In this document: positions 1 through 64,000 of the stretch, piece by piece
How positions within the stretch are numbered: the stretch's first letter is position 1
Layout of the letters: each line of letters opens with the position of its first letter
Assembly: GCF_001194135.2 (NCBI RefSeq)
Contig: NC_068982.1
Span: 109,102,177-109,166,176 of the forward strand
Reading direction: 5' to 3'
Source of the DNA: Octopus bimaculoides
Taxonomy: Eukaryota
Length of the DNA: 64,000 nucleotides
Program-made: the position numbers and the translations under genes
The notes under the pieces: model-generated
Told to the model about the DNA's origin: nothing
The model's database searches: none
What the model saw: only the letters and a program-made list of their open reading frames with translations

Positions 1-1374
1 TTGTGTGAGCTGTAGAGGGATTTATCTAGGAAGATAGTTTTGGTCACCCGCTTTGCTATCTCAGATAGGTTAGGGCGTTGTACCGTTTCACCCTAACTAG
101 AACTAGTGGATAAGTTAGCCGATATGGTTTACTGGAAGTTCAGACAGATTGTGCTGGCGAGAGGAGGGACTGGAATACATTTGTACTAAATCAATACAAT
201 CAATAGTTAAACAACTTTATTTGCTCATTATAGCATTCTAGATTTTATGTGATTAACAGAAACTCTGTTATATCACAGAAATAAAAGTTTATATAGTTTT
301 AATATAGCATGTGACTCAGAGCAGTTTTAATTGGAGTATTATATTCATGTGTAGTTATGTGAATTGTAATTGTGACAAGTCTTGTGAGACAGAAAATAAG
401 TTTTGTAATCAGGATCTGTGAATAAGTTTTGGGTATTGAGCCTGTGATTGCATATTGTCAGGAATTCTTGGATAAAGTTTAAAAGTTGTTTTTGTTATCG
501 ATTGTGTTTTTTACTTTATCTATACTTCATAAGTTTGATATTTTGTAGCAGAGAAAAGTCGGTAATAAGAACAAAATCAAATGGTGAAAATAAAATGAGA
601 AACACAAAACCTAGAGTAGCAGAATTTGACCGACTCCACTCAATCACTCATATTTGTAGTTTTCCTTTCGCTCTTACGCTCACACTTTCAAATAATAAAA
701 TCAACAAGTTACGAATTGATTAAAACAAGGGAGGTCACTATCGTAATATTATACCATAGTAATGTCCCTTCGTAAGAGCTTTTTTTTTGTGTGTATGTAT
801 ATAATTTGCATGAGGTGTTTGTGTAACATTGCGTGATTCCATATCCATATTTTATGTAAAGAATTTAGAGTGCAAAATTATTATTTTTCTTTTTTACTGT
901 TTCACATTTATGTGTCCGTACTCGTGTGTTAGATGTTATTCGTACAAATGCGGAGTTGCTCTTTCCTGACTGCTCTGTTATGGCGGGGAATTATAATCTG
1001 TATATTGTTATTAGAACACAACAGCATTCATGCCTTGCCCAAGGGTAAATACATACAACTTCTGTAATGAAGTTTGAACTCAAGACAATGTGGTCAGTAG
1101 GTCATCACGTTAAACTCTAAATTTGATATGCTTATTATACTTCGAATTGCTTGTGCCTATATTCCCCACTTATGAATTGTTAATACATTATTTTTTGTAA
1201 GTTTTAGTAAAATTGTTCTGAAAGTCCAGGTGTTTGCATTTATCTCAGCTTACTGTGAGACTTAACTGTCCTTAGCTAGTTTGTAGTTAGCAATAATATT
1301 TTAATTTGCTTTTGTCTTTAACTGATGAGCTGCCTTGCTATTGTGCCAATGTTCTGATTATATAATAGATATCA

Positions 1375-1609
1375 TCATCATCATTTCACCATCCATTTTT
1401 CCATGCTTGAATGGGTTCGAAGGAATTTATTCAGACAGATTCTCTACAGCCTGATGCTCTTCTTTTCATCAGCCCTCACCGATTTTCAAGCAAGGTAACA
1501 TTTCCTCATGGCCAGACATATTTTCATGGAATATTGGAAAAGAATGACAGTGACTATCATTTGCAACTATTGGGCTGTGTCAAGACAAGGTCTCTCTCTC
1601 TCTCTATCT

Positions 1610-1654
<45 letters not shown>

Positions 1655-1700
1655 AATCACACACACACACACACAGGCTTCTTTCAGTCTTCATTATATT
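1375..1700 (-). mobile_element. SINE family A, 3' part
   Basis: Homologous to 8470-8800; ends in (CT)n(CA)n. Confidence 0.6.
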
Positions 1701-1920
1701 TGAACGATCATTGTAATTGTTTTGAGAGTGTTTAATTTTGTTTTGCACAAAAATAAACATCAATAGCTAATATAGAATTATGGGAACAAGTTTTTCTGTA
1801 GAAACATTTCCATAACAAAGATAAGTTTAAAGCATAATAATATTAAAACAAAGAATAAAATATATATAGACTCAATTTATACATGAACAATTGAACTTGA
1901 GCATTTCGGTTCAATGTCTC

Positions 1921-1971
1921 TCTCTGTCTGGGTAACCTCTCTGTCTGGGTAACCTCTCTGTCTGGGTAACC
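1921..1971 (+). repeat. 17-bp tandem repeat x3 (tctctgtctgggtaacc)
   Basis: Three exact copies. Confidence 0.9.
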
Positions 1972-1974
1972 ATA

Positions 1975-2397
1975 TACCTCCTCTACAGCAAGACTTCTGT
2001 TTTCTGTCTCTCTGTCACACTCTAATCTTTCATCATATGATACAAGATCATCTCCTCCAATGCCCCACCCCTCTCAAAGATTCCTTGGTGACACTACTAG
2101 TGCAGGTGCCACTTAAAAAGTACCCAGTCCACACTGTAAAGTGGTTGGCATTTGGAAGGGTATCCTGCTGTAAAAACCATGTCAAAATTGATCTCACCTG
2201 TGCAAATGCCAAGTAAAAAGCACTCAGCTCACTCTGCAGAGTGGTTGATGTTAGGAAGGGCATCCAGCCATAAAAACCATACCAAAACAGACATAAAAAC
2301 ATGGTTCAGGCTCCTGCCTGGCCAACTTCTGTCAAACTATCCAACCCATGCCAGCATAGAAGAATGACGTTAAACGATGATGATGATGATGATGATG
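1975..2397 (+). mobile_element. SINE/LINE 3' fragment with RTE-type tail and (GAT)n
   Basis: Ends ccaacccatgccagcat...gacgttaaacgatgatgatg; internal duplication of gagtggttg..ttaggaagggcatcc. Confidence 0.65.
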
Positions 2398-4034
2398 TTC
2401 AGCTCACAAAATGACCCATCTGTTTGTGTTGTATAGCAATAATAGTAACTGATGATACTTTCATTCTCTGTGTATCTTTTTTACATTTTTGTGGGCAGGA
2501 CAAACAGAGAATATGACATACTGCCAGTTATGTTAATGCATCAAGTATATATTTCTATTAGTATTTACCTTTCATCTTTTTGGTGTCAATAAAATAAGTA
2601 CCAGTCAAGTATAGGTGCCCCATTTAGAAATCAATTTTGAGATAATTATACTAAATATATCATGCCCTGAATGATGGAACGAGGAGAATATGGAAGTTGT
2701 AGGTATTATAACTAAGTAAGCTTCTTAATTTATGTAGCTGTGTTTGGTCATGTGTTGGGCCATAATTTATTTCTGGTTACTTATTGTTCTGCAACTCCTG
2801 GTTAGTTTTTCCCCAAGATGTGTACATCCTGGTTTTTAGGATAAGCATACCATATCCTTTTGTGCTGTAAGGGGCAACAAGAATGGTTGTTATCAGGAAG
2901 ACCATCTAACCATAAATCTCTCCTCCTCAAAATCCCATGTGGCTTTTGAGGAAGGGCTGATGTAAAGATAATGATGTGACTATCTTGTCTCCCTAGATAT
3001 TAAGGATAAGACAGTTCAAAATATACTTTCTTTTATCAAGATGGTAGAATGTGATTTAGGGAAATTTTGACTACTATTTCTTGCAAGTCAAGTGAATACA
3101 AAAGAAGCAAATTTTTTTTAAGGGGAGTGTTCTGTGGGGAGTGTTGACTTATTTGTTGATTGTAATCTTAGTGGTGATTGTATATTTATATTAGTGGTCA
3201 CTGTATATTTATATTAATGTTATCCCAGCAAATATAAGGAAAATCTAAAGTGTGCAGTGTTATATGAAACATTCCTTAAAAATAATAAGCTACTGAGAAA
3301 AGTTAAACTTAAGAAAGAACAAGCATACTTCAACTTTCTCTGTTTTGAAAAGTAATATCACACATTAAGTGACTTGATTGTAAAGTGATACTTATTAAAA
3401 TATATGTATTACAATCTAAAGTGAAATTCCTTAAAATATTAATTTAAACACTTTACACTGTGTCAAAGTAAATTTTGGTTTTGCCTACTATAACATCTAA
3501 TTTTTTTTCTTTTTGGCATGAAAACTATATTGATTTATTTTGAGATGCTGAGTGGTAATAATAATAAGCTTGGGGCTAATTAGAAATAGTGCTAATTAAA
3601 ATGATTATATCTAATTAATAGTAATGTTAAGCACTACACTTGATGATGATGATGCTTAGTATTTTCCTAGAAAAAAAAATTAAAACATTCTATCAAAACC
3701 TCAATCTAAACAGTAAGACATGACGTAAGTAAAATCATTGTAAACAATGCCCCTTTGTAAGAAGTTTGAAATATTTAAATGTTTTTTTATAATGCCTTAC
3801 TAACTTTAAATTCTATCTTTTTCTCTGGCCTATGAAAAGCCTCACACCAATAAAAGAACATTTAATAGGAGGAATTTTTAGTTTTTTCAAAATCAGGAAA
3901 TGGAAGAACTCTTTGCTTTCTTGAGATACAATCTTTGATGATCAGCTTATTTATTATATATTGTTAAATCTATATTACTAGTAAGTTATTAATATTTATA
4001 TTTGTTTTTCATTTTCAGAGGCAGTTTTTTGACA

Positions 4035-4065
4035 ATGTGGCCATGGAAGAAGGAAAAACCACCAG
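4035..4065 (+). CDS. ATP8B: Candidate N-terminal coding exon 1a (MWPWKKEKPP-E); exon 4019-4065
   Basis: Strong acceptor tttgtttttcattttcag ends at 4018. ATG at 4035 has A at -3. The phase-1 donor CAG|gtatat matches the phase of exon 31847. The resulting short N-terminus resembles short ATP8B isoforms. Confidence 0.65.
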
Positions 4066-4604
4066 GTATATTTTATCATACATTGCACCCTCCCGAACTT
4101 TTCATATTCTAACAGCAGTTGTATTTTTTTTACAATCTTAAGAAGTATATAAGTTCTTCTAAGGAAGTTCTGTCTTTAATGGTGTTTTATATATTCTTAT
4201 ATTTTTTTCTGGTATCAACCATTTGGCTGTAGCTTTGATGGGGCTCAGCCATATGGGATATTTGAGTTGGGAATTGCTTAAGAAAAGTTGGCTATTAATA
4301 TAAACAACTGGTTTTACATGAAAGACATGAAAAGAATGTCTCCTCCTTTAGAATGAGACATGGTTGAGTTGTAGCTACAAAATATTGTAAATTCATTAAA
4401 CATGTCATGTGTTGAAGCTGTAAAATAAAATATCCAGTTATAAAACATCTGAGAAATTAAATATCTTATTTTTATATATTTAGTCAATATGTACATACAA
4501 AAAAAAAAGCAAAGCAAAAACAAGCTTCCCTCTCCTAAATCAAAACAAATAAAAAACAATGGCAAAAACAGCAAAAAACAATAGAAACGTTTTCAGAATA
4601 AAAA

Positions 4605-5030
4605 GGCATAGCTGTGTGATTAAGAAGTTTAATCTGCAACCACATGGTTTCAGGTTCAGTCCTACTGTGTGGCACCTTGGTCAAGTATCTTCTATTATAA
4701 CCTCTGGCTGATCAATGCCTTGTGAGTGGACTTGTGCGATGGAAACTGAAAGAAGCCCATCATATATATACGTATGTGTGTGTCACTATATGTGTGTGTT
4801 TGTATCACTTTACTTATCTTGATGTTGTATGATTGTTGTAAATGAATGTCATTTATTTCCAATATTCTGCACCTGTCTGGCATGGGAGGATTATTACCTT
4901 GCTTGGAAACAAGTAAGGTTTAGTGACATGAAGGGTATCTGGACTTAGAAAATCTACCTCAATAAACTCCAGCTGACCCAAGCAGGCATGGGAAAATGGG
5001 TGTTTAAATGATGCTAATGATGATGATAAC
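4605..5030 (+). mobile_element. tRNA-derived SINE family A
   Basis: Head with A/B-box-like motifs (gctgtgtg...ggttcagtcc), ggaaactgaaagaagccc core, microsatellite, (GAT)n tail. Confidence 0.75.
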
Positions 5031-8000
5031 AGTAATCATTTGAAAAATCTTCTAGGTTTAGGGATAGTGGACAAGAATTAGCTTTCTGACTGCTGGTCAA
5101 GCTTGGAGTGAGGAAGTCAACTTATTATAAATATATTTATAAGAAATAGAAATTGTATATGGGGTTTGGTATTTGAAATATTTGAAACATAAGAAATTGA
5201 GACAGTATTTATCTAAATACTTTGTTTAGTTGCACTTTTCTTTTTAAATCCAGGTTATTTTTGTCGTAAATCTGTCTAGAGTTGATAAAATGAGGTGCAG
5301 TGATTTGCAGATGTCAAATAAATCTTATTCCACAACTTAAGTTGTTTTTACTTTAGAATGTCAAAATGACCAAAAAAAAAAAAGCAATATTTAAACCAGT
5401 GGTTGCATGCTAAATCTAATGTTTCAATGTTGAGTGTTAAATTCAGTGTTTTTATATTTTTAAACACTTTATTTTTAATTTTCTCATTTGTAGTTATTAA
5501 ATTACACTTCACTTCATTTTAATTAACATTTAGTATAAAATGTGTGTGTGAGTTTATAAGAGATGTTGCCATCTAACTAGAGGTAAATTGAGGATTTATC
5601 AGCTGTTGCATTGTGCTCATCACAGATGATGTCTACATCAAGTAGAGCATTCTGTCCAAACTAACTAATTGGTGTTTCATCTTCATTGTGATTGGGTATT
5701 GATTTTATTTCACATTGTGTTTGTGTATATGTACATTTTTTGTTTGTTTTCATCTTCCTTCATCATGTGTCTATATCTTGTCATAGAAATACACACCTGT
5801 CAGTTAACATATTTATATTACACACACACATACACATACAAACAAACATTGAATATTTTCATGTCATAACCTGATTTGTTTGTTGTCCATCAGAACAAGT
5901 TTTATCTTGAAATCTATGTCTGGATTAATTGATGTAAATTGAACTGTCTCATACACCCACCCACAGGTTTTGTATGTGTGTGATATACATACAAATATCA
6001 TGTTTGCTTCAAGCTACTGATTTAATTTTGACATGGAGGAATCTAAAGGAGGAAACACTAGAAGTGTTTGTTATTATAACAGTTTATATTCCTGAGATAA
6101 CTTTTGATATTACCAAAGATGGTAGTTGGAGTTTCTTTAAAATGCCTATATTAATTTTTTTTTCCATGCTAGCATGGGTGGGATTGTTCTGGTAAGATTG
6201 AATTTTTGTGTATTTTTGCAGAAGTAGTTTTTACACCTCAAAATTATTATTGTTTAACCCCGAGTTAACTTTGATTAAAGCAGGTATATGATCAAAGGGA
6301 TTCAAGCTGTGACCATTCTGTCTTTTTAGTAGCACCCAGGACTATGTTATCTAATGTGTTCTTTCCTTATTTAAAATGGTTGGGTGTGGTTTGGGGGAGA
6401 TTCGGGTGCTATTTGTAGCAAGTCAGATATGTAGAGGGACCTTTGACACCTAAAAGTTGTTCCTACTGCTAATCAGTAGTCAAGAAGTAGATGTGAATAT
6501 TGTCAGTTTGGAAAAGGGGAAAGCAGTGTTTTGTTCAAGAGAATAGGTGAAATGTTATAAAGTTTGAACTTCCCAACACCTCATTAATTACAACATTCTT
6601 CTTTGTGAAAGTGAGCAACTCATAGTTGTGTACAATGATGGAGGAATTTAAACATTCACAGTCTTTATCCTTAGAATTCATTTGCCTCAAGTTGGTTGTA
6701 TGAAAATAGAATTTAGATTTAACAGTTCGGGGTCAAAGTAAAATAGTTGAATGCAATTTGATGAAAGGCCAACCTCTCTTTTTTGTTTCCGTCAATTGAA
6801 TCATGCTCTTAGCAAAATACAAAGCTCAGAATTGTCTATTATATAGCTACCATTAAAGAGGTTTACTTTGAACTGAGCCACTTAAAATAACATAATATAT
6901 TTTGATGAAGCTGTTGAACTTACAACAGGATACTTTTGCTACTGCCCACTACTCAGTTTTGAAGTAGTAGAACCTATTTTCGGTGGACCACAGACACTGT
7001 TTATATGCACAACTCAGTGGCTGTTGCAGTGATGTTTATTCATAACCATATATATATGTTGACAACAGTGCTACACCTTAACTTCATAACAAATACATGT
7101 GTGTGTGTGTGTGTATATATATAAGTTCAATTAAAGGTTAAAAACCTCATTAAGGAATAATAAAATCCAATGAATATACTGGTTTATTACCTATCATAAA
7201 AAATATTGAATATTATACTTAATATTCAACTGTAAGGTAATTGGATAAACTGGGGTTTATATATATTTTAACAAATAAGAAAATAGCGATAATTAAATTA
7301 ATAATTGTTAATTACAAAATTGGACATCATCTCTGACAGCTGTTTCAATTCAAGACTCTAGAAATTAATTAGTATAGTTAAAAAAATTTTAAAGTTGAAT
7401 CTATTGGTGGTAGAAAAAGATATACTCTTACATTTTCATCCCTGTAACCTAACAGTTCAGCAAAAGAGACCAATCCAATAAGTACCAGGCTTAACAAAAA
7501 AGTATTGGGCTCAATTCAGTTGACTAAAAGTTCTTCAATGTGGTGCCCCAGCATGGCCATAATGACTGAGATAAGGAAAATATATATATACATATCATGC
7601 TGGCTTAAATAGATCTATACCACTTTCTATTGAGCAGTACAGTAAATGATTATTATTTGTGGAGTTAGTTAAGGTTTATTCGTTTAGTAGTGAGATACCA
7701 TTGTTATTTTGGATAATACTGGTATCTCACTACACAGATAATTTTCACCATAAATAAATACATGGAGTTGTATTTCTGTATAGTCAGGAAGTTTCACAAT
7801 TTCCTACAGGGGTTGCTGCTTGTTCAAATGAAATACAATATTTGAGGTATTTTCTTGTGAGGTAAATGCTGTTGCTGAACCAGGAATAGGTTTTACTTAA
7901 AAAAAAAAAAGAAAAATCCCTGATGGTGTTAAATCATGTGGTAGACTAACTTTAGGAAATTCTTTAGAATTCTTTCTCATTTAAAAAGAACCAAAACAAA

Positions 8001-8464
8001 TCTACCATGGTTCTTGTGTGATGTTTGAAAGGCAATATAAAGAGTAGGTTAGGTGATACATAGTTATTTTCAACACATTCATCGATAAATGAATAATTAT
8101 TGCTTTTCACAAGTCTATGATGATAATCCTAATTATTAATACTAAAAATCTATATAAACAGCAAAAATGAGTTTTTAATGAGTTTCTATGAAATCTGGTT
8201 CTGTTGAAGCTTCATAAGAAATATATTCTCTTAACTTTTTGCGTATTCATATTATTGTTGGATTTAAGGTAACCAATATATTACTCCGAAATATTCACCA
8301 AAGTTGTTGGTTTTTGCCATCATTAAAGGGACATAACAGTAAATTAGAATATGCGATGGTAGATAATTCTTGTCTATTTATAAGTTTATTTCACTGTCAT
8401 TTGACAACCTTTTGATGAAGAATGTTTTTAAATAATGGAATTTTTTTTAAAGATGAAATTTTGC

Positions 8465-8930
8465 AATTTAGTTATCATCATCATCACCACCTTAACACCC
8501 ACCTTCCCATGTGCACATGGATCAAATAGAATTTGTCAAGGCAGATTTTCTATAGCCAGATTCCCTTCCTGCTGTCAGCCCTCACCTGTTTCCAAGTGTG
8601 GTAATATTTCTCCATGACCAGACATGGCACAGAAGGTTAGGAACAAAGGATGCCACTTGCATAACAGTGACACATGCTTACAACTATCATATGGTGCCAA
8701 AGCAAGGAGACAGGTAGTAACACATGCACATACGTGTACACACACACACACACACACATATATATATGATGGGCTTCTTTCAGTTTCTGTCTACCAAATC
8801 CACTTATAAGGCTTTGGTCAGCCTGGAGCTGTAGTAGAAGGCACTTGACCAAGGTGCCACACTGTTGGAATGAACCCAAAACTACATGGCTGGGAAGCAA
8901 ACTTCTTGCTACACAATCATGTCTGTGCCT
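8465..8930 (-). mobile_element. tRNA-derived SINE family A
   Basis: Reverse-complement homologue of 4605-5030. Confidence 0.75.
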
Positions 8931-9611
8931 ATAATCCCTTAAAAATATTTTCAATGTTAGTTTAGTGAAAGTTATACTAATGTGAGAAAGACCACCACTA
9001 CCACCACCACCACCTCTTGTGGCTGCTGCTGTTGTTTTTGAAGCCATTAAGATTTTTTTAAATGGTGAATAAAATTGAATGAGTGGATTGTTGTAAGTCT
9101 CATGCTTGAGGATTTAGTTGTTTGAATACCTGCTCATTGAATTGGCACTTAAGAGGCAGAACATTCCACAGGCACATGTATCTTTAACATAATTCTTAGG
9201 CAGAATCAGAGTCACATAGTGTGACAAGGCCAAACCTTTCACTTACAGGGTACAGTCCATCTGACAAATTTCCTATCAGTTTTCAGTTATCTAATATCAC
9301 TGACAAAGCATAAGTTGGCCTGAAGCTATGGTAAAAGAGACCTGCCTAAGATGACACCCTGTGGGATTGAACACTGGACTTTTTGATTTACATACCTTCA
9401 TGTTCCTCTCTATCAAAATACGGTTTAGATCATAAAAACTAAACATTTTCTTTCTTTTACAAGATATAGAAAAGAAACTATAACCTGTTTAATAAATCTT
9501 TGATGTTATTTCATTTATTATTTCTCCCCATCAAGTTTTACTTATGTTACTAAAGTGTAATTCAGAGGAGCAGCTGAGTATTTTTCAGTTTCTGGAATTG
9601 AAAATTATATC

Positions 9612-9613
9612 TC

Positions 9614-9672
<59 letters not shown>
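9612..9672. repeat. (TG)n(TA)n microsatellite
   Basis: Direct reading. Confidence 0.95.
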
Positions 9673-9674
<2 letters not shown>

Positions 9675-10016
9675 GAAGGTTTGGAGGTGATGTACAGGAA
9701 TTATAAATTAGAAAAAAAATTAAGGTACTCAGAAATCTGGATGGTTGTACATTAACAGATTTTTATTAATATGTCACATCTTTTATAAATCATATAAAAG
9801 ATGTGACATATTNNNNNNNNNNNNNNNNNNNNNNNNNNNNNNNNNNNNNNNNNNNNNNNNNNNNNNNNNNNNNNNNNNNNNNNNNNNNNNNNNNNNNNNN
9901 NNNNNNNNNNNNNNNNNNNNNNNNNNNNNNNNNNNNNNNNNNNNNNNNNNNNNNNNNNNNNNNNNNNNNNNNNNNNNNNNNNNNNNNNNNNNNNNNNNNN
10001 ATATATATATAATTTA

Positions 10017-10450
10017 TGGTGTGCAAGAGAGAAGACTGCACTGGTATGGCCATGTAATGCATATGGATGAAGACAGCTGCATAAAAAAATTGTGGAGAGA
10101 ACTTGTGGAGGGATAGACTCAGGAAGACATGGGATGAAGTGGTGAAAAAGGATCCTCAGATGTTGGGCTTCACTCAGCAAATGACAAAGGAAAGAGACTT
10201 CTGGTGATTTGCTGTGATTGAGAAGACATGTCAAGCTAAGTAAAATCATGACCATCCATACATACAGGCATGTCCTTATGGCCATGTCCTTCACTCTCTA
10301 TCTCAGCCGAGAGGTCCTTGTCTTGCAGGCCCGTAGGTGCTGTTGTCACGTAAAAAGTACCTGTTTCAGTGTTGCATAAAAAGTACCTGTGCTGGTGACA
10401 CATATAGAGCACCTGTGCTTGTGTCACATGCCCGTGCCACATATAAAGCA
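10017..10450 (+). mobile_element. RTE LINE 3' fragment (same family as 21930-25820)
   Basis: GVQERRLHWYGHVMHMDEDSCIKK...RKTWDEVVK followed by the family 3' UTR. Confidence 0.85.
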
Positions 10451-10479
10451 GCTATAGAAAGTTTAAAAGGTAGAAGTGA

Positions 10480-11150
10480 GACAGTTGTAGCCAATGGTGC
10501 TCTCTGAGGAGACATCAATTCTCAGCAGATTTCCTCAGGGGAATGTAATGAGACCTCTACTGTTTGTGGTAGCTCTTTCAGACATGCCCCCAGTCATGCA
10601 GTCAGACACTTTCACCAGCTATGCAGATGATATGAGAGTATTGCAGGTGGTCAAGGACACTGATGACACCCTAGAACAGTAAAAAAAAAAAAAAATCTGA
10701 ATATTAGTATATAAGCGGGCTTATTAAAATAAAATCCAGTTCAATGCTTAGAAGTTTCAAGCGCTCTACTATCAGCAATTGGAATATACAGGAACAGGGA
10801 GTAGTGCCGTCCTAGAGTTAGAGTTGATCTCTGACAGGGGAATCCACATGAATAATGATTCAACATTTCATGTGCATATTACTAAGATGGCAACACTGTG
10901 CAGGTGAGTAGCTGGTTGGATTCTGAAATCATTCAGATCAAGGAAGAAGAATACCAGGCTACTCTTATTGAGAACATTTTTTCAGTCATGTGGTTTATTG
11001 CTGCTCTCAACTGTGGTCACCACAAAGTATCAAATTAACAGTGGACCTCCATGCATTCCAATGCCACTACACAAAGAAGTTTGGTGAAACAGTCCAGCTA
11101 CCAGGAGAGGCTAAAAGAACTGAAGCTTTACTCCTAGAAAGAAGCTGCTT
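10480..11150 (+). mobile_element. CR1/Jockey-like LINE RT fragment, 5' part
   Basis: FPQGNVMRPLLFVVALSDMP...SYADDMRV, YCCSQLWSP, LKLYSLERS; frameshifted. Confidence 0.75.
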
Positions 11151-11164
11151 GCTTGCTTCATTCT

Positions 11165-11900
11165 TTTGCAGGTTTGTCGTCTCAGAGGCATCATCATGCA
11201 TAGAATCAACCTGGTCAACCAGTGCTCCCCATTACTGGCGGTCCCATACCAGCCACTTCTCAAGATGATGTTGAGCTTCTGGAGATCTTCTTTAATCATG
11301 TCCGCTGTGCTGAATGAGAGTAAGGCCCTGGTAGGATGATCTAGCAGGAGGCAGAGGGCATATCTGTTCTAGCGCATGTGGCAGATAGCTATGAAGTGGG
11401 AGATTGTGGACTGATGCTTGTATACATACATTTCTTAATTGGAAATATGATTGCACCATCTGATGTTCTTGATGGTTCTCAGGACTCTACTATTAAAGCT
11501 GTTGATCCTCTTTGCCATGGGGCCATGAGAGGTCGTGTTTCTGCTCCATAGAAGTGATCAGAGAAGACCAATGCATTGTAGATGTGGAGCTTTGTTTTCC
11601 AGGTGATAAAGCAGTGGTGCCAAAGGGGCTCCCATAGGGGGTACATAACACCAGCAACCAGATAACATTTATGTTAGATCTCTGAGGTCAGGTCTCCATT
11701 GTTGATGACTGTGGAGCCCAGGTAGATGAAAGAGCTGACAAACTTCATGATGTTGGAGCCAATAAGGAGAGGGAGAGAGTCTGGGCCATCACTGATATGC
11801 ATCAACTTGGTCTTTGCCCAACAAACCTGAGGGCCAAGCTTTGCTGATTCCTCTGAGTATATGGTCAATCGAGTTGCTGAATAGGGTGTATTGTCTGCAT
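11165..11900 (-). mobile_element. Second RTE-like LINE RT C-terminal fragment nested in the CR1-like element
   Basis: KLGPQVCWAKTKLM, FIYLGSTV.NNGDLTSEI, TKLHIYNALV...YGAET. Confidence 0.75.
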
Positions 11901-12003
11901 ACTCCAGGTAGTGATGAAGTAGTGATGATGTATATTATATACATATATATACATATATATACATCCAGGTAGTGATGATGTATATATATATATATATATA
12001 TGA

Positions 12004-12420
12004 AAGATCCTGGATGGTCTAGCTCCCAACTTTGGTATTGAAACTGGATGTCACTGCATAGTACTAAACATCCTGTCCTCTCCATCTAGAGTAAGGACAG
12101 AGTACTGTAACAACTTGGGTTTCAAGGGCCCACAGCTTTTCAACATTTTGTTAAACAGTCTCAGAAATTGGTGATGTAGATGTGGGTGTTTTTAAAGAAC
12201 ATTAGGACAAATTTTTACCTGAGTTACCAGATGAACTCACATCATAGCAGGAAACATAAAGAGCAGCTCTGTCTAACACACTACTTCACCAGAGATGCTT
12301 ATGAAGAGAAGGTCAAGAGTAGTGTTTCTGCATGGCCACAGACTCTGGCTAAAACCAGTAAAAATAAAGTATTTGACAGCAAAGAAAAATGTATTTGAAT
12401 GAATCAACATCTGATTAATC
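12004..12420 (+). mobile_element. CR1/Jockey-like LINE, 3' continuation
   Basis: KILDGLAPNFG...SRVRTEYCNNLGFKGPQLFNIL...DKFL.ELPDE; follows on from the LERS end of the 5' part. Confidence 0.65.
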
Positions 12421-13940
12421 ACTATGCTTGGATTTCATGAAATTGTTTTTCTGAATGATCCTGCCATCCATATCTTAAAACACTTGCATGGTTGATTTGT
12501 CATGACAGCACTTCTGTATATTACTCCGTACACTCATATCTACTGAAGCTCATCTGCTTTTTTAGGAAAGCACCATGAAGTTTGTGTTTGTTCCCTTCAT
12601 GCTGTTTTTAACCTTATTTCTTTTCCAGGTTTGAAACATTTCATTTAATTTAGGTTACTAATGTGAATGTGTGAACATTCAATATTTCACTTGTTCCATC
12701 CCTTAGGCAATTTCAGATTTCAGGTTTCCTGTCTGTGAGTTCAACTGTGGTAAACAACTTGAAGGATTGGTTTTCATAAGTCTGGTGGGCAGTGTTTGTT
12801 GTTCATAGTAATGACAGTTTATTTTGTTTACAGAAAAAATAAATATATTTTTTTTATAAAGAACCTCTAACAACTTTCAGTGTTCTTTATTGTATCAGAT
12901 ATATTTCTGATATAGGTATTAGTGAATTTTGGCTTGTTTAAATTAGACACATTTCTGTGCTTGTAAATACATTGATGTACCCACACCGTCTCTTTTATCT
13001 TCTCTCATTGTGTTTGTTTGTGTTTGTATAAATGGTTTCTTTGTTTTCTTTTCTGTTGAAAATTTTATTAATTCATTACTTTCACTATTTTTTTCTAATA
13101 ATTCTCCAGAGCTTTTCTTTGATCATAGATATGTCCAAAATAATGTTAAATTTTTACAATACTTTATTTTGCGGTACTGTATGTAGTCATAATCACCTAC
13201 TCTGTTGTGAGCTAACTTCTGGGATTAATTGCATTTTGCATCATTGAACACATTATCAATATATATTAGTTAAACCTTTGTTTATGTAACTACTTTTTTA
13301 TTCAAAAATTGTATATATTTGTTCTTTATCAAGCACTGCTATCACAGGTGGCTTATCTGAAAAAAACTATGGTTACACATCCTTGAACAAACTCAAACTG
13401 CATTCTCTCTGTATTAGTTTTGCTGTAACTCTCTCTACTACCTTCATTACTTAATACATTAGTGCTAATGTCCCTTTACTCTATGCATTTCCTTTAATTT
13501 TGTTGCTGGTTTTCTAGTTAATTTGTTTTATTGGTTAGATATGTAATGAGTGTTAACCCAACTCCCATCCAGAGGCTTTTAGCATCTCATCAGATATCTC
13601 ATGAAGCCCTTTCTCTGTATTTGTAGATTTACTTGCATTATCCACCATCTCATTAATCTGACCATTTTATCAGCTGCGTGTAGAGCTTGGTTATCTCTTT
13701 GTCCTGTGCATTTATGTAAATACAGGTGTATGTGTGTAGATTCAGCATTACAAGATGGGGAGTGTAACACACAGACACTCGTATACATTTAATAACAAAC
13801 TCCAAATAATTCCAAAGATCAGCCCATGTCTTGATGACTGCTTCACTTACCCATCAACCTGAACGGAGTAAGAGCCTCACCTTTCTGCTGATATATTGAT
13901 GAAAGTACATACATAATTTTTTTTTCTTTGTGACTAATTG

Positions 13941-13946
13941 TCAGTC
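13941..13946 (+). promoter_or_regulatory. Possible initiator (TCAGTC) of an internal promoter upstream of candidate exon 1b
   Basis: Matches the protostome Inr consensus TCAKTY. It is followed by non-repetitive sequence and donor-like sites at 14025 (AAG|gtaact) and 14165 (ATG|gtgagt). A 6-mer is weak evidence. Confidence 0.2.
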
Positions 13947-14307
13947 AAGTTTTTCTCGCTGCTGCTTAAGTGTTGTAAGCAGCAACAAGTGAGGTGTTTG
14001 GTCAGCATTGTCTGCGTTGTTAAGGTAACTCATTTCTTCATCTCGTCTATAACTGGCAAGCAGTTTGAAGAACACCTGTTTAGAGAACACCTACTGCTGA
14101 TGTGGCACTCTTGTTCCTATCATCGTTGTTGTTGGTGCTGCTGCTGTCACTGATGGGGATGATGGTGAGTTTGGGGCAGCACCTTGTAATTTTGAGAAAT
14201 TTACCTACAGTTGCATGCTGCTAACTTCGAGTTCTTTGTGTACTGCTTTTGTATTCACTTCACATGTTGCTACCTGGTAGACTAATTATTTTGATCTCAG
14301 TGGAAAT

Positions 14308-14356
14308 ATGCCACGCATTTCATCATCAGCCAGAGTTCACATTGGTGATGGGGAAG
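14308..14356 (+). CDS. ATP8B: Candidate alternative N-terminal coding exon 1b (MPRISSSARVHIGDGE-E); exon 14301-14356
   Basis: Acceptor ttttgatctcag ends at 14300. ATG at 14308 has A at -3. The consensus phase-1 donor AAG|gtaagc is in frame with exon 31847. No homology support is visible. Confidence 0.45.
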
Positions 14357-14809
14357 GTAAGCTATTTTTTCAAGTTCAACAATAATAAGAATAATAGCAA
14401 CAGCTATAATAGTTTTAGCTACATATTTCTGTCAATTTAGTGTGTTTATTATACGTCAGTGAGAAGAATAACCTTTCTCTTTTACTTCATGTGTATATAC
14501 TCACATGCGACAAGTACACATGCAGATAAATAAACCACCAGTACTCAAAATCACAAACATACATATTTCAAAATAATGTTTTTCTTTTTAATTTATTAGT
14601 TTTATAAGTTTGGATGCTTACACACACACATATATATGTATCTGTATGCATGTAAATAGGTGTGTGTGTGTATGCATGTATGCATTAAGAATCAGTTGGT
14701 GATTCACGTCTTTGTTACAAATGAATGAATCATCGAATGATTCCTAATAAATATACCCTCTATACAATATACAATGTATTGAGTGCCTTTTACTTCCATT
14801 TGTAAGCAT

Positions 14810-14881
14810 GTGTGTGTGTATTGTATTTAGGCATGTTTATGCAGACATGTAAAATTGTGTGTGCATGTATATGTATATATA

Positions 14882-14924
<43 letters not shown>

Positions 14925-14948
14925 GCGCATACACAGTTGGTTGTGTGA

Positions 14949-14995
<47 letters not shown>

Positions 14996-15039
14996 NNNNN
15001 NNNNNCACACACACACATACACACAAGCATGTTTATGTG

Positions 15040-15093
<54 letters not shown>

Positions 15094-15110
15094 TACACAC
15101 ACTCATATAC
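14810..15110. repeat. Compound (TG)n/(TA)n/(CA)n microsatellite cluster with a small gap
   Basis: Direct reading; explains the ORF-track hits at 14790-15152. Confidence 0.95.
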
Positions 15111-18100
15111 ATAAAAGCATGTCTATGTATGTATAACTTGGTGCAACACTGATTTTATGCATTATGTTGCATGTTGATCCTTGTCTATGACATGTTCTTA
15201 TGTTACCTGCTCTAAAGCTTATCAATTGCTTATTGCCCTACCTATGTCAATATGATTATGCATTATCAAGTATCTAGTTCTGTTCCCTAGTAGTTACATT
15301 TGCACATTCATAACAAGGGCAATATTTGATAACAAAGGAGTAGAATCTGAAGAAACTAGTGAAGGTGTGTGTGTGTGTTGGCATATCTTGATGTGAAGAG
15401 TTGAAATATTGGAATAAAGTTGCTGTAAGGAAGGAAGATGTAACTTTTAGGACAGAACCTTTTTGTTAGAGAAAGTTGAAACAAAATAATATAATTTACT
15501 GATTTTAAATGTTACAAATTAAATTATATTTCATTGTCTGATTTGACTGAAGAGAGACATAGTAGTTTTGAAATCGAGACGCAGAATTACTGATATGAGA
15601 TAATGTGTTTAAAATGATTTTTGGAACCAACTTTCACCTAGTAGTTGAGTGTGTTGCAGAAAGAAGGAAGGGCTTTCAACTCTAATTATAAGCTAGTAAA
15701 GTAGCCACTATATGGTTGCATGACCTGCTAGAAATAGTTGCCAAGTCTCGCTCTCACATTCTTTAAAAACTTAAAAAAGGAACGACACATAGTTTGAGAT
15801 CAACTGTGTCTAAAAACAAAATGTACTGGTTACAGTTTTGGTCCATAAGTGTGTTCAGTCAAGGTTGACCTGGGCCAAAAACAACAACTTGTTCCAGCTA
15901 TAAGAAAATATCAATAGTTACAAAAATATTTGAAGAAAATCCTAACATAAGACAAAATTGTCAAAAGTAAATATATTTAGCACTAAAATAAATTATTTAC
16001 TTTGTTAAATTTAATTGAAGCCTTTTTCTTACTTTTATAATCTCCATCATAGTTTGATCCCTTCAGTGTTAAAATTCCAGAAAGAGTGAAATAAAGACCT
16101 TTTAAAAGTTATGACTACCATTAAAAAGTAAAAGAATTATTGTAAAAGAATTGCTATATTTTAAAAACACTCAAGTTTAATGTTTTGGATAACTGATTAA
16201 AGAGAAATGAATTCAAAACAGCTAAAGTTCTTAAGCTGTGTACCTAGTCAAGGTACACAGCATAGCCTTCTTTGAAATGCCCTGCTGAAGATGAGATGTC
16301 ATTTTCTTTTCATGACTGGGAGGTTGATGGTGGGAATGGTACGTAGCTGTAAAAATATTTCCAGCAAGTTATGAATAATCAAATGTGACAACTATTCGAT
16401 CTAGGAAAATAAGTGAAACAATCTAAAACAAAATCAAATGAAAACTGGAAGAATTCGTAGCTTTGATATTTTATTAAAATTTTTAATTTTCCTTTATTTA
16501 ACATTTTGTTATTATCCTATTGTTACCATCATCCCATCACCCACGTAATAATGATCATCACCATATAACATAGCCCTATCCTTATTGATATCACAATTGT
16601 TATCACCACCATCAAACATTATAAGTATGAGCCAAGGACGGATCCTCTTTGTGGTCACTTGACTTGCTTAAAGTGGCCGTCAAAACACAGTCATTACATC
16701 TTATTGTCATAGTGCATAAAGTTGTTCTAGATATTCTTAAGAAGAAGGGATGGTTACAGCTGGAATACTTTGATCATAGGTTTGCTTTATTGAGCTGACC
16801 TGTTGCTAAACAACAGAAACATTGTAATCACTATCATCTCAACTATGACAATCAATGTTTACATGTTTTTTGTTATGGTGTTATTGTCATATTTGTCCTT
16901 CATGTATCGAATGATTCATCATAAATAATCAACCTTAGTGGGATTTTATATCTTACCATTAATTATTCAGCCATAAATCAGCCCTGATTAAACAGACTTG
17001 TGATCAAAAGCAATCCAGCCATGGCTTTCTTGTATTTTTTCTAGACATTGTGTACTCTGGACTACTACATTGTTCAATGTGTCCTTCCGTTTTTAGAGAT
17101 GGGAGGGTGCGATTTGAGGAAGATTTAGATGCTATTTCTAATGGGCAGCATGACCATGGAGAGCAGATCTTTTTTTGATTTTTGTGTCACAGCACGCTTA
17201 TATGGCGAATATGGTGCCATATATTGTATGTAGGTGTGCTGCAAGTTTTTGCGGCAACTCCGAAAGTGTCAAGAGATTTTAAAAACACTTGAGTTTTTTT
17301 AAATGCATGTGTACCATTGAATATGTGTTCCTTTATGTCAAAGTGTAATGCTTGCATCAATCTCTATTTTAAAACAGTTTTGACATATTTTATATAAGAA
17401 AACTGCTAAAAAGGTAGTGGTGTACAGTAACACTTTTAATGCCTTATTTAGAGTGCTGTTGGTGAAAGAAAAATTGAAAATTGCTGCCGTATAATGGCTC
17501 TCTTATTGACTTATATCACTTATAGTTACTTTTGTTTAGCTCCAGTTCGATCACAATGTAACAGACCTATGATCAAAGACATTCCAACCATGACTATCCT
17601 GTCTTAAGGGTATATAAGACTATATTATTTGATGTCTTTTCCTTAAGTGGTGGCTCGTTGATAAAATTAGTTGGGGTGCTGCTTCACAAAATTTTGAGCT
17701 GTTGTTTTAATATTGTGTAAAAGGAAACAAACTTATAAAAAGAAAATTTATACATAAACTTGATCGGTTCAAGTTTTAGCCACTGCCAGGTAGTGTTTAA
17801 TTTGTTCACTGAACACCACCATGAATTCCCCCTTGTTTTTCAAAAAATACCCCCTAAATCACGAAATGGGTGGGTGGGGGCGATGGAAATGTGCCCTATT
17901 TTTCAAATCCTGGCAGCAACACTGAAGCAGGAAGCAGGATAATAATCTAATTCTACACTTTATCACATTCAAGAATATAAACACATTTTTAAGCACAACA
18001 CATGCGGAGTCAAAAAGGAACACTACCCTTCACTGGAACACTTGGATTGGCACTGTCGTTCTTGCAGTGCTCCACATTGTTGGAACTGTGAAGCGCACAG

Positions 18101-18958
18101 TGCTATACAAGGATTTTTGTATTTTTTTCATTAACTAAGGGATGGCTACTGAAACGAAGCTTAAGGATTATATAATGTACAAGTTTAAAGAAAGAATTTT
18201 TTAAAGAAGGACTTATTATATTGAATATTATTGATAATATTGACTGGAAATAGGGGGTGCTGCAGTTCCAAGCTGCTACTGGCAGGGAGTGATTTGAAGT
18301 TTTGGTTGCTTTTTGTAGCAAGTTGGATGGCCATGTGTAGTAAGCGTATTATACAGGGATAGTTAAAAAAAATAAATAAAGAGGTAAGGAGGTTTTACAA
18401 ATATTAAGGTGTCAGTAGTGCTAAGTTTTCCAATTCATTTCTTATTTCATATACACAATTATGTTTTTGTGTGATTATGTCTTTGTTTCTGTAGGAATTG
18501 TATAGTTTTATTTTTCATAAGTTAAAAAGAGGAGGAGAGGCAGTTGCCGTAATTTGCAGGTCTTCTGAGATTGGTGAGATTTATGTGACTGATGCCTAGA
18601 AGGTGCTTTGTGTAGTCACTTGGCCTGCTAGAAATAGCTACCAAGTCTCTCTTGTATCAAACCATACCATTTTAGGTTCCCTGCATACAAGAAAACACAG
18701 AATGGTCATGGCTGGATGCCTTCGATTATACATCTGTTTAATCAGGATTGATCTAGGGTTAAACAACAACGAGTCAGTGTCTGCAAGAATAAACATGGTT
18801 GAGGAAAACTGGTAGTGGGGGGAGGGGGAAGAACTGTGAGAGTGGTGGTTTGTTCCAAAGTAACTGAACTCCACTAAGGGTTCCCAAATGCCAGGTGTTG
18901 GTGTTAAACTAGAGAGCTTGTTTTGTTTGGCATGTTAAACATAATTATTATTTGCATG

Positions 18959-18993
<35 letters not shown>

Positions 18994-21754
18994 TTACTTT
19001 TGGAATTTTGAAATTTATTATTATTGTCATCATCATCGGTGGCAGCAGCAGTGAATGGGAAAGAACAAATGGTATGTCTTAATTGTACTCCTCCTCTCTG
19101 AGAATGTGCAAAATGGCTTTGTAAGAATAACCTGGAGATTTCAAGTAATAAGTTGACTGTAGGTTTCGTTTATAACTTTTTTTTATGTTCTTTCTCTATT
19201 TTTCCATTTACCCACTTGTGATTGAAATCTAGAGAAGAAGAGTAGAGAAACACCAAATTTGTCAGCTTTATTTCATGAATACACCATTTTTTTTGTTAAA
19301 GCATAATAAATTTGAGATTCAAATGTCTGCTACTATGTAGTCATTAAATAAGTGATCGGCTATCTAATAGCGATTACTTTATCTGTTGCTGTTTTGTCCT
19401 ACATCAACCCTATGATCAAGCATATTACATCTTTAACTATTCATTTCTTTATATACAGAGTTAACAATTCTGTTAAGAAGAATTGTTTATCCACATTCTG
19501 GTGTAACATGATAGCATGGCTTCTGTAATATCAGATATTTCAGTGTTGCATAACCATCCTAAAGGTTGTTTGGGATGGTTGGCTCCTCTCTCTTGCAGTA
19601 TCTTCATATTTGAGCAGGAGAATAATATACCTTTAACTGCAGTCAATTCCATTTGAAGGGAGGCCCTTGGAAAATTAACAAGATTTAAGTTCAAAGAAAA
19701 TGGTGCTTGAGAATCTAAAGAATTTGTCTGCATGTCACAGACCCAAGGGGAAAAACGTTTTTATCATACATGTCATCTTTTCCTGAGGAGGAATAAATAA
19801 GATGACCAAATGTATAAAGTATTGAATCTCCTGTTTGTAAGTTGTCATTTCAAATCTGCTAGACAGACACCTTATTCTTCATTTCCTCAGTTAACCTAGC
19901 TATTCGGATGTTAGGATTATCTAGAATAATCTGGTGGGAGATTTATCTCTCATCTCATTTGCTTCACATCATGATTGGAGTTAACACTCTTAGAAGGAAT
20001 TTACAACTTTACAACAGTAAGGGGAAAATGGTAATTGTTCATTTTTTTTTTAAGGAGATAGTGTGACATTTTGGGAAAATGTATTCTATTATAACCTAAG
20101 GGTGATTAATGTCTTGTTGGTGAAATTTGCTAAATGGAAACTGTACAGCATATGTGTTGGTCTTTGCATATCTTTGCATTGATATCACTTGTGCAGTAAT
20201 GATATTTGTTTATGTCTATAAGCAATTGGTTCAATATGAGAAGATCAGTGGAATAAAGTACTTTCCTTGAAAACAAATAGTGGTTAGCATCAGGAAAGGC
20301 ACTCAGCCATCGAATACTGCCTCAAGCAGTCTTGTCCTACACATGTCTGCATGGAAAAAGCAAATGTAAAAATACTGATGATGGTAAATACATGTACATG
20401 ATGGTGAATACATGATGTTTTTGCACCTGTAAAGATGCACTCAAACTTTTTATCACACAATCATGCCTACACTCATTGAAAAATGAATCATACATACCTT
20501 CTTTTATTTGTTTAGTATACATCTATTTTTCTATGCATGGATGAAATAATTGTTTCAGTTACACATTGAAGAAATGTTTCTTATTCTAGAGCACAGAACA
20601 AAGGCTTTAGAAATATTATTTGAAATTATGATCATTAGCTCTCAGTTTTCTTGCTACTTGACTGCAAAATTAATGTATCTCTTTCAAAAGTACATATAAC
20701 AATATACACATGAGCACACACATACGTAGCCACACACATGCACACACACACATACACACATTTGTTCACATGTGCATTATCAGAAAAAAACAAATATTCT
20801 TTATGTAACTGGTACTGATGCATACAGTTGGCAAATATTTACAGCTGGCTTGCGGCACCCAAAGACTCAATAATACACCATTAATTATCAGTATTGATGA
20901 AACCACAAACCGTAATGTTGATGGTAGATAGATATTGATAGATAACTTAGGGTGGATTGATTAACTCAAGCTGGACAAAGTGACAATTAATGACTTGCTC
21001 CCTCTCTCTCTTTCTCTCTCTCTCTTTCATCTTGTCATCCACTGTAGTTCCTTATCTGACATAAACAAAGATAGAGAAAACCACCCATTGCCGTTGGGTA
21101 TGTTGTTATTACTGTGGCAGTTTTTACAGCTGGGTGCTCTGAACACAAACTACTGTACAACATACCCATCCCTTGTAACATCTGTTGATTCACTGGGTGT
21201 GCTAAACTCTCTTTTTTACCATCACCAGCACCACCACCATTGTCATCATTATCATCATCCTTATATCATCATTCTTAAGTTCATTTTCTCATGCTGGCAT
21301 GGACAGAAAGAGAGTTATGGAGGCAGTATTTTGTATGCAGCACATACTTCCTGTCGTAAACCTTTATTTGATTTTTAAGTTATTTATTTGCTTTCTACTA
21401 TCTTCACATATAACAAAAGCATTAATTATGAAACACGTTGTTGACAAGAGACAAATATAATCAACATTATTGTTCACATTGTGATGCTGTAACATGTACA
21501 GAAACATTTACTCTCTCTTGTTCACTGTCTGTCTGTCTATGTCTGTCTCTCACACACATACACACACACCAAGCTTCTTGCTTATCAAATTTCATTTATA
21601 AGACATTGGTCACTCAAAGGTAACTTGCATTGAGATGGATCTAGCAACCATGTGGTTGCAAACAGCTTAACTACATATCAATACCAGTAACAATGATTCA
21701 ATTATAATAATATTTCATTAATAAATGAATAGTTACACACACACATATATTGTT

Positions 21755-21925
21755 GTTGGCACTCCGTCGCTTACGACGTCGAGGGTTCCAGTTGATCCAA
21801 TCAACGGAACAGCCTGCTCGTGAAATTAATGTGCAAGTGGCTGAGCACTCCACAGGCACGTATACCCTTAATGTAGTTCTCGGGGATATTCACCGTGACA
21901 CAGTGTGACAAGGCTCACCCTTTGA
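21755..21925 (-). mobile_element. SINE-type 3' tail fragment (related copy at about 9160-9260)
   Basis: ctccacaggcacg..tacccttaa...gtgtgacaaggc is shared with 9165-9230; directly abuts the RTE LINE 3' UTR. Confidence 0.45.
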
Positions 21926-21929
21926 ATTT

Positions 21930-24900
21930 CTACAGCTGGATGCTCTTCCTAATGCCGACCACTCCCAGAGTGTAGTGGGTGCTTTTATGTGTCACCGGCA
22001 TGAGGGCCAGTCAGGTGGTACTGGCAATGACCACGCTCAAAAGGTCTTTTTTATGTGCCACCTGCATGGGAGCCAGTCCGGCTGCACTGGCAACAACCAT
22101 GCTTGAATGTTGTTTTTCTCGTGTCAACAGCACATGTGTCAGTAAGGCGACGCTGGAAACGATCACGCTCAAATGGTACTTTTACATGCCACTGGTCCGT
22201 GAGCCAGTCAGTAGCCCTGGCAACGATCATGCTCAGATGGTGCTTTTAACGTTCAACCTGCATGAGCGCCAATCAAGTGGTACTGTCATCAGCCATGTCA
22301 GTGATTTTGATTTCACTTGCCTCAACAGGTCTTCGCAAGCAGAGTTTACTGTCCAATGAAGTAAGGGTACTCATAAGAGGGCTGGTTATACACCACTGGC
22401 ATAGGCCACAGGTTATGGTCTAACTTGGCTTGTTGGGTCTTCTAAGCACAGCATATCTCCAAAGCTCTCAGTCACTAGTCATTACCTTGGTGAGGCCCAA
22501 TGTTCGAAGGTCATGCTTCACCACCTCATCCCAGGTCTTCCTGGGTCTACCTCTTCTACAGGTTCCCTCAACTGCTAGGGTATGACACTTTATCACACAG
22601 CTGTCCTCATCCATTCACAACACCTCACCATACAAGTGCAGTCATTTCTCTTGCANNNNNNNNNNNNNNNNNNNNNNNNNNNNNNNNNNNNNNNNNNNNN
22701 NNNNNNNNNNNNNNNNNNNNNNNNNNNNNNNNNNNNNNNNNNNNNNNNNNNNNNNNNNNNNNNNNNNNNNNNNNNNNNNNNNNNNNNNNNNNNNNNNNNN
22801 NNNNNNNNNNNNNNNNNNNNNNNNNNNNNNNNNNNNNNNNNNNNNNNNNNNNNNNNNNNNNNNNNNNNNNNNNNNNNNNNNNNNNNNNNNNNNNNNNNNN
22901 NNNNNNNNNNNNNNNNNNNNNNNNNNNNNNNNNNNNNNNNNNNNNNNNNNNNNNNNNNNNNNNNNNNNNNNNNNNNNNNNNNNNNNNNNNNNNNNNNNNN
23001 NNNNNNNNNNNNNNNNNNNNNNNNNNNNNNNNNNNNNNNNNNNNNNNNNNNNNNNNNNNNNNNNNNNNNNNNNNNNNNNNNNNNNNNNNNNNNNNNNNNN
23101 NNNNNNNNNNNNNNNNNNNNNNNNNNNNNNNNNNNNNNNNNNNNNNNNNNNNNNNNNNNNNNNNNNNNNNNNNNNNNNNNNNNNNNNNNNNNNNNNNNNN
23201 NNNNNNNNNNNNNNNNNNNNNNNNNNNNNNNNNNNNNNNNNNNNNNNGTGTCCATAGCTTACACTGGGTACATCTTATAGAGTTTCTACCTACACCTTTT
23301 CTACAGATCAAGCAGGGCCATCTACCTGAAGGGATTTGTGGTTTGTCAGCCTTCCTACTTATTAAGATTTTGGTTTTAGCTAGGTTGACTCTAAGGCCCT
23401 TCAATTCTAATCCTTGCTTCCACACCTGAAACTTCTCCTCTAGTTCTGGTAGTGACTCAGCAATTAGTGCAAGGTCATCAGCATAGAGGAGCTCCCAGGG
23501 GCATCCTGTCTTGAATTCCTCTGTTATTGCTTGGAGGACTATGATGAATAAGAGGGTGGTGAGGACTGATCCTTGGTGGACCCCTACCCCTACCCAGAAT
23601 TCTTCATTGTACTCGTTGCCAACCCTCACCTTACTGACAGCATCCCTGTATATGGCTTGCACAGCTCTCACTAACCATTCAACTATCCCTAGTTTCTTCA
23701 TCGACCACCAGATAAGGGATCAGGGGACCCTGTCAAAGGCTTTCTCCATGTCAACGAAAGCCAGGTACAGAGGTTTATCTTTGGCTAGGTATTTCTCCTG
23801 CAGCTGTCTTACCAGAGGCACGAACCAAAACTGCATCTCATCTTGACTGACTCTCTCCCTAATTAGTTGGGCTATGACCCTCTCCGTAACCTTCATTACC
23901 TCAGCCAACAACTTGATACCTCTGTAATTGTATCTAAAGCATCACCTTCACCTTTGTAGCAGTTGACTATGGTGCTGCTATACCAGTCATTGGTTATGAC
24001 TCCTTCATGTATCACCTGGTTGACTATATGGGTGATTAGGCTATAGCTGACACCGCTAGATATTTTGAGCATCTCTGCTGTGATTCCTGATGGGCTGGGG
24101 GGCTTTCCCTGTCTTCATACCCTTAATTACTTTATCTACCAAGGTACTCTCAATTTCGATAGCTGGTCCCTCTGTTGGGTCGGCATTTGGCAGACTCTCT
24201 TTCTCCCATTCATTCTCTTTATTTAGCAACCTTTCATAGTGGAGTTCTATACTTAGGAGATGAGGAATTATGTACATTATTTACATTATTTACATTTGAT
24301 GGATATTTGTCATCTTGTTGTTAGCAAAAAATAAGATGAGGACAAATATCCTTCTAATGTAAATAATGTAAATAATGTACTTTCATAGTGTCGTCTCCAA
24401 ACCTCTCTCTTTGAGACCTTGTTTAATGCAAGTGAGCCATCATCCATGTGGACACATTTCTCTCCTACGATATCACGATTCTATCTCACACACTGTCTTG
24501 CAACACGAAATACCTCAAGTCTTTGGTCCTCACAGTGCAGAACATTGGCAAATTTTTTCTCATCTGCCTCCTCGCTGGCTAAACAAACCTGTCTCCTAGC
24601 TTCCCTTCCGGCAGTCTGATGCAATTCCTTGCTACCACCATTCTTCCAGTCCTTCCAAGCCTGTTTTTTTCCCCCAATGGCCCTGTCAACAATATTGTTC
24701 CACCACCCTGTTACCTTGGGTCAAAAGGGAACTTTGCACCATCCACAGATCCGGTCAGTGGCCCTCAGCAGGTTGTTCCATAGAAACCTCCAGTTGTCTT
24801 CCACATCATGTGATGCTATATCCCCCTCTATTTCGTCAAAGGCTTCGAGTATTAGGTCTCTAAATCTCTGTCCATTTGCAGGATCCTTAAGCTTCCAGAC

Positions 24901-25820
24901 CCTTCTCTTCCATGCTGGTCGTCTTCTGGGCATCCATTTAGCCCTATCCTGAAGTCACTAACTACTAGTCTATGTTGTGGGTACATTCTTCACCTGGGAA
25001 GGTTTTGGCATTTATAAGCAGCTGTCTTTCCCTTTTCTGGTGAGGATGTAGTCAATTTGGCTAGTGTGTCTGCCAGAATGGTAGGTGACTAGGTGACTGG
25101 CAGGTTTCCTGAAGTTAGTATTGCAAACCATAAGATCATTTGCATCGCAAAACTCCAGCAGCCTGGTTCCCTCCTCATTGCGGGAACCAAAACCATAGCC
25201 TCCATGTATGCCATGGAAGCCCCCTGCATGTTGTCCAACATGTCCATTGAAGTCACCATCCACAAAGAGAAGGTCCCTGTCGTTCGTTAACGAGGTAGTC
25301 AGCAAGAGGGTGTCATAAAATTGGTCTTTCTGTCCATCAGGTAGCCCCGACTGAGGGGCATAGGTCAAGACAATTGCTAACCTATGGTGTAGCACTAATC
25401 TAATCTTAAGTATTCTATCGCAGACTTTCACTAACCCATTTCTCTGCAAGAAGTATACCCATGCTCCCAACCCTGTCAGTGTTCTCTGCCCAGAAAATCT
25501 TGTACCTATGTTCTTTGCCTGTGAGGAACCTTGCAGAACCTCCTCTCCACCTTACTTCTTGGAAGCAGCACAAATCTACACATCTCCGTTCAAGCATCTC
25601 AACAATCTCACCAGACATACCTTTCAGTGTGCCCACGTTGAGTGTGCCAACCCTGAGGGTGTGGGAGGTGTGGGCCTGTGAGACCCTGGGGTGGGGGATA
25701 GAAGCGTTATGTACCTGAAAAGAAAGCTCAGGTACATGATGTAGGGGTGGGGATGGCATTAAGCCTATAGAAGTGTTCGTGGGAGACAACCAAAGGATGT
25801 CAGAGGATAGGGACTTCCAG
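21930..25820 (-). mobile_element. Near-full-length decayed RTE-clade LINE (APE endonuclease + RT + Cys-rich finger + 3' UTR)
   Basis: LRVGTLNVGTL, GDFNGHVG and QIDYIL (APE); AFVDMEKAFDRVP, VHQGSVL..LLF and LLYADDL (RT); PCLICRKGVGRNSIRCTQCKLW. Frameshifts, small deletions and an N gap at 22656-23247. Confidence 0.93.
24242..24379. mobile_element. 138-bp foldback insertion with 11-bp TSD inside the RTE LINE
   Basis: TSD ctttcatagtg at 24231-24241 and 24380-24390. Perfect 25-bp inverted arms GTACATTATTTACATTATTTACATT at 24272 and ending 24380, extending imperfectly inward. Confidence 0.8.
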
Positions 25821-25863
25821 NNNNNNNNNNGTAGGCGTACCGCGAAATAGCAGAATTAGAAAA

Positions 25864-26750
25864 GAACATCTTCTGGATTTGTATTCTTTTGGTGGAGTTA
25901 TTAAGATGAAGTAGTGGAATCCGAATGAGCTAGTTTATATAGTGTGGAGTGGTGGAGGAGGGGGATGTGTTGGAGAAGCAAGTGATTATCGAAACAGAGA
26001 GAGGGACCAGGGTTAGGCTGGTCAAGAATAGAACATGAGGGAGAAAAATATTCTTTTGGGATTTTGAGTAACATAATTTAATGAAACAGCAAATGCTGAG
26101 AACAGTGAAATAGAATTGAAAAATTTTAGAATTTTCAGTCAGCCAATCTGTGACAAAATTAGAGAAATAAGTGACGATGTGACAAAATTGAATAAATGAA
26201 TAAGTGACAAATAGCGAATATGCATAAGTTTGTCTTAAGACAACAGCGAGGAAGACGAAACTATGTTTAAACTATGTTTACATGGTAATGAAGTAGATTG
26301 AATAATGAAAAGAACTAATAAGGGGATTATGGTCTGTGCAGAAAAAGATGTGTTAGATGTATGAAGTTGAAAAAAAAAAAATCAAGATTTCTTATCTGAA
26401 CATCTTCTGGATTTGTATTCTTTTGGTGGAGTTATTAAAATGAAGTAGCGGAATCCGAATGAGCTAGTTTATATAGGGTGGGGTGGTGGAGGAGGGGGAA
26501 GTGTTGGAGAAGCAAGTGGTTATCGAAACAGAGAGAGAGAGGGAGGGGGACCAGGGATAAGCTGGTCAAAGATAGAACACGAGGGAGAAAAATATTCTTT
26601 TGGGATTTTGAATAACAATTTAATGAAACAACAAATGCTGATAACAGTGAAATAGAGTCGAAAAATCTTAGAATTTTCGGTCAACCAATCTGTGACAAAA
26701 TTAGAGAAATAAATGATGATGTGATAAAATTGAATAAATGAATACGTGAC
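25864..26750. repeat. Direct repeat, about 350 bp, period 534 bp
   Basis: 25864-26208 and 26398-26750 align along their length with scattered substitutions. Confidence 0.85.
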
Positions 26751-29700
26751 CATAGTAAATGCTCATGAAAGGAACTTAAATATATATATATATATATATA
26801 TAAAAGAAATAGTTGAGATTCTTTTGAATTATGTATTTAAGTTGAAGCACCAAGTCAGTCTGGTATTATCCGCACAGCTTGAAGTAAGGTGAATAAAATC
26901 AAAATAAGCAACAGGATGTCAGGTAGTGATGCAGTATGACCATTCAATAGACAAGTAGTAAGAGCACATGTCCATTAATTATATCTGCACCTGCTTATTA
27001 TTACATATACCAACATTGAATATAAACAAAATCATATTAAATCTATAGCTACAAATCGTTGAAAGTAGTATTTGCCATATATTTTTCCCACCTTCATTAC
27101 AACCACCTCCATGTTACATCCAGCTCTCTTTAGACTATCTCACTAATAGCATTTATCAGCTATACCCAGTGAGATCCCTGGGCTGTTTCATTGACTTTAT
27201 TTTATGTGTATCTCTTTTTTAAGATCTCATACATGTGGTTATTTGTCATTATGACAAATGTCCTTTGTATCTTTTGCATATTCATTATTTGCACTTATAT
27301 ATTTGTTTGAAGCTGATGATATACTCTGTTACTACATTATGTTTCTTTCTTTTGTCATCTGAACAACTGTACAAATTAAGGAACATGTAGTAGTAGCAGA
27401 GGGAATCATTAACATAATCTCTAAGTTTAAGTTTAGCCAGACTGCATCAATATTTCTCTGTATGAATATTGACTTGCAAAATTTCAAACCATTTTAAGTT
27501 TTTGGTAGGATTCATTTAACTTTGGTCACTGTAGAGCTGAAAAGATACAGCTTATAGGCATATTGAAAATAACATCACAAAGTTGAAAATGACTTACATA
27601 TCATTGTTAAATCTGACAACTGATAAGAAATTGCTTTTATACTAATGCCGTACATATATTGCAAAATTGCTACTGAAAATGAAAGAAACTGTGAAGTCAG
27701 TTTACTACTGTCACTGTGCTGTTGTAAACCTTGCGTATATTTCCCAAGTTACATTTTATAGTAAGACTATATATGTTTTAAACACACTTTGGTTATTGAA
27801 TCTTCTACAATTATCTTTCTTTTTGTACTATCATTAGTTTAACCATTTTGCTTCTAAATATTAGAATTAATCCTTTTGTGGAGAATAATAACTAATTATT
27901 TTCATTACTATTTGCATTTTATTTGTTTATTCAGGTTATTAGTTCAAAGGAAGTGTTCTAGATTTGAGTGTAGCCTTGCACTATGTTTTGATGCCAGCAA
28001 TAATCATATAAAGTTCTCTCTTTGTCTACAGAATTGTAGACAGACTAAAATATATCTGTAAAAATGTAATTTGTTGATTGGCTGTACTTAAAATATTTAT
28101 TCATCCCAGTGAGCTCCTCTTGTCTCTATTTTTGATTATATATGTACATGATGATGACAGAGATCTTCCAATGTATCATAACAACCCTGTGTCTCTTTGC
28201 AGACCAGCTGTAAGCTGAGCCAATCAAATTTGTTTTCCACTTATCTCTGATGTCATCTGTTTCATTTGTTTCCTGTATGAACTGCTTAAAAAGTGTCTTT
28301 AAAAATGTCCGTTTAAAAGTAGATGTCATTTCTATTCTTCCATTGTAATGATTTCATTTCTTCATAACAGACAATATTTGAATGTTGATTAGTTGAAAAT
28401 AGCTACAAATATATAATGAATCAAAACAAAAATGAAGATCATGTTTCATTAGCCAGAGTTTTTGTTTGAGTTTAGATTGTTTATATAAAATAGCCTTAAA
28501 CGTGTGGAAGTGCAGCAGCAGGAAAGCAGGGGAAAGAGGACAGTATCCCAGTTAAGGTGTTGGATATGTCGAAGATGTCAGTTGATACTGACAAATGGTA
28601 TTGAAAAAATGTTTTGTTTAAAGTAGGGTGGTCTGTGGTGGAGGTGAAGTCAAATAAACACAATAGCAATTACCTGAATTAATATCTGTTGACAGTTTTT
28701 TATTGAGTATTTATGACAGGTATAGGTTATATCATCTGGCTTCTAACTTCCCCTAACTTGCTGTTCTATGACAAGTGATGATTGTTATGTTATAGGAAAA
28801 TATAATTATGGCAGTTATGGGTTGGTTATATTGTACTTGTCTACTGCTTATGTTTATACTAGGGCAGATATACAGCAGTGTTTTAATATTTTCAGTTAAA
28901 GTATATTGCATGACAGAAGTGTGGTTATGTGTAAGGGTAGGAGACTATGAAAAATTTTGTGTTTGCCGAGAGAAAAATTACATCTACTTAAGCAACAAAA
29001 CAAAGCATATTTCATGTCATTCAATTTCTTTTTTATTTACAGTTTACAAATATTTTTTTTTCTGTGAATTCAAAAAATCCCCACAAAAACCATACATGGT
29101 TTGAAACCAAGTCATAATCACATTTAGCTTGAAACTAGCTCTTAATCCTGATTGGTTAGATACTAACACTTAAAATCTTGTCTTTCAATCAGCTGAAGTA
29201 ATCCAAAAACAATTGGTTACATGAAGAATCTCCATCAATAGCTATTGCTCATTCAAGATTGTTAGTTACTTATCAGTCAAGTATAAGATTATTTTTCTCT
29301 TGCATCATTTTACAAAGCGTTTTAATTGAATTTTAAGCATCTATTTGTAATCTTTTGTATGGTGATTTGTTCACAAAATGTTCATTTGTTTTATGCTTGT
29401 TTTTCCATGCTAGTATGGATTAGATGAATACATATTATTGAGACATTGTTTTTTATGGTTTGATGCCCTTCCTGTTGCTAGCCCTTATTGGATTTTCAAG
29501 TTTAAAGGGATATATTTGTGTGCGTGTGTGTCTGCCTGCATTTGTGTTAACTGGTTTCAAAACAGTGTGTCTAATTACATAACTTTACATCATAAAAAAA
29601 GTAGAATTTACCTATATAAAATTTAAATAAAACAATCAAACTACAGACTCAACAATAAAAACACAAAGGCAGTTATTTAAAGGGACACACATTTGATTTC

Positions 29701-30932
29701 ACCATTGCTTTATAGTCAATAAAAAAGAACCTTCGTTTTATGTTGTTTTTTTTATTAGTAATAAGATTAGCTTGCATAGTCATAAGGAAAGACATGAAGT
29801 TTACGCTGTTATTATGTTTGGTGGCTAGCAGATTTATCCAACCACCTTCCTACAGTCTGTTGCCAGTTCTCCTTTGGTCACAGTTAGTCTTGCCTTACCA
29901 CTAACTCCATCATGTTTGTATATGTCTGACCATCAGTAATGTTTAGTTGCATTTCTTTATTTATAACTTTGTAAATACACAGGCATAAAAGAAATGGTGG
30001 TACAGTGGAAGAGATGTGATTAAAGTAAGTCTAGTATATTGTTGGTAATTAGTCTATTGATCATGGAAAGAGAAAATATAAAGTTGATCACTCAAACTGG
30101 ATACTACAAATGTCCAGTTGTACCAGATTACCTTTTTTCTTTTTTTTTTTTTTCAATAATGGTAGTGATAATAATAATGATGATGATAGGTAATGAGGAC
30201 ATTGATGCTGGTAGTGATGATGATAATAACTACAACAATAACTAGAAAAGCACTCGGAGAGCGCAGACCTCCACCAAGCAGCTCATTTCCACCCATATAC
30301 ATGCATGCTGAAAATTGCCCAGTTTTCCAAACCAATGCTGGCAAAAACATAACCTTCTTGGTTGGGGTAAAAAAAAATAACACAGCCATATGATTTTAAG
30401 AAAGAAATCCCTTTAAAAACAGGAATCATCTGAAGCAGTTCACAACCACCAGCATCATCAGCAGCATTGTCATTGCTTTCACTTCAACCACATACACCGC
30501 CATCAATGTTATCATGACAGTTACCTTGACAGTCACTTTCACCACCACAACCAGTATAACCACTGCAATACCACCATCACACAACTAACACTATCATCAA
30601 CACCACTATTACCACCATCACCTCAGCACTACACATCACACCGCTCCTGTCGCCATTATAACCACCGATACTATTTCATCCTCCTCTCATATTCATCTCG
30701 ATCATCGTCATCATCAACACTGTCTCTAAACAGCAACGCCACCATAGATTACGTGGAAACGATGTGTTTTCAAGGGAGATAATCAAAGAACGTAACATCA
30801 AATACTGTTTCATCAAATACCATTTCGTCAAATACCGTTCACGACTTTTTGAGTTATTTTGCACACAGACGGACAGACGGGCAAATCAATGCCAATGAAA
30901 ACATAACCTCCTTTCTTGGCAGAGGTAATAAT

Positions 30933-31150
30933 AATCCTTTCTATTCTCGGCACATGGCCTGAAGTTATTTGGAGCAGGAAGACTGTTGATTACATTGATT
31001 CCAATACTCAAATGCTACTTATTTTATTGACCCTGGAAGGATGAAAGACAAAGTTGACCTCGGTGACATTTGAACTCAGGACATAACAATGGACAAAATG
31101 CTGCTAAGCAGTTTTTCCGGTGCAGTAATGATTCCACCAGCTTTTCACTT
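30933..31150 (-). mobile_element. tRNA-derived SINE family B with intact 3' tail
   Basis: Homologous to 41135-41315; the minus-strand tail ends ggccatgtgccgagaatagaaaggatt. Confidence 0.65.
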
Positions 31151-31180
31151 AATCATGATAATATTAAGAAAAAGTGAGCT

Positions 31181-31500
31181 ATTGAACCAAATTGACCAGA
31201 TATGATTGTAGAAAGACACTATAAAAACAAAAAAGTATAAGACTTTGCAGTCCTATATAGTAGTAGTATGGAGATCAAGGAAACTGATAAAAATTGAGAA
31301 ATACCAGGACCTACCCAGAGAGAGGAAAAAAATTGTGGAACAAGAAGATGAAAATTGTTCCTGTGGTAATTAATGCATTGAATGTAACATCCAAATTGCT
31401 ATATAAAAGGCTGAAGGATATTACATTTGAAGTAAATATTGTCAACCTGCAGAAAAATGCCATCCTGTGTAATGTGCAAGAATCCTGAGAAAAATTCTTA
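31181..31500 (+). mobile_element. C-terminal restriction-like endonuclease (PD-D/ExK) fragment of an RLE-type non-LTR element (R4/Dong/NeSL-like)
   Basis: Decayed PDMIV...DFAV...EKYQDL.RE.KKLWNKKMKIVPVVINAL...LQKNAIL. Confidence 0.7.
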
Positions 31501-31846
31501 ACATTTGAGGAAATTTATCATCAAACTTCAAGATAGAATCCCTGCAAATTTAATTAGCATGTAATAATTTTCGAATATACAACTTACTAACACACATTAC
31601 ATATACTACTCACATAGTCACCATACAGTTCACTCTATATACCCCACCCCCTCCTCATCTACATAATTTGAAATTGAAAATATATACATGTGTTTTATTT
31701 AAATCTCTTGGCACCAAGATGCTCTGTTAACATCTCTGCAGTTTCGGTTGGTTTTCTTGTGTTATTTATATATGTGTTCATTATATACTTTTGATTTATT
31801 TCAGTTTTGGTTAAAAATAAATGACTTGTAATTTGTTTTTTTATAG

Positions 31847-31905
31847 AACTTGAACGTCGAATTAAAGTCAACAATGCTGAATATAACCTCCAGTTTGGAT
31901 ATGCC
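31847..31905 (+). CDS. ATP8B: P4-ATPase exon (E)LERRIKVNNAEYNLQFGYA
   Basis: tttttttatag acceptor, GCC|gtaagt donor, 59 nt, phase 1->0; matches the ATP8B ERxVKANDREYNxxFxYA motif. Confidence 0.93.
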
Positions 31906-33095
31906 GTAAGTAGTCATCATATAAATGAACTTTTGAAGTTTGAAACACTCATAGGTTGAACCTTACCATAGGCATTATTTTCTTTGATGCCTTCATAATG
32001 CTTTCAGTCTAACACAAAAGGCACATACACTCAGCCAACTAAAAGCACAAATATTTTCTTTAAGTAATCTTTAATATTTTAGGAGGAAAAAAACTAACAT
32101 TCATTTTGCTCAATTTCACTGTAATTATCACATTAGCTTAAAGACACAAAGTGCTCAAGTTGCTACAATGTAATGCAATCAGATTGTGTTAGGTGTAGTA
32201 CACACCTAGCCCAACATGGACAGATTATCCCATAAACATTACATAATATTTTCCAACTGTCACGTCACATTTCACACAACCAGACATTGCATTATGGGAA
32301 GTAGAACATGGTCTCAGACAGAAGAATGGATATCTGCTTTATTGAATATAGGAAACAAAATCTCCAGGTTTCAGCTGTGTCATTGCATTATATCTAGGTT
32401 TGCTTGAGTAGATAGCACTCAACAGCAATAGCAACCAAATTTTTATTCGTCTACTGGTTTGGTTTCTTATGAAATTAAACAGTTAGTACCTCTTTACTAT
32501 GTTAATGTACCTTGGAAATTTACTAGCAGCACTTTATAGATATAGTAATCTCTAGTTACTATAGAAGTATTATGTTTATCCAGAGACAATATTGGTCATA
32601 AATGTTTTCTGGTATACAAGTGGTGCATGCACTCATACTGCTAGAAGTAGACAAATTTTCCCATTATCTTAATTAAAAAAAAACTAGCAGGATCTGTGGA
32701 AATTCCATGGAATGAAAAGAATTAAGGGGAGCTATTTAAGAAAGAAAGGATGATTTGCATTTTTATTGCCTAAAAATAAACAATAACAATCTATACAATA
32801 CTTAATACACATATTTGTTAATATTTAATCTTATTGAAACTGTGAGATCTATATATAATTGCATATTCCTTATTATGCAGTATTTTATCACAATTACTTT
32901 GCTTTACTTTATATACACTTCTCACTCACTCCACTTCCCCCTCTCTCTAACAATGTGTGAATGAATGAACAAGCAGAATTATAATATAGGTGATACATGA
33001 GACAAAATGTTTCTTGAAATACCAAAAGCATGGATGGTCACAATTGGAACACTTTTGATCATCAGTCTGCTTAATTAGAGCTTACTTGTAGCTGA

Positions 33096-33170
33096 ACCAC
33101 CACCACCACCACCACCACCACCACCTCCTCCTCCTCCTCCTCCTCACAACAGCAGCAACAACAACAACAA
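33096..33170. repeat. Compound trinucleotide repeat (CCA)n(CCT)n(CAG)(CAA)n
   Basis: Direct reading. Confidence 0.9.
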
Positions 33171-35095
33171 CATGAAATTTGCATTGTTTCATATATTTTT
33201 GCTTAAGTTTAAGATCAATACTTGTTCAATGCTAATTTTTATTTTTGATACATCCCATTTTACTTGTATTGATACACCTGCTCATGTATATGATCACATA
33301 CATATACATGTGTACAAATGTTTCACAGCTATCACATTGATATATTTTCATGTTTATTTTTGTCTCCTTTATGCTGTGTACTATGTAAGTTAAAAATATA
33401 CTCATTTTTATCTGCATATATGCCCTCCCTTGGTATGTGTTATTTCATTACTTACTTTCTTTCTTACCATCACCAATTTTTATTGCTACCATCTCTCTCT
33501 CTCTCTCCTCTCTCTCTCTCCTCTCTCTCCTCTCTCNNNNNNNNNNNNNNNNNNNNNNNNNNNNNNNNNNNNNNNNNNNNNNNNNNNNNNNNNNNNNNNN
33601 NNNNNNNNNNNNNNNNNNNNNNNNNNNNNNNNNNNNNNNNNNNNNNNNNNNNNNNNNNNNNNNNNNNNNNNNNNNNNNNNNNNNNNNNNNNNNNNNNNNN
33701 NNNNNNNNNNNNNNNNNNNNNNNNNNNNNNNNNNNNNNNNNNNNNNNNNNNNNNNNNNNNNNNNNNNNNNNNNNNNNNNNNNNNNNNNNNNNNNNNNNNN
33801 NNNNNNNNNNNNNNNNNNNNNNNNNNNNNNNNNNNNNNNNNNNNNNNNNNNNNNNNNNNNNNNNNNNNNNNNNNNNNNNNNNNNNNNNNNNNNNACTTTC
33901 TTTCTTACCATCACCAATTTTTATTGCTACCATCTCTCTCTCTCTCTCCTCTCTCTCTCTCCTCTCTCTCTCTCTTTCTCTCCCTCTCTCACATTACTCC
34001 TTTATATCAATGTCCATCACTTTCTCTTTCACATTAGCCTCTCACTTCCATTACTCCTTTTTTCATTACTTCCTTTTCCTTATTAATCATGCTGTCTTCC
34101 ATCATCACATAACTCTTGCTTTTTTCTCTTCCGTCTTCTTACCAACAGTCAACATGTAGCTATCACACTCTTGCTCCAATCACTCAAGTTTCCCATTCTT
34201 ACTCTTTCCTGGCACCCTCTCACTATAGTTCTTTTATTTTCATCATTCTCTCTTCTATCATCCTTCAGTCATGTTTTGAAGACAGTGTAAGGTAGAGATG
34301 ACATGGCAACCTCTCTAGTGCTTGTGTCATAATAAAATGTATCCAGTTCACTCTGTAAACAAACAAAAACTACAAGGTACAGAGAACTCTTAGTCATATA
34401 GAGGCAAGACAACATTTCTAATGCTAAGGCTACAATAAAATGCCTATAGTATCTTGATAATACTAAAACTTTAGGGATGTTTGTGTGTTACTGAAATATC
34501 TCAGAAAGAGTACAAATTTTTGTGACATTTGGACCTCTATTTAAATGATTAAACACAATTTTTGTTATTTCTTGATGCAAAAATACATGGCTTCTGTGAA
34601 GTCAACACACATACACACATACAAAATGCACACACATATAATGAATGTCATTGTGTGTCAATTAATACAAACGCATGTCCGCTATCTGTGACATATACAC
34701 ACACAGTCTTCGTTCTCTCTAAGAAAAAAAAAAAAACGTTGACTTTTTGATGTACGCAATATTTTAATCATTTAGAAATATTTTTCACTGAATGTGATTT
34801 CATCATCTGGAGTTTGTTAATTTCCTTAAAAAAACTTTTATTTATTTACTTTTGTTTTAAAGTGAAAGAGAGGAGAAAGTGAAAGATGTATGTACGTATA
34901 TATGAAATGGATGTGTGTATGTATGTGAGAGAGAGAGAGAAAAAGAGAGTGAGTGAAGGGGTGTGTTGTCATGCATATGTGCATACATTAATACATATGT
35001 GTACATCATTTTTGTATGTATGTGTGCATGTGTGTGAGAGAGAGTGTGAGTGAATGTGTGTGTTCTCATGTAAGTGGCACACTCTCTTTCTCTCT

Positions 35096-35126
<31 letters not shown>

Positions 35127-36866
35127 ATACACTCGCACACACACGCGCACACACACATTCATTTCATACATATGTTCATACATCTTTCACTTTCTCCTCT
35201 CTTTCACTTTAAAACAAAAGTAACAGGTGATTTTCAGGATAAAAATTATTAAAAAACAGCTTCTACTCATGTAAATTGATTACTATTGTTTGGATAGTTC
35301 TAATTAGAAAATTCCAGAAGTTAGGTTAAATATATATACATGCATAAGTACCCTGAATTCCCATTCTACAAAAATGGCAAACAATTCTGTGAATGCTTTA
35401 CTGGGCAATGCTGGGTAGTAAGTCTAGTTCTCTATAAAATAGCTGGCTTTAGACAGGCCATCCAGCCATAAAAGCCATGCTAAAGAAGGAATGTACTAGC
35501 AAGGATGGTACCTGATCATTCTAAAACTGTAGTAATTCTCAACATGTACTGACATGGATTATGATGACCTGTCCAATTCATACCAGCATAGAGAAGTACA
35601 TGTAAAATAATGATGATATGCATGCAAATATACATACTGACACACAGATATACATATTGACAGTCATACATTCTGCTAAATACCAGCTGCATATCATTTC
35701 CAATTGATGAACCTGCCTTTCCTACACATACCATCCTCACTTGTTTCTCTGACACTAAGATTTGTACTCAATCTTCCCTATTCACACTGCAGAACTCCAC
35801 AGACATTAGTCTAAAGAAGTTCAAACTATATTAATATTATCTAGCGACTTGCAAATTTAATGGACACCCATTTTTTCTTTATAAATTGTAATATAGCAAA
35901 ATATCTATATTCAAGAGGTAAATATAATATTGAATAATACCAACATTTCTCCTGTTGTTGCTTTAACATTGATTTCAAAGTTTAATTAAAATCTCACCAC
36001 TATCTATGGTTATATGATGACTGTAGAAGTGTCCTATAATAAGGTACTGGAAGTATTGGTGACTAACTCATGAGTCTTGATTTCAAATCCTGTCATTGAT
36101 GTTATATTATGTGACCATTCAAAGTCTAATATTCTCATATCTGTTAATGGAAAATAGTTGTTACTCAGATTGACTCTTTCTTTAGGGAAGGGCATCCCGT
36201 TATAAAGTCTATCTTCTGGCAGTTCATCAAAAAACTTATCTGAATTTATAAAAGCATATCAGCATGTAAAAACCTGTACAAAAATGTTAAAATAAAAATT
36301 CATGTTTAGAGTTGCTTTAAAATATTAAATAGATTTTAGGTACTATTGTTACCTAAAAGCTCCCTATAACTAAAACCAAGATAAGAAGTGTCTTAATGTT
36401 TTCAGAATGAATGAGTGCTGGTATCAAATTTGAGGCTCAAATTTATAAGAAACTATACTTAGTACGAGATGATTCTAATTTGTTATTCTATTTTATTACT
36501 GAAGTATTAAATTGAATTATTGGGAACTAAAGCAGACTGAATTGCTGATATCTTAAATTTCTTGCAAAAGTTTCATGTAGATTTACATTGCTGCATCTTC
36601 TATCAAAGTATCACTCTTATGAGTAGTAGAAAACTAAACTCATATTCAATCAGTTAAAAATCCATTTAACCACTTAGACCCTCAGGCTTGCTTCATTAGA
36701 ATGATAGGTGCTATACTATAATGACTTCACAATCACACCATAATTGATTCTTTTCTAATGCCCTTGCTTGTTTTTATGTTTTGTAAATTTGGTTCCAGCT
36801 ATTTTCTGTTGAAAATTCTCCCAGTGTTGACACCTAGAGAACCAATGTCATTTATTTTTATTTCAG

Positions 36867-36980
36867 ACTAACTACATCAGTACATCCAAGTACAATGTTT
36901 TAACATTTCTTCCCAAGAACTTATTTGAGCAGTTCCGGCGACTTGCCAATTCTTATTTTCTAATTCTCCTTATCCTACAG
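36867..36980 (+). CDS. ATP8B: P4-ATPase exon [38 protein letters not shown] (includes TM1)
   Basis: tttcag acceptor, CAG|gtatgt donor, 114 nt; carries the conserved TSKY...FLPxNLFEQF.R.AN.YF motif. Confidence 0.97.
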
Positions 36981-37634
36981 GTATGTAAACAAATACTGTA
37001 CTTCACCTTTGTGCAAGGAGCTGAAAGTGATTTACTTACTCTGTTGTATGTATTTGCGTGTGTCTTTGAATTAACAATATTGATCACGGTTGGCAAGAAG
37101 GATTGCTGATTTATCATTATTGAATGTATATATATGTGGTATATGCTATTTAAAAAAAGTGTTATGATTTGGCATGTCTTCTTGGTAATAATAATAAGGA
37201 TAAGTATAAAAAAAAGAAAAAGAAAAAAGAAAAAAATAGAGTTGGAATGTAAGTAGTTGCTAGGGATTGACTAATGCAGAAATTCCATTCTGAAATATAC
37301 CAGGCAAGTTATGGTGAAATTGATTTGACTTATTAAGGACAATGACATACAAAAATGCTACAATTTTATAATAGTAAACCTTTTAGTGTTTTTATGTTAA
37401 TTATATAAACTTACTACTACAGCTGAAGACCCTGTTGTTTCAAGTTTTTTGGATATACTACCTACTAACAAAATTACAATGAGCTATGTTAAATATCAAA
37501 TTTGTCTTAGAGAATTGTTATTAAAACTGACCTCATCATTAGAATGTGTCCAACCCATGCCAGCATGGAAGATGGATGTTAAATGATAATGATGATGATT
37601 TACAATATTTACATTTATGCTATGTTTCGATCAG

Positions 37635-38115
37635 GTATGCAGGTTTGGTTGTGTGGTTAAAAAGCTTGTGTGATCTTGGATTCAATCTCATTGGGTAGTA
37701 CTTTGGTCAAGTGTTTTCTACTATAATCCCAGGCCCACCAAAGCCTTGTGAATGAATTTAGTGGACAGAAACTGAAAAGAAGCCCATTGTGTGTGTGTAT
37801 ATATAGATAGATAGGTATACTGTGTGTGTGCATGTGTGTGTGTATGCATGTGTTTGTACCTTTGTGCTAGATACCACATGATAGTTGTAAATGTACACTG
37901 TTATCATATAAGCAAGGTTATTTGATTCTAGTTTTCTGTGAGAAACATATCCGCCTATGGGTAAATATTACTTTGCTTGGAGACAGTTGAGCATTGGCAG
38001 CAAGAAAAGCATCTTGCCATAGAAATATCTGCTTCAACAAATTCCATCTGATCCAAGCAAGTAAGGAAAAGTGACTGTTAAATAATTATTATTATGATGA
38101 TGATGATGATGATGT
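37635..38115 (+). mobile_element. tRNA-derived SINE family A
   Basis: ggttgtgtggttaaaaagcttg...gaaactgaaaagaagccc...(GAT)n. Confidence 0.7.
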
Positions 38116-39630
38116 ACATGGTCCCATACTAGATCCAAACTAGGAACATTCATTTCTAAACTAAGCAAAGTAATTTCATTATTTACTAAGCCAGTGCTGT
38201 GCATGTTCTGGGGGTTTTGTAGATAACAATATTAGTACTGATGGTTTTGGATTATCTACACATCCAGGGTGACTATCAAAGACTGAGTTGATTTTAATGT
38301 AGTATAGATATAGATATTGTAAATATACACTTCAAAGAGGAAGTGAATAGTCTGTACCATTTATATAGTAATGTATAAATTACTACTGAACTGAAGTATT
38401 TTCTGAAGCTAATAAGAGAAAAGCTATTCTTTGAGACACAGTTATGTTACAAATAATGGGTTTCACAATCTTCTTAAGAAAGATCTTCAGTTATTGTGAA
38501 ACGAGATTTGTAGAAAGTTTGAATTGCCTGTCACTTGCTACAGCTTTGTGGGATTTGAATTACATGTTGCCCCAGATGAGAGAGTGTGATGCACAAGACT
38601 GTGTCTGTGCATTCTGTGCAGTGATTATATCTTTGTGCAAGATTATCTTGTTCCCACTGGAGACTGGTTTTGGGTTCTCTATTTATGAGGGCAGTGCAAA
38701 TTTGGAAAGTGGTATTTAGGGTGTATGTCTATGTGCAGAATATTAGGGAGGAACAAAAATGCTATGATTTGGATAGGAATGACTGTTATTTGAGGTGACT
38801 GCAGGTTAAGTTGTTAACATACAAGAGGGAGAGTCTGGGTAATATAAAACAAATCTTGGAGCACACCAGAGTTGATAATGTATGTCAGAAGACTTATAAT
38901 TGTGTTCCGCAATCTGACAGGAAACTTTCCATGTAAGAGATTAAAGACAGATGAATCCTTTAGTTGGGCAGTCAAAACACTTTGAAAATTGTGATTTAGA
39001 ATTGTATAGAAGAAATTGATTACATCCACATTTCAAGGAGCTGATTTTACTTTCTTCATTTTTATATTAGAGGAAAATAGAAGAATGCTAATCAGAAAAT
39101 GCTATTAAAGAAACAAATCTTTGTTTTTTGATTGGCATTTTCTTCTAACTTTTTTTTTTATCTGGCATATCAAAGATATATTCAAATAAGTCAATGTTGG
39201 AGGATAGTGTTGTTGGTACTGGAATAGTTGTTGGATAAATTTACTAGGTTCTAATGCTTTTAGCAATAATAAAACAAGTAGCAGAAGGAAACTATTATAA
39301 AAACTGTGCCTTTAGCATTGTAGGTTTCCCAAATCTCTCTCTCTCTCTGTAGAACCATATGTTTATAGTTAATACAACAATCTCTGTAATCATTCATAGA
39401 CATTATCTTGGAGAGAAGAGTCTTTCTCCTAGATGTTACCACCAATTTTTAAGAGACCATAATTTTTCTATTGGAGGAAAAGGAAAATATTTTTGGTTAA
39501 GAAAGGTCATATTATCTTAGACAATTCAGCAAATCTCCTTAATTAATTTCATAAATTTCTTTAAATAGTTTGAAAATGATAAAGTCATCTGTGATGTAGA
39601 CATTAATAATGGAGTATTTTGTCATAAAAG

Positions 39631-39729
39631 CTGATTCCACAGGTGTCATCTCTGAATCCAATTGCCACATTCATACCATTAGTCACTGTTCTGGGAATCA
39701 GTGCCATTAAAAGTGCTATTGATGACATA
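39631..39729 (+). CDS. ATP8B: TM2 exon, variant A: LIPQVSSLNPIATFIPLVTVLGISAIKSAIDDI
   Basis: 99 nt, phase 0-0, open frame, ATA|gtaagt donor, weak AAG acceptor with an alternative in-frame CAG ending at 39642; homologous to variant B. Confidence 0.82.
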
Positions 39730-41134
39730 GTAAGTGAAATTTGGGTATAATTCATTTCCTGTTACCTTTGGCTGATCCTAAAAGTGCTAAATTCATGTTA
39801 CCTTTGGCTGGTCCCAAAAGTGCTAAATTATTATAATTATTTTCATTATTTATTGTTTTTTTTTTTAGAAGCTAAAGAAATTTGAGTACTTGTAATTTTT
39901 GTTGCAATACTTTGAAAGGAAAAATTAGCCCCTAAAATGTCTTGAATGCAAAATGTCCTTTAAAAACCTTAGGTTTCTTGTCTATGTAAGAATCTGATAT
40001 TAATAATTGACTACTTAATAAGTTGGATTTGGTGCCGAAAGTTTATGATTTCAAACCCTATAATTGACATTGTTATCTGCACATATGTGGCAATTAACAA
40101 TTCCAACTGCCTGTGAGTAAAAATGGTTTCAGATTCACACAATTTAATGGTAACTTGCTGCAAAAGGTCTGTTCAAATAGTTCCCATACAATTTCACTTT
40201 TAACCCTTTAAACCTCTGTATGAAAAATTTATAAGTATTTACTTTTTTGCATTTGAACAAAGTAAAAACGAAATATACTTGTGGGCTTTTCATGCACATT
40301 CACATGTAAATGAAGTACAATAAAAAATTGTGGGAATTGAAACTAGCTCACAAGCTCTGATCAATTGAGTTTGGAATTGTATTAGTGCTTATTCATAAAG
40401 TTTTGTTACCATCAAAAAATTACAGTACACAAATTTCTTTATGTTTGTATTATCTTTAGAATTATCTCGGAAGCATATTTGTAGCCAAGAAAGTTACTTT
40501 ATAGATAGATGATGAATTTTAATTGAATGTTGATTTTTAGCATTGTTCAGTGTCACAAAATTTGGAGAAGGGGTAAACCAATTACTTCTACCCCAGTATT
40601 TGTATGATAATTTCTTTACTAATGTATGGAAGCTGATATAAAAAGCAAAGATGACCATGAAAGTAGAACATAAATTATATTACTAAACATTACACAACAC
40701 TTTGTTTGGTACTCTGCTGATTCTACCTTCTTATAACTTTTATTGTATTTATGATAAAAAAATAAAACTTGTTTTCTATGTTCAGCTGAACAAATTTTGG
40801 CTTCAAGTGAATATTTTTTATGCCATATGTAGAATTTCATATGTCTAAGACAGATGTTGTTGTGCAAGATTTGCTAGGGTTTCTATAAAGATCACAAATA
40901 TATTTTGTTATTAAAATTCCTTTCTTGGCTTTGTCTGCACAAGCCTGTAAATTACTCACCAATAGCATTTGGTGATGGCTTTCTGCTGGGTAAGCAGTAT
41001 TTATTGCTTTATCCAAGAGTGTAGCAGACTGAAGCATTTACTTGAGATACATCATTTCAACCTGTGAGCTAGAAGATTTATATCGTTAATGTTTCATGTG
41101 CAACTTATTGCATATTGTAATAATAAATTTTTTG

Positions 41135-41315
41135 TGTAGGGATAAGTCGATTAAATTGACGCCAGCACTCATCTGGTACTTATTTTATTGACCCAGAACA
41201 GATGAAAGGCAAAGACAACTCCAGCAGAATTTGAACTCAAGATGTAAAGATGGATGAAATGCTGCTAAGCATTTTTCCCAGTGTGCTAACAATTCTGCCA
41301 GCTTCCTGCCTTACT
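41135..41315 (-). mobile_element. tRNA-derived SINE family B
   Basis: Minus strand tggcagaattgttagc (A box) ... gagttcaaattc (B box) ... ctttgcctttcatc...aataagtaccag. Other copies at about 30933-31150(-), 46040-46150(+), 48425-48535(-) and 51715-51880(-). Confidence 0.7.
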
Positions 41316-41536
41316 TGCACTATGAATATTGATGTATGTCATATATAATACTCCAACAGCTGTATTTAATTTATCACTGTAACATTTGGCTAAGAATAGA
41401 CTTCTATGATAATTCTAGATATGTCTCTGCGCAAGAAACATATCTTTAATTGGTTTATATATAAAACTTTGCTGGGATTGTTCTTTACAATTTTCTGCAA
41501 CTGCAAAATGCACAAAAGACACACATGCACACATGC

Positions 41537-41575
<39 letters not shown>

Positions 41576-42259
41576 TTATTTTATTAAATGTGGGAAATAT
41601 ATTCATATATAAGGTTTTATGTATTTTATGAGGGAAATGTATTTTCTTTTGAAATGTTGTTCACTTGATGAATTATTTTTATTTATTCATTTATTTATTT
41701 TTTTTCATTTAATTAATGTAAAATATAAAAATAAATGTAGCTTATTTGGTATGGTATTATGCTTATGATCTAATTTCAGAAAAAAAAAATCTCTTTAATC
41801 AGATATTATTAGCATGTATTTGAGACAGATAGGGCAAACAGGTTCACTGATGGGACCTAACCCATTTAAATCATCTATCTATTACTCATTGGGCAACTAT
41901 GCTACTGATTGCGTTGCAGATAATGTGTAGTGAAACTAATAAGGCAGTTGTTTGATAAGTGATATGCATGGCTTGACTCATCAATGTACCTACTCATCTT
42001 TTCTGTCTCAAATTATTTGTTATTATGTTTAATATCATTGTACATTGAAAATATTAAAACAGTTACTTGAATATCTAAATGTCTGATAAAAAGAAATGAA
42101 GGATGAGATTGATAGTTTGAAAAATCTTAGAAATATTTGTAGCTTTATAGATCCAATAAAAATATTGAGTCTTATTTCCTGCTATTTTTGTTGAGCTTAT
42201 AGATCCATCTGTTTTTAATTGATGGTAATATTTTATGATTAAAGAATATCACGACTCAT

Positions 42260-42306
<47 letters not shown>

Positions 42307-44359
42307 NNNNNNNNNNGAAATAATCATAGAAGGTACAGTTTTTACCCCATAAAGACATAATTGGCAAAGGACTTCTTTTTTTTTTTTTCTGTGTGTGTAA
42401 GATTTTATCTTGTGGTCTGGAGCAATAATGATTTAGTAGTAAATATTAAATATTTTAGACTGCTGGTCATATCTTCCTTAAGCAGGGTGCCTAACATTTC
42501 TTGCTGCTGCTTAAAAAGTTTTTGTTTTTTCACCACCATAGACACACACTTTGGTGAAGAGGTACTTAACATTAAGTAGTTAATTTCTTTATAACCACCA
42601 AGTAAACAAATATAAAATATAAAATCTTGTCCTCCAACAAAATCTATTATTACTTATTTTGGTGTGGTTGTTGGGGAGTGGCAATATGTAAATGAGTAAG
42701 ACATCATTTTAGACACAAAACTATCAGATCATATCCTATCATTAGTGCTAAGCTGTGTTTTGGGCCAAGTAAATAAACAGTTCTGATGGCTGTAGAACCA
42801 TTAACAATTTTGTACATTTACCTTGTGGTTCTTTCATCCCCACCTTAACTTGTATAGTGCAATTTATACTTTGCTAACAAGGTTAGAATAATACCAAAAA
42901 ATGTATGTTCTTCCCTGAATTTGTTGGGTAAATGAGAGGCACATTATTCATTGACTAACTTTTTTTCTTCACCATGTATTTATTTTTTGTTAGCTTTTAA
43001 AATGCTCTTTGCATTAATAAGTTACCAGTGGCTTGTCTAAAACAAAAATTAGCTAGATGACAGTTCAATGATAGATCAGCAAACCCATATTTTGTGTGTA
43101 GTTTGATATTTTGCTGTTGTAACACAGAACTATTTTATAAAATCCTTTTTGGTTTTTTTTAAGTATATCTGTTTCTGTTGCTAACATAATATCTGTCAGA
43201 ATTTTAAGGGAAGAACCTGACAGTAATTTCTCAAATAAACAATGAAGTTCAAATTTTTTAGAGGAAGAGAAAACGAAAGTTGTGAATATGATACATTATT
43301 TTCAAGTCTAATAAGAAGGAAATAAAATAATTACAATTGTGATTCACTGATTCACCTTGCTGGGAGATATGCACATCCATAGAACAGAATGTTGCTACTT
43401 GTAATGATACTTTATGCAAACAAAAAGCTCTAATACTTATACAAACACTTCAAAATCAACAGTGGTGAATATGTTGATTTCTCATAAACCAATCGACACT
43501 ATCATTTATGGGTTTGGAAAGTTTGTACAACTGTTGGATACTTTTTTGTATAAATAAAATGTATAACACTACATTCAGATGCATTGAACTCTTTTTGTGT
43601 GTATTGTTTTAACCTAAGATTATCATTATATACTTGTAATTATAGAAAGTTGTTGTATGTATCTCTTTTTATGTGCCCATGTTGATAGGCACTGGTTGTC
43701 ATGGATTTCCTTGCCAAAGTCAATTTTCTTGAGAATGATATGACAATGGTTTCCCATTGCCTTCTGCCAGTTTATTTATAGTTTACTTTGTTAGTCTCTT
43801 GCTCTACCAAGCTTACCCTTGAGACATAGGGCTTATTTAAATCATAGGCAGGAATGGGGCACTAGTTCATGTGACATATGGGCTTGTTTACACACTGCAT
43901 GTTTGCAAAAAATATAAAAACTAAAAATCCATCAGTGAACAACATTATTGAATGGACAAAGCCTTTAACACATTTACTGTCAAATGCATGGAAACAAGAA
44001 ATATTACATGTAGAAAATTGCACTTAAACATTTTCTAAGTGTCATATGTTATAGTGATATCTTTGAAAGCCTGTTCATAACAAACAAGATTTATTATCTT
44101 TTGAAATGAATTCTTAGAGAATCTACTAAGTTTTATTAAATATATGACTTCATATCATTGACAATAAATTAATGATAAATTCTATCCATATCAAAGGTTT
44201 CATGCCTTTGGCAGTGCATTTGTTAAAATTAACTCTGTCCAATTTGTGACTGTTCTATCATTACTATGGTGCTAAAATACATTAAAAAAAATGGTTTATC
44301 TTTATTTATGCAATCTCTTTTCTCTTTTATTATGATTTGTTTTGGTTTTTGCTTGCCAG

Positions 44360-44458
44360 TTCATCCCCCCGATCTCGTCTTTGACCCCTCTAACTACTCT
44401 GATACCAATGGTGGCGGTACTTGCCATTACTGCATTAAAGGATTTGGTAGATGACGTT
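44360..44458 (+). CDS. ATP8B: TM2 exon, variant B: FIPPISSLTPLTTLIPMVAVLAITALKDLVDDV
   Basis: 99 nt, phase 0-0, tttggtttttgcttgccag acceptor, GTT|gtaagt donor; canonical KDxxDD end of TM2. Confidence 0.93.
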
Positions 44459-45401
44459 GTAAGTTTTGGTTCTTTCTACTATGGCCACAATGGGTCAGTA
44501 TGTGAATTATTAATGTACTGCATTGTTTACACACACATGCACACACACCATAATTTTTTTTATCATTGCTTTGATTCTGCTATATATGTTCCTATTTTAT
44601 TTTCTACTTTCCTTTTCCTTTCATTTTGCATTCTTTCTATCATAGTCTTCTACTTTCTTTCCCTATCTTTTATTATGTCTTTCTTCCTATCTTTTGCTTT
44701 CTCTTTCACTCTTGTATTCTCTCTGTTTACCTGTCTTTCCTCTTTTTTCCACTCTTTCTTGTTTCCAATCTGCCTTCTTCCTCTTCTTCTCCTTTCTCAC
44801 TCTTCTCTCTCTTTGTATCTTTTTATTTCTTTCTCACAGCTTCTCTCTTTTTTTCTTGTTTCTTTTTTCTTTTTGTTTTTGCATGCATCCTGTACTTTGT
44901 TCTCCTGAATCCCATGCATTTCCTCTTTTTTGGTATTTTACATTCCTTATTTTCTATCATCTCTCCCTCTATTTCTTCCCTCTTTGTTTTTATCTCCCCA
45001 CTCTCTTTATTTTACTGCACCTTCTTTCAATCTTCTACAATATTTTAACCACCACCACTAACTACCATGTACATAAACAGGTAAGTTTGGTTTTTTCTTT
45101 GTTCTACATAGATACAACTGCCTTACTGTAGTTATACAATTCTACAATCCTATGATCTGACTCCATATCTCCATATGGCTTTACTGATATTTTTGGCAAA
45201 ATTTATAGGAATTACCAAAATTCTGTTTTATATGATTCCTTCATAACATAGCACTGTTGCAAATTGGCTTGGTAAACAGTATACTTCCTGCATTTAGACT
45301 GTAAATTTGACACCTAAATCTCTGTTTTCTTAACATGGATGTCTTGTTAGACAAGAATTGCCTGTCTTGAGTGCTGTCTGTTACAATTTAGTATATACTT
45401 T

Positions 45402-45869
45402 TATGCACTGAATGTCTGTATGTGAGGAGCTTTCAAGACTGATAATGCAGTATTTGGTGTTCTAACACGACATCCATGTTAAGTTGGATATAAAGATTAA
45501 CTTCTGTTATTAATACTGCTTCCGTGGCTAATAATTAATTTTTAATAAGCCTGCTGGCTATTTGTGAAACCAGTGTCTGAAAAGATATTGATATTCTATA
45601 TATTGTAGCAGCGAGATTTTAACTGGCATGCAGTAATTGGATGCCTCTCACTGATGATTTTCAATAGAATGAAATTATGTGATATAGGAGTTCTAGTGCT
45701 CATGACAGCTGATTCTTGTCTGCTATCATCTATGCACTAAGGGCCTATATGGGAGGATCTCTCAAGGCTAATAATGCAGTAGTTGGTGTTCTAACAAGAC
45801 ATCCATGTTAAGTTGGATATAAATATTACATTTTGGTATTAATACTGATTTCATTGCTAATAATTAATT
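45402..45869 (+). repeat. Direct repeat (about 140 bp, period 329 bp) with a hammerhead relic in the spacer
   Basis: 45402-45540 resembles 45731-45869 (shared taatgcagtawttggtgttctaacamgacatccatgttaagttggatataaa...ctaataattaatt). Confidence 0.75.
45645..45690 (+). ncRNA. Degenerate type I hammerhead motif
   Basis: CUCUCA-CUGAUGA-UUUUC-AAUA-GAAU-GAAA-UUAUGUG-AUA-UAGGAG. Stem I pairs 5 of 6, stem II has 3 bp, and stem III is two C>T changes from the palindrome ATCACGTGAT. Confidence 0.45.
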
Positions 45870-48800
45870 ATTACATTAATTTTCTACTACATGGTATTTG
45901 GAGGGTGTCTATCCACAGAAATCATGCCAGAGCAGAGAGTAGAGCTTGGAGCAGTCTTCTGACTTACCAACTCCTGTTGAATCATCCAACACATGTCAGC
46001 ATGGAAAGTGGCAGTTAAATTATGATGATGATGATGATTATTAAAATGGCAGTGAATTGGTTAAGTTGAAGCATAGGACAAAATTCCTTGTAGTATTTGC
46101 TGGCTCTTCATGTTCTGAGTTCAAATACCACTAAAATCAACTTTGTTTTGTTATCCTCTTTGTGGTGCCAACATTGTTGGGGTTGCCTTGTCGCTTGTAA
46201 AGCAAAAGAGAGCACCTCACAGTGGAAAGGAATAAATTTATTATGAAGGGATGGTAATGAAATAAATAATAGGAGTAGTGTGTTGGGGGTGGGGGAGAAG
46301 AGACAAGAGAGGAGAAGGAAAAAATAATATCAGGGGTTAATGTAAAGGAGAGAGTGGAAGGGTAATGTGAAAGTAGGGGAGAAGTGGTGCATAAAAGAAA
46401 GATTAGATGAAAATGGGTAATAGGAGAGAATGGGAACAGTAAACGGAAAGATACTGTCAAAGGATTAGTGAAAGAGTCATTGATAAGGTGAGGAGAGATG
46501 AAGTTGGTTGAATAGGTGATACAGTGCTATCCCCAATTATATATGAGTGGATAGATTGGTGTGAAGGAGAGATACATGGGATGATGATGACGGGCAAGAG
46601 TATATTCTTAATGTAACATGCCCAAAAGAGCATGGTGACAGGGAGTTAGGGAGGGCAGGTAAAGGTTGTCACCATGTGATCTCCTCACCCACTCAAGTAT
46701 CTTGGTTTTGATTTGGGAGAAAGGAATGGGTAGTAAAATGTAGATGGTGGGAATATTCAATATGTACAAATCAAGTATTTTTCTCTCAGTTACGGGTGCC
46801 ATGGTACAGTGAGTTGAAGAGATGAGAGGTGGGGTACAGAATAGAAACAGCAAAGAATGGGGTGCATGCACAGGAGGTCTGATCTTTTGCAGCACTGTGT
46901 ATTACTAGTCATCATGGTCTTTATTATTGTCTTTGTCAGATATTATAACATCCTGAGATCATTTTTTACCACCTTATCCCAAATGTTTCTTGGTTTCCCT
47001 CTCACATGGGTACCACTTCACTTTGAATGCTCTGTACTTACTTAGGCAGCTGCTATCCTCCATTTTGCATCACATACCCCTAACCAATACAGTCTCCTTT
47101 CTTGCACCCTACAGCTGATTCTTTTTAAACCCAATTTGTTTCTCTATTCATTTATACATTGTTATTCACACACATCCAATGAAGCTTACTTACTTCATTT
47201 CTTTCAAGTCTTTACATATCCTCTACCCTCAAAGCTATGTTTCACTGCTGTGTGGCAGTGCACTTTGCACACAAGCATTATACAGCCTATCCTTAATCTT
47301 GAGAGATAAGCCCTTTGTCATTTTACTTCAATTTTAGTGAGTGATTTCACTTTTTAGATCAACAATAATGTATTCCTGCTGGATTTAAAAGGTGCTGATG
47401 AGATTTTACTCTATAATGGATAAAATATTTGATACCATACAATTATGAGCTGGATTTCTGCCATGGTTGTCAGAGATTTTTATTTACTTACTGATGATTA
47501 AAATAGCACCATTAGCATGCTGGAAATTCTATCTAGTTGATTGTGCATTTGAGGTCTCTGCTGGTGGTTATGATTGCTAGTTCCAAGAGGTATTACTACT
47601 CATCATCTTGCTAGGAACAATGTAGTAAAAATATATGAAATACTATATAGAGTTAAGCAGCAATAATGCAATTGATCAAAATGGAATCCAATTTTGCTGT
47701 GAAAAGGATTTGTGTGGGTAAATCAGCCATTTCATTTTACTGTATTTAATCAATTTTTGAGGATGAGAACTCCAGTCCAGTGGGCTTTGAACTGCAAAGA
47801 ACCAAATTAGACACTGTACCAAATCTAAGAAACTGATGATGATGATAATAATAAAAACATTGTAGTAGTAATGAGGATTTCTTACATAAAATTACTATTA
47901 AATATATTACTCACATTGGCAGAAAGCCACATATTTGTGACAGAAAAAGGTGTAGTTGTATACTACTATTATTTCTTATAAGGTTTCAGTTTCAGTATTT
48001 CAGTGAAGGTGAAGTTTGGGCATTAATATATTCCCCAAGTTAGTAATGCTGTACATTGAAGCAGTACTAATTAGGAAGCAAATTCATGTAGCAAACACAA
48101 CTTACGAACACCTTACTGCTGCATCACAGCTCTTACTTCAGTAATAAAATGACGGTGATATTGGTCATAATGATTCTAACATTGACTCAAGGCTGCACAT
48201 TATGAGAAAAGGGCAGCTGATAAATTAACACCAGTGTGTGAAGTAATTATTTATAGTAAGCAAAGTTTATTTTGACAGTATTTGAGCTCAGAAGATAAGT
48301 AATCTAACTAAATACCACTAGGAATCCTGTTGGTTCAGCCATTCTGTTGACTTATGATAATTATGATGCAAATAACAATGGTTTATAATTTGGACATGAG
48401 GGCAGCAATTTTAAGGGGAGAGGCTTAACTGATACCATTGACCACAGAACTTGACTGATACTTTATTTTATCAACCCTGGAGGGATGGAAACAAAGTTGA
48501 CCATGGTGGGGTTTGAAATTGAAGTGTAAAGAGTCAAGAATAAAAGAATAAAAAGTCAAAAGAAATGACCTCAGTAGTACTGGTACTATGAAAAAGCACC
48601 TGGTATATGGTTGTAAAGTGGTTGGCATTAGGAAGGGCATCTAACCTTAGAAACCATGCCATAGCAAACTTTGGAGCATGATGCAGTCTTTGGACTTGTT
48701 AGGTCTTGTCAACCATGGCTGCATGAAACATGGATGGTAAATGATGATGATGTTGATGATTAGAAATATTTTAGCTTGAAATTGATTTGCAAAATAAATA

Positions 48801-49377
48801 AACAGACATAACTGTCTATTTATTTATAATACTATATATTTATAAGTGGATGTAGGTTGGGGAGAGGAAGCAAAAAATAAAGACATCTGTTGAAAGTCTA
48901 TATAGTTTGTGAGTGAGGTAAATCTGAATTGATTGCTTGAATTTATATAGGTTCAGCTATTGTATTTCCTCTAGGTTTGTAACCAAAGTAGTAATGTTGC
49001 TAGGATATGAATCAGTCACTGTAAAATACATTTTATGTGTTTTAAGCTGTAGCTCTGGTTTTATAAAATCTAAGAAATAAAAGCCAAAGGAAGTTTTATA
49101 TTGTCATTACTATCCCTCCCCTAAAAATAAAAATGAAAATTCTTTTTTTCTAAATTAAGATTTTTCCAGTAAGTGATTTGAAAGTGTATAACTTTCTCAA
49201 ATATTCCTAAAAATATTTTTACATGACATCATTTATACTTACATACCTATCTTACATGCATGTATGTGTGTGTGTGTGTGTGTGCGTGTGTGTGTGTGTG
49301 AAATTTGTTTATTGATATATTCATATACGAATGTAGGTATGTATGAAGGATTTTTATTTATATACATTTTTTTTTAG

Positions 49378-49512
49378 CAACGCCATCGAAGTGACAACCA
49401 GGTTAATAATCGTATTTCCTTTGTGCTTCGTGATGGTCAAATGGTTGAAGAAAAATGGCACAAAGTTGTTGTTGGTGATATCATTCGAATGGAAAACAAC
49501 CAGTTTGTGGCA
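49378..49512 (+). CDS. ATP8B: P4-ATPase exon QRHRSDNQVNNRISFVLRDGQMVEEKWHKVVVGDIIRMENNQFVA (A domain)
   Basis: Poly-T-ag acceptor, GCA|gtaagc donor, 135 nt; RH.SD..VNNR and W..V.VGDI motifs. Confidence 0.97.
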
Positions 49513-52476
49513 GTAAGCATTAGTTTATTTTTTCACTTGCAACAAGATACCACTTTGTCCATTTTTTATGTGAATTTCTATGTAGTATGATGTAAATTTT
49601 AATCAATATGATTTGAGATAAAAAATCTACCTAAATAGCACTGTATACAATAAGTTTATTATGTTATTTGTTTTGTTCTAAATCATCTGATAAGAACAGT
49701 CAACATGGCATAATGATTAATGCTCTTCCTGCTGCATGTACAATCTATCTTTTAAGGTTAAGAGTAGGGATTGGTCAGTCTTTCTTGCAAGTGGACTGCC
49801 AGCAAGTTATGTAGTTGACACCTTAGGACTTTTATATTAAAAAGTTGTATAAAAACACAGCATGTACAGTAATATATTATGGGTACTGGAAGGCAGTTTT
49901 CTAATATATTATAGTATACATTTAAACATTTTTACATGCCATTTGTTTAAATAACTTACATTTAGGTTTATTTATTAATGGTGAATATAAAATGAAGTTA
50001 TATAGGTGTATTACCAAAGGAACTGCAATATATAACTGGAGTTTGGCAGAGAGCCTGCTGGTGCCTAAGAACCAACATCATCATTTGACCTGTTTTGTCC
50101 TCTACTTCTCCTTGTAGATAGAAAGGTGCTTTATAGATACTGGCAAGGAGGATATCAAGGTTTCTAGCACTGATTGGACTCATAAGCATTTTAGTTCAGT
50201 AAGCCAATGTCCTGGGATTCTTATGCTATCTTGAGCACATCCCTATGATTTGATGTGCCATTCAACATGCTAAGAATGGAAGAAAGGCTTAATTTGGTAA
50301 ATACATATGCAGGTATTACTCATGCACTGATTCACAAAGTATTGGATTTTTTTGCCTTCCATGACATATGAAAGGACTTTTAATGTGATTTGCCACTCAG
50401 AGATTCATTGAAAACTGTGAGGCATTGAAGATAGGCATCATGATTAGGTCTTCTATTTTACCAACTATGATATTGATAGTGAAAGGTAAAGGAAGCTACT
50501 TGAAGGTGACAAAAATCAGAAGACCCTTAATAACTGCTATGGTTGCTATAACAACTATGCAGCTACATCAATACAATGAATCAATATCAAGTTGTACCAT
50601 TGTTGTTTTCCACAGGTGAGTGAGAAAGAGCTACATAGGAATAAAAACTAAATAAAACCAATAGCCTAACTTATGAATGGTTCTAATGACAGGAGCATGA
50701 AGATCAATTTGATAGAAGTGTTTGTGTTCCTAAGCCATATTGTAATTTCAAAACAATATCTTGACCTAATGGCTTAATTTGACCTGATAAAAAAAAAAGA
50801 AATGTCTGGTTATTGAGTTGATGGTGCCTTGGGAAGTCAATAAGGAGTGGGCACATGAAAGGAAGGGTTTGAAATTTGGGTAACCTATGGAGTCATATGA
50901 GGTACAAAGACGGCAGTTTATGTCATTGCAGTGCAAGTTATATATGAAATGTGTACTATTGTTGTTAAATGAATTATCATTAAAAAGTGTATCTAGCAGT
51001 TTTACAATGAAAGTGCATTGGGATGTAATGAAAAAAATCAAAAAAAAAAAAACAGAAAAGTAAAACTGCTGGAAAAAGTGTTTCACTAGTCATGTAGAAT
51101 GTTTATTTCAAAACAAAACTTAAATTAAAAGGATACTAGGACACAGCTGTTGTCAGATGATACATAAGTCAGTGTTGATGTTGTAATGCTGCATGCATTC
51201 ATATGCTACTAGAATTAAATATATGAGGAATAACAATGTTAGTCAATAACTAATATTATTTCAGTTTCTTTCCTACAAGTGAAAGGGACAACACTGGATA
51301 TGTTTTGGTCTTATTCTGACCTCATCAGTAAAGCATAGCATTCATTATTGTATTGTTAATGTGAGTTCTCCATTGAGAGCATGTGGAATTATCTGTTAAT
51401 TGTTTTAATAAATTGACAATGAGCAAAATGCTCTCAAACAAAATTGTATTACTATTGCATCATTTTCACTTGAGTGAAAGATGTTCTGGGTTTCTAGGGC
51501 CCCTTTCAATCATAGCTGATTTTTTGCACCAGGAATGCTCCTTTCCAAGAAGCTGGCCTGTGAAAGATTTTTCTTGTGAAAGATTAGCAGTTGCACATGT
51601 ATGCGGTGCCCTCTCTTTTTATGCTTTTAATGATGTCCAAGGTCAAGGCAAGACCAATGCTGTTTAGTGCCATTGCAAGCAATGATGTGAGAAAATAAGG
51701 AACTGGAATGTACCATAAAGTATCCCATCTGATACTCCAGTGATTCCTTCAATCCATTACCCTTCTTTTTTATTGAGCCTGAAAGCTTGAAAGGCAAAGT
51801 TGGACTTGAAGTGATTTGAACTCAGAGCAAAGAGAATTGGGACAAATACTGTGAAGCATTTCTTCTATCTGATGCCTTAGCAACTTAGTTAAATTGTTGT
51901 TTGTCTTGTAATTTGTCTTGTAATTTGTCTTCTAAGTGCTTGTCTTAAAAATATGTATTATCAAAAATGGGGTGGTTTTGTGTGTTTAAGGTGATGCATG
52001 ACAGAGATACTCATCTACAACTACCAGGTGATGTCAAGACAAGGAGATAAAACATAGTGTAGTGTTATTAATATCTAACGTTGAGAATACTGAATTATTT
52101 TTTTTTGATGTTAATGAAGATTTTAATATCCAGGACATCTTGGCTTTACAAACTTTAAAAGCACTAGATTAATAATGGGTGAGTGCTTCAATGTGCTATA
52201 GTTATATAGTTTGTAACGTAGCCCATTGTATTTTTACAAAACTACACCAAAAATCCATTTCAAAAAAGCAATACTAATTTCCCTTTAATAATATTTCTAA
52301 CTATTTACTGTTTTAACAAGCTTATATATTGCTAATTACTACCTATTATTAGCCTTGTATCCTTATAGTTATATTACATATACTCCTCTTGAATATTTAA
52401 CACAGTGATTAACTAAAATGAGACACGGATTGTTTCTAGGTATGAGTAATAGTTATTTTACTATTTCTTTGAACAG

Positions 52477-52547
52477 GCTGATCTTTATCTATTGTCTACG
52501 AGTGAACCAAACAGTTTATGCTATATTGAAACTGCTGAGCTTGATGG
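52477..52547 (+). CDS. ATP8B: P4-ATPase exon [23 protein letters not shown](G)
   Basis: tttctttgaacag acceptor, GG|gtgagt donor, 71 nt, phase 0->2. Confidence 0.97.
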
Positions 52548-52984
52548 GTGAGTATTGGGTTCTGTTTTTGTTCTTTTTCTTATAACATCTTTTCTATGTC
52601 GTATAATTTTTCGTATTTGATTTGTCTAGCATTAATTGAAGACAAAGTTAGTAGAGGCATGAATGTGATGAAATAGTTTACAAAACAATCTTCTTTTTAC
52701 TTTTTGGCAATTTAAACAAACATGTGTTTCAATAAAGATTTTCATTTGTTGAGAACAATCCTATCAGTTTCCTTCTACTTCACCTGAGCAGTACCACTGC
52801 CATATTTTTATGGATGTTTGTCAAATCCCTGGTCTGTAAATTCAGTATAAAGTACCTCAATTGAAACTGATCTTTCTCTGATTGGAAGAGAATAGTTCTC
52901 AAATCACAAATTGCAAGTGCATATCTATATCTCCATGCAGAAAAATCCAACCCCTTGTGTGCACGCGCGCAAACACATACACAC

Positions 52985-53225
52985 ATAAGTTATAGGGATG
53001 TAAACACATCAACACCAGTTGTCAAGTGGTGGTGGGAGACAAATACAGATACAAAGACAAGCACACACATATATATACACACAAGCTTCATTCAGTTTCC
53101 ACTCACAAGGCTTTGGTTGGCCTAAAGCTATAGTAGAAGGCACTTGCTCAAAGTATCATGCAGTGGGGCTGAAACTTGAACCATGTGGATGGGAAACAAA
53201 CTTCTTACCACACAGCCACACCATT
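52985..53225 (-). mobile_element. SINE family A head / related SINE
   Basis: cactcacaaggctttggttggcc...ctatagtagaaggcacttg...aaacttcttaccacacagcc. Confidence 0.65.
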
Positions 53226-53342
53226 TTATATATATATATATATATATCGTCGTCGTCGTCATGAGCCTGGTGTTGCCATCCGGTTTCACCAGTCCTCAGT
53301 CAAATCGTCCNNNNNNNNNNTCTGTCTATCTGTTGATATATA

Positions 53343-53378
<36 letters not shown>

Positions 53379-53485
53379 TGTATATATATGTATATGTATC
53401 TGTATCATCTCGATTTGTCTATTTTTTAAGCTGTTATGATTTGGATCATTTGACATAATCCAGTAAACCACAAGGCTGCTCTGAG

Positions 53486-53527
<42 letters not shown>

Positions 53528-53958
53528 AAATTTGTAATGTGCAAGAGAGAATACTGCACTGATATGACCATGTGATGTATGTGTGCACATGTGTGTGTAC
53601 AGATATATATGTATAGACATACAACATTATTGAAAAACAGAATTCTCTAAACAAAAATCACCCATAAATAACATGCAACAATACTAATCAGTTAAAAGTC
53701 ATAGGCCCAAACTTTGTAGTTGACATTGTCCTTAATTGCTGCAATTGCCTCAATTAACTGACTGAACATTTGTGACTGTGCATATGTCAGGTCAAATGGT
53801 ATATAAACCCCAACATCCATCTTATATGATTTCTAACATATGTAATAGGTCACAAATTTTTTCGAGAGAATGCAATTGATTATATCAGTCTTAGTATTTG
53901 CCTGATAGTTTTTTTTAACGTTTATTTTACATTTATTTAAAATACTTTACTTATATTC

Positions 53959-54006
<48 letters not shown>

Positions 54007-54042
54007 TTATATATATATGTATGTATATATGTATGTATACAT

Positions 54043-54999
54043 ATCATCATTATCATCATCGTTTAACGTCTGTTTTCCATGCTGGCATGGGTTGGACGGT
54101 TTGACTGGGGACTGACAAGCCAGGGCGCGACACCAGGCTCCAATCTGATCTGGCAATGTTTCTACAGCTGGATGTCCTTCCTAACATCAACCACTCCAAG
54201 AGTGTAGTTGGTGCTTTTTACGTGCCACTGGCACGGGAGCCAGTCAGGTGGCACTGGCATCAGCCACGTTCAGATGGTGCTTTTTACATGCCACTGGCAC
54301 AGGAACTAGTTGGGGCAGGGTGGAGCAGCATCGACCATGTTCGGATGGTGCTTTTTATGTGCCACCAGCATGAGGGAGCCAGTCAGGCAGCTCTGGCAGT
54401 GACCCATGCATGAATGGTGCTTATTGTGTGCCATCAGCACTGGTAACAGCCACAACTACAATTTCCATTTGATTGTGATATGATCTGATTTTGATGTACT
54501 TGACTCAATAGGTCTCCTCAAGCACAGAATGTCACCCGACGATTCAAAGTACTTTTTAAATGGGCTGGTTATGCAACACTGGTGTAGGCTACAGCTGTGA
54601 TCTCACTTTCCTTGCCTGGTCTTCTCAATCACAGCATATCTCCAGAGGTCTCAGTCTTTCATCATTGCCTCTGAGGCCCAACATTCGTAGGTCATGCTTC
54701 ACCACCTCATCCCATGTCTTTCTGTGTCTCCCTCTTCTATGGGTTCCTTCCATTGTTAGGGAGTGACACTTCTTCACACAGCTCTCCTCATCCATACCTA
54801 GTACATGACCATACCAGTGCAGTCGTCTCTCTTGCACACAACATCTGATGCTTTTTATGTCCAACATTTCTCTCAGGGCAGTTACACTCTGTCGAGTGTG
54901 ACATTACACATCCAGCGGATCATACTAGCTTCATTTCTTTCGAGCCTATGCATGTCTTCAGCAGTCATGGCCCATGTTTCACTGCTGTGTAGCATGGCA
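54043..54999 (-). mobile_element. 5'-truncated RTE LINE copy with (GAT)n tail
   Basis: CVQERRLHWYGHVLGMDEESCVKKC...GRHRKTWDEVVKHDLR; 3' UTR shared with 21930-22400. Confidence 0.88.
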
Positions 55000-55346
55000 A
55001 TATATATATGTGAAGAAATGTCACAGATTTAAATTTAGTAATTACAGCACATATGTATATGATACATATATAATACAAAATGACATTAAAATGCCAATCC
55101 AAAACTGAAGAAAAGACGAACATGAGCAAAGAACTCTCATAAACATGAAAGATGAAGTTATTTGCAGTGGGAATTGAACTTTGAGCATTAAGAGGCATAG
55201 TGAAAGCATTTTGTCTGGAGTAAAGATTTTTGCCAATATAACATGACAGTCCTGGTTTAGCACGAATGTTGCTCCAGCTGGCTATACGACATGATCTGTG
55301 TCCTTATATTTTTGAACAAGAGAATCTAGCACCCCAACTCAGCTCT

Positions 55347-55408
55347 AACCAATAACTGTGTATCGCGATTTCCGGGTTATTTCCCTTCATCAGCACAGAA
55401 TAATTGTT
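55347..55408 (-). ncRNA. Type I hammerhead ribozyme motif (HHR1)
   Basis: Minus strand reads CUGUG-CUGAUGA-A-GGG-AAAUAA-CCC-G-GAAA-UCGCG-AUA-CACAG. Stem I is CUGUG/CACAG, stem II is GGG/CCC, stem III is the palindrome AUCGCGAU. Predicted cleavage after AUA (55361/55360). The pair at the base of stem II is a non-canonical A.G. Confidence 0.8.
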
Positions 55409-55418
55409 CGGCCAGAGG

Positions 55419-57236
55419 TATATTCTTTATTACAGGCACAAGGCCTAAACATAGAGGGGACATACACAGACATGCGAGAACAAAACACACATGAAAGGAT
55501 GGATGTAAAATGAATTAAATTACAATGACGAGACAAATATCTCACGCCCCCTCCAAGATGAAACCATGAATTCCTTTTTCCTTTAAAACTTTACATTTTA
55601 AATAACAATTTCCAGCCCCGTTCTGAGGCAAAACTGCGACTTTCCTTTTCGTTTTCACCTTACAATTTTAAAGGAAACATTTTTAAACAAATGTTCATTC
55701 ATATAGTTACTGGATTTACTTTTCTTTTTCTTTTTTTTAAACCAAAAAGTTTAACCAAATGTTTTTCTCAGTCTTTCACAGTCTTTAAAATAAACCATGA
55801 CTCAGCACTTCATCTTCTCCTTTTCGTCCACATAATTCACCACTGAGGTGCAAGGTTCAACATCCACCTCCAGCCTCAGCGGGTTCATTCTTTCATAATG
55901 TCTTTCAATTTTGAAATTCTTTTAACTTTTAGGGTGTTCTACTTCATTTAAAAATCTTGCTTCTGTTTGTATCTTGCATGTCTGTTTTTTTTGGCTCTGT
56001 ATTTCTGTAATTCTTGGCTTCCCTGTGATTATGTCTGTGTGTTTGTGTGCTCGTTTGACTGTAATTCTGCGTGTTTCATCTGTGTGTCTATGTCTTTAGG
56101 TTTCCGTAATACTGAATTATCTTGTTTCTATTCGTCTATACTTCTGTGTTTTTGCATGTCTATGTGTTTGAGTGTCTGTGGGTCTGAATGTTTCTGTACC
56201 TGTAAGTCCTTTACTGATGATCCTACTGGTAAATCTTTCCCATTTCTCGTCGTAGGTTGGGTTTCCTCTTCTGTTGCTTTGTACTTCTTCAATTCCACTT
56301 TCGTTGGTGACTTACTCCTCTCTCTTTTTCTTGCTTTCACCTCCGTAAAATACCCGTCTTGGTCTGTTATCTGTTTCTGCTGTCTCTCTACCATTATATT
56401 CTCCTGAATACTCTTCTCTACACTTTCCACTGCTGCTCTAGGTCATTTCTTTCTCAATTGACCTCTTTCACCACATTCGTAACACTTTGGGAGTCTCCCC
56501 TCCAACATTATCTCCAGCTCTTCTTCATTTGGTAACTCTAAAGTTTCAGGTATTTCATTGTAATATTTCGGGTTCACTGCACAAATTATCTCTAATCTGT
56601 AGCCCCATCACTTCACTTGTTGGGTTCGGCTTATCATGCCCATCCTCACCTCTTTGCTTTCTCTCCTCATCTCTGAATAAAAAATCGCTGCTATTATTCA
56701 CTCTGGTTCTATCGATGGTGGGATTCTTCCCACCCTAATTCTGACAATTCTTCTGTCCAAACAGTTTGGCATCAAAGTCCATTTTTCTTCCTGTTTCAGC
56801 CTGTTTGTTAGAGGCCTTTTCTGCCTCTTCTTCCACTGTCGACACATATCTCTTTCCTCTCGTAAAGAATGTTATGTTGTCTCCTATATGTTCTTCCAAA
56901 ATTTCTTCTATTTCTTCCTGCAGTGTGTGTTCAGTTCTTCTATTTTTATTCAAAAAATGTTCCGAATATGACCGTCTTCTTTTCCATTTTCACTTTGCCC
57001 TCCTCTTGCAGGGTCATTTTTATATTTGACCCTTCCTTCTCTACCATACTACTATATTTCTTTATCAGCTCTCCATTCCACTGTAACATCTCCTGTTTCA
57101 GCACACGTGGAAGTAGGGGAACTTGATCTCCAGTCGCTTCTGCATAACTTCTCATTTTTCTCAGTTATTCACCACCACCCAACAATGGTGGCCTCGCACC
57201 AAAAATTCAGCCAGAGCTCCCCAAAAAACAAAAAAT
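55419..57236 (-). mobile_element. ORF1/gag-only non-LTR retrotransposon derivative (decayed), with CCHC knuckle relic
   Basis: Frameshifted ORF from ATG 57155 to about 55800, including LEGRLPKCYECGERGQLRKK* at 56484-56443 (CX2CX4[H>Q]X4[C>stop]). AATAAA near the 3' end (55431-55426). 15-bp TSD at 55404-55418 / 57237-57251. No RT or endonuclease motif is recognisable. Confidence 0.75.
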
Positions 57237-57531
57237 TTGTTTGGCTATAGGAAGCACTGCTAAATTCCCATTCGAAATATATAGTTTTCAAAGTGACAAC
57301 TAGTCACTGATCTATAGATTAGAAAATTACTGTTTTTAAATCTCACAACGAGAGATATTCAGCAACAGTACTTTGGAGTAAAGATTTTTGCCAACATAAC
57401 ATGACAGCCCTGGTTTAGCACGAATATTGTTGTAATTTAGTCCCAAGAGACATCTTCTCCAGCTGGCTATACGACACGATCTGTGTCCTTATATTTTTGA
57501 ACAAGAGAATCTAGCACCCCAACTCAGCTCA

Positions 57532-57594
57532 AAACAATATCTATGTATTGTGATTTCCAGGTTATTTCCCTTCATCAGCACAGAATAATTGTTT
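57532..57594 (-). ncRNA. Type I hammerhead ribozyme motif (HHR2, more decayed)
   Basis: Minus strand reads AAACAAU-UAUU-CUGUG-CUGAUGA-AGGGAAAUAACCUG-GAAA-UCACA-AUA-CAUAG-AU-AUUGUUU, with an extended stem I. The stem III palindrome is broken by two CpG-type transitions. Confidence 0.7.
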
Positions 57595-58479
57595 GGCTAG
57601 AGGTGGCACTGCCAAATTCCCATTCAAAATATATAGTTGGCAAAAATCTTTACTCCAAAGTACTGTTGCTGAATATCTCTTGTTGTGAGATTTAAAAATA
57701 GCATTTTGTCTGTCTACTAAATCTGCTAATCCACCTTCCAACTTTATTCAGCACATGAGCATACAAAAGAACAAGATTTAACTCCTGTCTAGAAAATAAT
57801 GATGGGTAAAAATCATTGTGCTCCGTTGTTTGTCACTGGGAAGTCATTGACTGTAAACTTATTCAAGTGTTGCAATAAATTCATGAAGCATTACATTGTC
57901 TTACATAACATACATAATAATTAGAATTACTAGTTAATGAGCATGTCTCTGTGTAGCCACTTGATCTACTAGAAACAACAGCCAAATCTCCTTCCTCTCA
58001 CTAATACCTTGTACAGAATGGACACATTAGAAAGTTATGTAGATATGCATTTATATATAAAATAATGATGTGTATAACATAATTATGTGTATAACATCAT
58101 TATACACATATGAAAAAAACTTCTCAAAGAGACTTGTATACTTAAATACGCAGGGCTTGCTTAGACTGTCATTGGCACATTGTCAGATAGTGTTTTGACT
58201 TGACCTGGTCCTCCTCATTAACAAAAGATCCCCCAGATGTTCTGAGTTAAGTAAAAAAAAATGTTCATTCAAATATAGAAATAAACGAACCATTCAGTGA
58301 TTTGTGTGAAAGCTGGCCAGGCTAAAATTAAATCAATAAACACACTTGAAACAGCATTAGATTAAAATAATAAAAATAGCTCTGTGTATAACATTTATAA
58401 TGCATAAACAGACACATATGGGTGCAAGTGTGGCTGTGTGGTTAAGTTTACTTCCTAACTATATGGATTTAGGTTCATT

Positions 58480-58800
58480 CCTACTGCATGGCATGTTAAA
58501 CAAGTGTCTTCTACGATAACCTTGTGAATGGATTTGGTAGATGGAAACTGAAAGAAGCCCATCTTGTGCGTGTGTGCATGTTAGTGTACATATGTATGTT
58601 TGTATCGCCTTGTCTTGACATTAACTGGTAGTTGTATATGAGTGTCTGTCATACAAGCAGTGTTATTAATTTCTAATATTCTGCAAAAATATATTTGGCT
58701 CTGTGGAAATATTACCATACTTGGAAATAGGTGAGAGCTGGTAACAGGAAGGGCATCCAGCCACAGGAGGAATTTAAAACAACGGTGATAGAAACATGGA
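58480..58800 (+). mobile_element. tRNA-derived SINE family A
   Basis: gtggctgtgtggttaag...ggttcattcc...ggatttggtagatggaaactgaaagaagccc. Confidence 0.7.
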
Positions 58801-60544
58801 ATGGCACTAGCTGTGATATTTTGTCTCAGATAAACTTCTCAATGCAACTTTCAAGTCCCTATATTGATTTCATTTTAGCCTGGCCAGCTTTTGCACAAAT
58901 CAGTGAATGTCTTGTTTGCTAATACTCTATATTGGAATTCAGCTTAGGTCAGAATGTTTGAAAGTGTTTACCATTGAGGGGATCAGTTGAGGTTGAAATA
59001 CCTTGTCTAATAATCTGATGATAACATTCTGAGACAACCCTGTGTACTTTAAAACACAAGTCTCTTTAAGAAGTTTCCCTGAGACTGAGTATCATAGCTA
59101 ATGATGGTTCTACATTTGTATATAAATATAATACTCATCATTAATTTAATTTAATGCTGTTTCAAGTACATGTGTGTATTACACACGCGCGCGCACACAC
59201 ACACACACAAACACACACACATCTTCTGGGTGAAAAAGATGGAATGGTCATGGCTAAAATGCCTTTGAACATATGTCTGCTGGATTAGAGTTGAACTGGT
59301 ACTTGGACAACAAAATAACTAAGATTATTAAGCAAATGAGGTTATTGAGAGAACAATTAAATCTGAAAAACCAATCTGAATATGCTAGAAGGACTCAGTA
59401 TAAATCAGCTTACATTAAATGCCTAAATACTTTTTCTGCAGCCATAAAACAGTAAAAGTTTTGTTACATTTCCTTTGTTACTGGAAGCTTTTTATTGTCT
59501 TATTAAAGACATAACTACATAGTTTTTGTCATAAGTGTTTTATGGCTGGATACTCAGTTTCTTTCTGTTGTTAACCATTCATCTCATGTGTGCACAGTCG
59601 CAAATGTTCAGTCATCTGAGTGAAGCAAACATTGCAAAATTTAACTTTTAAGCTTAGTATTTCACTATTGTTGCATGTATCTATAAGTGGTTGGTTTATT
59701 AAACATAGTAGTCCAATATTGATGTATATATCTATAAGTGGTTTTTGTTTACGGAATTCTCTTTCCAATAATATTATATACATTTTTCTGTTTTACAGTC
59801 ATTCTTGTTTAGACCAAGGTTGACATTGATTGAGCTAGCCTGTGATGAAAGATTTCCCAGCAGTAGTTTTACCCATCTTTGTACATAACTAAGGCTATGT
59901 TACCCAATGTTAAAACAACGGGAGAGATTTAGGCTCTGTTTCTTACTGGTGGAGTCACCAATATATAGCCTCTTCTATTGGCTTGTGATTGAGCTGTATG
60001 TACTTCTACATAATGCCTAACTATAGCCTAAAGATTGGCCCATCAAAGAAAAAATGTATTTTCCACTAACATAGCACAACACCAAAAATGGAGTACACAC
60101 CATTATATCCTTCATTAGTTAGGATGCTCTCCTCTTTCCTATAAGTCAAGCTGTAATTGAGACTGCTGGGTATGATACAGAACAATTGTCCAAACTGAAT
60201 GTTCTTTATATTTAGATGAAGGACCACTTAAAAGAAAAAAATATACAGAAACTTGAGCTGACACATTAGTACTTGTTAAATACAGTCTATAGGATACATT
60301 AGGATTTAGTATTCATTGCGCATGATATTGATATGCTAACTATTGACTGTAGTCATGGAATCATTATTATATTGTGTATAGTTTTACTACATTACATAAA
60401 TACTGCTATTTTTATTCTAGCTCTATACTAACAACGCCGTTTTATGACTAATGCACTTACACTTAGGTAATAGTTTAATAATGTACTTCATTTACTACTT
60501 TATTTTTGGCAATCTTTTATTTATTTATTTATTTTTATATTCAG

Positions 60545-60627
60545 GGAAACAAATTTGAAAGTGCGGCAAGCTCTTATTGAGACTGCTGAAATGGGTGATG
60601 ATCTAGAGCAGTTGTCCAAATTGAATG
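60545..60627 (+). CDS. ATP8B: P4-ATPase exon (G)ETNLKVRQALIETAEMGDDLEQLSKLN(G); completes the DGET phosphatase motif
   Basis: ttcag acceptor, G|gtaaat donor, 83 nt, phase 2->1. Confidence 0.96.
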
Positions 60628-61430
60628 GTAAATTTTTTAATTGTTATCTAATGTGAACATTCATCAGCTTTTTTTTTTTAATAACTCGGTCTCACAGAAA
60701 ACTTCTGGCTTCCCTCTTCCTTTGCTAGGTTCTGTAATGATAAAATATTTCTGTGTTTGTCATCAGTGTGATGATTTGGTTGAGTTGAAGAACACAAATT
60801 GCATTGAGATTTTAAATAAAAAAATGTTCATATTATTAGCAACTATATATTATCATTACTTCAGATGACAGGAAAGGTATTTACACCAAGTCAGTTTAAA
60901 GTTTGCATGAGATGCTGTTGTGGTTGAGATTGACAATAGCTGTGTTGTTGAAAGTTGGGGTTACAGAGCTACTTTCTTCAGATCACAAATATTGTATGTG
61001 TGGTGTTGCTGTGTCATCACCACCATTATCATTGTTTTCTAGTGAATTTGATGCTATGACCAAGCATCTGTCACTACTGCTTTTGGACTCTACTCTGCTG
61101 GTTAGTGGCAGGAAAAAATTCTATTTATATTGTGGATTGTTCAAGAAAAATAGGTATGAAAAAGCAACTTACTGATAAGATCCTGTTTTCCAGATGTACC
61201 AGAGTGGTCAGTTTTCTTTTTAGTGATGTCAGTAATAATTGGGCAAATTGCTTTCATGTTCTTTAGTTGTTTTTGTTCAGATACAGTGATCTGGGATCAA
61301 TATTTAGGTGTTTTTGAACTGCCAAATATTCCTCCTTCAGTTCCTTCATAACCAGGTTGAATTGTCAAAAAATGTGAATAAGTTAGTATTGGCAAAAGCA
61401 TGGCTGGGTAGTAAAAAAGTTTGCTTCCCA

Positions 61431-63332
61431 ACTGACCATCGACCATTACTATCAATTTTTGGATCAAAGAAGGGATTGCCTACCAATACAGTGAACCAAC
61501 TACAATGTTGGGGTACAATATTGCTGAACTACAATTTTAAAATACAGTGTATTCTGTCGAAGAAAATTGGTCATGCAGACTGCTTATTGAGGCTAATTCC
61601 CAAGAGTGTGGAACCACTAGAATAGACCATGATAGCATCATTGCAGTCAGAAAGTGAAATAAGAAGTATTGTGTGTAATATAATTCAGGAACCGCCGGTG
61701 ACAGTGCCTGATATAAAAAGTGAAATCCGTAGAGAATAGTTACAGTATAAGAATGAAAGAAACATTGAAAAATAAGCATAATAAAAATACAAATTCAAAT
61801 AATTTCTCACTATGCAACGATGTCTTAATGTTCACGCAGAGAGTAGTACCAAGTGCACTACAGAAATGAGTATTGCAACAATTCCACTGTGGGCATCCAG
61901 GAATGTCTAGAATGAAAGCTTTAATGAGGAACTTTGTATATTGGCCGACTATGGACAGGGACATTGAGAAATTGGTGAAAGCATGTAGAGGTTGTGTGTT
62001 GGCAACCAAAGCACCACCAGTAAAATGCCAATTGTGGCCGGAGATTGAGAGCCCATGGTCCAGGATACATATGGACTACGCTGGACCAGTGAATGGTGCC
62101 TACTATCTAATTGTGGATAGCTATAGAAAGTGGTCAAAGGTATGCAGATGTAATAAACCCACTCTTACTCAAGTTATTTGCTTGATACAGTGTACTGGAC
62201 ACGTAAGTTTCAGATAATGGAACACATTTCGTGGGATATGAATTAAGAAATTTCTACAAAATACATGCTATAAAGCACATCTTTACCCTGCCCTACCACC
62301 TGAGGTCAAATGGGCAAGCGGAAAGATTTGTCGACATGTTCAAAAGAGCTCTAAAACTAGGCACTTATGAAATTTTTGAGAGTATATAGAATAATACCAA
62401 ATCCAAATACTAATTCAGGCAAGTCACCAGCAGAGTTAATGTTTGCGCGTAAAATAAAATCAATCTTCGATAAATTATTGCCGGGAAAAAATACATATAA
62501 TGAAGACAAAAAATACATTTGAAGGAAATATAAGAAATATTACAAAACATTTCGAAGTAGGAGATAAAGTTCATTTTAAAAATTACAAAAATGGTAAAGA
62601 AGGTTGGGAGGATGGCTATGTAATCAAAAGATTAGGGAATATGATGCATTTAATTAAAGGACAACATTCGGAACATAAGAGACATCTTAACCAGTTAAAG
62701 ATGAGACATACAAAAGTATGAAGGGTAATACCAATGGAAGTCTTTTATGATATGTTTGAAGTGCCAGCATCGAGAGGTATTGAACCCTGTAGAACTAGCT
62801 TCAGAAAAAGGAAAACACTGAATATCTGGAAGTAATACCTAAACGAAAAAATTATTAAATTTCCCCCCCCCCCCAAAAAAAACAAGAGTGCTTAGTACAA
62901 CAAAAAGAAAAAGTGCTGTGTGCAATAAACAATACAACCTTAAAAGTCAAGCAACAATTAAGATACAGCAGCTAAAAAAAAAAGATGGAGGGGTGCTGGA
63001 TAGAAAAAGAAATGATAAAAGAAATTCCATATTCGCATAGTAGTCGAAATCTCAGAAGGGGAGATATTGTGATGCGAGTTGCAATGCTCCCTTGTGAGAG
63101 ATAGACTGGTCCAAATAAAGTATAAATAGGAACAATCTGAGTGAGTTCAAGGTTCAGAGTTTGGAGTCAAGTGAAGTTCGTGTTAGTTTGCAGTGAAGTT
63201 GGAAGGTGTCGGTTGGTTAGTTCACAAGGAATATTGATTGTTCGTTTGTAAAGAGATTTGTTAGTTTGTTACATGGATTTTACTATTGTCTGGTTAACTT
63301 ATTTATTGTATGTAACAAATTATATTACAACA
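61431..63332 (+). mobile_element. Ty3/Gypsy LTR retrotransposon 3' remnant (RNase H end, integrase, PPT, 3' LTR)
   Basis: TDHRPLLSIFG, HADCLLRL, zinc-binding HCGHPG...VYWP.MDRDIEKLVKACRGC, PWSRIHMDYAGP, YH..SNGQAERFV..FK; stops and frameshifts. Confidence 0.92.
63068..63332 (+). repeat. Probable 3' LTR (TGT...ACA)
   Basis: Follows the purine tract agaaggggaga (about 63054-63064), starts TGT and ends ACA. No matching 5' LTR is in the window. Confidence 0.55.
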
Positions 63333-63496
63333 GTTTTAGATCTGCTCTGCCTTATATCTCAAGATACTGGACTGAAAGAAAATTGAAATGATAGCTTCTA
63401 GTGAGCCATGCAAGCTTTCAAGAGAGTCTGTTCCCAGTGTGCTTATAATTTGTACTCCTCCAATGCATCTATCATACTAGTCTGCTTGTGATTCCA

Positions 63497-63585
63497 CTAA
63501 TTTCTCGTGTGTCCATAGCTTACATTGAGTACAGCATATCCTTTTCTGCACATGGAACAAGGCCATTTCCCCAAAGGTACCAGGG
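63497..63585 (-). mobile_element. RTE LINE fragment (Cys-rich finger region)
   Basis: gtgtccatagcttacattgagtaca is near-identical to 23248-23272; encodes ...CCTQCKLWTH. Confidence 0.65.
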
Positions 63586-63685
63586 TCCTCTCTTTTTTTC
63601 CTACTGTTACTGTTATAATGTATTGTATGATCAATCTCCATTTCTTTGCCCCATGTCTTCCTGGCTCTGTTATAAGTTATTTGAC

Positions 63686-64000
63686 TTCGTCGTCGTCGTT
63701 TAACGTCCGCTTTCCATGCTAGCATGGGTTGGAAGGTTTGACTGAGGACTGGTGAAACCAGAAGACTGCACCAGGCTCCAATATGATTTGGCAGAGTTTC
63801 TACAGCTGGATGCCCTTCCTAACGCCAACCACTCAGAGAGTGTAGTGGGTGCTTTTACGTGTCACCCGCACGAAGGCCAGTCAGGCGGTACTGGCAACGG
63901 CCACGCTCATCTCGCTCGAAAAACCTCATGTGTCACCCACACAAGAGCCAGTCCAGGGGCACCGGCAACGATCTCGCTTGAAAATCCTACGACAACCCCA
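63686..64000 (-). mobile_element. RTE LINE 3' terminus (runs off the window end)
   Basis: cgtcgtcgtttaacgtccgctttccatgctagcatgggttgg... is homologous to 54055-54400. Confidence 0.8.

Follow-up and report, generated by a model that had tools for sequence, protein, structure and literature searches.

In Octopus bimaculoides, an ATP8B-type P4-ATPase gene possesses two homologous exons that span its second transmembrane helix (TM2), and this exon pair is a real, already database-annotated case of a familiar type of splicing. The account that best explains the pair, and which we consider probable, is that an ancient tandem duplication of a 99-nt exon yielded two copies, A and B, that these are alternatively spliced through a leaky choice regulated by proteins, and that the resulting isoforms would differ in selectivity or kinetics.

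The window (i.e., the whole 64,000-nucleotide stretch of DNA that was analysed) holds the 5' third of the gene ("phospholipid-transporting ATPase ID"), and tblastn gave a 100% match between its exons and the RefSeq proteins of O. bimaculoides. PF16209, PF13246, PF00702 and PF16212 were all found on the O. bimaculoides proteins matching these exons, and PF16209, the N-terminal P4-ATPase domain, was present on all fragment homologues retrieved. The DKTGT phosphorylation motif (YIFSDKTGTLTQN) and the PISL motif of TM4 (NTVVPISLYVS) occur in the full-length RefSeq proteins, with their encoding exons lying outside the window. A phmmer search of the PDB ranked ATP8B1 best (E=1.5e-58), with ATP8A1 the next cited (2.6e-51) and Drs2, ATP11C and Dnf1 behind; these matches place the flippase in the ATP8B subfamily, with human ATP8B1 as its nearest solved relative. 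The features of the window are as follows.

4017..4064, + strand: upstream coding exon RGSFLTMWPWKKEKPP, common to isoforms X1-X3 (tblastn of RefSeq N-termini, 100% match)
14308..14355, + strand: alternative first coding exon MPRISSSARVHIGDGE, isoform X4 (tblastn, 100% match)
31846..31905, + strand: coding exon ELERRIKVNNAEYNLQFGYA; a split codon puts its real start 2 nt further upstream, and in RNA contigs its end connects with 36867
36867..36980, + strand: constitutive exon with most of TM1 (38 residues); donor common to A and B, ctacag/gtatgt at 36980 (sequence and RNA contigs)
39589..39630, + strand: intronic block directly 5' of A, conserved between Octopus and Argonauta and including the A-rich acceptor; candidate regulatory element
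39631..39729, + strand: alternative exon A, with the TM1 end, loop and TM2 (RNA contigs; RefSeq isoform X3, P0392; Argonauta and gastropod orthologues)
42307..42316, no strand: assembly gap in the A-B intron, beside an (AT)n repeat
44360..44458, + strand: alternative exon B, with the TM1 end, loop and TM2; default exon (RNA contigs; RefSeq isoforms X1 and X2)
44459..44513, + strand: intronic block directly 3' of B, conserved between Octopus and Argonauta
45174..45323, + strand: conserved non-coding element in the B-C intron, 0.7 kb 3' of B and collinear in Argonauta
49378..49512, + strand: constitutive exon C, QRHRSD...NNQFVA; acceptor common to A and B (sequence and RefSeq match)
52477..52547, + strand: following constitutive exon, 24 residues (sequence and RefSeq match)
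60545..60627, + strand: next constitutive exon, ETNLKVRQALIETAEMGDDLEQLSKLN (sequence and RefSeq match)

An earlier note on this DNA described two homologous 99-nt, phase 0-0 exons with GTAAGT donors about 4.6 kb apart, and the sequence reads exactly so. Exon A encodes LIPQVSSLNPIATFIPLVTVLGISAIKSAIDDI, between a 5' flank ending in cataaaag and a 3' flank of gtaagtga, and exon B encodes FIPPISSLTPLTTLIPMVAVLAITALKDLVDDV, between ...gcttgccag and gtaagttt; both are free of stops and carry an AG acceptor. Their proteins are identical at 17/33 residues and differ at the remaining 16/33, while 56/99 nucleotides are identical (20, 27 and 9 of 33 at codon positions 1, 2 and 3, respectively), third codon positions being saturated. 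The 100-nt flanks share only a random level of identity (31-32%), in keeping with the note's observation of dissimilar introns. The codon-position pattern and the random flanks are not what chance would give, and they point to an old duplication with both copies held under protein-coding constraint. A third TM2-like exon was not found within the window. The intron between A and B has a stated length of 4630 nt, a figure that is itself uncertain because the assembly gap sits in the middle of it. This gap comes after an (AT)n microsatellite and outside every exon and reading frame; a frame problem hidden within it was considered and rejected, since it touches no reading frame. The two acceptors differ as well: that of B has a strong polypyrimidine tract, whereas the acceptor region of A is weak and A-rich.

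The pair is much older than the octopus. Intact 99-nt exons with AG/GT sites, A followed by B, are found in Argonauta, Bulinus (where the A-B intron is 1.35 kb) and Candidula. Cephalopod A shares a mean of 21.8/33 residues with gastropod A vs 17.0/33 with gastropod B, and the A exons of both groups form one clade. Between Bulinus and Candidula, exon A is identical at 32/33 residues vs 19/33 third codon positions. Equal-length A-only and B-only RefSeq isoforms are present in Littorina, Biomphalaria, Physella, Haliotis, Patella and Pomacea, and six bivalves have equal-length isoforms that each carry one of two different TM2 exons. Two variants are the rule in cephalopods, gastropods and most bivalves, within a range of 2-4 alternative TM2 exons across bivalves and a nemertean (three in Dreissena, four in the nemertean Lineus); a tick and vertebrates possess a single TM2 exon. 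Taken together, these comparisons indicate that both copies are conserved across species under purifying selection, and they point to a tandem duplication before the cephalopod-gastropod split, the two versions having been kept for roughly half a billion years.

In O. bimaculoides, RefSeq isoforms X1 and X2 carry B only and X3 (XP_014790380.1) carries A only, all at 1236 aa; the same A-only/B-only set is seen in O. sinensis, and an isoform with both exons is absent from RefSeq in both species. RefSeq isoforms X7 and X6 begin MTYNAIEV and MTFNAIEV, which is how the A>C and B>C junctions, respectively, read in a shifted frame. RefSeq isoforms are computed models, and alternative variants among them need transcript support. 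RNA contigs were matched to short stretches round each exon, as microsatellites and repeats dominated the matches to the whole 13.5-kb stretch. The predicted junction peptides are SAIDDIQR for A>C, DLVDDVQR for B>C and SAIDDIFIPPISSLTPLTTLIPMVAVLAITALK for A>B. Junctions from the TM1 exon to A and to B were both seen, and both leave from donor 36980. Run X25 had a TM1>A depth of 8.4 vs 12.7 for TM1>B, and run X26 had 4.6 vs 4.7, with exon A at ~40-50% of gene depth in these two runs. The TM1 exon was joined solely to B in seven runs; unbranched TM1>B contigs occurred in X3, X11, X12, X13, X14 and X39, and exon A was absent from these six. Four further runs (X29, X30, X31 and X35) were indexed as holding exon A and gave no usable contigs, and in raw-read runs X40-X42, of which ~6% each was read, the gene was barely expressed (0-3 reads per exon). 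The choice between A and B is sample-specific, with B the default exon and A the regulated one. The alternative use proposed in the earlier note is thus upheld by the equal-length RefSeq isoforms and by the TM1>A and TM1>B junctions, and its proviso that exon A might have no reads in any tissue is answered by TM1>A in runs X25 and X26.

Strict exclusivity is another matter. In run X26, a contig passes from A into B unbranched at depth 5.55, which equals the TM1>A depth and accounts for all A-containing depth there. This is the only assembled continuation of exon A, since the exon A contig of run X25 goes no further than the exon itself. The A>C junction was not seen directly in reads or contigs, and exon C had no contigs in four runs, where long contigs were probably dropped by a human-similarity filter. 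Both exons also appear together in gene models of Argonauta, Littorina (GenBank), Pomacea (X1/X2), C. virginica (X1) and Dreissena, and the annotations of Pomacea, Crassostrea virginica and others include isoforms of the "both" and the "neither" kind. Exon A might accordingly be regarded as a cassette exon placed ahead of B, with a 33-residue in-frame second TM2 that inactivates the protein, i.e., a "poison" exon that acts without NMD, or mere noise. We think this unlikely. RefSeq lists A-only isoforms for both Octopus species, O. bimaculoides and O. sinensis, as well as for at least six gastropods, and it has no A+B isoform for either Octopus. A poison exon has no need of TM2-like sequence, yet A keeps the pattern IP..SSL.P..T.IP....V....A.K...DD and stays 32/33 identical between two snails while third positions drift. 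Finally, given the established topology of P4-ATPases, the additional helix of an A+B product would leave the actuator (A) domain facing the wrong side. Of the probable mutual exclusivity proposed earlier, alternative use is supported, and the exclusion is leaky.

The same leakiness bears on how the choice may be made. Because 99 nt preserves the frame, NMD cannot police double inclusion, and the long introns together with GTAAGT at both donors rule out steric and U2/U12 mechanisms; every splice site is GT-AG, with donors of the U2 type. These two points, along with conserved intronic blocks beside A, beside B and 0.7 kb downstream of B, would favour a strictly exclusive pair enforced by competing RNA structures, with a docking site and selectors as in Dscam, 14-3-3 zeta and MRP1. 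By blastn against Argonauta, 39561-39757 matches L004:21210-21408 at 77% over 200 nt, 44325-44513 matches L004:26215-26402 at 81.7%, and the element at 45174-45323, which may be a splicing regulator, matches at 74.5% over 153 nt (E=1e-21). However, no conserved RNA pairing was found among these blocks in the two cephalopod genomes compared, duplex energies fell within 2.3 sd of shuffled controls save for one pair that is weak in Argonauta, and a scan for docking/selector inverted repeats returned low-complexity matches only. With exclusivity demonstrably leaky besides, such RNA structures strike us as improbable, and more so than a poison exon. No steric, U2/U12, frame-shift/NMD or competing-RNA-structure exclusion was recognised at A/B, nor was a cis-acting motif or trans-acting factor for the choice identified. 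The earlier argument that an active mechanism is implied is consequently not supported, given A>B inclusion in run X26, the "both" and "neither" isoforms elsewhere and the lack of any enforcing device found. Finally, the view of exon A as a decaying, functionless relic or an assembly artefact of B would suit the assembly gap between the two, the weak A acceptor and the lack of exon A in most RNA runs, but it was rejected and merits almost no credence, as the copies differ at 43/99 nt with both open and their splice sites intact, the pair is syntenic in four other genomes, TM1>A splicing occurs in two runs and exon A is under strong purifying selection.

The preferred account, an ancient duplication with regulated but leaky alternative splicing, would run as follows. 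An ancestral 99-nt exon encoding the last TM1 residues, a short exoplasmic loop and all of TM2 presumably underwent tandem duplication before the split between cephalopods and gastropods, and purifying selection at the protein level would have retained both copies. Splicing of either A or B between donor 36980 and acceptor 49378 would give a 1236-aa flippase with 16/33 groove residues different. Exon B, with its strong polypyrimidine tract, would act as the default and the sole form in most samples, and exon A, whose acceptor region is A-rich, weak and conserved in Argonauta, would be included in some samples only. Tissue-specific RNA-binding proteins may activate A and repress B, as for FGFR2 IIIb/IIIc or C. 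elegans unc-32, and a hard-wired exclusion device is probably not involved. Exclusion would be leaky for want of such a device, with the in-frame, topologically broken "both" and "neither" products arising as by-products.

This arrangement resembles well-known systems. Roughly one in two tandem-duplicated exon substitutions affects a protein that has TM helices, with an enrichment of genes for ion transport (PMC9741552, PMC5740500). As in exon 5a/5b of the SCN alpha genes and in the PMCA family, the octopus exons are adjacent, homologous, ancient and identical in length and phase (PMC9741552, PMC5740500); they likewise encode a TM segment, with one exon per protein as the probable functional form and a choice that is probably tissue-specific. 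Unlike those cases, the octopus pair lies in a P4-ATPase lipid flippase, is restricted to certain lineages (molluscs and a nemertean) and is visibly leaky in its exclusivity. With FGFR2 IIIb/IIIc and exon 7a/7b of C. elegans unc-32, it shares a frame-preserving pair, a long intervening intron and a default plus a regulated exon. In such pairs the choice is made by RNA-binding proteins that promote one exon and silence its partner (PMC4165533 for unc-32), so that a structural exclusion device is not needed. For the octopus, the analogy is suggested by anatomy, namely the weak conserved A acceptor and the conserved flanks.

The swapped segment is of particular interest for lipid transport. In ATP8B1, the cavity for the lipid headgroup is made by TM1 and TM2, which also control the entry of the lipid (PMC10657443), and Dnf1 residues A231, T254 and D258 (ATP8A2 Q96, A119 and E123) determine lipid selectivity (PMC4937031). 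Exon B aligns over its 33 residues with the TM1-end/TM2 segment of human ATP8B1 (PDB 7PY4, 8OX7, 7VGH), with TA(I/L)KDLVDDV common to both. The yeast Dnf1/Drs2 gate mutants are likewise comparable: by alignment, Dnf1 A231, T254 and D258 fall at exon residues 1, 24 and 28, which read L/S/S in A and F/T/D in B. The earlier placement of the swap at the exoplasmic TM1 end, loop and TM2 therefore agrees with both the alignment and the published selectivity positions (PMC4937031). The differences at these positions are conservative (T>S) or variable among lineages (D, E or S), a point against the preferred account. The A and B isoforms may, we infer, differ in lipid selectivity or kinetics. A bolder proposal, tentative and in our view somewhat doubtful, is that the TM1-end/TM2 exon of ATP8B-type flippases is an ancient "specificity cassette", widespread in lophotrochozoans, through which splicing might provide tissue-specific headgroup selectivity from one gene.

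The earlier note left novelty unverified. RefSeq has carried the A/B isoforms from the 2015 annotation of O. bimaculoides onwards, and to that extent the pair is not new, but a literature search found no P4-ATPase for which alternative TM2 exons are described. The exon pair also accounts for broken or double-TM2 gene models in the Bulinus, Nucella, Littorina, Pinctada and Argonauta assemblies. The debate over how P4-ATPases choose their lipid continues to draw on chimeras and point mutants made in the laboratory, together with a small number of cryo-EM structures. Vertebrates and yeast have one TM2 exon or segment, with specificity variants in the form of paralogues or laboratory mutants, whereas the octopus retains two natural versions of this debated segment within one gene, and its relatives up to four. 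Should the isoforms prove equivalent, there would still have to be a reason why exon A is so strongly conserved. If they do differ in substrate or kinetics, they would constitute natural, folding-competent chimeras for the entry-gate/exit-gate model, and splicing could tune membrane lipid asymmetry tissue by tissue. A specificity cassette, if true, would make this the first gate swap to occur naturally in a P4-ATPase, with ready-made chimeras for the two-gate model.

Exons A and B of the octopus flippase gene form a textbook tandem-duplicated exon substitution, a class of event known to be of ancient origin and over-represented among transmembrane transporters, of which the PMCA pumps, likewise P-type, are an example (PMC9741552). 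Full-text literature searches turned up neither a case of alternative TM2 exons in any P4-ATPase nor a description of the octopus gene, and RefSeq has listed the A/B isoforms from its first annotation of O. bimaculoides onwards; thus, the pair is annotated, yet apparently undescribed.

Seven coding exons of this single, plus-strand gene were located with homologues, and two further exons of the gene lie 5' of them.

Coding exons of the flippase gene in the window
4017-4064: 5' coding exon, same gene
14308-14355: 5' alternative first coding exon of RefSeq isoform X4, MPRISSSARVHIGDGE
31846-31905, plus strand: coding exon (tblastn with homologues)
36867-36980, plus strand: TM1 coding exon (tblastn with homologues)
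39631-39729, plus strand: exon A, 99 nt, open, AG / GTAAGT borders, reads LIPQVSSLNPIATFIPLVTVLGISAIKSAIDDI
44360-44458, plus strand: exon B, 99 nt, open, AG / GTAAGT borders, reads FIPPISSLTPLTTLIPMVAVLAITALKDLVDDV
49378-49512, plus strand: exon C (tblastn with homologues)
52477-52547, plus strand: coding exon (tblastn with homologues)
60545-60627, plus strand: coding exon (tblastn with homologues)

The first exons of isoforms X1 (MSERK...) and X2 (MEEEL...) fall outside the window. In RefSeq, the O. bimaculoides proteins called "phospholipid-transporting ATPase ID" match the exons within it at 100% identity and the O. sinensis orthologue differs by a few residues, pointing to O. bimaculoides as the origin of the window. 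Among relatives of solved structure, human ATP8B1 scores best (E=1.5e-58), and exon B aligns with its TM1-end/TM2 segment; the gene is therefore an ATP8B-type P4-ATPase, whose alternative exon codes for the exoplasmic end of TM1, the loop joining TM1 to TM2, and TM2 itself. A degenerate partial copy of exon 60545-60627 lies 400 nt upstream of it at 60141-60203 (20/22 and 15/16 nt matches; it reads ISQAVIETAGYDTEQLSKLNV); it is without clean splice sites, occurs in no RefSeq isoform, and may be a relic of another tandem exon duplication.

The lengths, open frames and splice sites of A and B proved to be as the earlier note had described them. Both exons share one upstream donor, where the TM1 exon reads ...LILLILQ up to 36980 and then gtatgt, and one downstream acceptor, where exon C opens with QRHRSD at 49378 (last nucleotide 49512). 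They are identical at 56/99 nucleotides, with 20, 27 and 9 of 33 matches at the first, second and third codon positions, such that the second position is conserved and the third is at random level, and their 100-nt flanks are 31-32% identical. This pattern points to an old duplication, with each copy held by selection at the protein level. Halfway along the A-B intron, an (AT)n run is followed by an assembly gap (42307-42316), which alters only the stated length of that intron and touches no exon or frame. Six more gaps (9813-10000, 14996-15005, 22656-23247, 25821-25830, 33537-33894 and 53311-53320) fall outside all exons mapped in the window.

Exon A has intact, 99-nt orthologues with AG/GT sites in other molluscs. 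In Argonauta hians, the order TM1, A (LIPQVSSLSPIFTIIPFFVVIGISAVKSAIDDI), B, C is unchanged, and in the snails Bulinus and Candidula an A-like and then a B-like exon, all of 99 nt with AG/GT sites, lie between TM1 and C. Cephalopod A matches gastropod A at an average of 21.8/33 residues, versus 17.0/33 for gastropod B, while cephalopod B matches gastropod B at 21.6/33, versus 17.8/33 for gastropod A. In a neighbour-joining tree, built on 33 columns only and without support values, cephalopod and gastropod A exons form one clade, outside of which the bivalve first exons (...SSLPWYTT... type) fall. The A clade and the A-to-A similarity indicate that the duplication predates the cephalopod-gastropod split. 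Exon A is also under strong purifying selection; between Bulinus and Candidula its protein is identical at 32/33 residues and its second codon positions at 33/33, but its third positions at only 19/33. Between Octopus and Argonauta, third positions are identical at 28/33 in exon B (44360-44458 versus 26247-26345 of the Argonauta locus, L004) and at 21/33 in exon A, and this unusually strong synonymous-site conservation of exon B may reflect splicing signals within the exon or some other nucleotide-level constraint.

More widely, RefSeq holds equal-length A-only and B-only isoforms for Littorina, Biomphalaria, Physella, Haliotis and Patella, and all four combinations (both, A, B, neither) for Pomacea and Crassostrea virginica. 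Two alternative TM2 exons each are found in the bivalves Saccostrea, Mytilus, Mercenaria and Mya, three in the zebra mussel Dreissena (RefSeq isoforms P0462/P0465/P0324), and four in the nemertean Lineus longissimus (P0419/P0422/P0423/P0424); a gene model of the nematode Plectus (P0285) carries two TM2 copies in tandem, and a single TM2 exon is shown in a tick, Lingula and Tubulanus. The TM2 exon thus seems to have been duplicated in tandem repeatedly. Several mollusc gene models are split or truncated at the TM2 exons, or read through both, namely those of Bulinus (L001), Nucella (P0072), Littorina (P0395/P0267), Pinctada (P0265) and Argonauta (P0263), errors that the duplicated exon has probably caused.

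With respect to usage, O. bimaculoides RefSeq isoforms X1 and X2 contain B only and isoform X3 (XP_014790380.1) A only, each of 1236 aa, and O. sinensis has a matching set (A-only X3, XP_036356467.1). Read in the +1 frame, the A>C and B>C junctions give exactly the starts of two truncated O. bimaculoides models, MTYNAIEV and MTFNAIEV, respectively; hence, 39729>49378 was among the transcript evidence available to the annotators. Among contigs assembled from public RNA runs, a single unbranched TM1>B contig was found in runs X3, X11, X12, X13, X14 and X39. Exon A is used in two runs: in X25, a TM1 contig of depth 17.9 forks into TM1>B (12.7) and TM1>A (8.4), and in X26 the branches have depths of 4.7 and 4.6, respectively. 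As X25, X11-X14 and X39 come from one study, use of exon A depends strongly on the sample and varies between nil and about 40-50%. The exon A contig ends at the exon end in X25; in X26 it runs unbranched into the first 30 nt of B (39729>44360, depth 5.55), i.e., double inclusion. No contigs were obtained over exon C, and in the raw-read runs X40-X42 the gene is hardly expressed. Direct RNA data establish both the inclusion of A and the existence of an A+B form; the case for an A-only form, whose A>C junction was not seen directly in reads or contigs, is made by the RefSeq models and the evolutionary comparison. Alternative use of the two exons, as first proposed, is largely right, with A-only and B-only isoforms and both TM1 junctions in its favor and the double inclusion in X26 against it. 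An intronic stretch at 37402-37852 (core 37678-37789) shows very high RNA-contig depth, and its 78.6% match within the A-B intron of Argonauta (L004:24028-24138) is non-collinear; the stretch probably represents a transposable element or some other dispersed repeat.

The active exclusion mechanism that the earlier note held to be implied is not supported, given the A>B junction, the "both" and "neither" isoforms elsewhere, and the lack of exclusion devices. Classical devices are absent: the A-B intron is kilobases long, all sites are U2-type GT-AG, and 99 nt keeps the frame. Conserved complementarity among the intronic blocks conserved between Octopus and Argonauta was sought and not found, and a search for inverted repeats at the locus returned low-complexity ones only. 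The acceptor of exon B has a long pyrimidine tract, and the acceptor region of exon A is A-rich and weak (aataatggagtattttgtcataaaag). Argonauta keeps this weak region and about 40 nt upstream of it, as well as roughly 25 nt past the end of A and roughly 55 nt past the end of B. Within the B-C intron, a non-coding element of 150 nt (45174-45323), 0.7 kb downstream of B, is collinear with and 74.5% identical to L004:27011-27161. By analogy with unc-32 7a/7b, a protein-regulated exon pair, we infer that B would be the default exon and that A would need a tissue-specific factor that activates it and at the same time suppresses B. "Both" and "neither" products would leak through, as nothing prevents joint use or joint skipping. 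P4-ATPase topology is established, and these products should be non-functional, being in frame but with an odd number of helices ahead of the actuator domain.

In ATP8B1, the cavity that surrounds the lipid headgroup is built from TM1 and TM2, which also gate the entry groove and have been proposed to pass occlusion on to the A domain (PMC10657443). Known selectivity determinants include G230, A231, T254 and D258 of Dnf1, equivalent to Q95, Q96, A119 and E123 of ATP8A2 (PMC4937031). By alignment, the first of these corresponds to a constant Q at the end of the TM1 exon, and the other three to alternative-exon residues 1, 24 and 28, where octopus A has L, S and S and octopus B has F, T and D. 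Residue 24 is S in 9/9 A-clade exons, and residue 28 of that clade varies: octopods have S, caenogastropods and heterobranchs have E, and Patella and Haliotis have D. B exons mostly have T and D at the two positions. With differing residues at selectivity positions, it is a plausible hypothesis that the A and B forms of the flippase differ in substrate preference or rate.
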